A stretch of 64,000 nucleotides of DNA from an uncultured Phycisphaerales bacterium. Its GTDB lineage: Bacteria; Planctomycetota; Phycisphaerae; Tepidisphaerales; Tepidisphaeraceae. The stretch is from assembly GCA_963758525.1 (NCBI GenBank), contig CAVWVQ010000003.1, positions 864,001 to 928,000 on the forward strand, in the 5' to 3' direction. The stretch's first letter is position 1. The number at the start of each line of letters is the position of its first letter. Position numbers and translations under genes: made by a program. A model generated the notes under the pieces. The model saw nothing but the letters and a program-made list of their open reading frames with translations, was not told the DNA's origin and did not search any database. Below, piece by piece: positions 1 to 64,000 of the stretch.

Positions 1-10
1 GACAGGCCCG

Positions 11-412
11 ATGTACCCGCTGGCGCAGCATTCCACGGGCGATCGATTCGCCACCTACGCGTTCATCTTTCTGTTCTGCGGGTGTTTCCTCGTCGCCGGC
101 AGCGCCGCCGCGGTGGCGTCATTGCGGACGATGCTGCGGTGTTGGTTGTTCGACAAGGACGCCGGGGTCGCGACGCTCGGCAAACGAAGTTGGCCGCTGG
201 ACGAGATCCGCTCGCTGCGTCTGAAAGCCGACATGATTCTGCAGTTGCCCCTGAGCGTGAGTCTCATGATGGAACTGGCGAGCGGGAGCGAGGTACGCGT
301 GATCCGCAGTGCAATCCCCAGGGGCAGCACGCTGCACGATCAGCAGGCTCGTCTGGAGCCGGTCGCCCAGCAGATGGCGGAGTGGCTGGCGGTGCCCCTG
401 TATTGTGGCTGA
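11..412 (+). CDS. hypothetical membrane protein (possibly 5'-partial at window edge)
   Basis: 133-aa ORF with one hydrophobic segment; no recognised family. Confidence 0.5.
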   Translation: MYPLAQHSTGDRFATYAFIFLFCGCFLVAGSAAAVASLRTMLRCWLFDKDAGVATLGKRSWPLDEIRSLRLKADMILQLPLSVSLMMELASGSEVRVIRSAIPRGSTLHDQQARLEPVAQQMAEWLAVPLYCG

Positions 413-472
413 GCGCGGACTGCCCGTCCGATTTTGTGCAGTTCAGTGCATGATGGCATATCGACGGTAAGG

Positions 473-2005
473 CTACCAATCATCCGATCGAAACGGTCCG
501 GCGGGGAGATCGTCTTTGTTGTAGAGATTGGCGGATGAGCCGTTGCGCCAGGCGTAGCGAACGGCGATGGGATGCGGAACCTGGGCCGACGTCACGCGCA
601 GCGTGTCGCCGTCGATCACGGCGCCAGCCGGATGGAATTGCCTGTCGTCGCCGGCAAGAGTGAACTCGTTCAGCTTGTCGCCCTTGGTTTTCAATCCATC
701 GGCGCCGCGTTTGAAGTGCACGATGATCGCATTTCCATCAACGGTGGCGGAGCCGAAGATCGGGCCCTCGTACGGCACGTTCATTCCATACACTTTGGCC
801 TCGGCGATCCACGCGAGCCGCTGGGCGACGGGCTGCTTCTTTTTCGGATGGACGTTCAAATCCTCGCCCACATCGATGGTGACGGCCATGCCGGTGTCGG
901 GCAGCGATAGCGCTTCAGCCTGCACCCCGCGCATAAACGCCCAGGAGGTGCTGTTGGCCCCTTCAGAATTGTGATTCGGAAGCTGCACGAAAAGAAACGG
1001 CAAGTCGCCCTGCCCAAAATCGTGCCGCCACTGCTTGATCATCACGGGAAACCAACTGCGATATCGCGCATATTTGGACGCATCCTGCTCGCCCTGGTAC
1101 CAGACGATCCCTTTGTAAGCGAAATGCATGATCGGAAAGATCATGCCGTTGAACAGTCCGCCCGGCGCGTTGCGATCATTGGGCCCCGGCGGAGGCAGGG
1201 GCTTCTTCACCGTGAACGGCGTTCCCGCGGCTTTCGCGGCGGCGGCCTGCTTCTCCCAATCGGCCAGCTTCGCATCGTATGCCGCCTTGGCAGCGGGATA
1301 GCTTGCCATCTGCTTGTCCCAGTCCTTGAGCACAGTCGCGCAGACCGGATCGGCGGCAAGTGCATCCGTGCTGGTCCACGCATTGACGCCCGTGCCGCCC
1401 CATGAGCTGTTGACGATGCCGATGGGAACGTGAATCGCGTCCTGAAGATCGCGGGCAAAAAGGTAAGCGACGGCGGAAAACTGCGGCACCGTCTCGGGGG
1501 ATGCAACTTGCCAGCCGGCGACGGTCTGGGTCTGCGTCATCGGCGTGCCGGCGGTTACAAGCTTCATCCGCACCTGGCGAATCTGCGGTCGATGGGCCGA
1601 GGCAATCTCTGCTGCCGCGTTCTCAACCGCGTTCAGCTCGAATCCCATGTTCGATTGTCCCGAACAGAGCCACACATCGCCGACGAGCACATCGTTGACA
1701 ACAACCGTGTTCTTCCCCGTCACGGTCAGCGTGCCTGGGTCGCCCAGCGCAAGATTCTTCAGATCGCAACGCCAGTTCCCATGATCGTCTGCGATCGTGC
1801 CCACCTTTTGATCGCGGAACGAAACGGCGACGCCTTCGCCAGGATCGGCCGTACCCCAGACGGGATCGGCATCCTCCCGCTGCAGCACCATGTGATCGGC
1901 GAAGAGGCCGTTCAGTTGCACGTGAGCGGGGGCGACTGTGACATCAAAAAACGCTGAGAAAAAGACGACAGCGCCGGCCGAGGAAAGCAGACTTTGCAGT
2001 TTCAT
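473..2005 (-). CDS. sialate O-acetylesterase family (SGNH) secreted esterase
   Basis: Signal peptide; motifs LFADHMVLQR, GDVWLCSGQSNM, WYQGE, FVQLP, DVGEDLNVHP, VRYAW, PFRSDDW. Confidence 0.9.
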   Translation of the reverse strand: MKLQSLLSSAGAVVFFSAFFDVTVAPAHVQLNGLFADHMVLQREDADPVWGTADPGEGVAVSFRDQKVGTIADDHGNWRCDLKNLALGDPGTLTVTGKNTVVVNDVLVGDVWLCSGQSNMGFELNAVENAAAEIASAHRPQIRQVRMKLVTAGTPMTQTQTVAGWQVASPETVPQFSAVAYLFARDLQDAIHVPIGIVNSSWGGTGVNAWTSTDALAADPVCATVLKDWDKQMASYPAAKAAYDAKLADWEKQAAAAKAAGTPFTVKKPLPPPGPNDRNAPGGLFNGMIFPIMHFAYKGIVWYQGEQDASKYARYRSWFPVMIKQWRHDFGQGDLPFLFVQLPNHNSEGANSTSWAFMRGVQAEALSLPDTGMAVTIDVGEDLNVHPKKKQPVAQRLAWIAEAKVYGMNVPYEGPIFGSATVDGNAIIVHFKRGADGLKTKGDKLNEFTLAGDDRQFHPAGAVIDGDTLRVTSAQVPHPIAVRYAWRNGSSANLYNKDDLPAGPFRSDDW

Positions 2006-2207
2006 GAAGTGTTTAGTTTACCGTTGAGGGCGCATGCGTATCCAATGATGCTGCTCACATCATCACGGTTCCTGCGACGAAGCCGCGCTCTCACTCCCGA
2101 GTCGGAGCCGCTATCCGGAGCCACGGCGGCAGGGAGATCGACAAAAGCCAAATTCCGTGGCGATACCCAGTGTGGTATGTTGCCGGTGTCTTTGTGGCAG
2201 GCATCCG

Positions 2208-2432
2208 ATGGAGCACACCTTGATCGTCAGTGGGCGATATGCTGGACGGACGTTCATCCCGAACGAGCCGCTTCCCGACGCGGAGGGCGCGGCCGAACTG
2301 GTTATCACCCCAGCCCCATCAACGGCACGCCGCTCGGTCTCCGATGCCTTCGGCGCTGCCCCGGCGCTGCGGAGCGGGAATGACATCCTTGCGCAGCTAC
2401 GGGCTGAGCGCGACGAGTGGGGTGAGCGCTGA
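2208..2432 (+). CDS. small putative antitoxin (VapB-like)
   Basis: 74-aa ORF ending LAQLRAERDEWGER whose stop overlaps the start of a PIN-domain N-terminus. Confidence 0.6.
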   Translation: MEHTLIVSGRYAGRTFIPNEPLPDAEGAAELVITPAPSTARRSVSDAFGAAPALRSGNDILAQLRAERDEWGER

Positions 2433-2509
2433 TCTACCTCGACGCGAACGTCGTGATCCGGGTGGTTGAAGATTGCTCCTATTTCAACTCGTTAATGCAG
2501 AAGCTATGA
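2429..2509 (+). pseudogene. truncated PIN-domain (VapC-like) toxin, N-terminus only
   Basis: Reads LIYLDANVVIRVVE (typical PIN first strand and helix), then unrelated sequence and a stop. Confidence 0.65.
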
Positions 2510-3329
2510 AGACCCCCATGGTTTTAAACCTTTTTCGAGGACTTTTCCTTCTTGGGAATCTAATTCTATCGTGCGACGTGGTACTGGCCAGAGATCCGGC
2601 CGACTACGTCAATCCTTTGATTGGGACCTCCAGCATGAATCCGACGAAGGAGGAAAGAGCCCGGCTCCCAAAGATGGACTCGAACTTCGATGGATTTCAC
2701 GGCAAACTCTTTCCCGGCGCCGCCATGATCCAGCTCGATGGCGGCAAGGATCTTTTCATTGCCAAGCTGCGCGACTTCTTCGAGCGCACGCCCGACTTCA
2801 GCTCCTGGAGCCCCTACAGCGGCATCCCGCATCCATACCACGCAAGAGGCCAGGAGCCGTGGTGGAACCCTTATAACAATCCGGTCAACGAACCGACTGA
2901 GCTGATCTCCCTCTTGTTCAATCGCGCCGTGCGCCGTGGCTGACGCAGAAATGGGTGCGCGAATCGATGAAGGTCTACCTCACCGGCCCCGAGGGCATGC
3001 CGGGCGACGACGATTGTGGCCAGATGTCCGCCTGGTACGTCCTCGCCGCCATTGGCCTGCACCAGATCTGCGCCGGCGATCCCCGCTTCGAGATTTTCAC
3101 GCCCATTTTCGACAAGGTCACGCTCCCGCTCGACCCGAAATACACGAACGGCGGCACCTTCACGATCACGACGAAGAACAACTCACCCCAAAACATCTAT
3201 ATCCAGTCCGCGACCTTCAACGGCAAGCCGTTCAACCGATGCTGGCTGAATTTTGCAGAAATTTCGGCAGGAGGAAACCTTGATCTTGTCTTGGGCCCGC
3301 AACCAAACAAAAGCTGGGGCGTACAATAA
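2506..3329 (+). pseudogene. GH92 alpha-mannosidase remnant with large internal deletion and frameshift
   Basis: N-terminal DYVNPLIGTS...FPGAA joined directly to C-terminal GGKDLFIAKL...NEP...GMPGDDDCGQMSAWYV...NIYIQSATFNG; ~270 codons versus ~750 expected. Confidence 0.8.
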
Positions 3330-3645
3330 TATAATCAACCACCAGCCGGCCAGTTGAGCTTCGCTTGAGATATGATTGAGGCCGACCAGAAGGGCCGGCA
3401 GACAGACCGCAGCGACGATGTTGATGCTGTTGCTGTTGAACGCCTCGCTGATGACCGCCGCGCCGCGTCCATGCCAGGCCAGGCGAAGCGCCGCGAGTGT
3501 GTTGGGCAGTCCGGTGAGCGTCGCCAACACCAGAGTGCCCACAATCAGATGCCGGATATGCCAGGCTGCCGCGAGATGACGCTCGACGCAGCGCTGAGCA
3601 GAAGCGCGCCGACAAAAATGACAACCGTGAACCAAACCATTCTCG
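3330..3645 (-). pseudogene. sodium:calcium antiporter family fragment
   Basis: LIVGTLVLATLTGLPN...GAAVISEAFNSNSINI resembles the CaCA alpha-repeat; no full-length ORF. Confidence 0.6.
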
Positions 3646-3646
3646 C

Positions 3647-4351
3647 TCACATCTTTTCCTTGATGCCACTGCTCACGAGCCACCAGTTAATCGGATAGCT
3701 CGTCAAAAAGCCGAAGATCATGGCGAGCTGCATCATGAACCAGAAAACAGGGGTGGTCTTTGGAAGCTCTCGATGAAAGAGGCAGAACGCCGCTATCGCC
3801 ATCCAGCCATACATTCCCACCTGCCAGGCGAGCAGCGACAATGTATCCGCCTTCACCGCCGCCCAGAGCCCCCTGCCCGGTGAAAGGCCGCGCATTGGAA
3901 CGATGGTGAAATATTGAAAAGCGATTCCGAACACATAAGCGGCGATGAAATCGATGATCCACGCGTTGAACATCTTATTTTCGAACACCAACGATCCTAA
4001 TGCCGGGAAGAGAACCACTGACCATTCGGCGACAAGATCGCCGAGTGTGCATCCCGCTCCGCAGTGGGTCGTGGCAACGGCGACGATCTGTGGAAATGGC
4101 TTCTGTTTCCCCGGCGGCGGTTGATTCTGCCGCATCGCTGCCCTCGCCGTTTTTTTGGTCGACAGCCGCCCGATACGGTAGTAAGCCCAAAATGCCAGAG
4201 GCCCGGCGTAGAGCGCAGTCACGGGCCAGACGATGTTCATGATCCACATGTTTTGCCGATGCCCCGCCAACAGGTCGATCGCAATAATGATCGCACAGGT
4301 GAAGCCGGTTCCAAGACAAATCCACGCGAGATCAGTTAGCCAGTAGGACAT
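3647..4351 (-). CDS. DUF4396 family membrane protein
   Basis: MWIMNIVWPVTALY, THCGAGCTLGD, WQVGMYGWM, FWFMMQLAMIFGFLTSYPINWWLV...GIKEKM. Confidence 0.85.
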   Translation of the reverse strand: MSYWLTDLAWICLGTGFTCAIIIAIDLLAGHRQNMWIMNIVWPVTALYAGPLAFWAYYRIGRLSTKKTARAAMRQNQPPPGKQKPFPQIVAVATTHCGAGCTLGDLVAEWSVVLFPALGSLVFENKMFNAWIIDFIAAYVFGIAFQYFTIVPMRGLSPGRGLWAAVKADTLSLLAWQVGMYGWMAIAAFCLFHRELPKTTPVFWFMMQLAMIFGFLTSYPINWWLVSSGIKEKM

Positions 4352-4379
4352 GGGAGAGCCGCGGGTCCGGCCATGGGTT

Positions 4380-4688
4380 TTAACGATCCTTCGATAAGGC
4401 CCGCATCGCCACGCGAGCTTCCGGTGCGATCAGCGGGATGCTTGAGAAAGTGGCAGCGGCAGCGATGACAGACCAGAAACACCATGCGCGGCCGATGCGT
4501 CCACCGCATCGGAATCCATCATCGGTATCGGCGGGTTGGGCAGGTGGAGGATCAGCCCGGTCTGATAGAGCGAGACCAACCCCCATCGCAGCCCCGGCGG
4601 CGAGCGAAACGCATATGACGCCGCGCCGACGACGCATCTCGTCGTCGGCGCTCTCACGAAGATATCGGCTCAGTTGGCGCGGCGTCAT
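4380..4688 (-). pseudogene. vitamin K epoxide reductase (VKOR) family remnant
   Basis: Frames combine to MTPRQLSRYLRE...RRRRG...LVSLYQTG..HLPNPP..DSDAVDAS...AWCFWS; shortened and frameshifted. Confidence 0.55.
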
Positions 4689-4722
4689 TTTCGACACGAT
4701 TGCTGTCCGTTTGCAGTGAGGG

Positions 4723-5577
4723 CTACTTGGATTGCGGCGTCGGCCTTCCATATGCCGCCATTAACACGCGGTGCGCGTAATAGCGATAACCCTCATGCAC
4801 GTCCCCGGGCCACTGATCGGGGTGCTCGCCGATATCGGTCAGGGCCGTCAGCAGATTATCGTGCAACATCGGGCCCGTGACGTTGTTCGGCAGGTCGACT
4901 CGCCACTGATCCGGCAATTCATGCACGAGCGAAACCGTCATCGCAGGCAATCCGAACTCCGACGGGAAACGCACGAGTGCTGCATTGCGGCCATCGCTCA
5001 AATTCGACTGGCTCACGTCCTTGTTATCACCTTTGCCTTGATCGTCATGGACGACCTTGCTCGAGTCGCTGAACGGAGCCACGGGGAACTCTTTCACGGC
5101 TTGCGAGCTGTTGGCAACTTCCCCCTGCAATATTGACACGCTCTCTGGGAACACTTTCTCTTCTTTCTTGATCTCAAACTCCTGGCCGTATTTGCTCTTC
5201 CAGGCCTTCTGGATTTGAGTGATGCGGCCGTCGAGTTTTTTCGTATCGCGATCCTTGTAGTCGCCGATCCGGTTGCGATCCTGATCGACAAAGTTTCCGA
5301 CGAAGTTGTCGAAATGACTCGTTTGGGCCGCGTCCTCCGTCAAATTGGCCAGCTCCGATCGGATGTCAGCGGCCTCGTTCATGTCCGGCTTCATTTTAAA
5401 CCCGGCGGGAAACGCCAGGTCGGCGGTGTTTGTCCGGCCATTTTGCCCCTGATCAGCCTGATGTTGCTCGCTCGCGTTCGCGCTAGTCGCTCTGTCATCC
5501 GCCCGCACCGGCGCCGTGAACGCGATGCCGCTCAGCGCGGCCAATGTCAGCACACCTATTGTTCGCTGCTTACGCAT
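4723..5577 (-). CDS. hypothetical secreted protein
   Basis: Sec signal peptide (MRKQRTIGVLTLAALSGIAFTAPVRA), long ORF, GGAG ribosome-binding site upstream. Confidence 0.7.
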   Translation of the reverse strand: MRKQRTIGVLTLAALSGIAFTAPVRADDRATSANASEQHQADQGQNGRTNTADLAFPAGFKMKPDMNEAADIRSELANLTEDAAQTSHFDNFVGNFVDQDRNRIGDYKDRDTKKLDGRITQIQKAWKSKYGQEFEIKKEEKVFPESVSILQGEVANSSQAVKEFPVAPFSDSSKVVHDDQGKGDNKDVSQSNLSDGRNAALVRFPSEFGLPAMTVSLVHELPDQWRVDLPNNVTGPMLHDNLLTALTDIGEHPDQWPGDVHEGYRYYAHRVLMAAYGRPTPQSK

Positions 5578-5749
5578 TTGAGACTCCTTTGAGTAATTCA
5601 CCACCGCGTCCGACGCTCCACAGCGTCAACCGGTTGATCCCATCGTCAGCAGCGCCCGAACCACGGAAGCTTGCGAAATTACTCAGAGGAGCCGAGTAAT
5701 TTTCTCGCGCAAAATAGGCGAGGATAAGCTTCGCAGCGCGCGTCCAACT

Positions 5750-6012
5750 CAACACCGGCTCTGGGGGCGTGCCCCCCGCCGCCGTTGCCGTCCTGGTCCA
5801 CGGGGAACCTGGGACTGACGGGTCTGATCGTGTCCGTGAACGACGCGGGTGGACCGGAAGAATGACGTCTTGTCCAGCACCTTCTCCTGGAAGTCTTCGA
5901 GGATCAGATAAATCACCGGCGTAATGATAGTGTGATGAACTGAGATACAGTTACTTCGCCGATGATTACTACGGGACGACGGCAGTCGGCGTCGTTGCCG
6001 ATGCCCAGGCCA
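5750..6012 (-). pseudogene. C-terminal remnant of an RND efflux permease (AcrB/MdtBC-like)
   Basis: Translates across a frameshift as GLGIGNDADCRRPVVIIG..VSQFITL / ITPVIYLILEDFQEKVLDKTSFFRS; abuts the repeat at 6013. Confidence 0.6.
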
Positions 6013-6405
6013 GTCGGCTTTGGGAGATTCACAATCAAGGCGGATTGCCGTCTGCGGAATCTGTTAGAAACAGATTGAATGGACAGTCCATCATGGACGG
6101 CGGAGAGCGCCGTCGAGGATTCTCTGGGAAGTCGAGGAATGGTCCGCACGGCGGCTCGACGCTGTCATCGATTCGGAGCCCACGCTGGAGCCGCCGAGCG
6201 GACCCTGCGCCTCGAACAGACCGAATCGTTGCCAGAGGAGAAATCGGAGGTCAATCAATGTCGCACGGGGTCGAGCGAAAATGATACGTGACGCAATCAC
6301 AACAGATCGGCGGGGACAGCCGCGGGTTCAGCACCAAGGCGCACTGCGGTTGACGACGTGCGCAGACCATGGCCGAGCGCATCGGAATCAATGAGCGAAT
6401 GGCCA
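6013..6405. repeat. ~393-bp dispersed non-coding repeat, copy 1
   Basis: GTCGGCTTTGGGAGATTCACAATCAAGG...GAGCGAATGGCCA; closely similar to 17010-17402 and 17598-17993. Confidence 0.95.
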
Positions 6406-8055
6406 GTAGAGTAGAGAACTGACCGGCCCGATTGCCGATCAGTTCTCCCTCTTCGAACCGGACAGGCGGATTTCCCGCATCCGGCTCTCACGATATCGTT
6501 CTTCTCAAGCATTCACGGACCTCACCTGTTATCACAGGGGCTGTAACCCAAGCAGATGCAGATGAGCGTACCAACTCGTCTCGCCGGTGCCCCGGTAAGG
6601 TCGTTGGCTCCGACGTTTCAGGTGACGGATCAGTCGTGTCTGCACGAAGCTGTTGATCTGGCGGAACGCGTTGCGGGGATATCCTTTGCCAAAGTAGTTG
6701 CTCCAGCCAGCCAGGTGCTCGTTGATCTGATAGATCAACGCCGGGATGGGCAGGAAGCATCGCTCCGGTCCGGTCATTTCCCGCAGCTTATCCCGTTCAC
6801 GCTGCATCGCCTTCTTCGAGGGAAAGAGGTTCAGGTAGCGGTGGGCGCCGCCTTGGCGGTCGCGGTCGTACCGGAACGTATACCCCAGAAAATCCAGACG
6901 CTCGCCCGGCTGATTCAGCTTCGCCGTACGCGTCTTGTCGCGGTTGACCGTCAGTCCAAACCGCCCTTGCAGCGTCTGTTCCACGAACGACTCGATCTGC
7001 CTGTCAACATACCTTGCCAGAATCACAAAGTCGTCGGCATACCGCACCAATCGGGCGTTTGCCCAGCGGTACGGCCCGTCAGATCGGTGGAACAGCTTAT
7101 CGAACCAATGCAGATACAGGTTGGCCAGCAATGGGGAGATGACCCCGCCCTGCGGCGTCCCCTGTTTGCTCCGGCTGGCCTTGGGCGGGTCGCCGGGACC
7201 ATCGCCCCGTTCCACGATCACCGCTTTGAGCCACATCCGGATCAGCTTCAGCACGCTTCCATCCACGATGCGCTTCTGGACACATGCCATCAGCTTCTCG
7301 TGGGGGATCGTGTCGAAGTACGACTGCAAATCCGCGTCGTACACTTCCCGCCGCCCCTGCTGGAGGTTTTCCTTGATCTCCTCCAGCGCATCGTGGGCCG
7401 AACGACCGGGACGGAATCCGTACGAACAGTCCAGGAAGTCCGCCTCGAAGATCGGCTCCACGAGCAGCAGCACCGCCATTTGCACCACACGGTCTGTGAC
7501 CGTGGGGATGCCCAATGGGCGGAGCTTGCCGTTGGCCTTGGGAATGTACACACGCTTCACCGGCTGCGCGCGGTAGGTTCGGGTCTTGAGCGATTCTTGA
7601 ATTTCGCCCAGGAATCCCGTCACGCCGTGTTCGGTGTTTCGCACCTCGTCGATGCTCACACCGTCCACGCCAGGTGCGCCGTTGTTGGCGGCCACCTGTT
7701 CCCATGCCGCACGCAATACGTCTGGCCGGCAGACCGTTTCATACAACGTGTAGAAACGGAATCCCGGCTCCCGCTTGGCTTTGAGGTATAGCTTCTGTCG
7801 CAGAAGAAAGACTTTCCCCGGCAAACCCTTGCCGTTCACCTTGAAGTGCACGGGCAGGTCGTTCGGCTCTTCCGTCCTATTCCCAATCTCTCGGGACAAT
7901 CGGGCCTCTCTTCCTTTTACATCCGCTTGATATCGTCAGGACTCCTTGGCTCCACGGGCATTACGCCGTTTCATCGCGACTATGAGCCCATCCGACTCCT
8001 CGCATGACACGCCTGATGGTTATGTCTTCCCATCCAGCGTCCGCGGTTGCCCGCC
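6406..8055 (-). mobile_element. group II intron, 5'-truncated (most of domain I missing)
   Basis: Minus strand has domain V GAGCCGGATGCGGGAAATCCGCCTGTCCGGTTC, a domain VI hairpin ending CTCTACTCTAC, and DII/DIII-like sequence at ~7900-8050; no GTGYG 5' end found. Confidence 0.85.
6532..7899 (-). CDS. ltrA: group II intron reverse transcriptase/maturase (no endonuclease domain)
   Basis: [64 protein letters not shown], maturase GWSNYF. Confidence 0.95.
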
Positions 8056-8218
8056 GAAATTGCGGCCTGATGCGGCCCTGAGCGGTCGGTCAACATTTAC
8101 TGCCAAACGCTCGCGGCCGCATTACAGTAACCCCCCCGTATAATGTCGGAAAACGTCGGAAAACGTCGGATGGATGGGTCAAAGTGGATAGTGAAACCAA
8201 TACGTTTTACTGCGACGC

Positions 8219-9052
8219 GTGTCTATGATGGGCGAGCAACCGCCTCGACCCCGCAAAGCCGTGATGAAAACGATTAGTGAAATTCGGCTGCCGTTTGACA
8301 ATGCGGCCCGCGACGCCGCGCAGATTTTTGCGGTGGTGGCGACGGTTTTGATGGCGATGGTCAGGCCGGACACCTGGCGACGAACCGTTCGGCTGGCGCT
8401 GGCCCGGCAAATCTTCCAGTGCGGCGTGGAAGCGGTTGGCTTCACGTCGGTGATGGCCGCGATCGTCGGAGTGCTGGTCGTGGTGCAGGTGCAGTTGTGG
8501 CTTGTGCGCGTGGGGCAGACAGCACTGCTGGGGCCAGTGCTGGTGACCGTGGTGATTCGCGAGCTGGGCCCGCTGCTGGCGAACCTCGTTGTGCTGGCGC
8601 GCAGCGGGACTGCCATGGCGGCGGAATTGGGGAATATGCGCATTGCCGGCGAGGTGCGGGTGCTCGATTCGCAGGGGCTCGACCCGCTGTTGTTTCTTGT
8701 GCTGCCCCGGGCATTGGGTTTTACCATCAGCGTCTTTTGTCTGGCGATCATTTTCATTCTCTTCGCGCTGGCCAGCGGCTATTTGTTTGGCGCTTTGGCG
8801 GGTCTGAAGGTTGGAGCGGTGGGGGGATTTGTCGAGAGCATCGTGCGATCGATCGGTCCAGCGGACGTTTCCAATCTGATTGCCAAGACGTTGACGCCTG
8901 GTTTGTTCTCCGGGACCATCTGCTGCATTGAGGGCTTGCGGGCCGCCGAGAGTGTCATTGAGGTGCCGCGGGCGACCTCGCGGGCCGTGCAGCGATCGGG
9001 CTTGGCGGTCTTCCTCATCATTGCTGTGGTTTCGCTGGTTACTTACCTCTGA
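8219..9052 (+). CDS. MlaE-family ABC transporter permease
   Basis: IRELGPLLANLVVLARSGTAMAAELGNMRIAGEVRVLDSQGLDP...VPRATSRAV. Confidence 0.9.
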   Translation: MSMMGEQPPRPRKAVMKTISEIRLPFDNAARDAAQIFAVVATVLMAMVRPDTWRRTVRLALARQIFQCGVEAVGFTSVMAAIVGVLVVVQVQLWLVRVGQTALLGPVLVTVVIRELGPLLANLVVLARSGTAMAAELGNMRIAGEVRVLDSQGLDPLLFLVLPRALGFTISVFCLAIIFILFALASGYLFGALAGLKVGAVGGFVESIVRSIGPADVSNLIAKTLTPGLFSGTICCIEGLRAAESVIEVPRATSRAVQRSGLAVFLIIAVVSLVTYL

Positions 9053-9055
9053 TTC

Positions 9056-9787
9056 ATGAATTCATCCCACGCGCCGAACAATGAGGTGCTTCGCCTGGAG
9101 AACGTGACCGTCGAAGCGGAGGAGACCTATGATTCGGCCATTTGGGACGTCAGTTTTTCACTGCGTGAAGCGGAGTTGATGTTGTTGCGGGTTGAGCGCG
9201 AGCGGGCGCACCTGCCGCTGGCGGATGCGGCCGTGGGGCTGATCAAGCCGCGCGAGGGACGGGTCAAATTTCGCTCTGAGGACTGGCAAGAGATTGCGCC
9301 TCGACGAGCGGATGATTTGCGGGGGAAGATCGGTCGCATCTTCACAGGCTGGGGATGGGTGAGTCATCTGAGCGTCGATGAGAATATTCTGCTCGCTACG
9401 GTTCATCACACCTCCAAGCCGCGCTCACGAATAGAGGACGAGTCGGCGACGCTGGCGCGGGCGTTCGGGCTGCCAGGACTTCCGCGTGGACTGCCGGGAA
9501 AAATGCGGAGGTCGGATCTGGCGCGGGCCGCCTGTGTTCGCGCGTTTCTCAACGATCCCCGGCTGCTTATCCTCGAGACGCCAACCGACGGGCCCAACTC
9601 TTCGCTGATGTCAGTGCTGGTGAACATGACGGCAGCGGCACGGCGCCGTGGCGCGGCGGTGCTGTGGACAACAGCGGAAGCGCGAGTGTGGTCGGATCCG
9701 GCCCTGCGGCCCACGGCGCGAGCGATCATGTCCGGATCACAAATGCTGGTCACCGCGATGGAGACAATTCATGGCTACAGCGTTTAA
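9056..9787 (+). CDS. degenerate ABC ATP-binding (MlaF-like) protein
   Basis: ABC-fold cues (LRLENVTV, VSFSL, LSVDENIL, PRLLILETPT) but no GxxGxGKS Walker A. Confidence 0.7.
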   Translation: MNSSHAPNNEVLRLENVTVEAEETYDSAIWDVSFSLREAELMLLRVERERAHLPLADAAVGLIKPREGRVKFRSEDWQEIAPRRADDLRGKIGRIFTGWGWVSHLSVDENILLATVHHTSKPRSRIEDESATLARAFGLPGLPRGLPGKMRRSDLARAACVRAFLNDPRLLILETPTDGPNSSLMSVLVNMTAAARRRGAAVLWTTAEARVWSDPALRPTARAIMSGSQMLVTAMETIHGYSV

Positions 9788-10849
9788 GTTTCGTCATGTC
9801 AGTCAGATCAGCGGGATATTCGTCATTGGCTCGATGCTGATCATCGTGCTCGCGGTGGTGGCGACGGCCAGGAGCCAGGGTTGGTTCAGGCCCATGTCGC
9901 AACTGACCATCGAGCTGCCCGAGGAAGGATCAGCCGGACTCAAACCCGGCGCGGATGTGATGGTGTTGGGAACCGCGGTTGGCGAGGTCAAAACGATTCG
10001 AGTGGAAAATGAGCGGATGTTTGCCGATCTGCGGATACGCAGTGATTTCATGAAGTTTCTGCGGATCGATTCAGCCGCTTCAATTCAACGAACGCTTGGC
10101 CTGGGAGATGCCTACGTGCAGATCTCCCGCGGAAAGTCCAACAAGAGACTCACCGAGGACGCAACCATCCCGGTCTCGGTCAATGTCGCGCCGCGCAAAT
10201 GGTGGAGGAAACGCTGGGGCAGGTTCGCGAAGAATTGATTCCCGCGGTGCACGAACTTCGGCTCGCGGCAGAAAAATACGAGCAGCTCGCGGTGTTGCTG
10301 AGCGATCCGCGCGGCAACCTCCAGCAGACGCTGGCACACGTGCAGAATATCAGTGAGCGGCTGGACAGCGGCAATGAAACCCTCGCAGGCCGGCTGCTCA
10401 ACGACCCCAAGCTCGGCGCCAGCATCGCCTCTGCCGTGCCGAGGCTCGGGACTCTGCTCGACCAGACGGATCTGATTCTGCGCGATCTGAAGAAAACGAC
10501 CGCATCCCTGCCCGACCTTGCCAGCTCAACAGATGAACAGATGAAGCGGATGCCGGAGCTGATTTCGCAAACGCAAGAATCGATCAAGCAGCTTCAGGCT
10601 GTTCTCCAGCGCGTCGATCGCGGCACCGAGCAGTTGCCGGCGCTGATCGGATCGATCAAGCAGACGACCGACGCTCTCCCTGGATTGGTGTTGCAGACGC
10701 AGGAATCTTTCCGGCAGTTTCAACGGCTGATGGAAGCGGCGCAGCGAAGCTGGCTGGTGGGCCGGGTGAATCCGGAACCGCAATCGGGTGGCGGACGCAT
10801 CGGCGAAGATGATTTTGCGCCGGAGCCGGCAAATGAAAGGTTTGTCTAA
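9771..10849 (+). CDS. MlaD/MCE family protein (frameshift near 10199)
   Basis: TM anchor, GLKPGADVMVLGTAVGEV MCE motif, long helical C-terminus in the next frame. Confidence 0.8.
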
Positions 10850-11844
10850 ACGAACGTGCGCGATTACACGCCCGTGCGAGAAGCAAGCTGCCCAGAGGGC
10901 AGCCGCTAAACGGTTTTTGGAAGCGCGTAATCGCGCAAGGTCATTTAGCTGCGGAATGCTGTTGTGGGCTGTGCTCACGGTCGCGGGATGTGCGGCCCGC
11001 GCGCGACGGCGCTTCCGGGAGATATCGAATTCGCGCAGTCCAGCAGCGCCGCCAGAGCGGCCTTCGATCGCGGCGACAGCAAGCTTGCCGCTGTGCTCTA
11101 TGAGCGCGCGGGTGCGCGGGCGCGTCTCATTGCCGAGGCGCAATCCATAGCGGATGTGGATTTCAACCAGGCGTGGTGTGAGACTGAGCTGGGTGATTAT
11201 GACCGGGCGGACGGTCTTCTTCTCGAGGCGGGATATGAGGCGGCGCGCTGGGGGATGGCGGGACCGACATTCAGTTGCTTCGCTGCCGGGTCGCGCTGCT
11301 TCGCGGGGATGTGGATGAGGCGGTTCAGCGGCTCAACGCATTGCTGAAGAACGCATCGGTGTCAGCCGCCTATCGACCGCGGGTGTTGGTGCTGGAAGGG
11401 AAGATTCAGTTGGCGCAACATGACATTGCTGCCGCGGATGTCACGTTGGGGCAAATCCCGCAGAACGGTCTTTCGCCGCTGACTCGTGCTGATGTGGAGG
11501 AGCTGCGCGGGGAGATTGCCGTCGCTAATCATCGCTGGCTGAACGGAGCCAAAGCTTTCGATGCGCAAGCGGGCCTGCTGCGCGGCATCCATCGCTATCG
11601 TGCGATGGCGCTGGCAATCAGCCGCGCGGCGGCGGCGTATGAGTCGGCGGGCGACAATGAACTGGCCGCAGATCGCTACTGGCGAGCCGCGCGAAGTCTA
11701 AACGAGCAGGAAGACAATGCAGCCGCGCGGCGCGTCACCGAGGCAGCGGATCGTTGTGCGAAACTTGCTGATAATCGCGAGCTGATGAAGCTGATCAGTC
11801 GGGAGCAAACTGGTTCGAAAGCCGCGCACACCGACCCGCCCTGA
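10833..11844 (+). CDS. TPR-like helical putative lipoprotein (frameshifted in this sequence)
   Basis: Lipobox-like VLTVAGC, then Ala-rich helical repeats across three frames; last gene of the Mla-like operon. Confidence 0.55.
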
Positions 11845-11852
11845 TCATTGCA

Positions 11853-13007
11853 TCAACGTCGTCGGCCTTCCAGCAGGTATGTTTCGACGTTTCCGCTCCC
11901 CTTGATGTAGAACTCGCCGCGCTCTTCGAAGAGATAACGGTCCTTGAGCTGCGCATGGACGGCGCCGCTGACCTGAATACTTCCCGGCAGACCCATGGAC
12001 TCCATGTGGGCGGCGGTGCTCACGGTCTGTCCCCAAAGGTCGTAGGCGAATCGCCGCTTTCCGATGACGCCTGCTGTGACCGGACCGTTGTGGATGCCGA
12101 TTCGCAGACTCATGACCTGTCGCGACCCGGCCGAAATGCGCCCGATGGCCGCCTGCATATCCAATGCGAGATCAGCCATCGCCTGAAGGTGATTGGGGCG
12201 CGGGTCGGGCAATCCGCCGGCGACCATGTAGGCGTCCCCAACAGTTTTAATCTTCTCAAGCTTATGACGGTCCACCAGTTCATCAAAGGTGCTGAAGATA
12301 TGATCGAGCTGCTCGACCAATTGCACGGGTGATTCGCGGTCGGCAATGGAAGTGAAGTCGTCGATGTCGGCGAAAAGAATGCTCACGTGATCGAAGCTGT
12401 CGGCGATGTGCTGCTCTCCGCGCATCAGCCGGCGGGCGATGGATTCGGGCAGAACCGCCAGCAGAAGATTCTCCGAATCCCTCTGGGCGCGCTGCAATTC
12501 ACATTGTGTTTGCCGAAGCCGTGAAACCGTCCGGCGCAATTCCAGATGGGTCACGACTTCCCGGCCCAGCGCCTCAAGCGCTTCCCGCTGGCCCGCGGAC
12601 AATTCCCGCGGCACGCGATCGATCACACACAATGTGCCCAGTGCGCACCCATTATCCATCACCAGCGGTGAGCCGGCATAGAAGCGAATATTAGGATCTC
12701 CGCGCACGAGAGGATTTTGCGAGAACCGTGGATCTTGTTCGGCGTCGGGCACGATGAACAGTCCCTGCTGATCGATGGCATGGGCGCAAAACGCCATGTC
12801 GATCGGCGTTTCGCCAACCGCAAGTCCCACCCGCGACTTGAACCACTGGCGTTTGTCATCGAGCAACGTCAGCAGGGCGATGGGCGCTTCGCAGATGTGG
12901 GAGGCCAGCAGCGTCAGATCATCGAGCGCCTTCTCCGGAAGCGTATCAAGAATTTCGAGCTCTTTGAGTATTGCGAGTCGTTCGGTTTCCTGTTGCGGTG
13001 CGGCCAT
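11853..13007 (-). CDS. GAF-domain class III adenylate/guanylate cyclase
   Basis: GAF (RQWFKS, FCAHAI, IRFYAGSPL); cyclase SILFADI, EKIKTVGDAYM, RIGIHNGPVTAGVIG, YDLWG. Confidence 0.92.
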   Translation of the reverse strand: MAAPQQETERLAILKELEILDTLPEKALDDLTLLASHICEAPIALLTLLDDKRQWFKSRVGLAVGETPIDMAFCAHAIDQQGLFIVPDAEQDPRFSQNPLVRGDPNIRFYAGSPLVMDNGCALGTLCVIDRVPRELSAGQREALEALGREVVTHLELRRTVSRLRQTQCELQRAQRDSENLLLAVLPESIARRLMRGEQHIADSFDHVSILFADIDDFTSIADRESPVQLVEQLDHIFSTFDELVDRHKLEKIKTVGDAYMVAGGLPDPRPNHLQAMADLALDMQAAIGRISAGSRQVMSLRIGIHNGPVTAGVIGKRRFAYDLWGQTVSTAAHMESMGLPGSIQVSGAVHAQLKDRYLFEERGEFYIKGSGNVETYLLEGRRR

Positions 13008-13084
13008 ATTGGATTCGCCTGAAGAGAGCTGTTCGCCGTTAAATGAATTCGGATGTTGTTGGAGTTTATGCCCGCTCGCTCTTC

Positions 13085-13545
13085 TCATTCTCCAGCGCCC
13101 GCTGCCAGCGCGGGAACCGCTTCCCAGGCCGATTGGTACGTTGCCTCCAGAGGGAGCGGGACATAGATGTCGGTCGTCAGGAACAGCGGCATTTCGGGAA
13201 GGGTCGAGCCGACGGAGACCGGCTCGATGAAAGCCTCCTGGCTGGCGCCGCCCATATAGGATGCGACGGTCAGCGGCCGATCCGTCGGCAGAACGAAATC
13301 ACTCGAATCCAATTCATCCCAGATCAGTTTGGCGATCCCCTGCGGGTCACGCGGGGTCGGAGGAAACGGATCGATGACGAGCAAGTGAATTCCGCCGCGT
13401 AGCTTTTGCGAAGCTTTCTCAGCGAAGGTGCGGATAGCGCCGGGCGAACGCTTGTTTCCGGGAGAAATGATTTCAATGACGGCAATCGTGCGATCGTTGC
13501 TCACGTGCCGAACGACGACTCGACTGGCCTTAATGGCGTAGGAAG
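13085..13545 (-). pseudogene. DUF4058 family protein, 5'-truncated
   Basis: IAVIEIISPGNK, GIHLLVIDPFPP, LPEMPLFL, VPLPLEATY; N-terminal half replaced by the RAYT end. Confidence 0.7.
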
Positions 13546-13569
13546 CTGTTAAGGTGACATCCACCGTTT

Positions 13570-13944
13570 TTATTTGCCTTTTTCCGGCATCTTCGGCCTG
13601 CCTCTCGGATTCAGAGTGTACTGCAGCCCCATCCGGCCCGCCATTTTCAGGGTCCAGGGATCGCTTCCCAGCGGCCGGCCACGCTCGAAGCTAAGTGCCA
13701 CCCGTTTCACGGCGGCCGGATCCATCGGCTCGTTCACCAGCGCCGTCCAGTTCCGCGGGCGGTCGATCGGCCAATCGTCGAGCAGTTGTCTCGCCAGCTC
13801 TTTCTCGCAGCCCAGGCTCGACCGGTGCCAGTCCTGCGCCCGCTCCACCATCTTCGCCCGCAATGGATTGGCTTCCACATAACGCAGCAGTGTCAGCAAA
13901 TGCCCGTCCTCCTGGACAACGAAGCTCTTGTAGCGACCCTGATA
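13570..13944 (-). mobile_element. REP-associated tyrosine transposase (RAYT/Y1) C-terminal fragment
   Basis: YQGRYKSFVVQEDGHLLTLLRYVEANPLRAKMV..AQDWHRSS...RGRPK; HUH-containing N-terminus missing. Confidence 0.8.
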
Positions 13945-14672
13945 ACCGCTTCATCCATCCAATCGTCGCTGATCTTGTCGGCCACACGCGGGTCCTCTTT
14001 GATCGCCGCGAGGTTGGCCGTGGCCATCACCAGCGTGTCGGTCACCGTCGCGGTATCGCCCGCGGCGGCATCGCACACGTTCACCGCCAGGATCGCGCCG
14101 TGACGCCGTGACCCCCTTCGGAGAGGTCCACCGCGTGCTCGGCCTTGTGGGCCAGATGCGTCGTGCCGTCCTTCATCTTGGTGATCTTCGCTTGGGGATC
14201 GCGCGGGTTGTGCCAGTCATCGTTGCTGGCCTTGTTTTTCCGCTTCTTATCCAGCTTGGCCAGTTCTTCCCGCGTGGGCGTTTCGATGCCGCTCTCTTTG
14301 GCCAGACGGGTGAGGAACTCCTGATAACCCTCGCCGCTGTCCCGACGCACGATCGATCGCATCGCCGCGTTGGCCTCCAATGTCGTGGAGTCCACGCCCG
14401 CGGTTTTTCCCTGGATCAAGTCGTGGTTGGCCAGAATCTTCAGGATGTGAGTGAACACCTCGGCGTGAGTTTCGATGTCGATCAGACGCCGCGTCCGCGA
14501 GATCGTCGAATGGTCCGGGGCGGCCTTGTTCACCGGGATGCCCAGGAACAGCTTGAGTGAACTGCTGTCATTGCAGCGCCAGTCGATCCCGCGTTCGGAG
14601 TCGATGCCCTCGAAGTAGCCCACCAGCAGGCAGCGGAAATACACGCCCGGAGCAACGCCCGGCCGCCCGCCC
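13945..14672 (-). mobile_element. IS1182-family (DUF772) transposase fragment
   Basis: GRPGVAPGVYFRCLLVGYFEGIDSERGI, PDHSTISRTR, VDSTTLEANAAMRSI, LAHKAEHAVD; truncated at both ends. Confidence 0.8.
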
Positions 14673-14728
14673 TTGGCACCGTCATCGATTTTGCGAGCAA
14701 GCCCAGCTTCTCTGACAAGGTTCTGAAG

Positions 14729-15040
14729 GTGCTGGTCACAGCTACGAATAATGGAACGAGCACCTATTCGGGATACCGGCCTGAGGTCGAATTATATTGG
14801 GGTACTTTCGACGTGCAGTGGGAACATCGGTCGCATAAGGCATTCGCATTGCCCGCCGACTGGGCCAAGATGTCCCCCGGCCAGTCACGACAGAAGGTTG
14901 TAGAACTGCCATTGCCGGCAGCCGGAGATTACAGCGTCTTCGCCACGTTGGACGTCTTCCGGAATGAAAAGGGCGAAAACCTGTACCTGGTCGGGGCGGG
15001 CTCGGGCCACAGTGATGCAAAACTGCTGCACGTTCCATAA
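14729..15040 (+). CDS. hypothetical protein (probably a 5'-truncated fragment)
   Basis: 103-aa ORF with beta-rich, protein-like composition abutting the IS fragment. Confidence 0.35.
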   Translation: MLVTATNNGTSTYSGYRPEVELYWGTFDVQWEHRSHKAFALPADWAKMSPGQSRQKVVELPLPAAGDYSVFATLDVFRNEKGENLYLVGAGSGHSDAKLLHVP

Positions 15041-15058
15041 GCTGCCGCCGCGGCATGA

Positions 15059-15541
15059 TCATGGGCCCGGCTTTCTGATCTCCAACGACTTTGGCTCAAC
15101 CGCCTCCAGAGCAACAAATGAGAGTGCGATTTGCCAGCCCAACTGACCCACGCTGGGCCGCGGCTCGCGGCTCAACTTGGCAAGTTGTTCATACGCCGGT
15201 GCTTGGCCGACCATTTCCATCGTTTCGTAGCCTCGGATCGCACAACGCTGCTCCTTTGGCAAATCGACATTCTCGATCCAGACAAAGGTTGGGGAAGCCA
15301 CTGCCTTCCCGTCGATTTTCTCAATCTTAAGAGTTCCGACGCCACTCTTGAACTGGTCGTATCTGGTTCCTTCCAAAAGAACCAGTTGACCGAGCGGAAC
15401 GCCAAGCCCGCCGATCGGCACCATGCCCGTCTGCACCGTGATTGGACTTTCGTCCTGCGGCTGGTCACTGGATCGGACGGCGTTGCAACCCGCAACCAGC
15501 AGTGCGACGAGCATCAGTATTGAGCTTGGTATGGGGCACAT
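15059..15541 (-). CDS. hypothetical lipoprotein
   Basis: Signal peptide with lipobox LLVAGC. Confidence 0.55.
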   Translation of the reverse strand: MCPIPSSILMLVALLVAGCNAVRSSDQPQDESPITVQTGMVPIGGLGVPLGQLVLLEGTRYDQFKSGVGTLKIEKIDGKAVASPTFVWIENVDLPKEQRCAIRGYETMEMVGQAPAYEQLAKLSREPRPSVGQLGWQIALSFVALEAVEPKSLEIRKPGP

Positions 15542-15614
15542 AACGCAAACCTTAATTTTGCAGATTTCCGCGCTGGTGCGATTCAAAATAAAATCGCACA
15601 TGTTGCTTTTACAC

Positions 15615-16236
15615 TCACGTCGGGCTGATGGGAACCGCACCGCATTCTGGACACTGATCAGGCGTGCCGCGCATGTCGTAGCCGCAGGCGTGGCACAGCC
15701 CCCGACGCGATCGGCTGCAGGATGAATACCGTTGGCGTGCGCAAGGCAAAACGGCCCACAACGAATCCGGGCAAACTCGCAAAAAGGCCCGCGAAAACCC
15801 AGTATGGGATAAACATCCGATGCCCCCAGCTCGGGTTGCGGTAACCGAAGTCCCAGCGGTTGCAGAAGCCCAGACGGTTTAAAAGAGTGATTGGCGCCAT
15901 GACGTATTTGGTCGGGCGATCTTGTTGCCAAAACCAGTGTGATGTGTGGAATGAAGGGAATTTTCTCCTGTCGATTGCGAGTTCACCGAAATCTGAACTA
16001 TTCCCGCGCTGGACATCGTCCTCGGTTATGCATTCAGTGAACGCCTGCGTGCAGATCAAGTCTCCATCATCGGATTCGAACCCCTCGACCAGCATCCAAA
16101 CGGGAGTGACATGGGTAAAGTAGCGGACCACTACGACGCGATCCGCGACTTGATAGCTGCGGATCCAGAACGCAACGAACGCCGCGCAACAGATAATTGA
16201 AAGCACCGTCAAGAAGTGGAGGAATGACCGTTTCAA
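15615..16236 (-). CDS. membrane protein with C-terminal zinc ribbon (frameshifted)
   Basis: N-terminal TM ...FWIRSY, second TM IPYW, then GLCHACGYDMRGTPDQCPECG in another frame. Confidence 0.7.
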
Positions 16237-16377
16237 TTTCGATCATCATATCGCCGTCGTAAGTTCAGGCCCATGGAGCCCCGTAGCGCATCCCGACCGT
16301 CACATCCAATAAGCGGGATTACCGGCGCACCGGGATAGGGGCGATGCAACCGCCTCTCGGCCGCCATCTACAAGGCA

Positions 16378-16711
16378 ATGAGCTCTAACATCAGAACTCG
16401 AAATCAGGTAGGATTTCCGACCCTGCGAAGACGCAAGGTCCTTCTTCTGACTTTTTCATACAGCAACCGGTCATTGCCTCGAACCTGGTGGTTTCTGAGC
16501 CCAAGCTCATTCTGTTGCTTGCTATTTTGCCCGTCTGCTGGCTTGCGATGTTCGCACGTCGTAAATGGCATGCCGTCGAGTACTTCCGTCGGGTGTCTGC
16601 CCGCGATGCGGATACGACCTCCGTGCCACCCCGGATCGCTGCCCCGAATGCGGGGAGGTGGTCGAGCGGAGTCCGTTGAAGAGCGAACGACCGCAACCGC
16701 TCGCAAAGTAA
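16378..16711 (+). pseudogene. C-terminal remnant of a paralogous zinc-ribbon membrane protein
   Basis: TM LILLLAILPVCWL followed in another frame by [21 protein letters not shown]. Confidence 0.6.
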
Positions 16712-16824
16712 ATGATGTCCTTCTAAATCGGAAAAAGAAAAACCCTTCTCAGTCATTACGGCATGAGGCCGCCTGCGGCGACACGGCGGGCATGCCCACC
16801 GGCTAAACGAGGAGGGAAAATAAT

Positions 16825-16860
16825 GTGCCATTTCGTGCCATTTCGTGCCATTTCGTGCCA
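16825..16860. repeat. 10-bp tandem repeat (GTGCCATTTC)x3.6
   Basis: Read directly from sequence. Confidence 0.9.
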
Positions 16861-17009
16861 CTTGACGGGGAAAGCTGGGGCCTGGACGCTCTGATTGCAA
16901 ATTCGGGCGGCAGTGAACGTCGCATCGCGGATGGTCATTTCAGCAAGGAGTCAGAAGTTCGGACAATCGGGCTGCGGCCCAGGCGCAGAGCAATTCCGAC
17001 GGACGGTCC

Positions 17010-17538
17010 GTCGGCTTTGGGAGATTCACAATCAAGGTGGATTGCCGTCTGCGGAATCTGTTAGAAACAGGCTGAATGGATAGCTCATTATGGACGGCGG
17101 AGAGCGCCATCGAGGATTCTCGGGGAAGTTGAGGAATGGTCCGCACGGCGGCTCGACGCTGTCATCGATTCGGAGCGCACGCTGGAGCCGCCGAGCGGAC
17201 CCTACGCCTCGAACAGACAATCGTTGCCAGAGGAGAAATCGGAGGTCAATCAACGTCGCATGGGGTGCAAGCGAAAGTGATACGGTGACGCGATGACAAC
17301 AGATCCGCGGGGACAGCCGCGGGTTCAGCACCAAGGCGCACTGCGATTGACGACGCGCGGAGACCATGGCCGAGCGCGTGGGAATCAATGAGCGAATGGC
17401 CACAAAAAACACAAAAACACAAAAAGGAAATAGAGAGGCCACGCGCAACAGCAGAAAGTGAATCGGAAGCTGCTCTCGTCCTCAGCCTCTCTTTTTTTTG
17501 TGTCGTTTGTGCTTTTTCGTGGCAATCACTCTTTTGGG
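17010..17538. repeat. ~393-bp repeat copy 2 plus ~125-bp imperfect terminal hairpin
   Basis: Homologous to 6013-6405; continues GCCACAAAAAACACAAAAACACAAAAAGG...TTTTGTGTCGTTTGTGCTTTTTCGTGGC (17399-17523). Confidence 0.95.
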
Positions 17539-17541
17539 AAG

Positions 17542-17591
17542 AACTAAAGGTGACGCGAACCATAATATAAACGTTCGCGTCACCTTTAGTT
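17542..17591. repeat. perfect 19-bp inverted repeat (REP-like)
   Basis: AACTAAAGGTGACGCGAAC - 12-nt loop - GTTCGCGTCACCTTTAGTT. Confidence 0.9.
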
Positions 17592-17597
17592 ATTCGC

Positions 17598-18131
17598 GTC
17601 GGCTTTGGGAGATTCACAATCAAGGTGGATTGCCGTCTGCGGAATCTGTTAGAAACAGGCTGAATGGATAGCTCATTATGGACGGCGGAGAGCGCCATCG
17701 AGGATTCTCGGGGAAGTTGAGGAATGGTCCGCACGGCGGCTCGACGCTGTCATCGATTCGGAGCGCACGCTGGAGCCGCCGAGCGGACCCTACGCCTTTG
17801 GAACAGACGGAATCGTCGGCAGAGGAGAAACTGGCGGTTAATCAATGTCGCACGGGGTCGAGCGAGAATGATACCGTGACGCAATCACAACAGATCGGCG
17901 GGGACAGCCGCGGGTTCAGCACCAAGGCGCACTGCGATTGACGACGCGCGGAGACCATGGCCGAGCGCGTGGGAATCAATGAGCGAATGGCCACAAAAAA
18001 CACAAAAACACAAAAAGGAAATAGAGAGGCGACGCGCAACAGCAGGAAGTGAATCGGAAGCTGCTCTCGTCCTCAGCCTCTCTTTTTTTTTGTGTCGTTT
18101 GTGCTTCTTCGTGGCAATCACTCTTTTTGGG
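17598..18131. repeat. ~396-bp repeat copy 3 plus terminal hairpin
   Basis: Direct, diverged repeat of 17010-17538; hairpin at 17990-18115. Confidence 0.95.
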
Positions 18132-18165
18132 CTGGCGCGGCAGGAGGGCGGCGAAGGAGGTGCAG

Positions 18166-18460
18166 CGTGAACGGCCAGCGTGCGGGATACCCCGTTTTCG
18201 GCAAACGGCGCGCAACTGTTGCGCGCGGTGTCGCGCGGAGGCGGGAAGTATCCCGCGCCATTGCAAGGAGTTGGAGGCCGGATGCGACATGCGGCGCTGC
18301 AAATTCTGTCGCGCGATGTCGCATGGGGAAGGACGGAGGCAGTCGGCGATTCGACAGGCAGGGCAATTCCGACGAGGATCCGTCGCCTTTGGGAAACTCT
18401 CAATCAATCTGAAATCGCGGATGCAAAACCTGGAAGAGCAAAGATCGGGTTGTCGAAGTG
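18166..18460 (+). repeat. second dispersed non-coding repeat (module A plus degenerate module B)
   Basis: Aligns to 63680-63920 on the minus strand (GCAAACGGCGCGCAACTGTTGCGCGC...GGATGCGACATGCGGCGCTGCAAA.TCTGTCGCGCGATGTCGCA). Confidence 0.85.
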
Positions 18461-18623
18461 GAACGAGAGGGGCTGACGTGCGGGCTGTTTCGGACAGATT
18501 TGTCGCCAACCTCCGGGATGTAAAGAAACGTCAAAGTTTGTAAAGGAGAGCGGATATGGGGGCCATTGGAATTCGCATTTCAAGTAGCGGATTGCACATT
18601 GCAAATTGGGTATCATCGCGCTG

Positions 18624-19655
18624 ATGGCTGACAGTTATCAATCCATCCTCGAGGCACTGGCGAAGTGCAGGAACGTGCTGATCACGACGCATGTCCGCCC
18701 CGATGGGGATGCGCTGGGGAGCAGCGCGGCGCTGGCGATGGGACTGCGGAATAAGGGAATCGCGGCGAAGGTGTTGCTGCTGTCGCATTTGCCGACCAAG
18801 TATGCGTTTGTGTTCCGGGACAATGAGATTGCTCATGTTGACGCTGAAAGTGGGTGGCCGGGCGGGTTGTCGCTGGATGCGTTTGACGCGCTGCTGGTGG
18901 TGGATACGGGGACATGGTCGCAGTTGCCGGGGCTGCGCGAGCGGGTGGAGCATTGGCGGGGGCCGAAGCTGGTGGTCGATCATCATCTGACGCAGGAGAA
19001 CTGGGCGGACGCGAAGCTGGTGGTGACGGAGGCGGCGGCGGCGGGAGAGATCGTGGCGGAGCTGCTGGATCGATGGGGCGTGGAGCTGGACCGGCCGATC
19101 GCGACGGCGCTGTATCTGGCGATCGCCAGCGATACGGGGTGGTTTCAGTTTTCCAACACGCGGCCGTACACGCTGCGCCTGGCGGCACGGTTGATGGAGG
19201 TGGGCGTCGATACCGACAGGCTCTACCAGGCCCTTTACCAGAATGAGCGGATGGAGAGGATCGCGCTGCAGACGCGGGCGCAGGGGTCGCTGGAGCTGTT
19301 GTGCGACGGCCGGCTCGCGGTGATGCGGATTTCGCGGAAGGATTTCGAGGAGACGCACGCGGGCGTGCCGGATACGGAGAATCTGATCAATATTCCGCTG
19401 CAGATTCGGACGGTGGAGGTGTCGCTGGTGTTCACCGAGCCACGGGAGCCGGGCCCGGTGCGGGTGAGCCTGCGGAGCAAGGGGCAGGTCGACGTGGCGC
19501 GGTTCGCGGAGAAATTCGGGGGAGGCGGGCATGCGCGAGCGGCGGGGTTGAAAGTAGAGGGGACGCTGGCGGAAGTGCATGATCGGGTGGTGAGGGCGAT
19601 GGCGGAGAGGATAGGGATGGAGGGGCGGGAGGCACGAAGGCACGTAGGCACGTAG
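18624..19655 (+). CDS. nrnA: DHH/DHHA1 phosphoesterase (oligoribonuclease/PAP phosphatase)
   Basis: HVRPDGDALGS, VVDT, VVDHH, SDTGWF, VSLRSK, FGGGGHARAAG. Confidence 0.92.
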   Translation: MADSYQSILEALAKCRNVLITTHVRPDGDALGSSAALAMGLRNKGIAAKVLLLSHLPTKYAFVFRDNEIAHVDAESGWPGGLSLDAFDALLVVDTGTWSQLPGLRERVEHWRGPKLVVDHHLTQENWADAKLVVTEAAAAGEIVAELLDRWGVELDRPIATALYLAIASDTGWFQFSNTRPYTLRLAARLMEVGVDTDRLYQALYQNERMERIALQTRAQGSLELLCDGRLAVMRISRKDFEETHAGVPDTENLINIPLQIRTVEVSLVFTEPREPGPVRVSLRSKGQVDVARFAEKFGGGGHARAAGLKVEGTLAEVHDRVVRAMAERIGMEGREARRHVGT

Positions 19656-19743
19656 GCACGAAGGGTGAGGAAGGGGATTGGAAACGGAGGGGGAATTGCA
19701 AATTGGGGATTGCAAATATTGCAAATTGCAAATTGCAAATTGG
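19631..19743. repeat. composite short repeats (GGCACGWA)n + (ATTGCAA)n
   Basis: GGCACGAAGGCACGTAGGCACGTAGGCACGAA followed by AATTGCAAATT... runs. Confidence 0.85.
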
Positions 19744-19813
19744 AACTACCGCGAAGGGCAAGCTACTTCGACACCGTCGGCGAGTTCCAGATCATGCGAT
19801 GTCGGCAGTTCCG

Positions 19814-20201
19814 CCTTCGTCCCTTCGTCCCTTTGTCCCTTCGTCCCTTTGTCCCTTCGTCCCTTTGTCCCTTCGTCCCTTTGTCCCTTTGTCCCTCCGT
19901 CCCTTCGTCCCTTCGTCCCTTTGTCCCTTCGTCCCTTCGTCCCTCCGTCCCTTCGTCCCTGTGTCCCTGTGTCCCTTCGTCCCTTCGTCCCTTCGTCCCT
20001 TCGTCCCTTCGTCCCTTCGTCCCTTCGTCCCTTCGTCCCTTCGTCCCTTCGTCCCTTCGTCCCTCCGTCCCTTCGTCCCTTCGTCCCTTCGTCCCTTTGT
20101 CCCTGTGTCCCTCCGTCCCTTCGTCCCTTCGTCCCTTCGTCCCTTCGTCCCTTCGTCCCTTCGTCCCTCCGTCCCTTTGTCCCTCCGTCCCTCCGTCCCT
20201 T
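19814..20201. repeat. ~390-bp octamer tandem array (CCCTTCGT and variants, ~48 units)
   Basis: Units CCCTTCGT, CCCTTTGT, CCCTCCGT, CCCTGTGT between convergent genes. Confidence 0.95.
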
Positions 20202-20238
20202 CCCCCTTCCATCACCTTCCACCCTCCACTCACCCGAT

Positions 20239-21200
20239 TCAGGGCGCGGGGTGTTCGGGACGGCGGCCTTCCAGTACCTCCATCACGTCTTTCACGACCC
20301 AGCTCATGTTTTGCAGGGCGGTGTGAGTTCGGGCGGCGAGGTGAGGAGTGAGCAGTACGTTGTCGAGGCCCAGAAGGGGAAAGTCGGGGGCGGGAGGCTC
20401 GGGCCAGTAGACGTCTAGGGCGGCGCCGGCAAGCTTGTTGCGCGCAGGGCGCTGGCCAACGCGGGGGCGTCGAGGACTTCGCCGCGGCTGGTGTTGATGA
20501 GGATGGCGGTGGGCTTCATCTGGGCGAGTTCGGCGGCGCCGATGAGGTTTTCGTTGCCGGGCAGCATCGTTACGTGGAGGGTGAGAATGTCGGCCTCGCG
20601 ATAGAGCCGGGGCTTGTCGACGGGAGTCGCGGGAAACGTCAATGCGGAGGCGACATCGAGCAGATCGTTGTAGATGACATTCATGCCGAAGCCGGCGGCG
20701 CCGATTTGGCCGACGCGGCGGCCGACGCGGCCCATGCCGAGGATGCCGAGGGTCAGCTCATTGAGCTGGCGGCCGCGAACGGTGTTGCGGATGCGTTTGA
20801 ATTCCCTGGGGTCATAAACGGTTTCGCGGAAGAAATTCCACGGGCGCAGGAGTTGGAGGATATAGCCGAAGACGAAATCGCCGACGGCAAGCGTGTTGGC
20901 GTCGGGCGTGTAGACCACTTCGATGCCGCGGCGCCGGCACGCGGCGACGTCGATGTTTTCGAGTCCGACGCCGCCGCGTCCGACCACTTTCAGCTTTGGC
21001 GCGCCGTTGAGAAAAGCGTCGGTCACTTTGGTGTAGGTGCGAACAAGCAGCCCCTCGGCCATGGCAAGATGTTGCGGCAGGGAGACGGAGTCGAGCCCGG
21101 CTTCGATGACGTTTGCGCGCTGCCGAAGCCAGTCGAGGGGAACGGGGTCGGAGCCCTCGGTGACGAGGATCGTGGGGCGGTGAGAGGTGTTGGCCGTCAT
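20239..21200 (-). CDS. D-isomer-specific 2-hydroxyacid dehydrogenase (SerA-like; frameshift near 20420)
   Basis: GRGGVGLENID, GILGMGRVG, LINTSRG, then ALDVYWPEP..NVLLTPHLAART in the next frame. Confidence 0.88.
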
Positions 21201-21225
21201 AGGGATGCCGGGGGTGTTGGTGAGG

Positions 21226-21882
21226 TTATTTGGAAAATCCCGCGGCATTGCCGCGGGTGAGTGAGATGCGTCGCGGCTGATGGGCGACGAGCGTGAGCAT
21301 TTGATCGTTGATGATTCGGCCGTAGCGGGTGACGGTCAGTTCATAGGTTCCCGGAAGATGGTATCCGATGGCGGTGTAATTATTGTCGTCGGCCAGGTCC
21401 GCGGCGGTTGAACGCTCGCCATTGCCGGTGATTTGAACGTGCGCACCGGCCATAGACGCGTCTCCCTCGACGATGATGGCGGTCGGAAGAGCGAATGTGG
21501 CATATTGAAAGCTTTGAACGTGAAATTGATCGGCCAACAGCACGCGGCCGTGCAGATCGACCTCGAGCTCATACAGGCCCGGCTGAAGGAGGATGTGGGC
21601 GATGAAGTTATTTTGCTCTGAGAGCGTGGCAGCGGCGACCTCCCGATGACTCGACAGCACCACCACGCGGGCACCGTCAAACGAGGGATCGCCGGCGACC
21701 AGCACGGCTGCATCAGGTTCGATGATCGACTGCGATCGAAAAAACACCAGCGACATCATCCCCAGCACGAGAACGGCGGTGAGACAGATCATCGTGCGGA
21801 CAAACAGAGGGCTGATTCGAGCGCGTGGATCGTCAAGCTGAGAACGTGTCCGGGAGGGCGTTGCGACTTGGGTCTGGTTCAT
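21226..21882 (-). CDS. hypothetical membrane-anchored protein with beta-sandwich repeats
   Basis: Single TM followed by two similar PGxYELxV segments. Confidence 0.65.
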   Translation of the reverse strand: MNQTQVATPSRTRSQLDDPRARISPLFVRTMICLTAVLVLGMMSLVFFRSQSIIEPDAAVLVAGDPSFDGARVVVLSSHREVAAATLSEQNNFIAHILLQPGLYELEVDLHGRVLLADQFHVQSFQYATFALPTAIIVEGDASMAGAHVQITGNGERSTAADLADDNNYTAIGYHLPGTYELTVTRYGRIINDQMLTLVAHQPRRISLTRGNAAGFSK

Positions 21883-22062
21883 CGGTTCTCGAGGCGCGGC
21901 GACGGAACAGCAAGGTACAGCCGAGTTATCGGCACAGGAATGCCACGATGGTCAGATTTGTCTACTGACATTCCGTTTGGATGGCGTACACTCTACGACG
22001 ACCGCCAGTGTATCTCCCCGCGCCTGCGGGAGCGCTGGAATGTTTTAGGACAAGGAGCCTCC

Positions 22063-22566
22063 ATGTTGAAGCCCGTATTTTGCGTTTCGTTGGCGCTTGG
22101 CGCTGCGACGCTGGTTGGATGCAAGGATGACGAGACGAAGACCCCGGCGCCCGCCGCCGTGACGCCCCCGGCGACGATGCCGGCGGCTTCCGATGCAGCG
22201 ACACCGCCTGCAACGCAGCCCACGGCGGAAGTTCCGGCTGTGCCCCCCGCACCGACGGTTCCGGCGGTGACTCCGCCGACCGCTCCGGCAGTTACCCCCC
22301 CTGCTGCTCCCGCAGTTACCGCGCCTGCTGCTCCAGAGGTAACCGCGCCGACTGCTGATGCGGTCGATCCCGAAGCCAAGGGCTTGATGGATCAGGCCGA
22401 GGACGCGATCAAGAACAAGAAGTGGGACGATGCGTCCGCCGCCCTGAAGAAGCTCGAAGCAATGAAGGACAAGCTCCCTCAGAGCTGGCAGGACAAGTTG
22501 AAGAGTCTTGAAACGGCGGTTGACGCCGGCAAGCTCTCCAGCAGCATTCCGGGATTCGGCAAGTAA
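22063..22566 (+). CDS. Pro/Ala-rich lipoprotein
   Basis: AAGGAG RBS, lipobox LVGC, PAVTPP repeats, helical C-terminus. Confidence 0.75.
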   Translation: MLKPVFCVSLALGAATLVGCKDDETKTPAPAAVTPPATMPAASDAATPPATQPTAEVPAVPPAPTVPAVTPPTAPAVTPPAAPAVTAPAAPEVTAPTADAVDPEAKGLMDQAEDAIKNKKWDDASAALKKLEAMKDKLPQSWQDKLKSLETAVDAGKLSSSIPGFGK

Positions 22567-22640
22567 ACCCGATCATCAGTTTGCTGAGTTTGAACTCGAT
22601 CCTCCATGGCTGGGTTGCAGCCATGGAGGATTTTCTATTT

Positions 22641-23246
22641 TTACATCTTCTGTCGGCCGCTGATTGCGTCGGCGAGGATGTTTTTGTTTGCGTATTCGAT
22701 ATTGCCGCCGGTCGGCAGACCGCGTGCGAGACGGGTGACAGAGACGGCGGGAAATTGAGCGTTGATCAGGCTTTGCAGATACAACGCCGTGCCGTCCCCT
22801 TCGAGCGTGGGATTGGTTCCCATGATGACTTCGCGGATTTGCCCGGCGGCCAGACGTTCGGCCAGCCGATCGATGGTGAGATCGGCCGGCTCGACCTGTT
22901 CCAACGGGGAGATTCTCCCGAGCAGGACGTGATAGACCCCGTGATAAAGCCCGGCCGACTCCAGCGCCAGCAAATCCTTCGGCTGTTCCACCACACAGAC
23001 GACCGTCTGATCCCGACGGGGATCCTGGCAGATGGCGCAGGGGTCGTCTTCCGTGAGGTTTGAGCAGATCGAGCAGTTCTTGATGCGGGTTTTGACGTCA
23101 CGAATCGCATCTGCGAGCTTCAATGCATCGGCTGGCTGCTGCTTGAGAAGGTGAAACGCGATCCGCTCGGCAGAGCGCATGCCGATGCCCGGGAGGCGGG
23201 AAAGCTCGGTCATCAGCGTTTGGATGCTCTGGGTGTAGCTTGCCAT
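22641..23246 (-). CDS. recR: recombination mediator RecR
   Basis: LPGIGMRSAERIAFHL, C4 zinc finger, Toprim VCVVE, TNPTLEGDGTA, RLARGLPTGG. Confidence 0.97.
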   Translation of the reverse strand: MASYTQSIQTLMTELSRLPGIGMRSAERIAFHLLKQQPADALKLADAIRDVKTRIKNCSICSNLTEDDPCAICQDPRRDQTVVCVVEQPKDLLALESAGLYHGVYHVLLGRISPLEQVEPADLTIDRLAERLAAGQIREVIMGTNPTLEGDGTALYLQSLINAQFPAVSVTRLARGLPTGGNIEYANKNILADAISGRQKM

Positions 23247-23283
23247 GAGGCGGATTATAGCCGGTGAGGGTTTGGGGGGAGGT

Positions 23284-23331
23284 GTCAGGGGTCAGGGGTC
23301 AGGGTTCAGGGGTCAGGGGGAAGGGTTCAGG
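23284..23331. repeat. heptamer repeat (TCAGGGK)n
   Basis: GTCAGGGGTCAGGGGTCAGGGTTCAGGGGTCAGG. Confidence 0.85.
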
Positions 23332-23467
23332 AAATGCGGGTTTCGGAGCTGCAGTAAATGCTGCATCCGCTCGGATGATTTGAGTATATGACGGTATGCA
23401 GTCGATGCCGCCGACGAGGCCTGCGGGTGGGGCTGGGCACTTCCACTGCGGGGTTCCCCGCAGGAGC

Positions 23468-24496
23468 TCAGCTCGCCCTCACCGCCTGGCGAGCCTTTGC
23501 CTCGGTGAATTCGCCGAGCTGGCGGAATTTTTCGTAGCGGCGCTCCAGCAGGTTCTCGATCTTGCTGAGCTTCAGGTTGCGGAGCGTCTTGGAGACGTGT
23601 TGCCCGAGGCTATGAGCGGCGCTATGAGGATCGCGGTGAGCCCCGCCAAGGGGCTCGGGAACGATGGACTCGATGACGCCAAGCTGGCGAAGATGCTTGC
23701 TGGTGAGGCGGAGACTGTCGGCGAGTTTTGGGGCACTGTCATTGTTCTTAAACAGGATGGCGGAGCAGGCTTCGGGGGAGATCACCGAATACCATGCGAA
23801 TTCCATCATCGCCACGCGGTCGGCGACGCCTATTCCCAGCGCCCCTCCGGAACCTCCTTCGCCGGTGACGATGCTGATAATGGGGGTGCGAAGACGGGAC
23901 ATTTCAAGCAGATTGCGGGCGATGGACTCGGCTTGTCCACGTTCTTCAGCTCCGATGCCGGGATAGGCGCCGGGGGTGTCGATCAGGGTGACGACGGGCA
24001 GGCCGAACTTCTCGGCCAGCTTCATGCAGCGGAGCACTTTGCGGTAGCCTTCTGGATGGGCAAGGCCGAAATAGCAGCGGATCTTCTCCTTGGTATCGCG
24101 GCCTTTGTGATGACCGATGAGCATGACCTTGTGCCCGCCCATGCGAGCCAGCCCGCAGCGGATGGCGGCATCATCGCCAAAACAACGGTCGCCATGGACC
24201 TCGCGGAAATCGCGGCAGCACATTTCGACATAATTGTTGAACAGCGGGCGCTGGGGATGACGCGCGACCTGGACCGTCTCCCAGGCAGTGAGATTTTCAT
24301 AGGTCTTGCGAAGCAACGAGGTGTAATTCGCGCGAAGCTGGCGAAGCTCTTTCGAATAATCGATGCGTTTCTGTGCCTGCAGTGCTTCGAGCTCCTGGAT
24401 CTGCACCTCCAGTTGGACAATGGGTTTTTCAAAGTCGAGCGAGACTCTGGTGGGAGACTTCTCGGATGGTTCCGCAAGGTGAGTCGGCGTAGCCAT
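23468..24496 (-). CDS. accA: acetyl-CoA carboxylase carboxyltransferase alpha subunit
   Basis: LDFEKPI, ARHPQRP, HGDR, PEGYRK, IDTPGAYPGIGAEERGQ, GEGGSGGALG, EPLGGAHRD. Confidence 0.97.
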   Translation of the reverse strand: MATPTHLAEPSEKSPTRVSLDFEKPIVQLEVQIQELEALQAQKRIDYSKELRQLRANYTSLLRKTYENLTAWETVQVARHPQRPLFNNYVEMCCRDFREVHGDRCFGDDAAIRCGLARMGGHKVMLIGHHKGRDTKEKIRCYFGLAHPEGYRKVLRCMKLAEKFGLPVVTLIDTPGAYPGIGAEERGQAESIARNLLEMSRLRTPIISIVTGEGGSGGALGIGVADRVAMMEFAWYSVISPEACSAILFKNNDSAPKLADSLRLTSKHLRQLGVIESIVPEPLGGAHRDPHSAAHSLGQHVSKTLRNLKLSKIENLLERRYEKFRQLGEFTEAKARQAVRAS

Positions 24497-24709
24497 AAGC
24501 GTTTCATTCGACCGGCACCTAGCGCCAGCCGCCTTGAGAGTCACTTTTTGAAATCCCCGTCAAACCTTTATCGGGGGCACATACGATATCAATCGAAGGC
24601 GATACATCAAGATCGGCCTATTCCCCTACCGGGCTCGGCTATACCAGCCGGAGCGGAAATCCCGCCGGGTGGTTCTCGCCATCGGCGTTGCCATTGTTAT
24701 TATCGGACT

Positions 24710-25576
24710 ATGCAGCTGCGGACCGTGAGCATCCTTGGTGTTGGGCTTCTGGGCGGTTCCATCGGCCTGGGCATCAAAAAGCGATTAAAGTCATGCAGAG
24801 TCGTCGGTTATGGCCATCGGAAACCCTCGTTGGAGGCGGCAGTAGCCTGCGGCGCCATTGATGAAGGGTACGATGATCCGGCGCGGGCGGTTCAGGGCGC
24901 CGACCTGGTCATTCTGTGCACGCCGGTCGGGGTGTTCGGGGAGATGTTGCGTTCCATCGCGCCAGTGGTTGCCAACGCTGTTGTGACGGATGTGGGGAGC
25001 ACGAAGCGAACGATCGTCAAGTTGGCTGAAGAGATATTGCCTGTGCCGGGCCGATTCGTCGGGAGTCATCCCATGGCCGGCAGCGAGAAACGTGGTGTGG
25101 AGTTCGCGCGAGGCGATCTGTGCGATAATGCTCTATGCATGCTCACGCCGACGGATCGGACCGATCCGGCCGCACTCTCGGATGTTGAGGCATTTTGGGG
25201 GCTTTTGGGGATGCGGACGCTGCGTCTGACGCCCGAAGATCACGACCAGCGCATGGCCGAGATCAGCCATCTCCCGCACGCGCTGGCGGCAATCATCGTG
25301 CAGTCCGCGGGCGCCAAATCACTGGAACTCGCCGGCAAGGGGTTTCTGGATTTGACTCGAATTGCCGGCGGAGACGGAGGGCTTTGGCACGACATCCTCG
25401 TCGACAATCGCGACAACGTGAGGGAGCATCTTGCGCGTGTGCAAGCGGAACTGGGCCGGTTTGCTGACTTGCTGGGCCCCAGCAAGGGCAATGAGTTACG
25501 CGAATTTCTCGATCAAGCCGCCGACAAACGGGCGCGGCTCGGGACCCGCAAGGGAGTGCAGAGCGGCGATGCATGA
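24710..25576 (+). CDS. tyrA: prephenate/arogenate dehydrogenase
   Basis: GVGLLGGS, TDVGSTK, HPMAGSE, HD...ISHLPH, DLTRIA. Confidence 0.92.
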   Translation: MQLRTVSILGVGLLGGSIGLGIKKRLKSCRVVGYGHRKPSLEAAVACGAIDEGYDDPARAVQGADLVILCTPVGVFGEMLRSIAPVVANAVVTDVGSTKRTIVKLAEEILPVPGRFVGSHPMAGSEKRGVEFARGDLCDNALCMLTPTDRTDPAALSDVEAFWGLLGMRTLRLTPEDHDQRMAEISHLPHALAAIIVQSAGAKSLELAGKGFLDLTRIAGGDGGLWHDILVDNRDNVREHLARVQAELGRFADLLGPSKGNELREFLDQAADKRARLGTRKGVQSGDA

Positions 25577-26037
25577 CGAGAGAGCGGGCTTTGGGAGTCG
25601 TTGCGATGGCGAAAGATGAGGCAACCGATTTTCAGCCGCCGGTAGAGGTTGCTTCGAACCGGCCGGAGCAACGAGGCCAGCACACTTCGGATCATCTTGC
25701 CAACGAGCGCACGTTTCTGGCCTGGATCAGGACGAGCATCTCCGTGATCGGGCTTGGCTTCGTTGTGGCAAAGTTCAGCGTATGGCTTCGAGAACTGTCG
25801 ACCCGCATTGACGCACCGATTCACGCCCGGCATACGGGACTCTCTTTGCCAATCGGTGTGGGAATGATGGTCATGGGCGGACTCTTCGCGATCGCGGCGG
25901 CTTGGCGCTATCGCCGCGTCCGGCAGGTGATCGAGCACGGCGGCACCGCTTCGGACGAGCGAACGGTGGCAGTCGTCACCCTGTTGATCCTGGTGATGGC
26001 CGCGGCGCTGGTGATCTACATGCTGGTCGCTCGATAG
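25573..26037 (+). CDS. DUF202/YidH family membrane protein
   Basis: DHLANERTFLAWIRT plus 3 TMs. Confidence 0.9.
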   Translation: MTRERALGVVAMAKDEATDFQPPVEVASNRPEQRGQHTSDHLANERTFLAWIRTSISVIGLGFVVAKFSVWLRELSTRIDAPIHARHTGLSLPIGVGMMVMGGLFAIAAAWRYRRVRQVIEHGGTASDERTVAVVTLLILVMAAALVIYMLVAR

Positions 26038-26236
26038 GTCGTTATTCGTGCGCGGGCACTTAGGGGAGTCCCCGATTGATCGTTGGTTTGCACGCGGGAA
26101 ACCCGCATCACTTTAGGAGATATCCTGCGGAATTTGGTCCGTCGGAGGCAAATATGAAAGTAGCCCGCACACCCGTCCGATACCGTCTGCGGAGAGGCGT
26201 CTCGAATTGCCGACGGCTCCGTCGACAGAGACATCT

Positions 26237-26307
26237 GGCCGAGTACCCAAGTGGCAAGGGCATGAACCGCAAGTTCGTGTACGTTGGTTCGAATCCAACC
26301 TCGGCCT
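26237..26307 (+). tRNA. tRNA-Cys(GCA) with atypical anticodon loop; CCA not encoded
   Basis: Acceptor GGCCGAG/CTCGGCC, U73, D-arm CCC-AAGTGGCAA-GGG, anticodon arm ATGAA-CCGCAAG-TTCGT, T-arm GTTGG-TTCGAAT-CCAAC. Confidence 0.85.
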
Positions 26308-26538
26308 TCCCTTCAAGATTCCGCGAAAGACAAAAGGGGAGGCAGTGTGACATACGCGGATTTCCCAATCTCCGCCAAAGTGAGCGACCTCGAGCGCTGC
26401 TCCTGCGATCGCTGAAAGCGGGGGCGCTTCCTACAATGTTGCCAAGCGCCGCCGAGCGTGTATTTTATCAGGGCGCAAGCCGATGACGTTTCATGGGGTC
26501 GAACCGGGCAGCAGTCGGCGACGTGCAGCGTCCAAAGA

Positions 26539-28148
26539 ATGGAAAAGCCTCCAGCCTATCTCGAAGACGCGGCACGCCTGGCGGCGCTGCAGCAGGCTTC
26601 GCTGCTGGACACGCCCGCGGCAGAGGCGTTTGACCGTCTGACGCGCATGGCGTCGAAAGTGTTGGGCGTCCCGATCTCAATGGTTTCGCTGATCGATGAT
26701 CGTCGCCAGTTCTTCCAGAGCGCGGTTGGGCTGCAGCAACTGCTGCCCGCGGGCGCGAAACGCCGCTGAGCCATTCGTTCTGCAAGCATGTCGTATTGTC
26801 CGGAGAGCCGTTGATCGTCTCGGACGCCCGGGAGCATCCGCTGCTCAAGCACAACCCCGTGGTTCCCATGGGCGTGGTGGCGTACGCGGGGATTCCGCTG
26901 GTCACATCAGACGGGCTGGTGCTGGGGTCATTCTGCGTCATCGACTCCAAGCCGCATGCCTGGACTGACGAGCAGATTGGAATTCTCCGCGATCTGACAG
27001 CCGCAGCCGTCACCGAAATCGAGCTTCGCCGGACCAACAATGAATTGCATCGGACGAACCGGGCGAAGGACCGCTTCATCGCGATGTTGAGCCATGATCT
27101 TCGTACGCCGCTCTCACCGGCCCTGATAACCGCCGCGGAGCTCTCGCAGGATCCGAACTTGCCGGAACAGTTTCGGGAGGATGTCAAACTCATCCACCGC
27201 AATGTCGAGCTGGAAGTTCGGATGATCGACTCGCTTCTCGACCTGACCACGATTACCAACGGCAAGCTCCGCCTGACGATCGAGGAGATCGACGCGCACG
27301 CTGTCCTTCGTGAATCAGCGGCGATGTGCAGCGCCGAAACGTGGGCGAAATCAATCCACGTGCAGTTGGACTTCAGGGCCATGCGACATGGAATCAAGGG
27401 CGATTCCGCGAAGCTGCAGCAGGCCTTTTGCAATCTCTTGAAGAACGCGATCAAGTTCAGCGGCAACGGGAGCACGATTTCCCTTCGCACGAGAGACGCC
27501 GAATCCTCGATGCTGAAGATCGAGATTTCTGACACGGGCGTCGGTGTCTCGCCGGATCTGCTTCCGCGAATCTTCGACGCCTTCGATCAGGGCGACGGAG
27601 CCACCGGGCAGCGATTCGGCGGCCTGGGGCTTGGGCTGGCAATCTGCAAGGGAGTCATCGAAGCACACGGCGGCATCATCTCCGCATTCAGTGAAGGACG
27701 CGGCAAGGGCACGACGATGACCATCGAACTGCCCTGGGCGACCATTCCGCGGAATCGGGAGCCGGAGCCCGCGGTGGCGGTGGGACGCGCAAAAGCCGCC
27801 ATGAATATTCTGCTGGTTGAGGATCACGAAGATTCGCTGCGCGCCATGGCCCGGCTGTTGAGAAAACTCGACCACCGCGTTGCAACCGCCACCTGTGTCA
27901 GCGAAGCGCTGGCGGCCGCCAAAGCAGAGAATTTCGATCTGGTCATCAGCGACCTGGGGTTGCCCGACGGCACCGGCCTGCAGCTAATGAAGGAACTTCT
28001 GGCGCGACGTCCGATGAAGGGGATCGCTCTCACCGGCTATGGCATGGATGCCGATATTCAGCTCACCAGGGACGCGGGTTTTCAGAAGCATCTGACCAAG
28101 CCGATCAATTTTCATGACCTTGAGAAGGCCATCGGCGAGATGGGATAA
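26539..28148 (+). CDS. GAF-sensor hybrid histidine kinase with receiver domain (frameshift near 26750)
   Basis: GAF (EAFDRLTR, AYAGIPL), H-box LSHDLRTPL, NLLKNAIKF, GGLGLGL, REC ILLVEDH..SDLGLPDG..KP. Confidence 0.9.
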
Positions 28149-28166
28149 TCTGCCCGCGAGCAAAAG

Positions 28167-28652
28167 GTGGGAAATATGACACTCAGGTTGCAGGACGCCA
28201 AAGACTCACGCTTGCCCGTTGAATGCTGCGGTATTCGCTGCTCGGAACAAAACCTCGCCGAGATCGACAGCGGCAGAATCATGGTCATCATTACAAAAGC
28301 AGGCATCCAGCGGATAACGCTACGATACGGGCTCCAGGCGCCCCATCCGATCCGACAGACACTGATCGGCGTAGTCCTGACCGCATTCGGCTATTACCCA
28401 GCTCTGTATTTGCTACGTTGGGTGCAACGTGGCGGTGTCTTGCTGAGCAGTGTGCTTTGGATCGTACCGATTGTCGTAATCGGAATCGCCACGATCTTCG
28501 GCGCCTTTAAGCGCGGACACTTTCTGCACGTCGAAGGACGGCAGGGAGATAAGCGGCTTGCCTTCCGACGCAAACCCGATCCAAGAGAGTTGGAAATTTT
28601 TCTTGCCGCAGTGGAGAGCTCTTACCGCCTCGAGATTTCAAGGGAAGTCTGA
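28167..28652 (+). CDS. hypothetical membrane protein
   Basis: Two hydrophobic segments; start uncertain. Confidence 0.55.
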   Translation: MGNMTLRLQDAKDSRLPVECCGIRCSEQNLAEIDSGRIMVIITKAGIQRITLRYGLQAPHPIRQTLIGVVLTAFGYYPALYLLRWVQRGGVLLSSVLWIVPIVVIGIATIFGAFKRGHFLHVEGRQGDKRLAFRRKPDPRELEIFLAAVESSYRLEISREV

Positions 28653-28737
28653 AAATGGTAGGCCGCTTTCCGCACGGACCCGGGACGACCCGACTCATCA
28701 CGGCGAAGGGCCCGCGAGACAGCCGCAACCGGGCACT

Positions 28738-29658
28738 TCAGGTCTGCGGCGTGGGGCTGAGCTTCGCGGCAAGCCGTGCCGCGTCAGGTACGCGGACTTT
28801 CCAGGCGAGCCGGAACAACTCGAGTGCGCGAATGACCCAATAGCTCACGTCGATCTCCCACCAGCGCAGCCCGTGGCGGGCGCTGGTTGGAAAGGCGTGG
28901 TGATTATTGTGCCAGCCTTCTCCCATTCCGATGATGCCAAAGACGAAGTTGTTGCGGCTTTCATCGTGGCTGTCGAACGGACGGCTGCCCCACAGATGGC
29001 AGATCGAGTTGATGCTCCAGGTGATGTGGTGAAGCAGGAAAACGCGAACCAGGCCGCCCCAGAGGAAGCCGCAGAGAACTCCGGTCCACGAGAGCGTGAT
29101 CACGCCGCCCAGAACGGCGGGGAGGATCAGACCGATGGCGGCCCAGAGAAACCACGTCTTGCTCACGCCGCGGAGCAAGCGGTCTCGGAACAGATCGCCG
29201 ACATAACGGGGCAAATCCGCCGGATCTTTATCGAGCATCCATCCGACATGGGCGTGCCAGAATCCCAGGAGCAGTCCCTTGAGCCCAAAGCCGTGATGGT
29301 GCGGGGAATGCGGGTCCTCGATGTCGTCGCTGTGCTGGTGGTGACGGCGATGCACCGCCACCCATTTGAGCATCGGCCCTTCCAGAGCCATGCTCCCGAG
29401 CACGGCCAGGACAAACTTGACGATCGGAACGGTTTCGAAGGATTTATGCGTAAAGAGCCGATGGAAGCCGACGGTGACACCCAAAGCGGTGGCGATGTAC
29501 ATTCCAAGCATCAGGCCCAAATCAACCCAGCGAAAGCCGCGATCCCAGAGCATGACGATTGCGACAACCAACCCCGCCAGGGGAAGCACCACCGCAGCCA
29601 TCGTCGTCGCCCGAACCAGCAGCGAAGCGGCTTCCCGATGGTGCGAGGAAGCCACCAT
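28738..29658 (-). CDS. acyl-CoA (delta-9 type) fatty acid desaturase
   Basis: His boxes GFHRLFTH, HRRHH, GEGWHNNHHAFP; start uncertain. Confidence 0.93.
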   Translation of the reverse strand: MVASSHHREAASLLVRATTMAAVVLPLAGLVVAIVMLWDRGFRWVDLGLMLGMYIATALGVTVGFHRLFTHKSFETVPIVKFVLAVLGSMALEGPMLKWVAVHRRHHQHSDDIEDPHSPHHHGFGLKGLLLGFWHAHVGWMLDKDPADLPRYVGDLFRDRLLRGVSKTWFLWAAIGLILPAVLGGVITLSWTGVLCGFLWGGLVRVFLLHHITWSINSICHLWGSRPFDSHDESRNNFVFGIIGMGEGWHNNHHAFPTSARHGLRWWEIDVSYWVIRALELFRLAWKVRVPDAARLAAKLSPTPQT

Positions 29659-30144
29659 CGGGGTACAGGGCTCTTCCGACGAGGCGAGCGTCGGTTCACA
29701 AACGGTTGATTGTTCCAAGACTATCCTTCCACGAGCCAGGCACGACGAGCGAAGCCGCGTCGTGCGCATGGCCGGTAAACGTGGCAAGAACGTGACGGTT
29801 TCCTGCTTCGCACATTGATTATACGGTTTCTCGACAATTGGTGTTTGAACTTTCGCAATAAAAATGCGCCGGCGGATTTTCTGTCTATCGGCATGCTGCT
29901 CCAACTGAGGCTGAATCTTTTTTCCCAACGCCCAGGTGCGACATAACCACTGCTCGCAGCAGGGCCGGATGCCGTTCGGCATTCTGTTGCTCCTCGCGAC
30001 TGCCTTTTGATGGCGGCGCGAACCGGTGTTTTCAGTAGATTTGTGTCGATGAAACCCCGCGTGCCCGACCCGCGGCCGCCATGGCGATGGCGGTCTGCAT
30101 CTTGACGTGCCGGATGTCGCTCCAACTTTGAGCGTCTGCCCCAG

Positions 30145-31434
30145 ATGTTCGACGAAAAACAAATCACCACCGGCCGGCGCGGGCACATCCTTTCCAACGC
30201 CGCGGTCTGGTCGCCGGACGGGGAGTGGATCGTCTATGACGTACGCTCCGACCCGCTGGGCACCCGCTTTGACGGCACGCGCATCGAACGCGTCCACGTC
30301 GCGACCGGACGGGTCGAAGTTCTCTACGAATCGAGCAACGGAGCGTGCTGCGGTGTGGCAACCTGCAGCCCGATTGACGAGAAAGTCGCGTTCATCCTCG
30401 GGCCGGAGAAGTCGACGATCGATTGGCAATACTCGGCATGCCATCGACGAGGCGTGATTGTGGATACGCGCGAACCCGGCGTCGCGAGTAATCTCGATGC
30501 GCGCGAGTTGTCACCACCGTTTCTGCCCGGGGCGCTGCGCGGCGGGAGTCATCTGCACTTATTTAGCGCCGACGGGCAGTGGGTGAGCTTCACGTATGAC
30601 GATCACCTCCTGGCGACCGGCGCCGCCGGCAGTGAAGTCAATCAACGCAATATCGGTGTGACCGTGCTCGGGCATCCGGTTCACGCGAGCAGCAGGCACC
30701 CGCGAAATCATGACGGCTGTGGATTCAGCGTGCTGGTGACGCGAACGGCGCCCGAGCCGAAACCGGGCTCGGACGAGATTTCGCGGGCGTCAGAAGAGGC
30801 ATGGATCGGAACCGAGGGATACATCAAGGCGGATGGATCGCGCCAAAGACGAGCCATCGCGTTTCAGGGAGAAGTGGCTTCGCCGGACGGCACGAAAAAC
30901 CTTGAAGCGTTCGTCGCGGATATCCCGGAAGACGTCACAATTCCCGGCGATGGGCCGCTGGAGGGAACAGAAACCCTTCGACCCCGGCCGCCAAAGGGGA
31001 CAGTGCAGCGCCGACTGACGCACACCAGCGACCGCAAATTTCCCGGACTTGCCGGCCCGCGCCACTGGCTGCGGAGCAATCCGCGGGGAACGCAGATCGC
31101 CATGCTGATGCGGGACGAGGCGGGAATCGTGCAACTGTCCTGCGTCTCACCCGCCGGCGGCGTGCCGAGACAGATCACGCGAAATCCAACGAGCGTCACC
31201 TCGGCGTTCACGTGGAACCAAGACGGCAGTCGCATCGCCCACGTGATGGATAACAGCGTGTTTGTGACCGATATCGAGAGCGGCAAGAGCGAACGGCGGA
31301 CGGAACGATCGGATGATGCCCGCGCCCCCCTGCCGCTGGCGTGCGTCTTCTCGCCGGACGGGAGGAGCGTGGCTTACTTACGCAACATTGAACGACAGAA
31401 TCAAATCTGTGTCGCTGGTTTGCAGGACGGATGA
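30145..31434 (+). CDS. DUF3748 (YidR-like) beta-propeller protein
   Basis: EKQIT..GHIL..VWSPDGEWIVYDVR, GALRGGSHLHLFSADG. Confidence 0.85.
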   Translation: MFDEKQITTGRRGHILSNAAVWSPDGEWIVYDVRSDPLGTRFDGTRIERVHVATGRVEVLYESSNGACCGVATCSPIDEKVAFILGPEKSTIDWQYSACHRRGVIVDTREPGVASNLDARELSPPFLPGALRGGSHLHLFSADGQWVSFTYDDHLLATGAAGSEVNQRNIGVTVLGHPVHASSRHPRNHDGCGFSVLVTRTAPEPKPGSDEISRASEEAWIGTEGYIKADGSRQRRAIAFQGEVASPDGTKNLEAFVADIPEDVTIPGDGPLEGTETLRPRPPKGTVQRRLTHTSDRKFPGLAGPRHWLRSNPRGTQIAMLMRDEAGIVQLSCVSPAGGVPRQITRNPTSVTSAFTWNQDGSRIAHVMDNSVFVTDIESGKSERRTERSDDARAPLPLACVFSPDGRSVAYLRNIERQNQICVAGLQDG

Positions 31435-31462
31435 AATAGACGCCAATTGCGCGGCCTTTTCT

Positions 31463-32221
31463 CTACTTAGCCGTAACGGGACCGCTGTATCGGTGCCGGA
31501 AGGGGCGTTGTCGAGTCGTAGATACCTCCAGGAGACCATCGCGCACGGATAAATTTATCCAACCGTCGGGCTCCAACCATCCATCGATTTTGCCAGGTTT
31601 GCCGCCCACTTCGTAAGGCACGGTGAAGTGCGAGTTGTCAGCCGAGTCGGTCTGACCGGCGAAGAATTTCAGGCTCTCTTCATTTATATCCGCGATCGTG
31701 AAAGTGCCATCCCCCGCGGGGCTGCTTCGGGCATCCGGGGGATCTCCAAGTCGCGGAGTGTAACACGAGAAATCAAGCTGGGTGCCCATCCGCCGCTCGT
31801 ATTCGATCACCACTAACTGTGGCTTACCACCCACGTGCTGCCGGGAGTGAAGATAGAGCACCGCCCGCTGATGCCGGATCACGGGCCACCCAACATACGG
31901 CTGCAGTTCGACCCAACATTTCAGCGGCCCGACTGCGGAGATCGGCGGCGGCCACCGAAGCGGCGAGAGCATTGGATAATACGTCGGGGTCTCTTCGTCG
32001 CTTACGACCTGGTCGGACGGAGCGCTGTAGCTTAGGCATTGTCGCAACCAATAGTACGCCTTCAGGTGTCCCCAGAGGGCCGGAGCGGCATGCCAGGCCA
32101 TCGCTATCGACAGCGCCGTGGCAGCAATAATCAGCATCCTTGCAATTCGCTGGCGTCGGCTTAGCCGGGGCCGATTAGATGTGTAATCGATTTGACAGAT
32201 CGGCGGCTTGAGCATGTGCAA
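31463..32221 (-). CDS. hypothetical membrane-anchored protein
   Basis: N-terminal TM; C-terminal FFAGQTD.ADNSHFTVPYEV.GK.G.IDGWL segment. Confidence 0.65.
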   Translation of the reverse strand: MHMLKPPICQIDYTSNRPRLSRRQRIARMLIIAATALSIAMAWHAAPALWGHLKAYYWLRQCLSYSAPSDQVVSDEETPTYYPMLSPLRWPPPISAVGPLKCWVELQPYVGWPVIRHQRAVLYLHSRQHVGGKPQLVVIEYERRMGTQLDFSCYTPRLGDPPDARSSPAGDGTFTIADINEESLKFFAGQTDSADNSHFTVPYEVGGKPGKIDGWLEPDGWINLSVRDGLLEVSTTRQRPFRHRYSGPVTAK

Positions 32222-32296
32222 CGGCTGCCCGTAACTTCGTGCGTTGTTGTGTCGACGTCACGTTGCAATAGTCCAGGATCGACATACGGCGCACAA

Positions 32297-33194
32297 TCAG
32301 GGCGTCGAATTTAGCAACTTCATCGCCTTCATCCATTCCGCACAGCGGGCAGGCCAGGTGTGAACGGGATGATCGGACGGCCGCAGGCCATAGCCATGCC
32401 CCCCTGCGGAAAAGATGTGCAGCTCGGCGCTCACCTTGGCTCGCTTTAACGCGAGATACATGAAGACGCTGCTTTCGGAATTGATCGGATCATCATTGGT
32501 CTGAACGATGAACATCGGCGGAGTTTGCGGGGTCACTTTCAGTTCGGGGATAAGCTCATGCGTTTTGTCGTTCACGAGCCACGCAGGATAGATGAGGACG
32601 GAAAAATCCGGCCGGCAACTGATGGCGTCGATGTCATCCAGCGGCGGATACGCGCGCTGATCGTAAGCGGTGCTGGCGCGGGCGGTGAGATTTCCGCCGG
32701 CGGAAAAACCGAGCATCCCGATGCGATGCGGATCGATCTTCCAGTCGGCGGCGTTCTTTCTGACGAGGCTCATCGCGCGCTGCGCGTCCTGCAAGGGCGG
32801 CAAATACGCGGGAAGACCGCTGCGCCGGCACGCGGTATTTCAGCACGATCGCGTTGACGCCGATGGAGTTGAGCCAGGCGGCGATTTCCGTTCCTTCAAG
32901 GTCGAACGCGAGAATTTTGTACGCCCCGCCGGGGCAGATCAGCACGGCCGCGCCGCTGTTGTTTTCGGGCGGCGCGGGAAAAAGCGAGAGGGTTGGAACG
33001 GTGACATCGGTGATTCGATTTACGGGATTCTTCGGCGTGACCGGCGCGAGATGCTCCGGGCCGATTCCTGACGGCTCGCCCGGCGCCGCGGCGGGCCAGA
33101 CGGGAAGCGTGGTGGGCTCGGCCGCAAGCGCCGCGAAAGCGCACGCGAGGCAGCCGAGGAATGCGGCAAGGGGTATCGAATGAACATGGTGCAT
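32297..33194 (-). CDS. secreted alpha/beta hydrolase (acetyl esterase-like; frameshift near 32820)
   Basis: Signal peptide, ICPGGAY, VLKYRVP, GFSAGG nucleophile elbow, GGHGYG. Confidence 0.85.
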
Positions 33195-33258
33195 GCGATC
33201 AAGTTGTACCCGCACGCCACCCTGATTGTGAAGCTTCCAATGCCAGGGCTCGCCATTT

Positions 33259-34649
33259 CTACGGCACAGCCAGCTCGACTTTAGCCCTGTGAATCGCAGG
33301 CGGAAGGCTCGTGCTGCACGGGACCGCGCCCGTTTGCCGTTTGGCATCGACGCGCCTGCTGGCTGCGATCGGACGCCGAAGGCTTTCGATGGAGATGCCG
33401 TTGCGAAGCGCGAGGACCACGCCGGACGCTTCAAGATAGGATTCTACTTCGATCACGTTCTCCATCGGGAGCTGTTCACGGCCGACGCGCAGGATGGTTT
33501 CGTTCTCGCGAACGGCAATCAGCGGAATCCCGCTGTACTGTGCCGCAAGCGCCGGGATCCCGCCCAGGCAGCTTGCCGGAATCACCACGGCGCCAACGTG
33601 ATTGAGCGTCAGCAGATGCTGCGGGGGATTCTGCAAATCGGAGATGGGCACCAATCGCGGCGCGTTGGCCAGCCCCTTGAGAACGCAGAAGTAGTGCGGC
33701 GTGGAGATCAATTCGGCCGAGGCGCAGGGTTGAGCGTGCCGCGCTGCTTCACATTCTGGTAGTACGGCAGCGGCGCATGGGCGGCGGGGACGCGGAACAA
33801 CTTGGAAATCAGATGAGTGATGATCGCTTCGACGCCGCCTGAAGGATTGGGAATTTCGCCGCGGAGATGGGCGGCGGACATTTCCCTGGTGACGCCGTGA
33901 ATGACCGAGACTCCGCCGATTGCTTGTGCGCCGTGGGACAGAAGGATTTCCACTCCATCGAGAATCGCCTGCGGATTGCGAACCGATCCGACGGCGCACC
34001 CTGCCGGCGACCACTCGATCTTGACCCCCAGCTCCTCGGCAAGGATCGAATAGAGGCCGCCGTCTATTCCCCGCACGGCCCTGGCGGCGTTGAGCGTGTT
34101 GATCACGTCGTCGAGATAATCCGCCCCGGTCGGATCGACGAATGTGCCAACGCGGTTGCCCGCGACCCGAAGCAAGCCGAGGTGCCCCAGCAGGAAATCA
34201 TCCAGGCTCTTTCCCTCCACGTAGAGAACGTTGGACGCCATCTCATTCAATTCAGAGGCGTTGACGGCGTTTGGGTGCGTGATGACTACATCGGCGCTGG
34301 CGGCCAGAAGGTTGGTGGCGGGACACGCGTCGCCGGCGTAGCCGCCGATCTCACAACGCAGCCCCGTGGGGACGATCTGTACGACGCCGAATGGCTGCGC
34401 CTGATATTGCTTTCTCCGCGGATGATTCAGCTCGACTTCGCGCAGGGAGGCGGCGTATTTGCTGTCAGGGGAATATTGGACCGTGGTCGCCTCTACGACC
34501 AGCTCGCCTTGCTTCACGGCGACGATTGCGAAGCGCAGCGGATAGCTGTCGGGCTCAAGGTGCTGTTCCAGTGCCGCGGTCACAGTCCTCAGCCAGCCGC
34601 CGTCTGATGCTCGGGCCGGGGTCGTGAAGCTGACATTGTGAATCTTCAT
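33259..34649 (-). CDS. DUF3326 family protein (frameshift near 33715)
   Basis: IVPTG..CEIGGYAGDA, ITHPNAVNAS, LYVEGKSLD, GGVEAIITHL..PAAHAP; C-terminal IAVREN..V.SYLEA.G. Confidence 0.8.
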
Positions 34650-34853
34650 CAGATGCTCCGCTGCCAGTCGGTCTGGTGCGCGCGTTATCGGTCGTGCCAT
34701 GAGCGGGCATGCAGCCGGCAATGGGGTATCGGCTCAAGACCTGCGGAAGTCCAGTCGGCCGGGGCTGCTGCTTCACATGGGAAAACATTCATTTGACGCC
34801 ATTGCGCTGTGGTCTGAAGCGTCGATATAGCGGTGGAGAGAAACGAAAAGACG

Positions 34854-36164
34854 ATGCCACTGATCCGCCGGCACGCGTTGCCGGATCGCGCAGGACTGGG
34901 ACGACCATTACCAATGATCCGGCGACTTCAATCCACGTGCGCGAGAGTTCTCTGGAAGGCGTACGAACGCGCGCCCGAGCCGCTGGCGAAATTCGCAGGC
35001 TGCGCGCGACGCGCTGTTGCACCGCTGAGTGAGCTGCGCGTTCCCCTCGCATGGTACGCCGGACGGACGCCAGCGGGACTTTCGGCGCGCGTGCTGACCG
35101 CCGGAGAAGGCCTGGCGACCAAATACTTCCTGGCGCGGACTTTCCTGAACGAGCCGGTCCGCACCTCCGGCGGTTCAGTTCTTCTGACATCCCTCCCGCG
35201 CGTGTTGCGCCAATTGCGCGGCGAAGCGGACTTGACGATCGCGGAGATGGACCGCATCGCATCCGACCTGCTCTTTGAATCTGATTATCTCCGCGTCCCC
35301 GCCTGGATTCTGGCGACGATGCCGGTGTCCAAAGAAATGAAGCCACTGGCAACGCGCAATCGCGACACGCGCAACGACTGGAGGGTGGTCCGTCGCAGCG
35401 GCCTGCGAATTGAAACGTCGCACCGGCGCGAGGACTTTGAGATGTTTTGCAGCGAGATGTATCTCCCGTTCATCCGCCAGCGCCATGGCTCCCAGAGCAT
35501 CCTGCGCTCTGCCGGCTACCTTCGGCGCAGCTTTCTCAAGGGCGGGCTCTTCTTCGTGTGTGATGGAGAGCAGCGCATTGCAGCCACGCTTTACACCGTG
35601 AGCGGCGCCGTCATGCGGATGCTCTGCTTTGGGACGATGGGCGGAGACTACGAACCGGTGCGCCGTGGCGCCATGTGTGCGCTTTATGTCTACTCGGCTG
35701 AACTGGCGCAAAGCCAGGGCTGCACCATGCTGGATTACGGCGGATCGCGGCCGTGCGCCCGCGACGGCGTGCTCCAGTTCAAGCGGAAGTGGGAGATGGA
35801 CTTTGCCTGCAAGGACGACGTGCGGATCGATCTGCTGATGCGATGGTCCCCACAACGCCCGTTCATCGAGGAGTTTCTGACGCACTCGCCCCTCTTCTTC
35901 CGCCAGGGTCACGAATTGAATCTGCTGGCGTCTTCGCCGGCAATCGGGCCGGCACTGCTGCGCGAGCAGTTGTGGGTGAACGGGCTGAGACGCATGTATG
36001 TGATGGGAGCCCGCTCCAATCACCCATTGCCCGATGGCGTGGTGCTCAGCGATCCGCTGCACGACACGGCAACACCCGCGCGACCTGCCGAGACAACCCC
36101 TTTGCCCTCGCTCGAACATGTGCGCCGGCACGGAATGGAAAAACTGCGGGAGATGGCGCGATGA
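34854..36164 (+). CDS. GNAT-superfamily (FemAB/acetyltransferase-like) protein
   Basis: C-terminal GNAT-like LDYGGSRP...GVLQFKRKW; ATGA overlap with the next gene. Confidence 0.65.
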   Translation: MPLIRRHALPDRAGLGRPLPMIRRLQSTCARVLWKAYERAPEPLAKFAGCARRAVAPLSELRVPLAWYAGRTPAGLSARVLTAGEGLATKYFLARTFLNEPVRTSGGSVLLTSLPRVLRQLRGEADLTIAEMDRIASDLLFESDYLRVPAWILATMPVSKEMKPLATRNRDTRNDWRVVRRSGLRIETSHRREDFEMFCSEMYLPFIRQRHGSQSILRSAGYLRRSFLKGGLFFVCDGEQRIAATLYTVSGAVMRMLCFGTMGGDYEPVRRGAMCALYVYSAELAQSQGCTMLDYGGSRPCARDGVLQFKRKWEMDFACKDDVRIDLLMRWSPQRPFIEEFLTHSPLFFRQGHELNLLASSPAIGPALLREQLWVNGLRRMYVMGARSNHPLPDGVVLSDPLHDTATPARPAETTPLPSLEHVRRHGMEKLREMAR

Positions 36165-37549
36165 GTTCGCCAGCCGAGCGGACGCGCGGACTGGTCCTCT
36201 CGGCCCGCTATCCGAAGCTCGATCGGCACGCGCTGCGCACATTTCGTGATCGGCGGGTGCGCCTGCTCGTGCGTCACGCTTATCACCACGTTCCGTTCTA
36301 TCGCAGGCTCTATGACGAACACGGCGTCGATCCGCGCGCGATTCGCGGCGTCGAAGACCTGCAGAAGCTGCCGATCGTCACCAAGCCGATGCTTCAAGGC
36401 CTGCCCATCGAGCAGCGACTGGCGAGCGGAACGGACCATCGCCGTCTCATTGTGCGAAAAACCAGCGGCTCATCGGGGGAGCCATTCTGCATCGCGCACA
36501 CCTGGATTGAAGAACGCTCGCTGGGGCTGCTCCGCTGGCGCGCGATGTTCGATATGGGGTATCGCCCCACCGATCGACACGCCGGCGTACTGATGACGCA
36601 CCCGAGCCAGCGGGCGGATGTGCAGTTGCCGCTCCGCGTTCTGCGCGCCGCCGGCGTGCTTCGCCAGACGCATATCGATTGTTTGCAGGAACCCGCGATG
36701 ATCCTCGAAGCGCTGCAATCGGCGGATCCCCAGGTAATTACCGGCTTTCCTGGCGTGCTGGCACGCGTCGCCGCATTGTCGCAACAGCGCAATGTTACGA
36801 ATTTGCGGCCGCGACTCATCACCACGGGCGGCGAAACCATCACGCCGCTGATGCGAAAGCAGATCGAGCAGGGTTTCGCCGCGCCTCTTTACGACGCATA
36901 TGGATGCCATGAATTCAATCTGCTTGCCTGGCAGTGCAGAGAGGGAACGATGCACACCTGCGACGACGGGAGCATCGTGGAAGTTCTGCAGCCAGACGGC
37001 GCCGCCGCTCCGCCCGGCGGCCGGGGCGAAGTGGTCGGCACCAACCTTCACTCCTTCGCGATGCCGTTCATTCGCTACCGCATGGCCGACATCGTTACCC
37101 GCGGCGAGGACCGCTGCGGATGCGGCAGCCCGTTCGCTTCGATCGCATCGATCCAGGGACGCATGGTCGATCATTTCCAACTGCCCGGCGGACGCCTGAT
37201 CCACCCCTGGGAGTTGGCCGCTCACGGGATTGTGAATCCGGAAATTGTCCGCGAATATCAGCTCCTGCAGGAAAGCGAATCCCGGGTGCTTCTACGGATC
37301 GTCCCGCAACGTCCACTCAACGAATGGGAATTGAGCCATCTCGCAAAGCCGGTGCAACAGATGCTCGGCCCGGACGTGTCATTTGAGCTGCGCCTGGTGG
37401 AAAGAATCCCCTTGGAAGTGACGGGCAAATTCCGTGTGGCCCGATCGCTCGTGAAGTCCAACTATGACAACTTCGCCTGGCGGACCGGGGAGCCAACCGC
37501 CCCGGACGTTGTTTCCCGCAAGGCGGCGACTTCGCGCAATCACGGGTGA
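36161..37549 (+). CDS. phenylacetate-CoA ligase/CapK-like adenylate-forming enzyme
   Basis: HAYHHVPFYR, LPIVTK, TSGSSGEP, YGCHE, MPFIRYRMAD, IQGR, GKFR. Confidence 0.88.
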   Translation: MSSPAERTRGLVLSARYPKLDRHALRTFRDRRVRLLVRHAYHHVPFYRRLYDEHGVDPRAIRGVEDLQKLPIVTKPMLQGLPIEQRLASGTDHRRLIVRKTSGSSGEPFCIAHTWIEERSLGLLRWRAMFDMGYRPTDRHAGVLMTHPSQRADVQLPLRVLRAAGVLRQTHIDCLQEPAMILEALQSADPQVITGFPGVLARVAALSQQRNVTNLRPRLITTGGETITPLMRKQIEQGFAAPLYDAYGCHEFNLLAWQCREGTMHTCDDGSIVEVLQPDGAAAPPGGRGEVVGTNLHSFAMPFIRYRMADIVTRGEDRCGCGSPFASIASIQGRMVDHFQLPGGRLIHPWELAAHGIVNPEIVREYQLLQESESRVLLRIVPQRPLNEWELSHLAKPVQQMLGPDVSFELRLVERIPLEVTGKFRVARSLVKSNYDNFAWRTGEPTAPDVVSRKAATSRNHG

Positions 37550-37610
37550 GGGTTCAGGGTTCAGTACCTCTGTTTTCCGCTGAACCCTGAACCCTGACAC
37601 CCTGAACCCT
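37548..37610. repeat. inverted heptamer repeats (GGGTTCA)n...(CTGAACC)n, terminator-like hairpin
   Basis: GAGGGTTCAGGGTTCAG ... CTGAACCCTGAACCCTGACACCCTGAACCCT between convergent genes. Confidence 0.8.
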
Positions 37611-37721
37611 TTCCGACTCCTGGCGCAGAAGAACGCTTCAGAGTTTCTGCATCGGCATTTTAGTTTAGCGGCTGCCCGCAGGGCAGCGGGGTGTCTTGCA
37701 ACTGCGCACCCTCGCGCACGC

Positions 37722-38993
37722 TCATTTAATCAAATCGGCAAGATCCGTAGCAGGATCTTTGAACAGCTCTTCATTCCCGTTGATTCTGGTGCGTGCGGCG
37801 ACGAGGGAACGGAGGGTGTCGTCCTCGCCGAGGTGATTGACGGCGAGAATCTGAGCGATGCGACCGTCGGAGGCGATGCCGATTTCGACAAAGTTGGGGG
37901 AATCCGGATTGGCCGACCCGCGCAGGAGGCGGCGCTCGACCTGGCGGGCTTCCCCCCAGCCGTTGAGCGAGAGATCGAAGACATCGCTGAAGAAGTTGTT
38001 GACCGCGGAGTAAGGCTCGCGCCGCCCAGCCATGTTACGGCCGGCAAGGGCGCCGCTGACGCGGGCGTGATCCCAGTGGTCGATATTGCGGTGCTTGCCG
38101 AACAGCGGATCGAATAGCGCGGCACAGTCGCCGGCGGCCCAGATGGACGGGACGTTGGTCTGGCAGAATTCGTCGGTGAGGATCGCGCGCTCGGCGGTGA
38201 TAGGCGTGCCGCGCAGAAGCTCGCGATTGACGTTCATCCCGATCGCGGCAACGACAAAATCAGCGGTAACGACAGTTCCACCCGCAACGACGCGTTGAAC
38301 CCGGCCGTCTCCCTCGATCCGCTGCGGGGGAGATTGTGCCAGGACAGAAATATGATGATTGGCGAGATAGCGCGCCAGGACGCTGCCGGTATTTTCGCCG
38401 GCAAACTTCTCCCAGGGGAATGCCGTCGCCAGGAGGAGGGTGACGGCCAACCCCGAGGCGCCCAGCGACGCGGCAATCTCCACGCCGAGCAGGCCTCCGC
38501 CCACGACCACTGCATGCCCGCGCCCGTTGTCGTGAGCGCGGCCCTCGGCTCTGGCTTTGTCGATCGCCTTGTGCAGTCGCTCGGCATCCTGAAGCGTGCG
38601 AAGGTAGAAGACGTTGGGAAGATCCGCGCCGGGAACATCGAGCCGGGCAGGCACGCCGCCGGTGGCGATCAGCACGTGATCGAAGGAAATCTCCTCTCCG
38701 CTGTCGAGCGTGGCGGACCGGCGCGAGGCGTCGAGATGCGCACAGCGACTGCCGGTGCGAAGCGTGATGTGCTGCTCCTCAAACCAATCAGGCCCATGGA
38801 CGAACAACTCCGCCCGCGGCTTTTGCCGGCGAAGGTATTCCTTGCTTAATGGGGGACGATGATACGGTCCGCTGATCTCCTGGCTGACGAGCGTGATGCT
38901 CGCCGCCTGATCGATCTCGCGGATCGCCTCGGCGGCAGCGCTGCTGGCGAGGCCGCCGCCGATCAACAGATATTTCACGTGAGGAACGCTCAT
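37722..38993 (-). CDS. FAD/NAD(P)-dependent oxidoreductase (ferredoxin reductase-like)
   Basis: IGGGLAS, PYHRPPLSK, IATGG, VGGGLLGVE, WAAGD. Confidence 0.9.
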   Translation of the reverse strand: MSVPHVKYLLIGGGLASSAAAEAIREIDQAASITLVSQEISGPYHRPPLSKEYLRRQKPRAELFVHGPDWFEEQHITLRTGSRCAHLDASRRSATLDSGEEISFDHVLIATGGVPARLDVPGADLPNVFYLRTLQDAERLHKAIDKARAEGRAHDNGRGHAVVVGGGLLGVEIAASLGASGLAVTLLLATAFPWEKFAGENTGSVLARYLANHHISVLAQSPPQRIEGDGRVQRVVAGGTVVTADFVVAAIGMNVNRELLRGTPITAERAILTDEFCQTNVPSIWAAGDCAALFDPLFGKHRNIDHWDHARVSGALAGRNMAGRREPYSAVNNFFSDVFDLSLNGWGEARQVERRLLRGSANPDSPNFVEIGIASDGRIAQILAVNHLGEDDTLRSLVAARTRINGNEELFKDPATDLADLIK

Positions 38994-39076
38994 GTGCTTC
39001 CTGCTCGGTTGGTGTCCTTACTATTGTATCGTCGGAGAGCCGGGAAAGTTCGTGAGGAAAAGAGGGGGGATAGATA

Positions 39077-39197
39077 AGGCACGGAGGCACGGAGGGGCAA
39101 ATTGCAAATTGAGGATTGCAAATTGCAAATTGAAAGAACTGGGAGCCCTTGGGCGTGCTGGCGTTGTCTGGCCAAATTGAAACTTGCAAATTGCAAG
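39077..39197. repeat. composite short repeats (GGCACGGA)n + (ATTGCAA)n
   Basis: Same two-motif module as 19631-19743. Confidence 0.85.
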
Positions 39198-39244
39198 CTC
39201 GCGGTCCGCGCACCGGCTGTTTTGGTGCCGCCGTGCCCACCCAG

Positions 39245-39466
39245 CTACTTCTGGCGGAAGACGATACGGCCTCTGGTCAGATCGTAGGGGGAAAGCTGCA
39301 CTTTGACGCGGTCGCCGGGCAGGATGCGGATGAAGTGCTTGCGCATTTTGCCTGAGACGATGCCGAGGATTTCGCGCTCGGAATTGTCGAGGCGCAGCTT
39401 GAACATCGCGTTCGGCAGCGCCGTTGTCACGGTCGCTTCAATCTCAATCGGCTCGGACTTTGCCAC
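39245..39466 (-). CDS. infA: translation initiation factor IF-1
   Basis: [38 protein letters not shown]. Confidence 0.98.
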
Positions 39467-39594
39467 AGTTACCCTTCTCTCCGCGGAACTTCAGTCGAAA
39501 CCGCTATCATACGCGAGGATCGCAGGGCGAACAAGGCGGGGAAGAAACCCGGAAATTGTCGGGTGTGGCGCTCGAAAGTGGCGATCGGCTCCGA

Positions 39595-39662
39595 GTAGGG
39601 CGGGATTCATCCCGCCGATTTGTTGGCCGGCTGAGAAAACGGCGGGATGAATCCCGCCCTAC
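39595..39662. repeat. GTAG-type REP doublet (REPIN-like)
   Basis: GTAGGGCGGGATTCATCCCGCC ... GGCGGGATGAATCCCGCCCTAC; related single copy at 56468-56490. Confidence 0.85.
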
Positions 39663-39709
39663 GATCGCAAAATCTGCAATCGCCACAAATAAAAGTTACA
39701 CCCAAATTG

Positions 39710-40426
39710 TCAGTGCCCGTCAACCCGTAGCGGATTGCACCAGAATCCGCCGGCGGTAGGGACTGCGAGGGCCGATTGATACTCCGCGCCGCTCATCCAG
39801 GCGACCGACCCATCGATCATCCCAATTTGGCCTCCATTATTGTGACGGATGGTCAAACCATCCCACGGGTAAGCAGAGCCATCATTCCACGAATTGGCCG
39901 TCACATTGCCGGGCTCATCTTCGCCGGCCTCCCAAAACAAAATATTTCCGGGTTTGAACTGGCGCATGGGGAGCGACCAGGTTCTCGATCCAAACGCGAG
40001 AACAGCCATATTCATCATGTAGCTGGTGAGATGCTGGCTCGGACCCGAAGTGTAATCCGTGGGGGCCATCGCGCAGCGGTATACTTCACGCGTTCGCAGA
40101 TACTGCCACAGCGAACCAGTTTCCACCTGAGATTCGTCGGCGGGGTTCGCGATGGGCGGCATGTAGAGCCATCCGACACGCGGCGGAGTCATCTCAATCG
40201 CGATGTCGTTTGGTTGAGGAAGTGAGCCGGCGTTGTCACCGACATATGCAATTGTCGCTTCGATCAACTGGTGGAGATTGGAGGAGCACTTGACACGTCC
40301 GGCCGTCTCGCGAGCTCGATGCAGGAGCGGCGCCAGCACCGCGATCAGCAGCGCAATGATTCCGATGCAGACGAGCAATTCGATGAGGCTGAACGCCGCA
40401 GGCCGATGAGACGAGTTGCGAAGCAT
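39710..40426 (-). CDS. prepilin-type N-terminal cleavage/methylation (DUF1559-like) protein
   Basis: AFSLIELLVCIGIIALLIAVL.P...ARE...CSSNLHQ; C-terminal RHNNGG.IGMIDGSV (H-X9-DG). Confidence 0.88.
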   Translation of the reverse strand: MLRNSSHRPAAFSLIELLVCIGIIALLIAVLAPLLHRARETAGRVKCSSNLHQLIEATIAYVGDNAGSLPQPNDIAIEMTPPRVGWLYMPPIANPADESQVETGSLWQYLRTREVYRCAMAPTDYTSGPSQHLTSYMMNMAVLAFGSRTWSLPMRQFKPGNILFWEAGEDEPGNVTANSWNDGSAYPWDGLTIRHNNGGQIGMIDGSVAWMSGAEYQSALAVPTAGGFWCNPLRVDGH

Positions 40427-40524
40427 CGCACCCCCATGTTGGGTGCGAGCACCTTATGCATCCCGCCGCACGTGCGTCAAAAATTTTTGCTTTTCGCAAC
40501 GGGGGCGTCTGTGGGTTCGGTCGG

Positions 40525-42106
40525 TCAGACCGCGTCGGCTCGGACTGCCTCGAGCATTGATCGCACGAGTCCCGGAATGTTGTACGTGTCGGCCTGCACG
40601 GCGGGTGTGTAGCCAAGATCCTCGAGCGTGCGCGTGGTGATGGGGCCGATGCTCGCGAGGCGAATCTTTTTCAGCATCTCGCGCCGCGGGGCTGAGCAAC
40701 GCGACGAGATTCCGGGCGGTGCTGCTGCTCGTGAAGGTGATCCATGCGACATCGCCGGCGTCGAGCGCTGCAAGGAACGCCGGCGGCAGCGAGGTTGCGG
40801 GGCGCGTGTGGTAGACGGAGACGTCGGAAACTTGTGCCGCGTTTCCCTTCACGAGTCGCTCGGCAAGCAACGGCCGGGCAATATCGGCGCGAAGGAGCAG
40901 AAAATTCCGGCCGGCGATCTCGTCCGCCTGCGCCAGTGCATCGGCCAGAGCCTCGGCTACGAAAGACTCGGGGCAAAGATCGACGCGAAGGCAAAGGCTG
41001 TCGCGGATTGCGGCTGCGGTGGCGTCGCCGATGGCGGCGATTTTGACATCGTGAAACGCGCGGGCGTCCCGACCGGTTTCCATCAGCCGCTGCCGGACAA
41101 ACTCCACGCCGTTGGCGCTGGTGAAAATGACCCAGTCATAATCCTCGATGTGTTCCAGCGCCTCGTCGACTTTCGACCATTCCCCAGGGGCCGCGAGCTC
41201 GATTGTGGGCGCTTCGATGACCGAAGCGCCAAGCTCGCAGAGTTCTCGTGAAAGGTCGCTGGCCTGTTGCCGTGTGCGAGTGACGACGACGGTTTGGCCG
41301 AAAAACGGGCGCGACTCGAACCAACTGATCGTTTGCCGCAGTTCGACAACCCGGCCGATGATCGTCAGCGCGGGCGGACCGATCCCGGCGGATTCCGCCA
41401 GCGCGGGCAGGGTTTCGATGGTGCCAACGATCGTGCGCTGGCGTGGCGTGGTGCCCCACTGAATCGTCGCGGCGGCGGTCGTTGGCGCCATCCCATGATC
41501 GATCAGCTTTCGGCAGATGCGCGGGAGCGACTTTGCCCCCATATAAAAAGCAAGACACGGCAACTTCGCGAGGACCGCGTAATCCAAATCCGAAGCGCCC
41601 GCTGGCGCATCGGCGGCACGCGCGACGGCGGCCGGGTCCTGATATTCCTGTTCTTTTTCGTGTCCGGTGATGAGCGTGAAGCTGGAGTTCAAGTCACGAT
41701 GCGTGACGGGGATTCCAGCATACGCCGGCGCGGCAATGGCCGCCGTAATTCCGGGAACGACTTCAAAGCGAACCCTGGCTTTGGCGAGCGCTTCGCATTC
41801 TTCGCCGCCGCGTCCGAAGATGAACGGATCGCCGCCCTTGAGTCGAGCCACTCGTTTCCCCTCCAACGCCTTTTCCACCATCAGTTGGTTGATCTTCTCC
41901 TGCGTGAGGGAATGATCCGATGCTTTTTTCCCGACGTAGATTTGCTCGACATCCTCCCTGCAATAATCAAGCAGCCGCACGTTGGCCAATGCATCGTAGA
42001 CGACAACGTCTGCGTCAGCGAGCAGATTTGCCCCGCGGACGGTGATCAGCCCTTCGTCCCCCGGTCCCGCGCCGATCAGGTAGACAACTCCGGACGATTG
42101 CGACAT
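40525..42106 (-). CDS. cobA: uroporphyrinogen-III C-methyltransferase/synthase fusion (CobA-HemD; frameshift near 40690)
   Basis: GAGPGD, RLKGGDPFIFGRGGEE, VPGIT; HemD VVVTR, FTSANGV, FTSSST, ASIGPIT. Confidence 0.93.
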
Positions 42107-42233
42107 GCAGTGAATGGTAATGCCAAGATGCCGCCGTGGGGAATGATGGCGACGGAAATGCGGCAGGTGATTGGAAGCGAGTGGGGATCAAATGAAGGCC
42201 GCCGCGGTTCGAACTCGGCATCTCCCGCTCTTA

Positions 42234-42290
42234 CTGAACCCTGACACCCTGAACCCTGACACCCTCAACTCTGACACCCTCAACTCTGAT
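42234..42290. repeat. heptamer-derived repeat (CTGAACC/CTGACACC)n
   Basis: Same family as 23284 and 37548. Confidence 0.8.
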
Positions 42291-42495
42291 GCTCTGAGCC
42301 CTCTTCATGTCCGATAACAGCGCTCGCGTCGGACTGACCAACAGCCCGTCGGCGCGCCGCATAATTTCAACAGGACAACTGGCTAAACCGGGTAAACCCT
42401 GCGGCGCGTATCGCCGATGGAACCAATGCGCGGCCCAGGCGTGGAGTGACGGAACACCCGGCCTGTCCGCTGCTTATAGATGTTTGGAGCCGCTT

Positions 42496-42846
42496 ATGGT
42501 TGCACTGCTCAAGATGCCCGCTCGAATCGGTCCCGCGGACGATCAGGACAATCGCCGGATCTTTCCCCGCAAGGAATGTCACGCTCAGGTCGAGGGACGG
42601 CGCATGGATCACAGTGTCATCGCCCATCGCTTCCCGCGCTTCACGCTGGCTCTTCGCGACCTCTCCTTCGGCGGCCTCTCTGCCATCAGCCAGACCCCGC
42701 TCGACCGCGGCGAGCGGCTCGCGGTCTACTTTCCCAAGCAGGGCGAGCTGCAGGAGTGGGACGCGGTCGGCCGAGTGCTTCGCTGCGACACCAGCAGTCT
42801 GGGATATCGGGTTGCCGTCGAGTTTGATCCGCTGCCGGCAGCGTAG
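42496..42846 (+). CDS. PilZ domain protein
   Basis: RRIFPR (RxxxR) and DLSFGG (DxSxxG) c-di-GMP motifs. Confidence 0.85.
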   Translation: MVALLKMPARIGPADDQDNRRIFPRKECHAQVEGRRMDHSVIAHRFPRFTLALRDLSFGGLSAISQTPLDRGERLAVYFPKQGELQEWDAVGRVLRCDTSSLGYRVAVEFDPLPAA

Positions 42847-42883
42847 TGCGCGCCCCCGAGTAATAAACTGCGCCCTGTAGGAC

Positions 42884-43189
42884 CTATTTCTTGCTGCGCT
42901 GCGCCAGCCAACGTTCTGCATCGGCCTGACCGGTGAAGTCGAGAAGCGCGTCGCCGAGCGCAAACATCGCGGCATCGTCCAAACGCTGGATTTGCCTCGA
43001 TAAGCTCGCCGAAATTCTACCGAGCCGCCGGCCCAGCAGGCGGACTACCAAATCCCGGGCCTCCTGTCGGCCCTCCGCCCGGCCTTGTTGCAGCCCCTTC
43101 TTGACGCCCTCCTCGATCCATTCGTTGGTCCACTGCATGACAGCCTTCCGTTCTCTGGGAGCCACCGATTCAAGCATCACTGGACTCAC
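42884..43189 (-). CDS. DUF4351 domain protein (Rpn-type C-terminal fragment)
   Basis: EEGVKKGLQQGRAEG...LVVRLLGRRLG...LGDALLDF...WL. Confidence 0.7.
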   Translation of the reverse strand: MSPVMLESVAPRERKAVMQWTNEWIEEGVKKGLQQGRAEGRQEARDLVVRLLGRRLGRISASLSRQIQRLDDAAMFALGDALLDFTGQADAERWLAQRSKK

Positions 43190-43290
43190 GGTCGCGATTG
43201 TAACTTGAGGAGATGGGGAAAGAAGCGACGTCTGCAGGCTTCTTCGCCCTCACTCCCCCCGCCTCGCGTTTCCCCTACAATACGCTTCGC

Positions 43291-44295
43291 ATGACCACCG
43301 CAACGCCGCCACCCAAGAAGAAAGTCAAATCGAGCGCCGCTCACGATCCCGATTCCTATCGGATGACGATCGGCGAACACCTCGAGGATCTGCGCTGGCG
43401 GCTGATCATCGGCTTGCTCGGGTTTGCCGTCGCGGTCGTGATCTGCGTGACCTTCACCGAACGGCTGATGGTCTTTTTCACCGCGCCGTACATCTCGCAA
43501 CTGGTGAAGCATCACATGAATCCGCAGATGTACTACAACCAGATCACCGAGGGGTTCATGACCTACCTCAAGATCTGGATGATCAGCGCCGCGCTGCTGG
43601 CCGGGCCGTGGCTGCTCTATCAGATCTGGCAGTTCGTCGCGGCCGGGCTCTATCCCAACGAGCGGAAGATGGTCACCCGCTACATCCCGCTGTCGATCAC
43701 GCTGCTGATCACCGGGGTGGTGTTTGTGTATGTCGTCGTGCTGCCGATGTCGATCTCGTTTTTCCTGAGTTTTTCGGGCGGCCTTCCGCTGCCCGGCATG
43801 CGACACGGGGATCCTGTCCCGCTCAAAGACGATCCATCCCCCGCCCGCTTCAAGGTCTTCCAAGGGGATCCGGCACAGCCGGTTGAGGGAGAGGCGTGGA
43901 TCAACTCGGTTGAGAATCGCGTCAAGACATACTACGGCGGCGAAGTGCATGTCATGATGATGGGGTCCACCAGCTTGCTGACGCCGATGATCACCCTGTC
44001 GGATTACATCGACCTGGTGCTGACGTTCATGCTGACGTTTGGGCTGGCATTTCAGCTGCCATTGGTCGTGCTTGCGATGGTGAGCGCCGGTCTGGTCGAA
44101 ATTGCGTTTCTCAAGAAACAGCGGCGAATGGTCTATTTCGTGATGGCAATCGCCTCAGCCGTCCTCGCGCCGGGGGAAATTGTTTCCAGCATGTTATCGC
44201 TCCTGATTCCGTTGATGATCCTCTACGAGTTTGGCCTCTGGCTGGCGCAGTGGCGGCAAAAAGCGGCGGCAGCGACGGCCGCGGCGGAAGACTGA
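43291..44295 (+). CDS. tatC: twin-arginine translocase subunit TatC
   Basis: MTIGEHLEDLRWRL, YQIWQFVAAGLYPNER, FGLAFQLP, LYEFGL. Confidence 0.95.
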   Translation: MTTATPPPKKKVKSSAAHDPDSYRMTIGEHLEDLRWRLIIGLLGFAVAVVICVTFTERLMVFFTAPYISQLVKHHMNPQMYYNQITEGFMTYLKIWMISAALLAGPWLLYQIWQFVAAGLYPNERKMVTRYIPLSITLLITGVVFVYVVVLPMSISFFLSFSGGLPLPGMRHGDPVPLKDDPSPARFKVFQGDPAQPVEGEAWINSVENRVKTYYGGEVHVMMMGSTSLLTPMITLSDYIDLVLTFMLTFGLAFQLPLVVLAMVSAGLVEIAFLKKQRRMVYFVMAIASAVLAPGEIVSSMLSLLIPLMILYEFGLWLAQWRQKAAAATAAAED

Positions 44296-44333
44296 CAAGA
44301 TTCGGTCCTCAAGTTCCGCGGTGGTTTGCCGAT

Positions 44334-44441
44334 GGTTAGCCGCGACGCGCAGCGGAGCGCGTATTCGTGCGAATTACGCAACGGGCGAAATCACGCTGTT
44401 TCTCGTTCGAATACGCGCTCCGCTGCGCGTCGCGGCTAACC
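44334..44441. repeat. perfect 34-bp inverted repeat (REP/REPIN-like)
   Basis: GGTTAGCCGCGACGCGCAGCGGAGCGCGTATTCG and its exact reverse complement 40 nt downstream. Confidence 0.92.
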
Positions 44442-44560
44442 TCGGCCCGGGGCGATCTCGCGTGAACATTCCCCGCTTTTAGACTGAAAGAATGCTTCCG
44501 TTCACTTGCTCCCCCAATATAATCCGATGAGATGACTGACCGCCTTACGAGAGAATTTTC

Positions 44561-45103
44561 ATGATCCATCCCTGGCACGACGTGACTCCCGGCGAATCCA
44601 TTCCGCAGGAGTTCAACACTATTATCGAAATCCCCTTCGGCTCCAGCGTCAAATACGAGCTTGACAAAACCAGCGGCCTGATCAAGCTCGATCGCGTCCT
44701 GTATTCGGCGGTGTATTACCCCGCGAATTATGGGTTTGTGCCGCAGACGCTCGCGGAAGATGACGACCCGCTGGACGTGCTGGTGCTCTGCCAAGAAACG
44801 GTCGTGCCGCTGACGATGATTCACGCCCGCACGATCGGCCTGATGACCATGATCGACGGCGGCAAGAAGGACCACAAGATCATCGCCGTCGCGACCGAGG
44901 ATCCTGAATTCAACAGCTATCGCGAAGCCGAAGAGATGCCTCCGCATCGCCTGACGATGCTCCGCCGATTCTTCCAGGACTATAAGCAACTGGAAGGCAA
45001 AGCCGTTGAGGTCGATCAGATTCAGTCGGCAAAGGACGCGTTTCCGATCATCGAAGATGCGTTGAGCAGGTACAGCCGGCAGCGACGGCGCGGGTTCAAA
45101 TAA
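44561..45103 (+). CDS. ppa: inorganic pyrophosphatase (family I)
   Basis: [42 protein letters not shown]. Confidence 0.97.
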
Positions 45104-45286
45104 GATCGAATTGACGCCCTTCTCGCCCCCCGCTACAGTCTGCGCGGAGTTCGGCGGCCCCTGTTTTGGCGGACTCTGCTAAGCGATTTGCTTGTCATCC
45201 GATCAGACGGCTTGGGGCCGGTTCACGTCTCCTCACTCCCTACGAGCAAGTCGCCTGGCAGCATCCCCGAGAGACGATAATTTCAC

Positions 45287-46450
45287 ATGACTCAGGCTTC
45301 TCCGCAGGCGGCAAAGTCAGGCGGTCTTCAGGGGGTTGTCGCGGTACAGAGCGATATCTGTTTCATTGACGGCATGGCCGGGCGGCTGGTCTACCGCGGC
45401 TATGAAATCGCGGACCTCGTCGACAACACCAGCTTTGAGGAAACCGCTTACCTGCTGTGGCATGGAAAGCTTCCCAATGCCGCCGAGCTGGCGGAGCTTC
45501 GCGGGCAGCTTGGCGCGGCGACGTCGCTCCCGCCCCACGTCCTGGCGGTGCTGAAGAGCCTTCCGGCCAAGACGCAGCCGATGGACGCGCTGCGAACCGC
45601 TGTCAGCGCACTGGGCGCAATCGATCCGGATCTCGAACACAACGACCCGGCGGCGAATCTGCGCAAGGCGATCGGACTGACCGCGCGGTTCCCAACGATC
45701 GTGACGGCGTTCCATCGCCTGCGCAACGGGCAGGATCCGGTCGCGCCGAATCCGCAGTTGTCGATCGCCGCCAACTTCCTGCACATGATGACCGGCAAGC
45801 CCGCTGATGAGACCATCGTCCGCGTGCTGGACGGCGCACTGGTGCTCCACGCGGAACATGGCATGAACGCCAGCACGTTTGCCGCGCGCGTCACTGCCGC
45901 CACGCTGGCGGACATGCACGCTTCGGTCACTTCCGCCACCGCCGCGCTCAAGGGGCCGCTGCATGGGGGCGCCAACGAAGCCGTCATGCAACTGCTGCTC
46001 AAGTGCGGCGATGCCGACACCGCGGTCAAAACCGCTCAAGACATGCTCGCCAAGGGGGACAAGGTGCCCGGCTTCGGCCATCGCGTTTACCGCACGTTCG
46101 ACCCCCGCGCCACATTCCTCCGCAAGATGAGCAAGCAACTGGGCCAGGCGGCGGGCAATCTCAAATGGTACGAAATGTCGGAGAAGCTGATTCCGATTCT
46201 GAAAGATTCGCTCGGCTCGAACGGTCAGCCGCGCAACCTCAATCCCAACGTCGACTTCTTTTCCGCAAGCGCCTACTACACCATGGGCATCCCCATCGAC
46301 CTGTTTACCCCCATCTTCGGCGTGGCCCGCGTCGCCGGATGGTGCGCCCACATCATGGAGCAGCACGCCAACAACCGGATCATCCGTCCGACAGACGACT
46401 ACAATGGGCCGTTCGGATTGAAGGTTGTCCCGATCGCCGAACGGAAGTGA
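45287..46450 (+). CDS. gltA: citrate synthase family protein
   Basis: LHAEHGMNASTF, GPLHGGAN, GFGHRVY, NPNVDF. Confidence 0.9.
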   Translation: MTQASPQAAKSGGLQGVVAVQSDICFIDGMAGRLVYRGYEIADLVDNTSFEETAYLLWHGKLPNAAELAELRGQLGAATSLPPHVLAVLKSLPAKTQPMDALRTAVSALGAIDPDLEHNDPAANLRKAIGLTARFPTIVTAFHRLRNGQDPVAPNPQLSIAANFLHMMTGKPADETIVRVLDGALVLHAEHGMNASTFAARVTAATLADMHASVTSATAALKGPLHGGANEAVMQLLLKCGDADTAVKTAQDMLAKGDKVPGFGHRVYRTFDPRATFLRKMSKQLGQAAGNLKWYEMSEKLIPILKDSLGSNGQPRNLNPNVDFFSASAYYTMGIPIDLFTPIFGVARVAGWCAHIMEQHANNRIIRPTDDYNGPFGLKVVPIAERK

Positions 46451-46456
46451 GTGGGA

Positions 46457-46547
46457 AGGCACGGAGGCACGAAGGGGAAAGGCAAACGCGGTCTGACTCT
46501 CAATTGAGATTTGCAATTTGCAGTTTGCAATTTGCAATCCTCAATTG
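46457..46547. repeat. composite short repeats (GGCACGRA)n + (TTGCAAT)n
   Basis: Third instance of the two-motif module, heptamer part inverted. Confidence 0.85.
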
Positions 46548-46601
46548 AATTTTCCCCGTCCGCTTTTGCCTCAGGGTTTCCCGTTCTTCTCTGTTGTTCT
46601 G

Positions 46602-47951
46602 ATGCAGACCCCCAGCGATCAGTCCGACCGCGAGGATATCAATCGGCCGGCTTCCGGTTCTCCGACGGAAAATCAGCTTGAGTACTGGTCAGCAGAACCG
46701 CACGATCCATACGCGGCTCTTCGAATCGCCGACTATCGGCGCTACGCGCTGGGTTGGATGATCGCAGTCATCGGGCAGCAGATGCAAAGCGTTGCCATCG
46801 GTTGGCAGCTCTTCCAGCTTGCGGGCGGCGGAAAGCGCGGCGCCCTCTGGCAGGGATGGGCGGGCGGCGTGCAGGCGCTGCCGGTGCTTTTGCTCGCGCT
46901 TCCCGCGGGACATCTCGCGGATCGGTTCGACCGCCGACGGATGTTGATCGTCACGCAATCCTGCGCGGCGCTGTTCTCGCTGGGGCTGGCGGCGGCATCG
47001 CATCTGCACGCATCGGTCGGGCTGCTCTATCTGTTTTTGAGTCTTGGCGCCACCGCGCAAGCTGTGGGCTGGCCGGCGCGCGCGGCGCTGTTGCCGCAGC
47101 TCGTGCCGGACAGACTTTTCTCCAACGCCGCCACCTGGAACAGCAGCACATTTCAGATTGCCTCGGTGATCGGACCGGCGATGGGGGGACTGATCGTCGC
47201 CTTCTCCGTGACCGCGGCATATCTGTTGGATGCGACGTGTGCCGCGGGCTTTCTCACGCTGATTTACCTGCTTCAGCCGCGACAGGTTCAACGGACGCCT
47301 GAGGCGGTGAACCGCCAATCCCTGCTGGCGGGAGCGAGATTCGTGGGCCGCTCGAAAATCATCCTGGCCACCATCACGCTCGATATGTTTGCCGTGCTTC
47401 TCGGCGGCGCGACGTACCTGATCCCCAACTTCGCCAGTGATATCCTGCACGTCGGCGCCGTGGGCTTCGGCTGGCTCCGCGCCGCGCCGGCGTTTGGCGC
47501 CTTTGCGATGGCAATCGTCATCGCTCATCGCCCGCCGATGCAGCATGCGGGAAGAGCCCTGCTCTGGTCGGTCGCGGGATTCGGCGCTGCCACCATCGGC
47601 TTTGGCCTCTCCCGATGGTTCGCGTTCTCGTTTATCATGCTCTTGCTCACCGGCGCATTCGACAATGTCAGTGTTGTCATCCGCAACACACTCGTCCAGA
47701 TGCTCACGCCCGAGCACATGCGCGGCCGCGTCTCGGCCGTGAACAGCATGTTCATCGGCTCCTCCAACGAGATCGGCGGCCTGGAATCGGGTGTGACCGG
47801 CTGGTGGCTCGGCGTCGTCCGCTCGGTCGTCTACGGCGGGATCGGAACCATCGTCGTCGTATTCGGCATCAATCTCATCTGGCCGCAAGTGCGGGAGATC
47901 GGCGCGCTCAATGAGTTGCGGCCAATTGAGGCCGGGGCCGACGGAGCGTAG
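46602..47951 (+). CDS. MFS transporter (EntS/H+ antiporter-like)
   Basis: ~12 TMs, GHLADRFDRR, TPEHMRGRVSAV. Confidence 0.9.
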   Translation: MQTPSDQSDREDINRPASGSPTENQLEYWSAEPHDPYAALRIADYRRYALGWMIAVIGQQMQSVAIGWQLFQLAGGGKRGALWQGWAGGVQALPVLLLALPAGHLADRFDRRRMLIVTQSCAALFSLGLAAASHLHASVGLLYLFLSLGATAQAVGWPARAALLPQLVPDRLFSNAATWNSSTFQIASVIGPAMGGLIVAFSVTAAYLLDATCAAGFLTLIYLLQPRQVQRTPEAVNRQSLLAGARFVGRSKIILATITLDMFAVLLGGATYLIPNFASDILHVGAVGFGWLRAAPAFGAFAMAIVIAHRPPMQHAGRALLWSVAGFGAATIGFGLSRWFAFSFIMLLLTGAFDNVSVVIRNTLVQMLTPEHMRGRVSAVNSMFIGSSNEIGGLESGVTGWWLGVVRSVVYGGIGTIVVVFGINLIWPQVREIGALNELRPIEAGADGA

Positions 47952-47999
47952 AATGTTGCACATGCCCTCTCCCCGTCATTGCCAATCTCGGAGCAACTG

Positions 48000-48545
48000 A
48001 TGCCCGCGAAAGAACCGAAACGCAAACCGGTCGCCAAGGCTGCGTCGAAGGCAGACACCGCCGAGGTTTTGCGGGTCATCATCGGCATGATCGATCAGTT
48101 CTGCCGTGAGCGTCTGAACAACGAGTACGCTGTGCTCTGCCGCAAGTTGGCCGAGAAGCTTGCTCGCAAACGACCGTCACCGTTGCTGACAGGCAGCCCC
48201 AACGGCTGGGCCAGCGGCATTGTGCGTACCGTTGGCTGGGTCAACTTTCTGCACGATAAGAGCCAGACGCCCTCCATGCGGCTTGGCGACATCGATGGTT
48301 TTTTCGGAATCAGCGAGAGCAGCGGTTCGGCGAAGCTGGCGGCAATCCGCAAGATGCTCAAGCTTCACCCACTTGATCCGAACTGGACTTTGCCAGGCCG
48401 CCTGATGGACAATCCGATGGTTTGGATGCTTCAGGTCAACGGCTTTATGATGGACGTTCGCCATGCTCCCAGGGCGGTGCAGGAGGTCGCCTTCAGCAAG
48501 GGTCTGATCCCGTATATTCCCGCAGATCAGCCGCTCGGCGAGTGA
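48000..48545 (+). CDS. DUF6398-like conserved hypothetical protein
   Basis: FCRERLNNEYAVLC..KLARKRPSPL..WASGI...NFLHDKSQ.P; C-terminal VNGFMMDVR..GLIPYIP. Confidence 0.7.
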   Translation: MPAKEPKRKPVAKAASKADTAEVLRVIIGMIDQFCRERLNNEYAVLCRKLAEKLARKRPSPLLTGSPNGWASGIVRTVGWVNFLHDKSQTPSMRLGDIDGFFGISESSGSAKLAAIRKMLKLHPLDPNWTLPGRLMDNPMVWMLQVNGFMMDVRHAPRAVQEVAFSKGLIPYIPADQPLGE

Positions 48546-48605
48546 CTGCCGGCGGTCAGGGGGAAGGGAGAGGCGAGCCATCGCGTCACGGTGAAGACGA
48601 CGCTC

Positions 48606-49670
48606 TCACTGAAGCGATTCTTCGATCCGCGCGTAGCTGTCGCGGCGCCAGCCGGGGGCAATGTCCGTCAGAACATCGGTGAAGAAGTTGGGAAGCGTTT
48701 CGCGGGTGACATTCCAGAGTCCGAAGAGCTTGACCCCCGGCGTGTCGATCACGGCTCCGCCGAAGTCGAGGTGGTAGTAGCGGGCCGACGTCGTGGTGTG
48801 CCGGCCTTTGTCGTTGTAATGGCTTATTTCACCAACGCGCAGGTCGAGCAGGGGTTGAATCGCGTTGACCAGACTGCTCTTGCCCACGCCGCTGTGACCG
48901 GCGAGGACGGTGGTCTTGTCCTTCAAGGCCGACCGCATTGCTTCCAGACCAATGCGCTTCTCGGCGCTGGTGCGAATCACCGCAATCTTCAGAACGTCGG
49001 CGTAGTACGCGAGCACTTCATCGGCCAATCGGCTTGCTTTAGAGGGGTCGGGGCCGGCCAAGTCTGTTTTATTCAGACAGACGATCGGGACGAGCCCCCC
49101 GCTCTGTGCCGCCACAATCATCCGATCGACCAAGCCCCATTTGGGACTCGGCTGCACGAGTCCGACGACGATCAGCATCTGATCCGCATTGGCGACGATC
49201 GCATGCTGCTCGATTCCCCTGAAGCTGTCTGATCGCGACAAAACCGTTCGCCGTGGAAGGACCGCCTCGATGACGCCTTCGGGAGAATCCGGACTTTCAT
49301 TCGGCGGCCGCAGGTCACCTTCGGCATTCACGTGGCGAAAGCGCACCTGGTCGCCAACGATGATGGCGGTCTTGCTGACCTTCGACAGCGTCTTACGAAT
49401 CACACAAAGATATCGAGCCGACGCGTGCTCGACGACGCAGTAGAGGCTGTAGACGACGATGACCTGCCCGACCGGCAGCGTCTCGACATCGATCTGCTCA
49501 GCCGCCTCCTCCGCTCGCATTAGAGCGGTGCGGAGAATCTTATCGTGCTCGGCACGCTTGTTGCGCGCGGAGAACTTCTGGCTCGCGTCCACGCGATCTT
49601 CGTCGAGGTTGCCGGACGTATACCGGCTCGTCAAATCTTTTTCTCGAGGACCTTTTCGTCGTTGGGACAT
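48606..49670 (-). CDS. rsgA: ribosome small subunit-dependent GTPase A
   Basis: Circularly permuted GTPase: NKTD, GHSGVGKSS, GRHTTT, DTPG; C-terminal Zn-finger not evident. Confidence 0.92.
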   Translation of the reverse strand: MSQRRKGPREKDLTSRYTSGNLDEDRVDASQKFSARNKRAEHDKILRTALMRAEEAAEQIDVETLPVGQVIVVYSLYCVVEHASARYLCVIRKTLSKVSKTAIIVGDQVRFRHVNAEGDLRPPNESPDSPEGVIEAVLPRRTVLSRSDSFRGIEQHAIVANADQMLIVVGLVQPSPKWGLVDRMIVAAQSGGLVPIVCLNKTDLAGPDPSKASRLADEVLAYYADVLKIAVIRTSAEKRIGLEAMRSALKDKTTVLAGHSGVGKSSLVNAIQPLLDLRVGEISHYNDKGRHTTTSARYYHLDFGGAVIDTPGVKLFGLWNVTRETLPNFFTDVLTDIAPGWRRDSYARIEESLQ

Positions 49671-49708
49671 GGGGGGGACTGGTGATTGGTGAGTGGAACG
49701 TGATGGGG

Positions 49709-49831
49709 AAGGCACGGAGGCACGAAGTGGAGGAGGAGGCAAGCCAAGTACTGACGCCGGGCGTCTCTTCTCTTCCCTTCGTGCCGCAGTTTACCCGCCG
49801 CGGCGGGTGCCTTCGTGCCTCCGTGCCTTCC
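49709..49831. repeat. inverted pair of (GGCACGRA)n octamer arms
   Basis: AAGGCACGGAGGCACGAAG ... CTTCGTGCCTCCGTGCCTT. Confidence 0.85.
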
Positions 49832-49962
49832 GCAAAATTTGACCCTGCCAGCCGGCGGAGATATCCTTTACCTCTGATGCGGCTGGTCCGCAGCATGTTC
49901 GTGCCGCGTTTCTGCATTGTAACGTAACATCTTGTGTCCGCTGTACAAAGACGGAGACTTCC

Positions 49963-51462
49963 TTGGCGGTGTCGCTTCCGGTTCTGAATATTGCCGCCAA
50001 CGCTGATGGATCGTCCGCTGACGATCAAGGCGAATGGCTCCTCGAGGGGTACGAGAAGAAGGAAAAGTGCGGGGTCTTTGGCATCTGGGGACCCAAGGAA
50101 GCATCGCAAATCTGCTATCTGGGCCTTTTTGCGCAGCAGCACCGAGGACAGGAATCGGCGGGAATCGTCGTCTCTGATGGGGTGACTCTGGAAGGCCACG
50201 CGGGAATGGGGCTGGTCAGCCAGTGCTTCAGCCCGCGGATGCTTCGGGAAGAACTGGTCGGGCACGCCGCCATCGGACATGTCCGCTACTCCACGACAGG
50301 CTCAAGCAAACTGTGCAACGCACAACCGCTGCTCCGTCAGTATCTGATGGGGCCGGTCGCGGTTGCGCACAATGGCAACCTGATCAACGCGCAACTCCTC
50401 CGCCAGCAGTACGAGGAGCATGGGCACATCTTTCAGAGCACCACCGATACTGAAATTATCGTCCATCTGCTGGCCAAGCCGACGCATCTGGAGCGGCACG
50501 ATCCATTGCCTCACGTGCTGAAGCATTTGCAGGGCGCATTCAGCCTGCTGTTTCTGTTTCCCAACCGTATTGAGGCGGTGCGCGATCCGTGGGGCATTCG
50601 GCCATTGGTCCTGGGAAAGACCAGCGCCGGCCATTGGTGCGTAGCGAGCGAAACGTGCGCTTTCGACGCAATCGACGCCGAGTACATCCGCGAAGTAGAG
50701 CCTGGGGAAATCGTCAGAATTGACGAACATGGATTGACTAGCCGGACATTCGATTTTCCCGCCAGCGAGCGTGCGCACTGCGTCTTTGAACACGTCTATT
50801 TCGCGAATCCCGCGAGCCGGATTTTCGGCCAGAACGTTCACATGGTGCGCGAAGCGATGGGCCGGCAGTTGGCCAAGGAAGCGCCGGTCGCCGCGGATTA
50901 CGTGATGCCAATGCCCGACTCGGGTCGAAGTGCAGCGCTGGGATTCGCCAAAGAATCCGGAACTCAATTTGAGGAGGGAATCGTTCCCAACCGGTTCGTG
51001 GGCCGGACCTTTATCCTGCCGGGTCAGGCACAGCGCGACCGGGCTGTATCGATGAAGTTAAACATTATTCCTGATGTCATCGCCCAGCGACGGATCGTGA
51101 TCGTGGAAGATTCAGTGGTACGCGGCACGACGACAAGATCGAAGATGTGCGCCATTCGCAGAGCGGGGGCCAAAGAAATTCACCTTCGCGTTTCGTGCCC
51201 GCCGATTCGCAACCCCTGCTTCTACGGAATTGACTTTCCCACCCGTGAGGAATTGATCGCCCACAATCGGACGGTGGAGCAGATCCGCGACTTCCTGGAA
51301 GTTGACAGCTTGGCGTATCTGTCGCTGTCGGGAATGCTCGGCTGCCTGAAGCATGCTGCCAGCGATTATTGCACAGCCTGCTGGAGCGGGAAGTACAAGA
51401 TTCCCATCGACAATCCGCAGAGCAAGTTCAGTTTTGAGCGGGATCAATTGCGAATGTTCTAA
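49963..51462 (+). CDS. purF: amidophosphoribosyltransferase
   Basis: Propeptide + CGVFG, QHRGQESAG, GHVRYSTTG, HNGNL, VEDSVVRGTT. Confidence 0.97.
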   Translation: MAVSLPVLNIAANADGSSADDQGEWLLEGYEKKEKCGVFGIWGPKEASQICYLGLFAQQHRGQESAGIVVSDGVTLEGHAGMGLVSQCFSPRMLREELVGHAAIGHVRYSTTGSSKLCNAQPLLRQYLMGPVAVAHNGNLINAQLLRQQYEEHGHIFQSTTDTEIIVHLLAKPTHLERHDPLPHVLKHLQGAFSLLFLFPNRIEAVRDPWGIRPLVLGKTSAGHWCVASETCAFDAIDAEYIREVEPGEIVRIDEHGLTSRTFDFPASERAHCVFEHVYFANPASRIFGQNVHMVREAMGRQLAKEAPVAADYVMPMPDSGRSAALGFAKESGTQFEEGIVPNRFVGRTFILPGQAQRDRAVSMKLNIIPDVIAQRRIVIVEDSVVRGTTTRSKMCAIRRAGAKEIHLRVSCPPIRNPCFYGIDFPTREELIAHNRTVEQIRDFLEVDSLAYLSLSGMLGCLKHAASDYCTACWSGKYKIPIDNPQSKFSFERDQLRMF

Positions 51463-51520
51463 CGGTACAGATGCAGCCGCAGGCGCGGCCCGCTGAGTCC
51501 GCCGAGAGGGGTGTCTCGCC

Positions 51521-51886
51521 TCACGCCGCATCTTCGGCGGACTCATCACGGAATTCGTCACGTTTGCCCAACGATTCTGAGATCGGACTTTCCAGCGCTT
51601 CTTGTTCCGCGCTGCCCGACGGCATCTGGACCGACGGCTCATGCGGCTGAGCTTGCTTCTTCCGTCCGGCGGACTTCTTGCCGCCAATTCGCCCGATCTG
51701 CGACATGTGACCGCGGTTGGCACTGACGGCTTCGCCGCCCTTGCGCCCTGCGGCTCTCGCTTCGTCGGCTGTGAACTGATGCGCAGTCCCTTTCTGATGC
51801 GCTGCTTTCCCCCCTTTGCGGGCAATTTCCTTCTGTCGGGTGCGATCCATCGCAGCAAAACCGCGATTTTTTGGGTTTGACTCCAT
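51521..51886 (-). CDS. KGG-repeat general stress protein
   Basis: RGFAAMD...EIARKGG...EARAAGRKGG...MSQIGRIGG. Confidence 0.85.
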   Translation of the reverse strand: MESNPKNRGFAAMDRTRQKEIARKGGKAAHQKGTAHQFTADEARAAGRKGGEAVSANRGHMSQIGRIGGKKSAGRKKQAQPHEPSVQMPSGSAEQEALESPISESLGKRDEFRDESAEDAA

Positions 51887-52173
51887 CCGCGCTGCTCCTT
51901 TTCGCAAATAATTCTTTGGCAGCTTGCCAAATAAGACATTCGAGTAACGACGATGGCAGGCTCGTTGCAACGGGGATACCAACGGAGCGTCTTCTGCATT
52001 ATTTGGTGTTTATTGCACGTCTGGATTATCGGAGCTTGGATTTTTCGCAAGCTCGATCAGTTGGCAACAATTCTGGTTGGCCCTAAAGTAATGTGTCTAT
52101 CTTGATATAATCGTCCACGGGCAGTGATGGGCGCGCCGGCCCCGCATTTCGCCGTGATGGGAGTGAACTTCCG

Positions 52174-55041
52174 ATGGATCGTTTCGACTTTGTGAACCGC
52201 GCCAACGCGGATTACATGGAGCGGCTCTACGAGCAGTATCAGCGGGATCCGCGCACGCTCGATCAGTCCTGGCAAGCGTACTTCGCCGGATTCGAAAGTG
52301 CCGGTGGCCGCCGCCCCACCGATGAGCATGCCGCGCCGATCACCTTCGGGCTGCACAACCTCGTTCACACGTATCGCGAACTGGGACACTTCGTTGCCCA
52401 GCTCGATCCGCTGGGGCACGATCGCCCGAGCAATCCGTTGCTGGAATTATCCCAGTTCGGCATCAGCACCGACAGCCTCGACGAAGTCGTCGGCCGGGCG
52501 GACTTTTACGGGCCGACCAATGGCACCGTCCGCGATCTGATCGAAAAGCTCCGCGACACGTATTGTCGAACCATCGGTGTGGAGTATCAGGACATCTCCG
52601 ACAAGACCCAGCGCGAATGGCTCGCGCTGCGAATGGAGCCGATCCTCAATCGTCCGCAATTCTCTGCAGAAGAATCGCGGGCGATTTTGTTTCAGCTCGT
52701 TGCCGCGGAGGAATTCGAACAATTCCTTCACAAAAAGTTCGTCGGCGCCAAGCGGTTCAGCCTTGAGGGGGCGGAATCACTGATTGCGCTGCTCAACACG
52801 ATGGTCGATGACGGAGCAAAGCTGAAGGTCGACGAGGTCTGCATCGGCATGTCGCATCGCGGCCGGCTCAACGTTTTGGCGCATGTGCTCAACAAGCCTT
52901 ATGAGGTTCTCTTCAGCGAGTTCATGGGAACGATCGTGGAGCAGACGTCCGAAGGCGACGGCGATGTCAAATACCACCTCGGCTATTCCAACGATCGCCC
53001 CGCCGGCGATCGGACCATTCACCTTGCACTGAGTCCCAATCCCAGCCACCTGGAGCTGATCGATCCGGTCGTGCAGGGAATCGTCAGGGCCAAGCAGAGC
53101 TATAAGGGAGACAAGGACCACGGGCGGGTGGTGCCGCTGTTAATTCACGGCGATGCGGCGTTTACCGGGCAGGGGATCGTCTCAGAAACCCTGAATCTCT
53201 CGGAGCTGGAAGGCTATCGCACCGGCGGGACCATTCACGTCATCGTGAACAACCAGATCGGCTTTACCGCGGTGCCGCGCGAGTGCCGCTTCACGCCGTA
53301 TCCCACTGACGTCGCGAAGATGATCACCGCGCCCATTTTCCATGTAAACGGGGATGACCCCGAGGCGGTGGTGCACGCGGCCCGCCTGGCGATCGCGTTC
53401 CGCGAGGAATTTCGCTGTGACGTGATGATCGACCTGTGGTGCTATCGCCGGTATGGGCACAATGAAACGGACGAGCCGAGTTTCACCCAGCCCGTCATGT
53501 ATCGGGAAATTGCGGCGCACAAGTCCGTGCGCGAGCTCTACTCGGAGCGCCTCATTCGCGAAGGGAAGCTGACCGCCGAGTCAATCGAGCTGATGCGCAA
53601 GACCTGCCGCGAGCGCATGGAATCCGCGGCGAAGCTCGCCAGCGAGTTCCGCCCGCGCCAGCGGACCGCGGCAATGAATCCCCTCTGGAAGGGCTTTTCC
53701 TGCCATACCCACGGAGACTGGAGTGCCAAGACCGCGGTGCCGCGCGAAACGCTGACGCGGATCGCCGAGGGGACCTCGAAGCTGCCGGCGGATTTCACGA
53801 TCCATCCGAAGCTCAAAAAGGTGATGCAGAACCGCTTCGATGCGGTCAAGAGCGGCAAAGGGATCGACTGGGGCTGTGGCGAGATGCTTGCGCTGGGAAG
53901 CCTGCTGCTGGAAGGAACGCCGGTTCGGTTCACGGGCCAGGACGTGCAGCGCGGAACGTTCAGCCATCGCCACGCGGTCCTCCATGATTACAACAATGGC
54001 AAGACCTACACGCCTCTCTCGAATCTCGCGCCGGGTCAGGCGAAGCTGACGATCATCAACACGATGCTTTCCGAATTGGCGGTCCTGGGCTTTGAATACG
54101 GGTTCAGCTCGGGCGATCCGCGCAATCTGGTGATGTGGGAAGCACAGTTCGGCGACTTCGTCAACGGCGCGCAACCCATCATCGACCAGATGATCGCCGC
54201 CGCCGAGAGCAAATGGCGGCTCTCGAACGGCCTCGTATTGCTCCTCCCGCACGGCTTTGAAGGGGCTGGCCCGGAGCACAGCAACGCCTACATGAATCGT
54301 TTCCTCACGCTCTGCGCCGAGGAGAACATGCAGGTCTGCGTGCCGAGCAATCCCGCCCAGTATTTCCACCTGCTGCGACGCCAGATTCATCGCAAGTTCC
54401 GCAAGCCTCTGGTGCTGATGATGCCCAAGTTCCTGCTGCGGTACGAGCCGGCGATGTCCCGCATCGAAGAGTTTGCCGAGGGCTCGGCATTTCAACCGGT
54501 GATCGACGATCCGACGGCCCCGGAACGCGACAGCGTAAATCGGGTGCTCTTTTGCTGCGGCAAAATCTACTATTTCCTCGACGACCGCCGGCGAAAGGAA
54601 AAACTCAAGGGCGTGGCAATCGTGCGGGTCGAGCAGTTGTATCCCTTCCCGAAAAAGGAGATTCAGAACCTGCTGGCGCGCTATCGCAAGGCACGCGACA
54701 TCTGCTGGGTGCAGGACGAGCCGCGCAACCGCGGGGCGTGGAACTACATGCACGAACTTCTCCACGAGATGCTTCCCGATCCGGCGGTGCTGAACTATCA
54801 CGGGCGCGACGCGGCGGCGAGTCCCGCGACCGGCTCTCACAAGATGCACGAGATCGAATCGGAAGAAATCATCTGCCACGCACTCGAGCTGCCGTGCAAG
54901 CCTTCCGATTCGGTTGCGGCTTCGCCCGCCGCGGGATCAGGCGAAGCCGCCCCTCAGACGCCCGAACCCGTATCGACAAAGACCACTGCGGCCGTTGCCG
55001 CGTCCGCGGAAACGCAGCCGGAGGAAGCCAAGAAATCCTGA
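52174..55041 (+). CDS. sucA: 2-oxoglutarate dehydrogenase E1
   Basis: KRFSLEG, GMSHRGRLNVL, GDVKYHLG, HGDAAFTGQG, WEAQFGDF. Confidence 0.97.
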   Translation: MDRFDFVNRANADYMERLYEQYQRDPRTLDQSWQAYFAGFESAGGRRPTDEHAAPITFGLHNLVHTYRELGHFVAQLDPLGHDRPSNPLLELSQFGISTDSLDEVVGRADFYGPTNGTVRDLIEKLRDTYCRTIGVEYQDISDKTQREWLALRMEPILNRPQFSAEESRAILFQLVAAEEFEQFLHKKFVGAKRFSLEGAESLIALLNTMVDDGAKLKVDEVCIGMSHRGRLNVLAHVLNKPYEVLFSEFMGTIVEQTSEGDGDVKYHLGYSNDRPAGDRTIHLALSPNPSHLELIDPVVQGIVRAKQSYKGDKDHGRVVPLLIHGDAAFTGQGIVSETLNLSELEGYRTGGTIHVIVNNQIGFTAVPRECRFTPYPTDVAKMITAPIFHVNGDDPEAVVHAARLAIAFREEFRCDVMIDLWCYRRYGHNETDEPSFTQPVMYREIAAHKSVRELYSERLIREGKLTAESIELMRKTCRERMESAAKLASEFRPRQRTAAMNPLWKGFSCHTHGDWSAKTAVPRETLTRIAEGTSKLPADFTIHPKLKKVMQNRFDAVKSGKGIDWGCGEMLALGSLLLEGTPVRFTGQDVQRGTFSHRHAVLHDYNNGKTYTPLSNLAPGQAKLTIINTMLSELAVLGFEYGFSSGDPRNLVMWEAQFGDFVNGAQPIIDQMIAAAESKWRLSNGLVLLLPHGFEGAGPEHSNAYMNRFLTLCAEENMQVCVPSNPAQYFHLLRRQIHRKFRKPLVLMMPKFLLRYEPAMSRIEEFAEGSAFQPVIDDPTAPERDSVNRVLFCCGKIYYFLDDRRRKEKLKGVAIVRVEQLYPFPKKEIQNLLARYRKARDICWVQDEPRNRGAWNYMHELLHEMLPDPAVLNYHGRDAAASPATGSHKMHEIESEEIICHALELPCKPSDSVAASPAAGSGEAAPQTPEPVSTKTTAAVAASAETQPEEAKKS

Positions 55042-55094
55042 ACGCCGGCAGGCCTCCTCCATCCACGCACCCTTTGTTCCGAAAGAATTTCCCG

Positions 55095-56362
<1,268 letters not shown>

Positions 56363-56580
56363 AGCTGGTCATTGGAACGTGGAACGTGACAGGATTAGGC
56401 CGACCTTCGTGTCCGATTCGTATCTTGGTGCGCATCGAGCTCTCCTGATGGCGCTCTTCCGGGTAGATAGGGCGGGATGAATCCCGCCCTCCTTCGCGGG
56501 ACGGAAACCCATAGCGCTGCGTCGGCGCATTGTTCATGACAACAGCGGCACTGTTCGAGGAATCTGAGAGCCAAACTCAG

Positions 56581-56644
56581 TTTCGTCATTCGTGCTTCGG
56601 ATTTCGGGTTTGATTCTAATTTCGGGTTTCGTCATTCGGGCTTC
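56581..56644. repeat. degenerate heptamer repeat (TTCGKVW)n
   Basis: TTTCGTCATTCGTGCTTCGGATTTCGGGTT...TTTCGGGTTTCGTCATTCGGGCTTC. Confidence 0.75.
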
Positions 56645-56703
56645 CGCGGCGCAGCTTGGATTTCCGCTCCGCAAACGCCTTCCACCACCCGGCGGCCCCT
56701 CCC

Positions 56704-56731
56704 TTGTAAACGTCACATTAACGCCTATAAT
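56704..56731 (+). promoter_or_regulatory. putative sigma70 promoter for the rny leader
   Basis: TTGTAA-16 nt-TATAAT in a GC-rich background. Confidence 0.6.
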
Positions 56732-56940
56732 CGGTTGACGTTGAAGCGATTGCGTTCTCCCTAAGGAAAATGGAACCGCTTCAAACCCGCCGGCGTTCGC
56801 GGATCGCTGGCGGTGTGCAGGCCTCGATGTAATCGCTGCGGATCATGGGTTTTTGAACGCTTCTCCAACGGGAAGCAAGCCGCCGCGATTTCGATACGAA
56901 CGTGGTTTTCCCGGAGTACCCTACCGTGCAAACAGCAATC

Positions 56941-57189
56941 ATGGGAATCTTCAATAGCCTGGCGCTGCTGACGATTGCCCTTCTGCTGCGGGCAGGATTG
57001 ATCGCCGTTCGGCGCTTCGCCGGACGAACAACGCTGACGGTTCCCGTCCGCGTCGCAGCGAGCCATTCCTGCCATCGCGCACGGGTCCGGCCGACGGCAT
57101 TCGACGCCGACGGCCTCTCGTTGCGGGCTCCGCCCACACTCCCGGCGCAACGGCGCCGCGTCAATCCCGGGATCCCCGGGCCAAGCTGA
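56941..57189 (+). CDS. putative leader peptide: N-terminal TM segment + RAPP motif
   Basis: MGIFNSLALLTIALLLRAGLIAVRR...DGLSLRAPPTLP...; lies between the promoter and rny. Confidence 0.55.
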   Translation: MGIFNSLALLTIALLLRAGLIAVRRFAGRTTLTVPVRVAASHSCHRARVRPTAFDADGLSLRAPPTLPAQRRRVNPGIPGPS

Positions 57190-57333
57190 CGAGAGTGACG
57201 CGGGCGCATTCGGCGCACCGTGCGTTCGATCACATCCAGACGTCCCTGCCTGTTGTCATCCGCGCGAACGATGCGAACGGCCCTGCCGTTGGCAATGACG
57301 TGTTGGAGCGCCGTCAAGACGGCGGGAGCGCAC

Positions 57334-58893
57334 ATGTTCGGATATCTCGTCGGCGGAATTCTCATTGGCTTGATCATCGGCGGCGGCGGCCTGTTCGCGC
57401 TGCTGCAACTCTCCGGCCGCAACTACATGGCGCAGGCTCGCGCCGATGCCGAGAAGCTTCGGCAAAACGTCGCGGCCGAGGCACAAAACCGCGCCAAGGA
57501 AATTGAGCTGTCGGCCCAGCAGGATCTGCTCAAGCGCAAGGAACTGTTCGAGCGCGAAAATGACGCCGCCCGGCGCAAGCTTGAAGAACACGATAACCGG
57601 CTCTCCAAACGCGAAGACACACTCGACCGCAAGCTCGACACCCTCGGCGTGAAAGAGCATCAACTTGAAGATCTGGAGAAAAAGCTCATCCAGCGCGACA
57701 AGTCGATGGCGGGGAAGGAAGAGCAGCTCACCGCTGTGTTGCGCGAGCAGCGCGACCGCCTGCTGCAGCTCACCGGCATGTCCCCCGAAGCGGCAAAGGA
57801 AATGCTGCTTCGGCGCATCGAAGATGAATGCAAACAGGAAGCCGGGGGCGTGATCCAGCGCATCACCGAGCAGGCCCAGGAGCAGGCCAAGGAAAAGAGC
57901 CGGATGATCGTGCTCCAGGCGATTCAGCGCTACGCCGCCGAGCAGACCAGCGATCACACCGTCAGCACGGTGGTGATCCCCAGCGACGACATGAAGGGCC
58001 GCGTCATCGGCCGCGAGGGCCGCAACATCCGCAGCTTCGAAAAAGCGACCGGTGTTGACGTCATCATCGACGACACCCCGGGAATGGTCGTCGTCAGTTG
58101 CTTCGATCCGGTCCGCCGGGAGATTGCCCGCATGTCTCTCGAACGGCTCGTGCAGGATGGCCGGATTCACCCGGCCCGCATCGAGGAAATTGTCGTCGCC
58201 ACCAGCAAGGAAATGGACGAAGAGCTGCTCAAGATCGGACGCGAAGCCGTTCAGGAGGCAAACCTGCCCGGCATCGCAAAGCCGATCATTCCCATGCTCG
58301 GCCGGCTCGGATTCCGCACCAGCTACGGGCAAAACGTTTTGCGCCACTCGATGGAAGTCGCGTATCTCGCACAGGTGATGGCCGACGAACTCGGACTCGA
58401 CGGCGCGCTCGCCCGCCGATGCGGCCTGCTCCACGACATTGGCAAGGCAATGGACCACGAAGTGGAAGGCGGCCACCCGCAAATCGGCATGGAATTCCTC
58501 CGCAAGTTCAACGAGAGCGAAGCAGTGCTGAATGCCGCCCTCGCCCACCATGGCGACGTTCCCGCGACAACTCCCTATACGCCCCTGATCATGGCCGCCG
58601 ACGCCATCAGCGCCAGCCGTCCCGGCGCTCGGCGCGAGAGCCTCGAACGGTACGTCACGCGTCTGCGCGAGTTGGAGGATCTCGCCACAAGCTTCGAAGG
58701 CGTCCGCCAGGCGTATGCGATCCAAGCCGGCCGCGAAGTGCGCGTGATCGTTGACGCGAAGCTCGTGGATGACAAGATCAGCGCCAAGCTCGCGCGTGAC
58801 ATCGCCAAGCGCATCGAGACGGAGATGACCTATCCTGGGGAAGTGAAGGTAACCGTGATGCGCGAGGTGCGGACGGTGGAGTATGCGCGGTAA
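57334..58893 (+). CDS. rny: ribonuclease Y
   Basis: N-terminal TM, coiled coil, KH ([13 protein letters not shown]), HD domain (HS..LLHDIGK), [10 protein letters not shown]. Confidence 0.97.
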
Positions 58894-59044
58894 TTCAGAT
58901 GAGAGACGACCAAAGCGCATTCGGCTGAAAGCAAACTTGCGCCACGGCTTCTGCACCAGCCGGTTTTGACGATTGCGGCGAATTTGCCCGCCGGACTTGC
59001 CGCTTCAGCGGCGAGGGCTCCGCGAGATTCAATTGGAGTGGGGA

Positions 59045-59848
59045 TCATGCACCAGCGCCAGCCGGCAAGTGAGCGGCCCAAGCGGCGCTGTCGCCCTGAA
59101 GCGGGGGAACGGGCGGTTTGCTGTAATCCAATTCCAGCTCGTAGCTCGCTCGCTTGTAAACCGTCGCCAGCGCCGCTTGCAGGTCCAACCGTGTGTCGGG
59201 GTCTTCTTTGCGGAGTGGAATGAAGATCTGCGGCAATCGCTGCCGAAGACGGATGGGCCAAATCCAGGCGCGTCGCGATTCGGGAACACGCTTGCTCACG
59301 CGCACGGCATAGTCGTGAGCCGGCATGCTGTCGCGCGCGAATACCCAGGCGCCCGCCCGAAGCAGATCGATTTCGACAAGATGGCTGTCCGAGTCAATCA
59401 CTTCCTGTCGCTTTTGAAGATAATTGGCGCGACCCGCGGCGCCGACCGTCTTGTTGGCGGGACTGATCACTTCAATCACTGCGACGATGGATCGGTCATC
59501 CTGCAAAAGGATATTCAGCCGAGCCTCCCGCACAGCCTCTTCGAGCTCCACCTGCACCTCGATCGGATCCGCGCATTCGAGCACGCCAACTGAGCTCTCC
59601 TCGGCCGGCTTTAATGTGCCGCCGGAGCGCTTGGACGCGGACACCACATGCACACCGCGAATTCGTTGCAACCGCGTCTCATCGTCCCGCCCCGCCGTAT
59701 AAATGCGCTCTTCCACCCGGACGAGGTATTTCGGCGAGAGCCGATCCTGCAGAAGCTCGCTCGTCACCGTGATCAGCCGATGATGCACGTCCGGCCACAG
59801 GCCAGGCTCTTCCAGATAAGGATCCATTCCGGGAAAGGGTGACGGCAT
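59045..59848 (-). CDS. DUF4058 family protein
   Basis: MPSPFPGMDPYLE..LWPDVH, VIEVISPANK, HLVEIDLLRAG. Confidence 0.92.
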   Translation of the reverse strand: MPSPFPGMDPYLEEPGLWPDVHHRLITVTSELLQDRLSPKYLVRVEERIYTAGRDDETRLQRIRGVHVVSASKRSGGTLKPAEESSVGVLECADPIEVQVELEEAVREARLNILLQDDRSIVAVIEVISPANKTVGAAGRANYLQKRQEVIDSDSHLVEIDLLRAGAWVFARDSMPAHDYAVRVSKRVPESRRAWIWPIRLRQRLPQIFIPLRKEDPDTRLDLQAALATVYKRASYELELDYSKPPVPPLQGDSAAWAAHLPAGAGA

Positions 59849-59890
59849 AGGTACGCACGCAGACCGCGACAAGGATCGCTTGTAGTATAG

Positions 59891-61650
59891 TCAGGTTCCC
59901 GCAGGCTCGCACTCCCCCGCCAACGCCTCCAATTGCTCGATCGTCTTAAACGAAGGAGCGCGATCGTCCAGCCAGCGGCAGGTGCGCTGAATCTGCTCGT
60001 GCGCCAGACGCGTGAAACGATCGGCAATGCGCTGATTCGCGGAGCGCGTCCGGCCGGAAACTTCGTTGCTCAATTTTTCCGTGAGCCACGTCGCAATCGA
60101 GTAGCCGCCGAGAACCAGCAGGTCCATTCCGAAGAAGGTGTGATGCACCACCAGTGCAAGCGTCAGAAGATAGGGGGCCGCCTCGGTCAGCCGGGTAAGC
60201 TGCTTGCCGCCCGGCAGGTGCTTGAGCAGGGCCATAACGATTCGCGTGTCGCGCGGGGTGGCGTCCCACCGTTTGTCGAGCCAGCCGCGAAGATCGGAAA
60301 TTTCCTCTGCGGCGATCTTGCCCGCCTCTGCGGGATCAAATCGCTCGCGAGCATACGCGGCCCCTTCAACAGGATCCGCCAGCCACTGCGCCGCCGACGG
60401 ACTGCCCCGCAGTGCATCGTCGATCCGGCTCTGCACAACCGCGAATTGATCGCAGAGAATCGCCCGAAAGTCCGGCGGCTGCTGCGCCTTCCCGCCCTCG
60501 AGCGGAGCAAACGCGCTGGCGGACACTTCGCCCGTGCGAAAATAATCCCACGCCACCCGCGGAACGCGGGCCAGCAGCCCCGGCGCTGGCGCAGCCGATC
60601 GATCATCCGCTGCGGGCCCATGAGATAGAGAATGCTCCGCTGCTGCAGACGCTGGCGAAGCTGTTGCGTAATCGGATTCACATCCACCCCGGGCGGCACC
60701 GTCTCCATCGCACGCAGCACCGCGCACAGACGATCGGCAATCAGCCGGCGCTCGCGCAACGGCGCGATAATCTGATCGTTCAATCGCCCGACAATGTCGT
60801 TCAAACGCGCAGAGACGCCGCGGGCGAGTGCATCATCCCCCGGCGCTGATACCCGCGACACCGCATCCCGCAACGCCGCAAGATTCGCGTCTCTCGGTGG
60901 TTCGTATCCGGCATCATCCCGCGGAACAGCAAAGACGCCAGCAAGCCGTTCCGTGTCCGGCGTGGCTTGCCCCTTCGCATCAGCGCCAGCAAGCTGCCGC
61001 GCATAATCATCCACCGCCGCCTGACTCTCCGCCTTGTTCATCACAAACAATCGCGGCAACTCATATCGCTCTGCCAGCCGGTAGTACGGCAGCAACTCGG
61101 TCATCTGATATTTCTCCGGGGTCACCAGAAAAAGCGCCGCCTGCACCCAGCGAAAAACACGATCCGCCTCGGCATGATGTGCCGGCTGATCGCCATCCAG
61201 ATCAGGCGTATCGATCAGCGTGACACGCGACGTCACATCGCCCGATACCGCCGCGACAAGAAGCGACCCCGGCTTTCCGCGCAGCGGAAACTCCGCCGAC
61301 GCCGTGGTGACGTGCTCAACTCCCAGCCAATCTTCCGGCAGCGCGTCCGCGGAGCCCGCGATCGCGATCGCGCCGGTGGTGAACGTACGACGGAAACTGG
61401 CCGCCGTCAGATTTTGGCCGAGCAGTCGATTAACCAGCGTGCTCTTCCCGGTCCCGGTGCCTCCAAAGATGCCCAAGATTAAATTCCCCGGCTGATTTCT
61501 CGCTTGCAAGTGATAGACGACCGCTGCCGCATCCGCCCGCCATCGGTCGATGGCCAAGCGCAGCGGCCCGCCAATGCGCGACGCCAACGGGACGAGTAAT
61601 TCTCCAATCCGAGACAACACAATTTCCCGGCGATGGAAGCGATCGGACAT
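59891..61650 (-). CDS. dynamin-like/MMR_HSR1 GTPase with C-terminal membrane segment (frameshift near 60585)
   Basis: GGTGTGKST, DTPDLD, NKAE; helical stalk and hydrophobic hairpin in the second frame. Confidence 0.8.
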
Positions 61651-61674
61651 GCAGCGAAGAATAGCACAAGAAGA

Positions 61675-63041
61675 AGTCAGGAGTCAGGAGTCAGGAGTCG
61701 GAAGTCAGTGTCCCGAGTTAAAGGATCCAGTTCATAACCCATTCGCGTCTCCCGAATCTGCTCTTGCTTCTCCCTTCTGACTTCTGGCTCCTTGCTTCTG
61801 ACTCCTTTAATCTGGGAGTCAGGAGCCAGGAGTCAGGAGCCAGGGGTCAGTGTCCCGAGTTAAAGGATCCAGTTCATAACCCATTCGCGTCTCCCGAATC
61901 TGCTCTTGCTTCTCCCTTCTGACTTCTGGCTCCTTGCTTCTGACTCCTTTAATCTGGGAGTCAGGAGCCAGGAGCCAGTGTCCCGAGTTAAAGGATCCAG
62001 TTCATAACCCATTCGCGTCTCCCGAATCTGCTCTTGCCTCTCCCTTCTGACTTCTGGCTCCTTGCTTCTGACTCCTTCCCCGATTCCCCTTCTGACTTCT
62101 GGCTCCTTGCTTCTGACTCCTTCCCCGATTCCCCTTCTGACTTCTGGCTCCTTGCTTCTGACTCCTTCCCCGATTCCCCTTCTGACTCCTGGCTCCTTGC
62201 TTCTGACTCCTTCCCCGATTCCCCTTCTGACTTCTGGCTCCTTGCTTCTGACTCCTTCCCTGATTCCCCTTCTGACTTCTGGCTTCTTGCTTCTGACTCC
62301 TTCCCTGATTCCCCTTCTGACTTCTGGCTCCTTGCTTCTGACTCCTTCCCCGATTCCCCTTCTGACTTCTGGCTCCTTGCTTCTGACTCCTTCCCCGATT
62401 CCCCTTCTGACTTCTGGCTCCTTGCTTCTGACTCCTTCCCCGATCTCCCTTCTGACTTCTGGCTCCTTGCTTCTGACTCCTTCCCCGATTCTCCTTCTGA
62501 CTTCTGGCTCCTTGCTTCTGACTCCTTTAATCTGGGAGTCAGGAGCCAGGAGTCAGGAGCCAGTGGCTCCTTGCTTCTGACTCCTTCCCCGATTCCCCTT
62601 CTGACTTCTGGCTCCTTGCTTCTGACTCCTTCCCCGATTCCCCTTCTGACTTCTGGCTCCTTGCTTCTGACTCCTTCCCTGATTCCCCTTCTGACTTCTG
62701 GCTCCTTGCTTCTGACTCCTTCCCCGATCTCCCTTCTGACTTCTGGCTCCTTGCTTCTGACTCCTTCCCTGATCTCCCTTCTGACTTCTGGCTCCTTGCT
62801 TCTGACTCCTTCCCCGATTCCCCTTCTGACTTCTGGCTCCTTGCTTCTGACTCCTTCCCCGATTCCCCTTCTGACTTCTGGCTCCTTGCTACTGGCTCCT
62901 TCCCTGATTCCCCTTCTGACTTCTGGCTCCTTGCTTCTGACTCCTTCCCTGATTCCCCTTCTGACTTCTGGCTCCTTGCTTCTGACTCCTTCCCCGATTC
63001 CCCTTCTGACTTCTGGCTCCTTGCTTCTGACTCCTTCCCTG
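61675..63041. repeat. 1.37-kb hierarchical tandem array: three ~130-140-bp units, then ~21 copies of a 45-bp unit
   Basis: 45-mer CCCCTTCTGACTTCTGGCTCCTTGCTTCTGACTCCTTCCCCGATT; larger unit carries (GGAGTCA)n arms around a core GTGTCCCGAGTTAAAGGATCC... Confidence 0.95.
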
Positions 63042-63157
63042 AACCACTTCGTGCCTTCTTTCACCCACTTTTTTTGCCGACATTTGTGGAGTTCTTTGTT
63101 CACTGGAACAGGAGCACGTGCGTAAAATAAGCCGGTCGCCATCTTAAGGAGCCTTGC

Positions 63158-63661
63158 ATGACAGGTGCTGCTGATCACTCCGCGGTTCTTCCAAATGTCT
63201 CCGCTCAATCCGCAATGCGAATGGCCTGGGGTTGTTGGTTGTTTCTGCTGGTCTTGCCATTTCTGTATTTTATCTACGTGATTTGGACGCTGATGGGGGA
63301 GGAAACCAGCGGACCGCCGCCGCACTCCAGCCAGGGGTGGTTTCTGATGTCGATGATTTATCTGATCGTTGCTGTGCCGTTGTCGTTCTTTGGGCGCAGC
63401 AGGCTGTTCAAGGCATATTGGACCGGCAAGCCGGTGGAACCGAAGAAATACCTCGTGGGAATGCTCGCGATGTGGCTGACACTGGAAGTCGGCGGGCTGC
63501 TGGCGCTGACAGGATGCCTGGTGGATCACAAGCCGATGCCCAATCTTCTGCCCGCGCTGGTCGCCTTCATGTTCTTCACCACTCTCTGGCCCAGCGGCCG
63601 TGCGATGACCCGCACCACAGGCGACTCCGAAGACGCCGGAGTCTACGAGGAACCCAGGTGA
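63158..63661 (+). CDS. hypothetical membrane protein (4 TMs)
   Basis: AAGGAG RBS, four hydrophobic segments. Confidence 0.75.
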   Translation: MTGAADHSAVLPNVSAQSAMRMAWGCWLFLLVLPFLYFIYVIWTLMGEETSGPPPHSSQGWFLMSMIYLIVAVPLSFFGRSRLFKAYWTGKPVEPKKYLVGMLAMWLTLEVGGLLALTGCLVDHKPMPNLLPALVAFMFFTTLWPSGRAMTRTTGDSEDAGVYEEPR

Positions 63662-63679
63662 GAACGGCCGGAGAAGCCG

Positions 63680-63920
63680 ATTCAACGATTCTCGCTCTAA
63701 CAGATTTACCACGCGCGATTCCACCTTGATTGTGAATCTCCCAAAGCCGCGGATCCTTCCCTGCGACATCGCGCGACAGATTTTGCAGCGCCGCATGTCG
63801 CATCCGCCGCGCAACTCCCCAACATGCCGCGGGATACGCTCCGGCCTGGCGCGACACGGCGCGCAACAGTTGCGCGCCGTTTGCTGAAAACGCGGTATCG
63901 CCACGCGCTTGCCATGCACG
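63680..63920 (-). repeat. dispersed non-coding repeat (module A + module B)
   Basis: Homologous to 18166-18460; contains GGCTTTGGGAGATTCACAATCAAGGTGGA...AATCTGTTAGA shared with the 393-bp repeat. Confidence 0.88.
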
Positions 63921-64000
63921 GCGAGCCTGCCCGCCGCCAAACAATATCCTCCCTTCCTCCCCTTCGTGCCTTCGTGCCTTCGTGCCTCTCCCCTGATCTA

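Follow-up and report, generated by a model that had tools for sequence, protein, structure and literature searches.

The stretch of DNA analysed here (64,000 nucleotides; hereafter the window) contains a group II intron whose 3' end lies in an intergenic repeat, at the point where two other copies of the repeat run on into a palindrome. This raises the question of how such an intron finds its target, through the hairpin of the palindrome or through the sequence of the repeat. Our best reading is sequence-guided homing by a lineage that has been retargeted time and again from one subfamily to another within a single repeat superfamily. In particular, we consider it reasonably probable that the window holds a truncated and likely dead class F-type copy of a lineage that finds the pyrimidine arms of heptamer palindromes by pairing of RNA with DNA and not by hairpin recognition.

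The intron remnant and its host repeat

The features of the locus are collected in Table 1. The Rfam match to RF00029 (52.9 bits, E 1.5e-7) stops exactly at 6406, the last base of the intron. The ORF of the reverse transcriptase (RT) is placed in domain IV, as in group II introns, and matches TIGR04416 at 388.9 bits (cut-off 300). Pfam found RVT_1 and GIIM only in its 455 amino acids, and the Pfam and profile search of this RT gave no match to an endonuclease family. The catalytic triad, the bulged A and the AY 3' end of group II intron domains V and VI are all present. An earlier note on this DNA had described an AGC triad, a full-length domain V and the lack of an endonuclease domain, and was right on each.

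Table 1 Intron and host-repeat features in the window. Positions are those of the forward strand.
Feature	Position	Strand	Remarks
Group II intron, 5'-truncated, class F-type	6406..8056	-	Ends from the RF00029 match end and from blastn against L082
RT/maturase ORF, intact	6532..7899	-	455 aa, YADD, without endonuclease domain
Domain V	6455..6487	-	33 nt, AGC triad (6486-6484), 5-nt GAAAU loop
Domain VI	6408..6452	-	Long stem of 19 bp, bulged branch A at 6412 (z -6.1)
Host repeat copy 1, remnant	6013..6405	+	Intron 3' exon on the minus strand, begins TGGCC
Host repeat copy 2	17009..17523	+	Longer at both sides in other genomic copies
Empty palindrome 2	17399..17523		Purine arm first, pyrimidine arm second; minus-strand target TTTTTG^TG at 17403/17402
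Host repeat copy 3	17597..18115	+	
Empty target palindrome 3	17990..18115		Minus-strand target at 17994/17993

The intron has lost its 5' end, as the earlier note had recognized, although the remnant reaches 8056 and not 8055 as it had stated. The blastn alignment to L082, the closest relative (87% amino-acid identity) and the sister of the window RT in the tree, begins at window position 8056, which is nucleotide 318 of that intron, with 86% identity over 1652 columns. About 317 nt of domain I are absent relative to this 87%-identical relative. The missing segment carries EBS1, EBS2 and EBS3 in relatives, and the window copy has no complete domain I with a 5' GUGYG and EBS elements. Because these roughly 317 nt of the 5' end were lost with all target guides, the window copy is likely dead, that is, unable to splice or move. 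No piece of the lost domain I was found elsewhere in the source genome (G000) by blastn with the domain I of four relatives as queries, nor did the queries used find a full-length or ORF-less partner intron there; the RT occurs once in this genome. Next to the broken 5' end (8057-9052) lies the upstream region of a divergent MlaE permease gene. We infer that an insertion was followed by a deletion, which took the intron's 5' end together with the upstream exon. A terminator scan of 5600-8400 gave no signal above chance. Two short contigs match the window up to 8057 and then diverge, a weak hint that near-identical introns may continue past the break.

The junctions of the three repeat copies read as the earlier note had written them. 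Copy 1 has ...GAATGGCCA|GTAGAGTAGAG at 6405/6406, and copies 2 and 3 have ...GAATGGCCA|CAAAAAACAC at 17402/17403 and 17993/17994. The three copies align up to GAATGGCCA, after which copy 1 continues into the intron and copies 2 and 3 into a palindrome of 125-126 nt. In copy 1, the palindrome and the remaining repeat are gone together with the intron's 5' end. The cut on the intron strand is TTTTTG^TGGCC, and it falls four paired bases inside the palindrome stem; an insertion at the base of the hairpin had been proposed, which is correct as to the palindrome but not as to a cut after the stem. Both empty palindromes have DNA-fold z-scores of -3.8 to -5.6 on both strands. The two empty sites had also been noticed rightly, whereas the length of 393 bp given for the repeat was too short: the repeat is longer and is found genome-wide, with 20 matches at E<1e-20 in the source genome. 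Among the 16 copies there that span the junction, 15 are empty.

The upstream exon had been deduced from the paralogous repeat copies, with a proposal that full-length relatives be checked for pairing of EBS1 with exon ends like TTTTTG. The closest relative agrees on both counts: L082 has the exon TTTTTG (only 6 nt, up to the contig end), an EBS1 loop CAAAAA that matches it, and A as EBS3. Since the guides of the window intron are lost, its own predicted pairing is taken from this relative. These observations also bear on whether the window junction could have arisen when an intron fragment was joined to a repeat by chance or by recombination, or could reflect an error of assembly. The missing 5' intron end and 5' exon would suit such an origin, and the public sequencing runs include none that contains half of the 64-kb stretch, and no RNA run. 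However, the join is exact at the last base of the intron, and the guides of L082 predict exactly TTTTTG^T; we regard an origin of this kind as highly improbable.

The source genome has 145 pairs of a purine arm and a pyrimidine arm within 150 nt, compared to 5 when the sequence is reversed. Each arm is built of 7-nt units spaced 8-10 nt apart, and the purine arm comes first. They flank all four GxxExxY (PF13366) genes of this genome, one of them with the GCCACAAAA subtype that is also the window target, and five of six PF13366 genes in four other genomes. In another genome, G061, the repeats are present and the same search gave no PF13366 match. The GxxExxY gene may be what spreads the repeats; judged by title and abstract, no literature linking GxxExxY or PF13366 to repeats was found.

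Other repeats were seen in passing. At 19726-20220 an 8-nt unit (CTTCGTCC-like) is repeated in a long tandem array that resembles an expanded pyrimidine arm of the host repeat superfamily, and an array of a 45-nt unit occupies two blocks at 61675-63180. More intergenic repeat or palindrome families lie at 18577-19754, 39067-39212, 46447-46546, 39595-39662 and 44334-44441, and include ATTGCAA arrays, GGCACGAA arrays and two near-perfect palindromes. Upstream of repeat copy 2 there is mobile-element debris (13085-14644) with DUF772 transposase and DUF4058 fragments. Positions 13570-13899 are reminiscent of the C-terminus of a RAYT, but had no Pfam match.

Class of the intron

The window RT falls within a clade of 28 rows (SH-aLRT 100) that is sister to introns labelled class F in the literature (PMC3552965, Table S2; PMC8919778, Table 3), namely Ni.ha.I1, the intron of plasmid SH-PL62 and a Microvirga intron (SH-aLRT 95 and 92). 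The class F references in the tree are 40-43% identical. Joining the clade with three C-type RTs, which were recognized by a CGC domain V in the collected loci and not by a published label, was rejected by the AU test (p-AU 4.9e-6). The earlier note had placed the intron in a lineage other than IIC, and the RT phylogeny bears this out.

The structural features point the same way. There is no DNA-binding or endonuclease domain in the 455 amino acids, the domain V loop has 5 nt and the domain VI stem is long; according to PMC3753933, the 5-nt domain V loop marks IIE and IIF and the long domain VI stem marks IIF. Class C features are lacking: the triad is AGC instead of CGC, domain V has 33 nt, and the target does not have the class C arrangement of a stem-loop upstream of a 3-4-bp IBS1 with no IBS2, the IBS1 here being of 5 bp and lying inside the stem. 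The class trees were quick ones without bootstrap and with few references per class, and the window intron is placed as class F-type by an RT tree from which the core F types Ge.ur.I1, So.us.I2 and Pe.th.I2 are absent.

The source genome also has a second family of group II introns, with an RT 40% identical to the window RT, an AGC triad and a full-length domain V. It falls outside the C-type clade in the RT tree. Five identical 3' ends of this family are found at CGGTTTAG^TTCAAC (contig C1, 202.0-209.2 kb; C2:270179; C3:3035337), and the 3' exons there can be folded into hairpins resembling attC. C1:197972-198829 encodes an integron integrase that scores above the TIGR02249 cut-off. The family is possibly a non-IIC intron that targets attC sites.

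Guides, targets and the hairpin

We collected 46 genome loci, the best 80 of 283 metagenome loci and four further loci, and parsed these 130 for junctions. A usable 5' end was available in 82 of the 130, and 67 introns were left after removal of 15 redundant rows. Position -1 of the exon is G in 66 and position -4 is T in 65 of these 67 introns, and the 3' exon starts (+1/+2) with CG or TG in 86 of 93 cases. The target is thus the heptamer NTNNG^YG, with G[CT]G 1-3 nt upstream in 50 of 67, and at least seven common IBS1 variants of this one heptamer type occur. The flanks of the relatives, which occur in many soil bacteria, support the idea of the earlier note that the lineage homes into intergenic palindromic repeats; the palindromes resemble those beside GxxExxY nuclease genes. 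It had expected a family of GCCAC(A/G)AA...TT(C/T)GTGGC hairpins; the palindromic repeats were found, and the target is wider than that family. The full-length relatives did not turn out to insert at unrelated, non-hairpin sites, nor did the RT group with class C.

The guides follow the targets. In 40 of 67 introns, the 5-nt EBS1 is fully Watson-Crick complementary to the five bases that end the exon (51 with G-U pairs allowed); 5000 shuffled EBS1:IBS1 pairings averaged 7.6, with a maximum of 17. EBS3 forms a Watson-Crick pair with the first base after the cut (IBS3, +1) in 52 of 54. On a FastTree of 61 rows, from which L130 was left out and in which L067 and L070 have no place for want of a usable ORF, EBS1 changed at least 39 times, with hardly any change leading outside the repeat heptamers. 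Three positions of EBS1 had median p values of 0.008, 0.004 and 0.016 in sign tests on independent pairs, and EBS3 had 0.008. The comparison of the relatives' sequences shows that guides have changed together with their targets many times on this tree. For EBS2, an AC[AG]C loop was concordant with the middle base of G[CT]G in 42 of 46 introns; after allowing for kinship the signal is not significant (median p 0.06), and the same base co-varies equally with position +1, so that the two are confounded. In a fixed register, none of the exon positions from -6 to -21 stood out as the partner by mutual information, and the signal emerges only when a spacer of 1-3 nt is allowed. We consider it likely that EBS2 pairs with the upstream G[CT]G.

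Sequence-guided homing would then work as follows. EBS1 would pair with the last five exon bases and EBS3 with the first base past the cut, and the EBS2-like AC[AG]C loop would bind G[CT]G in the unit before, 1-3 nt upstream. Fixing the invariant bases (G at -1, T at -4, G at +2) would fall to the RT protein. The intron would reverse-splice into single-stranded DNA at the replication fork, as is established for endonuclease-less introns, and its reverse transcription would be primed there (PMC4424553). Because each palindrome has several tandem units, offered on both strands, it would supply many harmless intergenic sites, and a change of one or two bases in a guide would shift the intron to another repeat subfamily. 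Tandem intron arrays were observed at L095, L096 and L157, where the 3' end of one intron is followed by a single repeat unit and then the next intron's 5' end, as expected if successive units each serve as targets.

The genome G061 allows a closer look, since it holds 13 intron copies with 81-84% amino-acid identity, of which 12 have 1973 nt and one is internally deleted. All 13 are inserted at GCGCCTCTG^CG. The modelled pairings, GCG-N-CTCTG^Y, fit 168 empty sites in this genome, of which 51 have the 11-mer used by the copies. Outside the repeats this 11-mer is nearly absent (51 matches, compared to 8 in the control), and so sequence alone can produce the association with hairpins. That 168 sites fit and only 51 are of the used type indicates that the choice is narrowed by something further, be it structure, selection or contacts with the protein.

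If selection were the main factor, the intron would home loosely at any match of 9-10 bases and be purged wherever it lands outside intergenic repeats, so that the apparent preference would partly be survival bias. The 168 fitting sites compare to 153 for a reversed-pattern control and are mostly chance sites, the relatives L046, L047, L109, L117 and L120 lie outside tandem repeats, and crude ORF calling puts each of the 13 G061 copies between ORFs. However, the bases that do not vary across RTs of 60-100% identity (G at -1, T at -4, G at +2) match the repeat unit, and the EBS1 changes stay almost wholly within the repeat heptamers. Moreover, C at -6 and G at +2 are common to the 13 G061 copies; the modelled pairings demand neither. 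We find loose homing followed by purging unlikely. As a separate observation, the insertion of L047 (around 2007), at CTTTG^TG, is apparently within coding sequence and has no repeat array.

The earlier note had gone further and had proposed hairpin-directed targeting similar to that of IIC introns. This was not supported, since IBS1 and IBS3 lie inside the stem and 29 of 52 sites fail the upstream-pairing test. Passing this test took upstream pairing of 10 or more among the final 14 exon bases, and it was applied to the 52 sites outside G061 with at least 80 nt of exon. It was passed by 23 of the 52, compared to 21-40 of 150 in six motif-matched background samples, an enrichment of hairpin context of about twofold. 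Two or more tandem pyrimidine units were present at 38 of the 52 sites, whether or not the other arm was, and at 12-52 of 150 in the background.

A structure-assisted mechanism, in which the RT or the ribozyme needs an upstream stem-loop, cruciform or slipped hairpin as in IIC introns and the guides only pick the unit, could draw on this enrichment (23 of 52 sites, and 11 of 13 in G061). Sites with IBS1 and IBS3 only are common yet unused (17 in 220 kb, of which 1 is paired), and tandem units permit slipped folds that would possibly free the last unit. Against it, a full hairpin would bury IBS1 and IBS3, the cut being inside the stem, L040 (in G061) has no upstream unit, and the RT is not class C. 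Occupied sites also showed no excess of the partner arm when identical 11-mers were compared in G061. At least one upstream purine unit was present at 12 of 13 occupied and 39 of 42 empty sites (p=1.0), and two or more upstream units at 12 of 13 and 30 of 42 (p=0.16). This comparison used 42 of the 51 empty sites, the 9 omitted ones adjoining occupied sites, and is low-powered, with merely 3 of the 42 being without any upstream unit. We consider a requirement for structure unlikely, and structure may still have a helper role in sequence-guided homing.

No replication-strand bias was shown in G061, where the orientations on contig C2 look blocky. The codon-corrected GC skew was positive on both sides of 4 of the 13 copies, negative on both sides of 6 and discordant for 3, and it flips sign many times along C2. 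The origin and terminus of G061 were not located by dnaA, by tRNA genes or by one 8-base strand motif. In the source genome the GC skew is too small to orient the window. About 25 same-strand tRNA genes are clustered within 3 kb in G061 (C2:3699152-3702078), and two ORFs with weak similarity to DnaA, likely IS21 IstB, are dispersed over C2 and C3 in about 40 copies. These dispersed ORFs and the sign changes of the skew suggest recent inversions or misjoins.

Comparison with known systems

Class F introns (IIF; g2-g5) share with the window lineage the absence of an endonuclease domain, a length of about 1.97 kb, the 5-nt domain V loop and the long domain VI. In Ge.ur.I1-1, a class F intron, IBS1-like AUUCG occurs three times, once at the splice site and again 9 and 19 nt upstream of it, with CGUGU as IBS2 (PMC3753933). 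The IBS1 of L101 is the same AUUCG. These tandem sites fit a heptamer array, on a comparison of Ge.ur.I1 with our lineage made through the IBS1 and IBS2 motifs printed in PMC3753933. That paper treats the tandem sites as alternative splice sites and the locus as putative non-coding sequence, and the parts of PMC3753933, PMC3552965 and PMC8919778 consulted name neither a palindromic repeat family nor retargeting among subfamilies. Nine class F copies are listed in the genome of Geobacter uraniireducens. PMC3753933 describes alternative 5' splice sites in Ge.ur.I1-1, and also an EBS2 which is conserved although splicing does not need it. Tandem repeat units may explain the former, and a likely use of EBS2 in homing may explain the latter.

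Class C introns insert after intrinsic terminators or in attC sites according to PMC4424553 and PMC7923331, the latter of which also notes non-IIC introns beside attC sites. They resemble the window lineage in lacking an endonuclease domain, in their intergenic position near inverted repeats and in a short EBS1. The window lineage differs in the AGC triad, the full-length domain V, the 5-nt EBS1 with a probable EBS2, the cut inside the stem and an upstream arm that is often missing.

Targeting of inverted repeats by ordinary homing already has a precedent. RmInt2, a class D intron of Sinorhizobium meliloti GR4, homes into the inverted repeats of ISRm17 (PMC4615759). It is likewise non-IIC and endonuclease-less, recognizes an inverted repeat on both strands via EBS1, EBS2 and EBS3, and has a relaxed EBS2 with a 2-nt linker. 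RmInt2 is one intron with one IS end, whereas the clade studied here covers several phyla, a palindrome superfamily and at least 39 guide switches.

A review gives three target specificities for bacterial group II introns and assigns plain homing to every lineage except class C (PMC4424553). The clade might be taken to represent a fourth target class, next to homing sites, terminators and attC sites, as a dedicated parasite of the GxxExxY palindromic element with a scaffold hard-wired to NTNNG^YG, guides swapped per subfamily, and a cruciform or a GxxExxY nick supplying the open strand or primer missing in an intron without endonuclease; we think this distinctly unlikely. The open literature searched gave no description of class F introns tracking a palindrome superfamily. 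Although the window copy itself is merely a remnant, its clade reveals a homing target of class F-type introns, a widespread and little-described palindrome superfamily tied to an uncharacterised nuclease, and it offers, in nature's own series, many cases of retargeting by means of a very short guide code.

On the side of the host repeat, the closest parallel is with REP and REPIN palindromes, which surround RAYT transposase genes and are, in the case of REP, targeted by insertion sequences. Both are dispersed intergenic palindromes that flank a small nuclease gene and serve as landing sites for mobile elements. The host repeat differs from REP and REPIN in consisting of arrays of a 7-nt unit, and the genes found beside it in the PF13366 search are GxxExxY (PF13366, PD-(D/E)XK) rather than RAYT.

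Follow-up and report, generated by a model that had tools for sequence, protein, structure and literature searches.

A conserved upstream reading frame with a transmembrane segment and a RAPP motif precedes the RNase Y gene in Tepidisphaeraceae: a candidate insertion-sensing arrest peptide

The window, i.e. the whole stretch of 64,000 nucleotides analyzed here, contains rny, the gene of RNase Y, preceded by a leader that carries a small unannotated upstream open reading frame (uORF; Table 1). An earlier note on this DNA had placed an 82-codon frame between a sigma70-like promoter and rny; this frame is present at that place, its translation is hydrophobic at residues ~3–23 and contains LRAPP, and its RAPP codons lie where the note had put them. 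The hydrophobic segment reaches 2.12 in its best 19-residue Kyte–Doolittle window, and the N-terminal anchor of RNase Y itself reaches 2.26 at residues 5–24. The leader is bordered upstream by the end of a 2-oxoacid dehydrogenase E2 gene, and the gene after rny lies on the opposite strand. The E2 gene (2-oxoglutarate dehydrogenase, 55054–56362) appears split over three frames, with the lipoyl part at the end of ORF 54552–55466, the linker in 55289–55690 and the catalytic part in 55763–56362, a breakage that is probably due to assembly frameshifts. Directly before the rny promoter, a short T-rich word occurs in two imperfect direct copies (56575–56645). Elsewhere in the window, the minus strand encodes a KGG-repeat stress protein (51521–51982) and a dynamin-like GTPase (60187–61650); a tandem array of about 22 copies of a 45-nt unit (62042–63039, 90% identity) is adjoined by a 128–142-nt repeat made of the same AGTCAGG-type words (61675–62077), and open frames cross this repeat region on both strands.

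Table 1. Coordinates of observed and predicted features of the rny leader (numbering of the window)
Feature	Position	Strand	Remarks
Sigma70-like promoter, TTGTAA-16-TATAAT (-35 TTGTAA, -10 TATAAT)	56704..56731	+	Predicted transcription start near 56738
Hairpin P1	56785..56815	+	Loop with GCGGA(U) at 56799-56804
P2 5' arm, predicted long-range helix	56817..56850	+	Duplex with 57218-57252 at -24.9 kcal/mol
uORF, full open frame	56896..57189	+	97 codons from ACG-AAC-GTG; unannotated
uORF start region GAACGUGG...GGAG	56896..56920	+	Complementary to the RAPP codons (5' arm of tentative helix P4)
Hydrophobic segment, then basic residues	56932..57009	+	Predicted single transmembrane segment, N-out/C-in
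uORF, 82-aa version from ATG	56941..57189	+	Frame called in the earlier note
C>G stretch peaking over the predicted stall site	57013..57285	+	Candidate Rho loading site
RAPP, predicted arrest motif	57124..57135	+	Predicted P-site codon 57130-57132, A-site codon 57133-57135
P2 3' arm, then pyrimidine tract (family consensus CCUUCCCC)	57218..57252	+	Tract could pair with the rny Shine-Dalgarno sequence
AUCCGC, complementary to the P1 loop	57258..57263	+	Predicted long-range pseudoknot; UCCGC 460 nt past the loop
rny Shine-Dalgarno sequence GGGAG	57324..57328	+	
rny, RNase Y, 519 aa, own N-terminal transmembrane anchor	57334..58893	+	Pfam PF12072 (RNase_Y_N), PF00013 (KH), PF01966 (HD)

The ATG at 56941, taken as the uORF start in the earlier note, is probably too late, since no stop codon interrupts the frame between this ATG and an upstream ACG-AAC-GTG at 56896, which fits the N-terminal consensus of the family (M-N-V-V-x-x-G). 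Of the 67 loci in which this consensus could be located, 59 have it in the RAPP frame; in these 59, the consensus Met position is occupied by ATG in 32 loci, by ACG in 8, by TTG in 3, by CTG in 2 and by GTG in one, the remainder having non-start codons. To judge by this match, translation in the window probably starts at 56896 or 56902, or else at a GTG at 56926 behind GGAG; across the family, a GTG two codons downstream of the consensus Met and a GTG or TTG behind GGAG may serve as alternative starts. The window peptide has no Pfam match, and none of 39 uORF members out of 39 matches an NCBIfam model. Being short, often preceded by a near-cognate start and devoid of a family-model match, the uORF would be missed by annotation-based surveys. 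As to the promoter, one sigma70-like site was found in 3.7 kb versus 0.6 expected from shuffled sequences, which makes the match weak when taken alone; a similar promoter-like site (lenient pattern, without shuffle control) lies 20–130 nt before the GCGGA loop described below in 56 of 74 family loci.

Comparison with relatives, a check put forward in the earlier note, revealed that a transmembrane (TM) segment followed by RAPP or RGPP is kept upstream of rny at a constant spacing while its codons vary synonymously, and that, among the Planctomycetota loci compared, this arrangement is restricted to the family. The family sample comprised 141 Tepidisphaeraceae genomes, of which 131 gave an rny match; 125 loci, one per genome, were examined, leaving out six matches that began at a contig start or spanned the C-terminal part alone, and 123 loci were usable after removal of one with less than 450 nt upstream and one cut by a contig end (genome G004 is one row in these counts). 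The outgroup consisted of 74 loci (7 + 67) from other Planctomycetota, 72–73 of them usable, 13 likely family duplicates having been left out. An in-frame hydrophobic segment with RAPP or RGPP 25–60 codons later, within 700 nt of rny, was found in 87 of the 123 family loci (87/124 if the locus cut by a contig end is counted as a miss), versus 0/124 on the antisense strand and 0/73 in the outgroup; these counts measure spread and not significance, because related genomes are not independent. With the RDPP, RSPP and RASP variants added, the figures are 99/123 for the family and 0/72 for the outgroup, and 24 of the 123 family loci lack the TM segment and motif; a supported seven-genome clade with a long RNase Y branch (L194, L195, L200–L204) is without them. 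Any TM-encoding uORF before rny was seen in 1/72 outgroup loci, the same as on the antisense strand.

The design is also rare within the genome itself. Among 818 RAPP words in the six frames of the 6.47-Mb genome, two have a TM segment at the right spacing and a short tail, and the rny uORF is the sole short ORF of this type. When 301 genomes of the class were searched with a uORF profile, which misses many true members, 19 of 43 family genomes plus the window's own genome were matched, all at rny, and 3 of 257 non-family genomes were matched weakly, within long ORFs. Thus, the worry that R, A and P codons are common in GC-rich DNA is countered by the antisense, outgroup and whole-genome controls. 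These same controls exclude a chance ORF, and a chance frame or a by-product of 6S RNA has a negligible probability as an account of the locus. 6S RNA is often found near rny, no 6S RNA was detected in the window's own genome, so that this slot is vacant, and the helices described below were not resolved by alignment-column tests, all of which would suit such an account; nevertheless, 6S RNA matches occur in 9 of 24 family genomes and none of them lies at the rny locus. The proposal that 6S RNA (RF00013) fills the slot was rejected, as the covariance model has no match upstream of rny. Note that, at 225–240 nt, the 6S-like RNAs of the family are longer than those of most other families in this class (about 180–195 nt); their scores against RF00013 are low.

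The motif varies in a telling manner. All six Arg, four Ala, four Gly and four Pro codons are used in it, which points to constraint on the protein, and at the second position of intact R-x-P-P motifs Ala (78 loci), Gly (9), Asp (6) and Ser (2) are found; the exceptions are RASP (4), EAPP (1) and PAPP (1). According to the mutagenesis of ApdA and ApdP reported in PMC12992588, Gly is fully permissive for arrest at this position, Ser and Asp (and Pro) are partly so, and the Arg is irreplaceable. Within intact R-x-P-P motifs, the natural variation therefore matches the published arrest-permissive residues; the two loci carrying EAPP or PAPP should not stall. On a tree of RNase Y, built by a quick method on 130 columns, poorly resolved, with some frameshifted rows and used for counting motif changes only, strongly supported branches require at least five changes for RGPP and at least three for RDPP, so that both variants have arisen repeatedly. 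That permissive residues have been reached again and again is our strongest indication that arrest is the trait maintained by selection.

Outside the motif, the peptide is loosely constrained. An Arg at position -12 is kept in 43 of 87 members and a Pro at -2 in 51 of 87; in an alignment of 39 members, which had been picked for the motif, R, P and P alone are invariant (39/39), mean column identity is 24% and the TM sequence is not conserved. Over 12 close pairs, the uORF has a dN/dS of 0.65, with dN below dS in 11, and a pooled dS of 0.23 versus 0.59 for rny, some rny control values in this comparison being inflated by frameshifted assemblies. These features bear on the idea that the functional product is the small membrane protein itself, e.g. 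a partner or inhibitor of RNase Y, with RAPP merely limiting its output: a co-transcribed single-TM peptide with the predicted topology of the RNase Y anchor would fit this idea, but the invariance of R, P and P only, the low identity, the unconserved TM sequence and the dN/dS of 0.65 argue against it, and we regard it as very improbable. The peptide family has no conserved Cys, no CXXC and no other conserved metal- or redox-binding residues.

The distance between the TM segment and the motif is a further constant. The earlier note had put it at ~40 residues, which stands as a magnitude, the value in the window being 38–45 depending on the TM end chosen; in the family, the distance from the TM end to the Arg has a median of 42 residues (IQR 40–45, range 34–54, the scan allowing 25–60). 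The tail after the motif has a median of 18 codons, and the TM segments, called from hydropathy only, have a median hydropathy of 2.5. Net charge is higher after the TM segment than before it in 72 of 87 members, a positive-inside bias from which an N-out/C-in topology is predicted, and the anchor of RNase Y appears to have the same layout. In the survey of monitoring substrates described in PMC10987492, monitors with a type I TM segment (YidC-type) have short, narrow spacers (median 54 for MifM) and Sec monitors have long, variable ones.

The rny uORF resembles the monitors treated there (MifM, ApcA and other YidC monitors, ApdA, ApdP and the RQH family) in being a small unannotated uORF with an N-terminal TM segment, a narrow spacer of more than 30 residues and a conserved C-terminus bearing a RAPP-type motif (PMC10987492). 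It differs from them in preceding rny and not sec or yidC, in the ~180 nt that separate the predicted stall from the start of the target gene, in its ~18-codon tail and in the long-range RNA structure predicted around it, and its sequence kinship with them is limited to the motif. As no sec or yidC gene lies directly downstream, we do not class it as a Sec/YidC monitoring substrate; no conserved gene, a hidden sec or yidC included, was seen behind rny among the loci listed (n = 44, by eye). The uORF also shares the hallmarks of the RAPP/RGPP uORFs that precede non-Sec genes in Fujiwara et al. (EMBO J 2025, PMC12992588), namely a protein of fewer than 300 aa with a localization signal, RAPP or RGPP near the C-terminus and arrest-permissive variation, although, unlike the leaders described in that paper, its family lacks conserved metal- or redox-binding residues. 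By these sequence traits, it would belong to the wider RAPP/RGPP class, and stalling is predicted. The register given in Table 1 is borrowed from ApcA, ApdA and ApdP (PMC12992588).

Beyond what the earlier note contained, sequence comparison points to a conserved RNA structure enclosing the uORF: a hairpin (P1), a long-range helix (P2) and a C-rich stretch. GCGGA is found ~300 nt before RAPP in 83 of 87 loci (17 on the antisense strand) and UCCGC after RAPP in 81 of 87 (13 antisense). A stem of at least 5 bp surrounds the GCGGA loop in all 74 anchored loci, with a mean energy of -16.3 versus -8.2 kcal/mol for shuffled flanks, and the two arms of P1 pair better with each other than with the arms of other genomes (-18.0 versus -10.9, 59 of 74 in the top tenth). 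The P1 loop and UCCGC are predicted to form a pseudoknot that would close the leader around the uORF. As the GCGGA/UCCGC core was used as anchor, it cannot show covariation; the pair next outside it is canonical in 60 of 74 loci and is of the U-A, U-G, G-C and A-U types. The segment directly 3' of P1 pairs ~370 nt downstream, ahead of UCCGC, to form P2 (cognate -20.6 versus non-cognate -15.6; 29 of 63 in the top tenth, versus 10 of 74 for a control segment). In the window, an additional hairpin precedes P1 at the predicted 5' end of the leader (56741–56785).

A third helix, P4, between the RAPP codons and the uORF start is tentative: its energy (-15.3) is better than that of eight other windows (-10.4 to -11.7), and it beats synonymous re-codings in 56 or 49 of 67 loci, depending on which of two codon tables is used, but it dominates (p > 0.5) only 6 of 25 whole-leader ensembles and has p = 0.02 in the window. 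P4 pairing would explain why GCT encodes 44 of the 78 RAPP alanines versus 68 of 1007 alanines in rny. Complementarity between the pyrimidine tract and the rny Shine-Dalgarno sequence (SD) is without clear covariation (-12.0 cognate versus -11.1; 5 of 56 in the top tenth). For the leader in the window, the minimum-energy fold does not contain the long-range pairs. Three other candidates were not supported: the RAPP codons as anti-SD for rny (24/67), a conserved hairpin at the uORF stop (36/70) and a pairing of the anti-SD with the uORF's own SD, which gave no signal.

Column-wise covariation analysis (G-test with APC on MAFFT alignments of both arms) did not recover the helices, three pairs, one of them in P1, lying above the background maximum, and RNAalifold predicted no pair on a gapless 52-row alignment of P1, because the lengths of the P1 loop shift the register. 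Since gappy alignments defeated the column tests, the helices are based solely on the alignment-free cognate/non-cognate and shuffle comparisons; in a first duplex test with poorer anchors, the cognate partner ranked in the top three for 13 of 79 loci. When the RNA motif alone was used as the query, 37 metagenome matches were obtained, four with rny downstream and five with TM + RAPP. Six of them (two identical) combine a strong P1 with a position outside long ORFs: all six have a TM frame, five have RAPP and four have rny. Among ten matches examined further, five lie within long ORFs and look like chance.

The RNA could itself be the sensor, as a riboswitch-like or protein-binding pseudoknot, with the stalled ribosome acting as a constitutive timer or spacer for the order of folding. 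The two most conserved non-coding words are indeed complementary and far apart, complementarity in P1 and P2 is genome-specific, and the low synonymous divergence of the uORF and the GCT bias at the RAPP alanine would fit this reading. Against this, a timer would need neither a TM segment at a fixed spacing nor a fixed polarity, the leader has no Rfam match and few unpaired bases are invariant outside the pairing words; altogether, we find a sensor made of RNA improbable.

The explanation that we favor, to which we give slightly better than an even chance, is that the leader peptide is an insertion monitor that adjusts RNase Y synthesis, the stalled state being the ON state for rny. Its steps differ in strength. 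Arrest of the ribosome at RAPP is highly probable: by analogy with ApdA, ApdP and ApcA, the ribosome would stall with the first Pro of the motif in the P site. RAPP alone is insufficient, as most of the RAPP-like proteins of E. coli and B. subtilis tested in PMC10987492 did not stall. Release by membrane insertion is likely, although less assured than the arrest: by analogy with MifM-type peptides, insertion of the N-out TM segment via YidC or SecYEG would pull the stalled ribosome free. The TM segment of the uORF would act as a mimic, or decoy, of RNase Y's own anchor, so that more RNase Y would be made when the insertion route of RNase Y itself lags.

The leader is likely to relay release to rny, and the direction of this output is the least certain part of the explanation. 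The ~200 nt between stall site and rny start, raised as a caveat in the earlier note, are real: 198 nt separate the end of RAPP from the rny ATG in the window, with a median of 180 nt in the family, so that direct unmasking of the SD, as in SecM, cannot apply. Nor did folding with ribosome footprints in 36 loci (every second anchored locus, pseudoknot-free model) indicate a direction or a path from the stall to rny, since access to the SD changed in four loci for the stalled and in three for the run-through ribosome. In SecM, MifM and CruR, the stall corresponds to the ON state. The C>G bias of the leader peaks over the predicted stall site (C 0.46 versus G 0.28 at 57091–57168), and between RAPP and the SD, 76 of 87 loci have more C than G, compared with 38 and 36 of the 87 for two control regions, part of this C-richness being due to Pro codons. 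A rho gene passes the cut-off in 21 of 25 genomes, that of the window included; the window's own genome (G000:C3:3994036-3995112) and most relatives have a further, shorter rho-like gene that scores below the family cut-off.

This arrangement is reminiscent of CruR (Bp2923, DUF2946) of Bordetella pertussis, likewise a RAPP uORF with a C>G bubble extending into the intergenic region, whose stall turns expression ON via Rho exclusion (PMC9426467). CruR senses copper by a CXXC motif, which the rny peptide lacks (PMC9426467), and DUF2946 is not among the Pfam matches of 39 uORF members. The C>G peak, the presence of Rho and the likeness to CruR led us to choose the ON direction. In our model, in which the ON state through Rho exclusion is borrowed from CruR, the stalled ribosome would mask the C-rich stretch, exclude Rho and keep P4 from forming; once the ribosome has been released and has run off, the uncovered leader would cause termination or would refold (P4, P2, pseudoknot), and rny expression would drop. 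P4, which would hide the C-rich stretch from Rho, counts against Rho exclusion. In four loci (L006, L007, L142, L176), the uORF tail enters or passes the 3' arm of P2, so that a released ribosome would melt P2 directly; elsewhere, the uORF mostly stops about 40–65 nt before UCCGC.

An alternative that requires no path from the stall site to the SD is that a real stall and an inserted TM segment hold the rny mRNA at the membrane, where RNase Y would cut its own leader in a negative autoregulatory loop. Such a tether would parallel XBP1u, in which a hydrophobic segment and a translational pause bring the mRNA to the membrane-bound ribonuclease IRE1 for cleavage (PMC6624018). RNase Y of B. subtilis regulates itself through cleavage of the 5' UTR of its own mRNA (PMC10303841), and some substrates require the membrane attachment of RNase Y (PMC11313650); rny control through its own leader would be common to both cases, although the abstract of PMC10303841 describes cleavage and mentions no uORF. 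Moreover, counted from the P site, the TM segment ends ~44–47 residues away, a distance at which pulling comes to an end and the minimum length for a tether that would allow the TM segment to be seated in the bilayer. Yet the eukaryotic XBP1u segment is weak, non-inserting and 52 residues from the pause, beyond the force window (the force peaks at 43 in the construct of PMC6624018), whereas that of the rny uORF is strongly hydrophobic (median 2.5) with a spacer of ~42–44, near 43; and RNase Y's own TM segment would bring the rny mRNA to the membrane regardless. Self-cleavage through a tether therefore strikes us as unlikely, if still the most serious competitor of the insertion monitor.

The conserved rny leader peptide is real and apparently undescribed. 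The view of the earlier note that such motifs are known mainly upstream of sec and yidC genes is dated, RAPP/RGPP uORFs before non-Sec genes having been described (PMC12992588); its remark that the rny context is not known to be described agrees with what we found, RNase Y not appearing among the published RAPP/RGPP uORF targets. More specifically, neither RNase Y nor rny occurs in the main text and searchable supplements of PMC12992588, which include in part the table of downstream products of its Fig. 4B, the remaining supplements being a place where RNase Y could be listed; RNase Y is absent from the text of PMC10987492, and a literature search, with subscription papers outside its scope, returned no arrest peptide or uORF before rny.

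The arrest peptides known to be released by force regulate, by feedback, the machinery of secretion or insertion, and most of the more recent RAPP leaders stand before metal and redox genes. If true, a monitor placed before the enzyme that initiates bulk mRNA decay would link membrane-protein biogenesis to transcriptome turnover. We tentatively raise the possibility, to which we give somewhat less than an even chance, that membrane-insertion stress is connected in this way with global mRNA decay, a stalled, membrane-anchored ribosome in an end-paired, pseudoknotted leader setting the RNase Y level either by decoy-insertion sensing or, as a prokaryotic counterpart of XBP1u–IRE1, by delivery of the mRNA to RNase Y for cleavage. 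Two of the questions left open in PMC12992588 are whether force releases arrest beyond localization pathways and how arrest reaches downstream genes; with about 100 natural variants, recurrent exchanges among A, G, D and S, a spacer of fixed length and RNA helices that have been mapped, the rny leader makes both testable. Finally, rny is present twice in one family genome, the additional copy being more distant (56% identity; G116:C410:156-1697).
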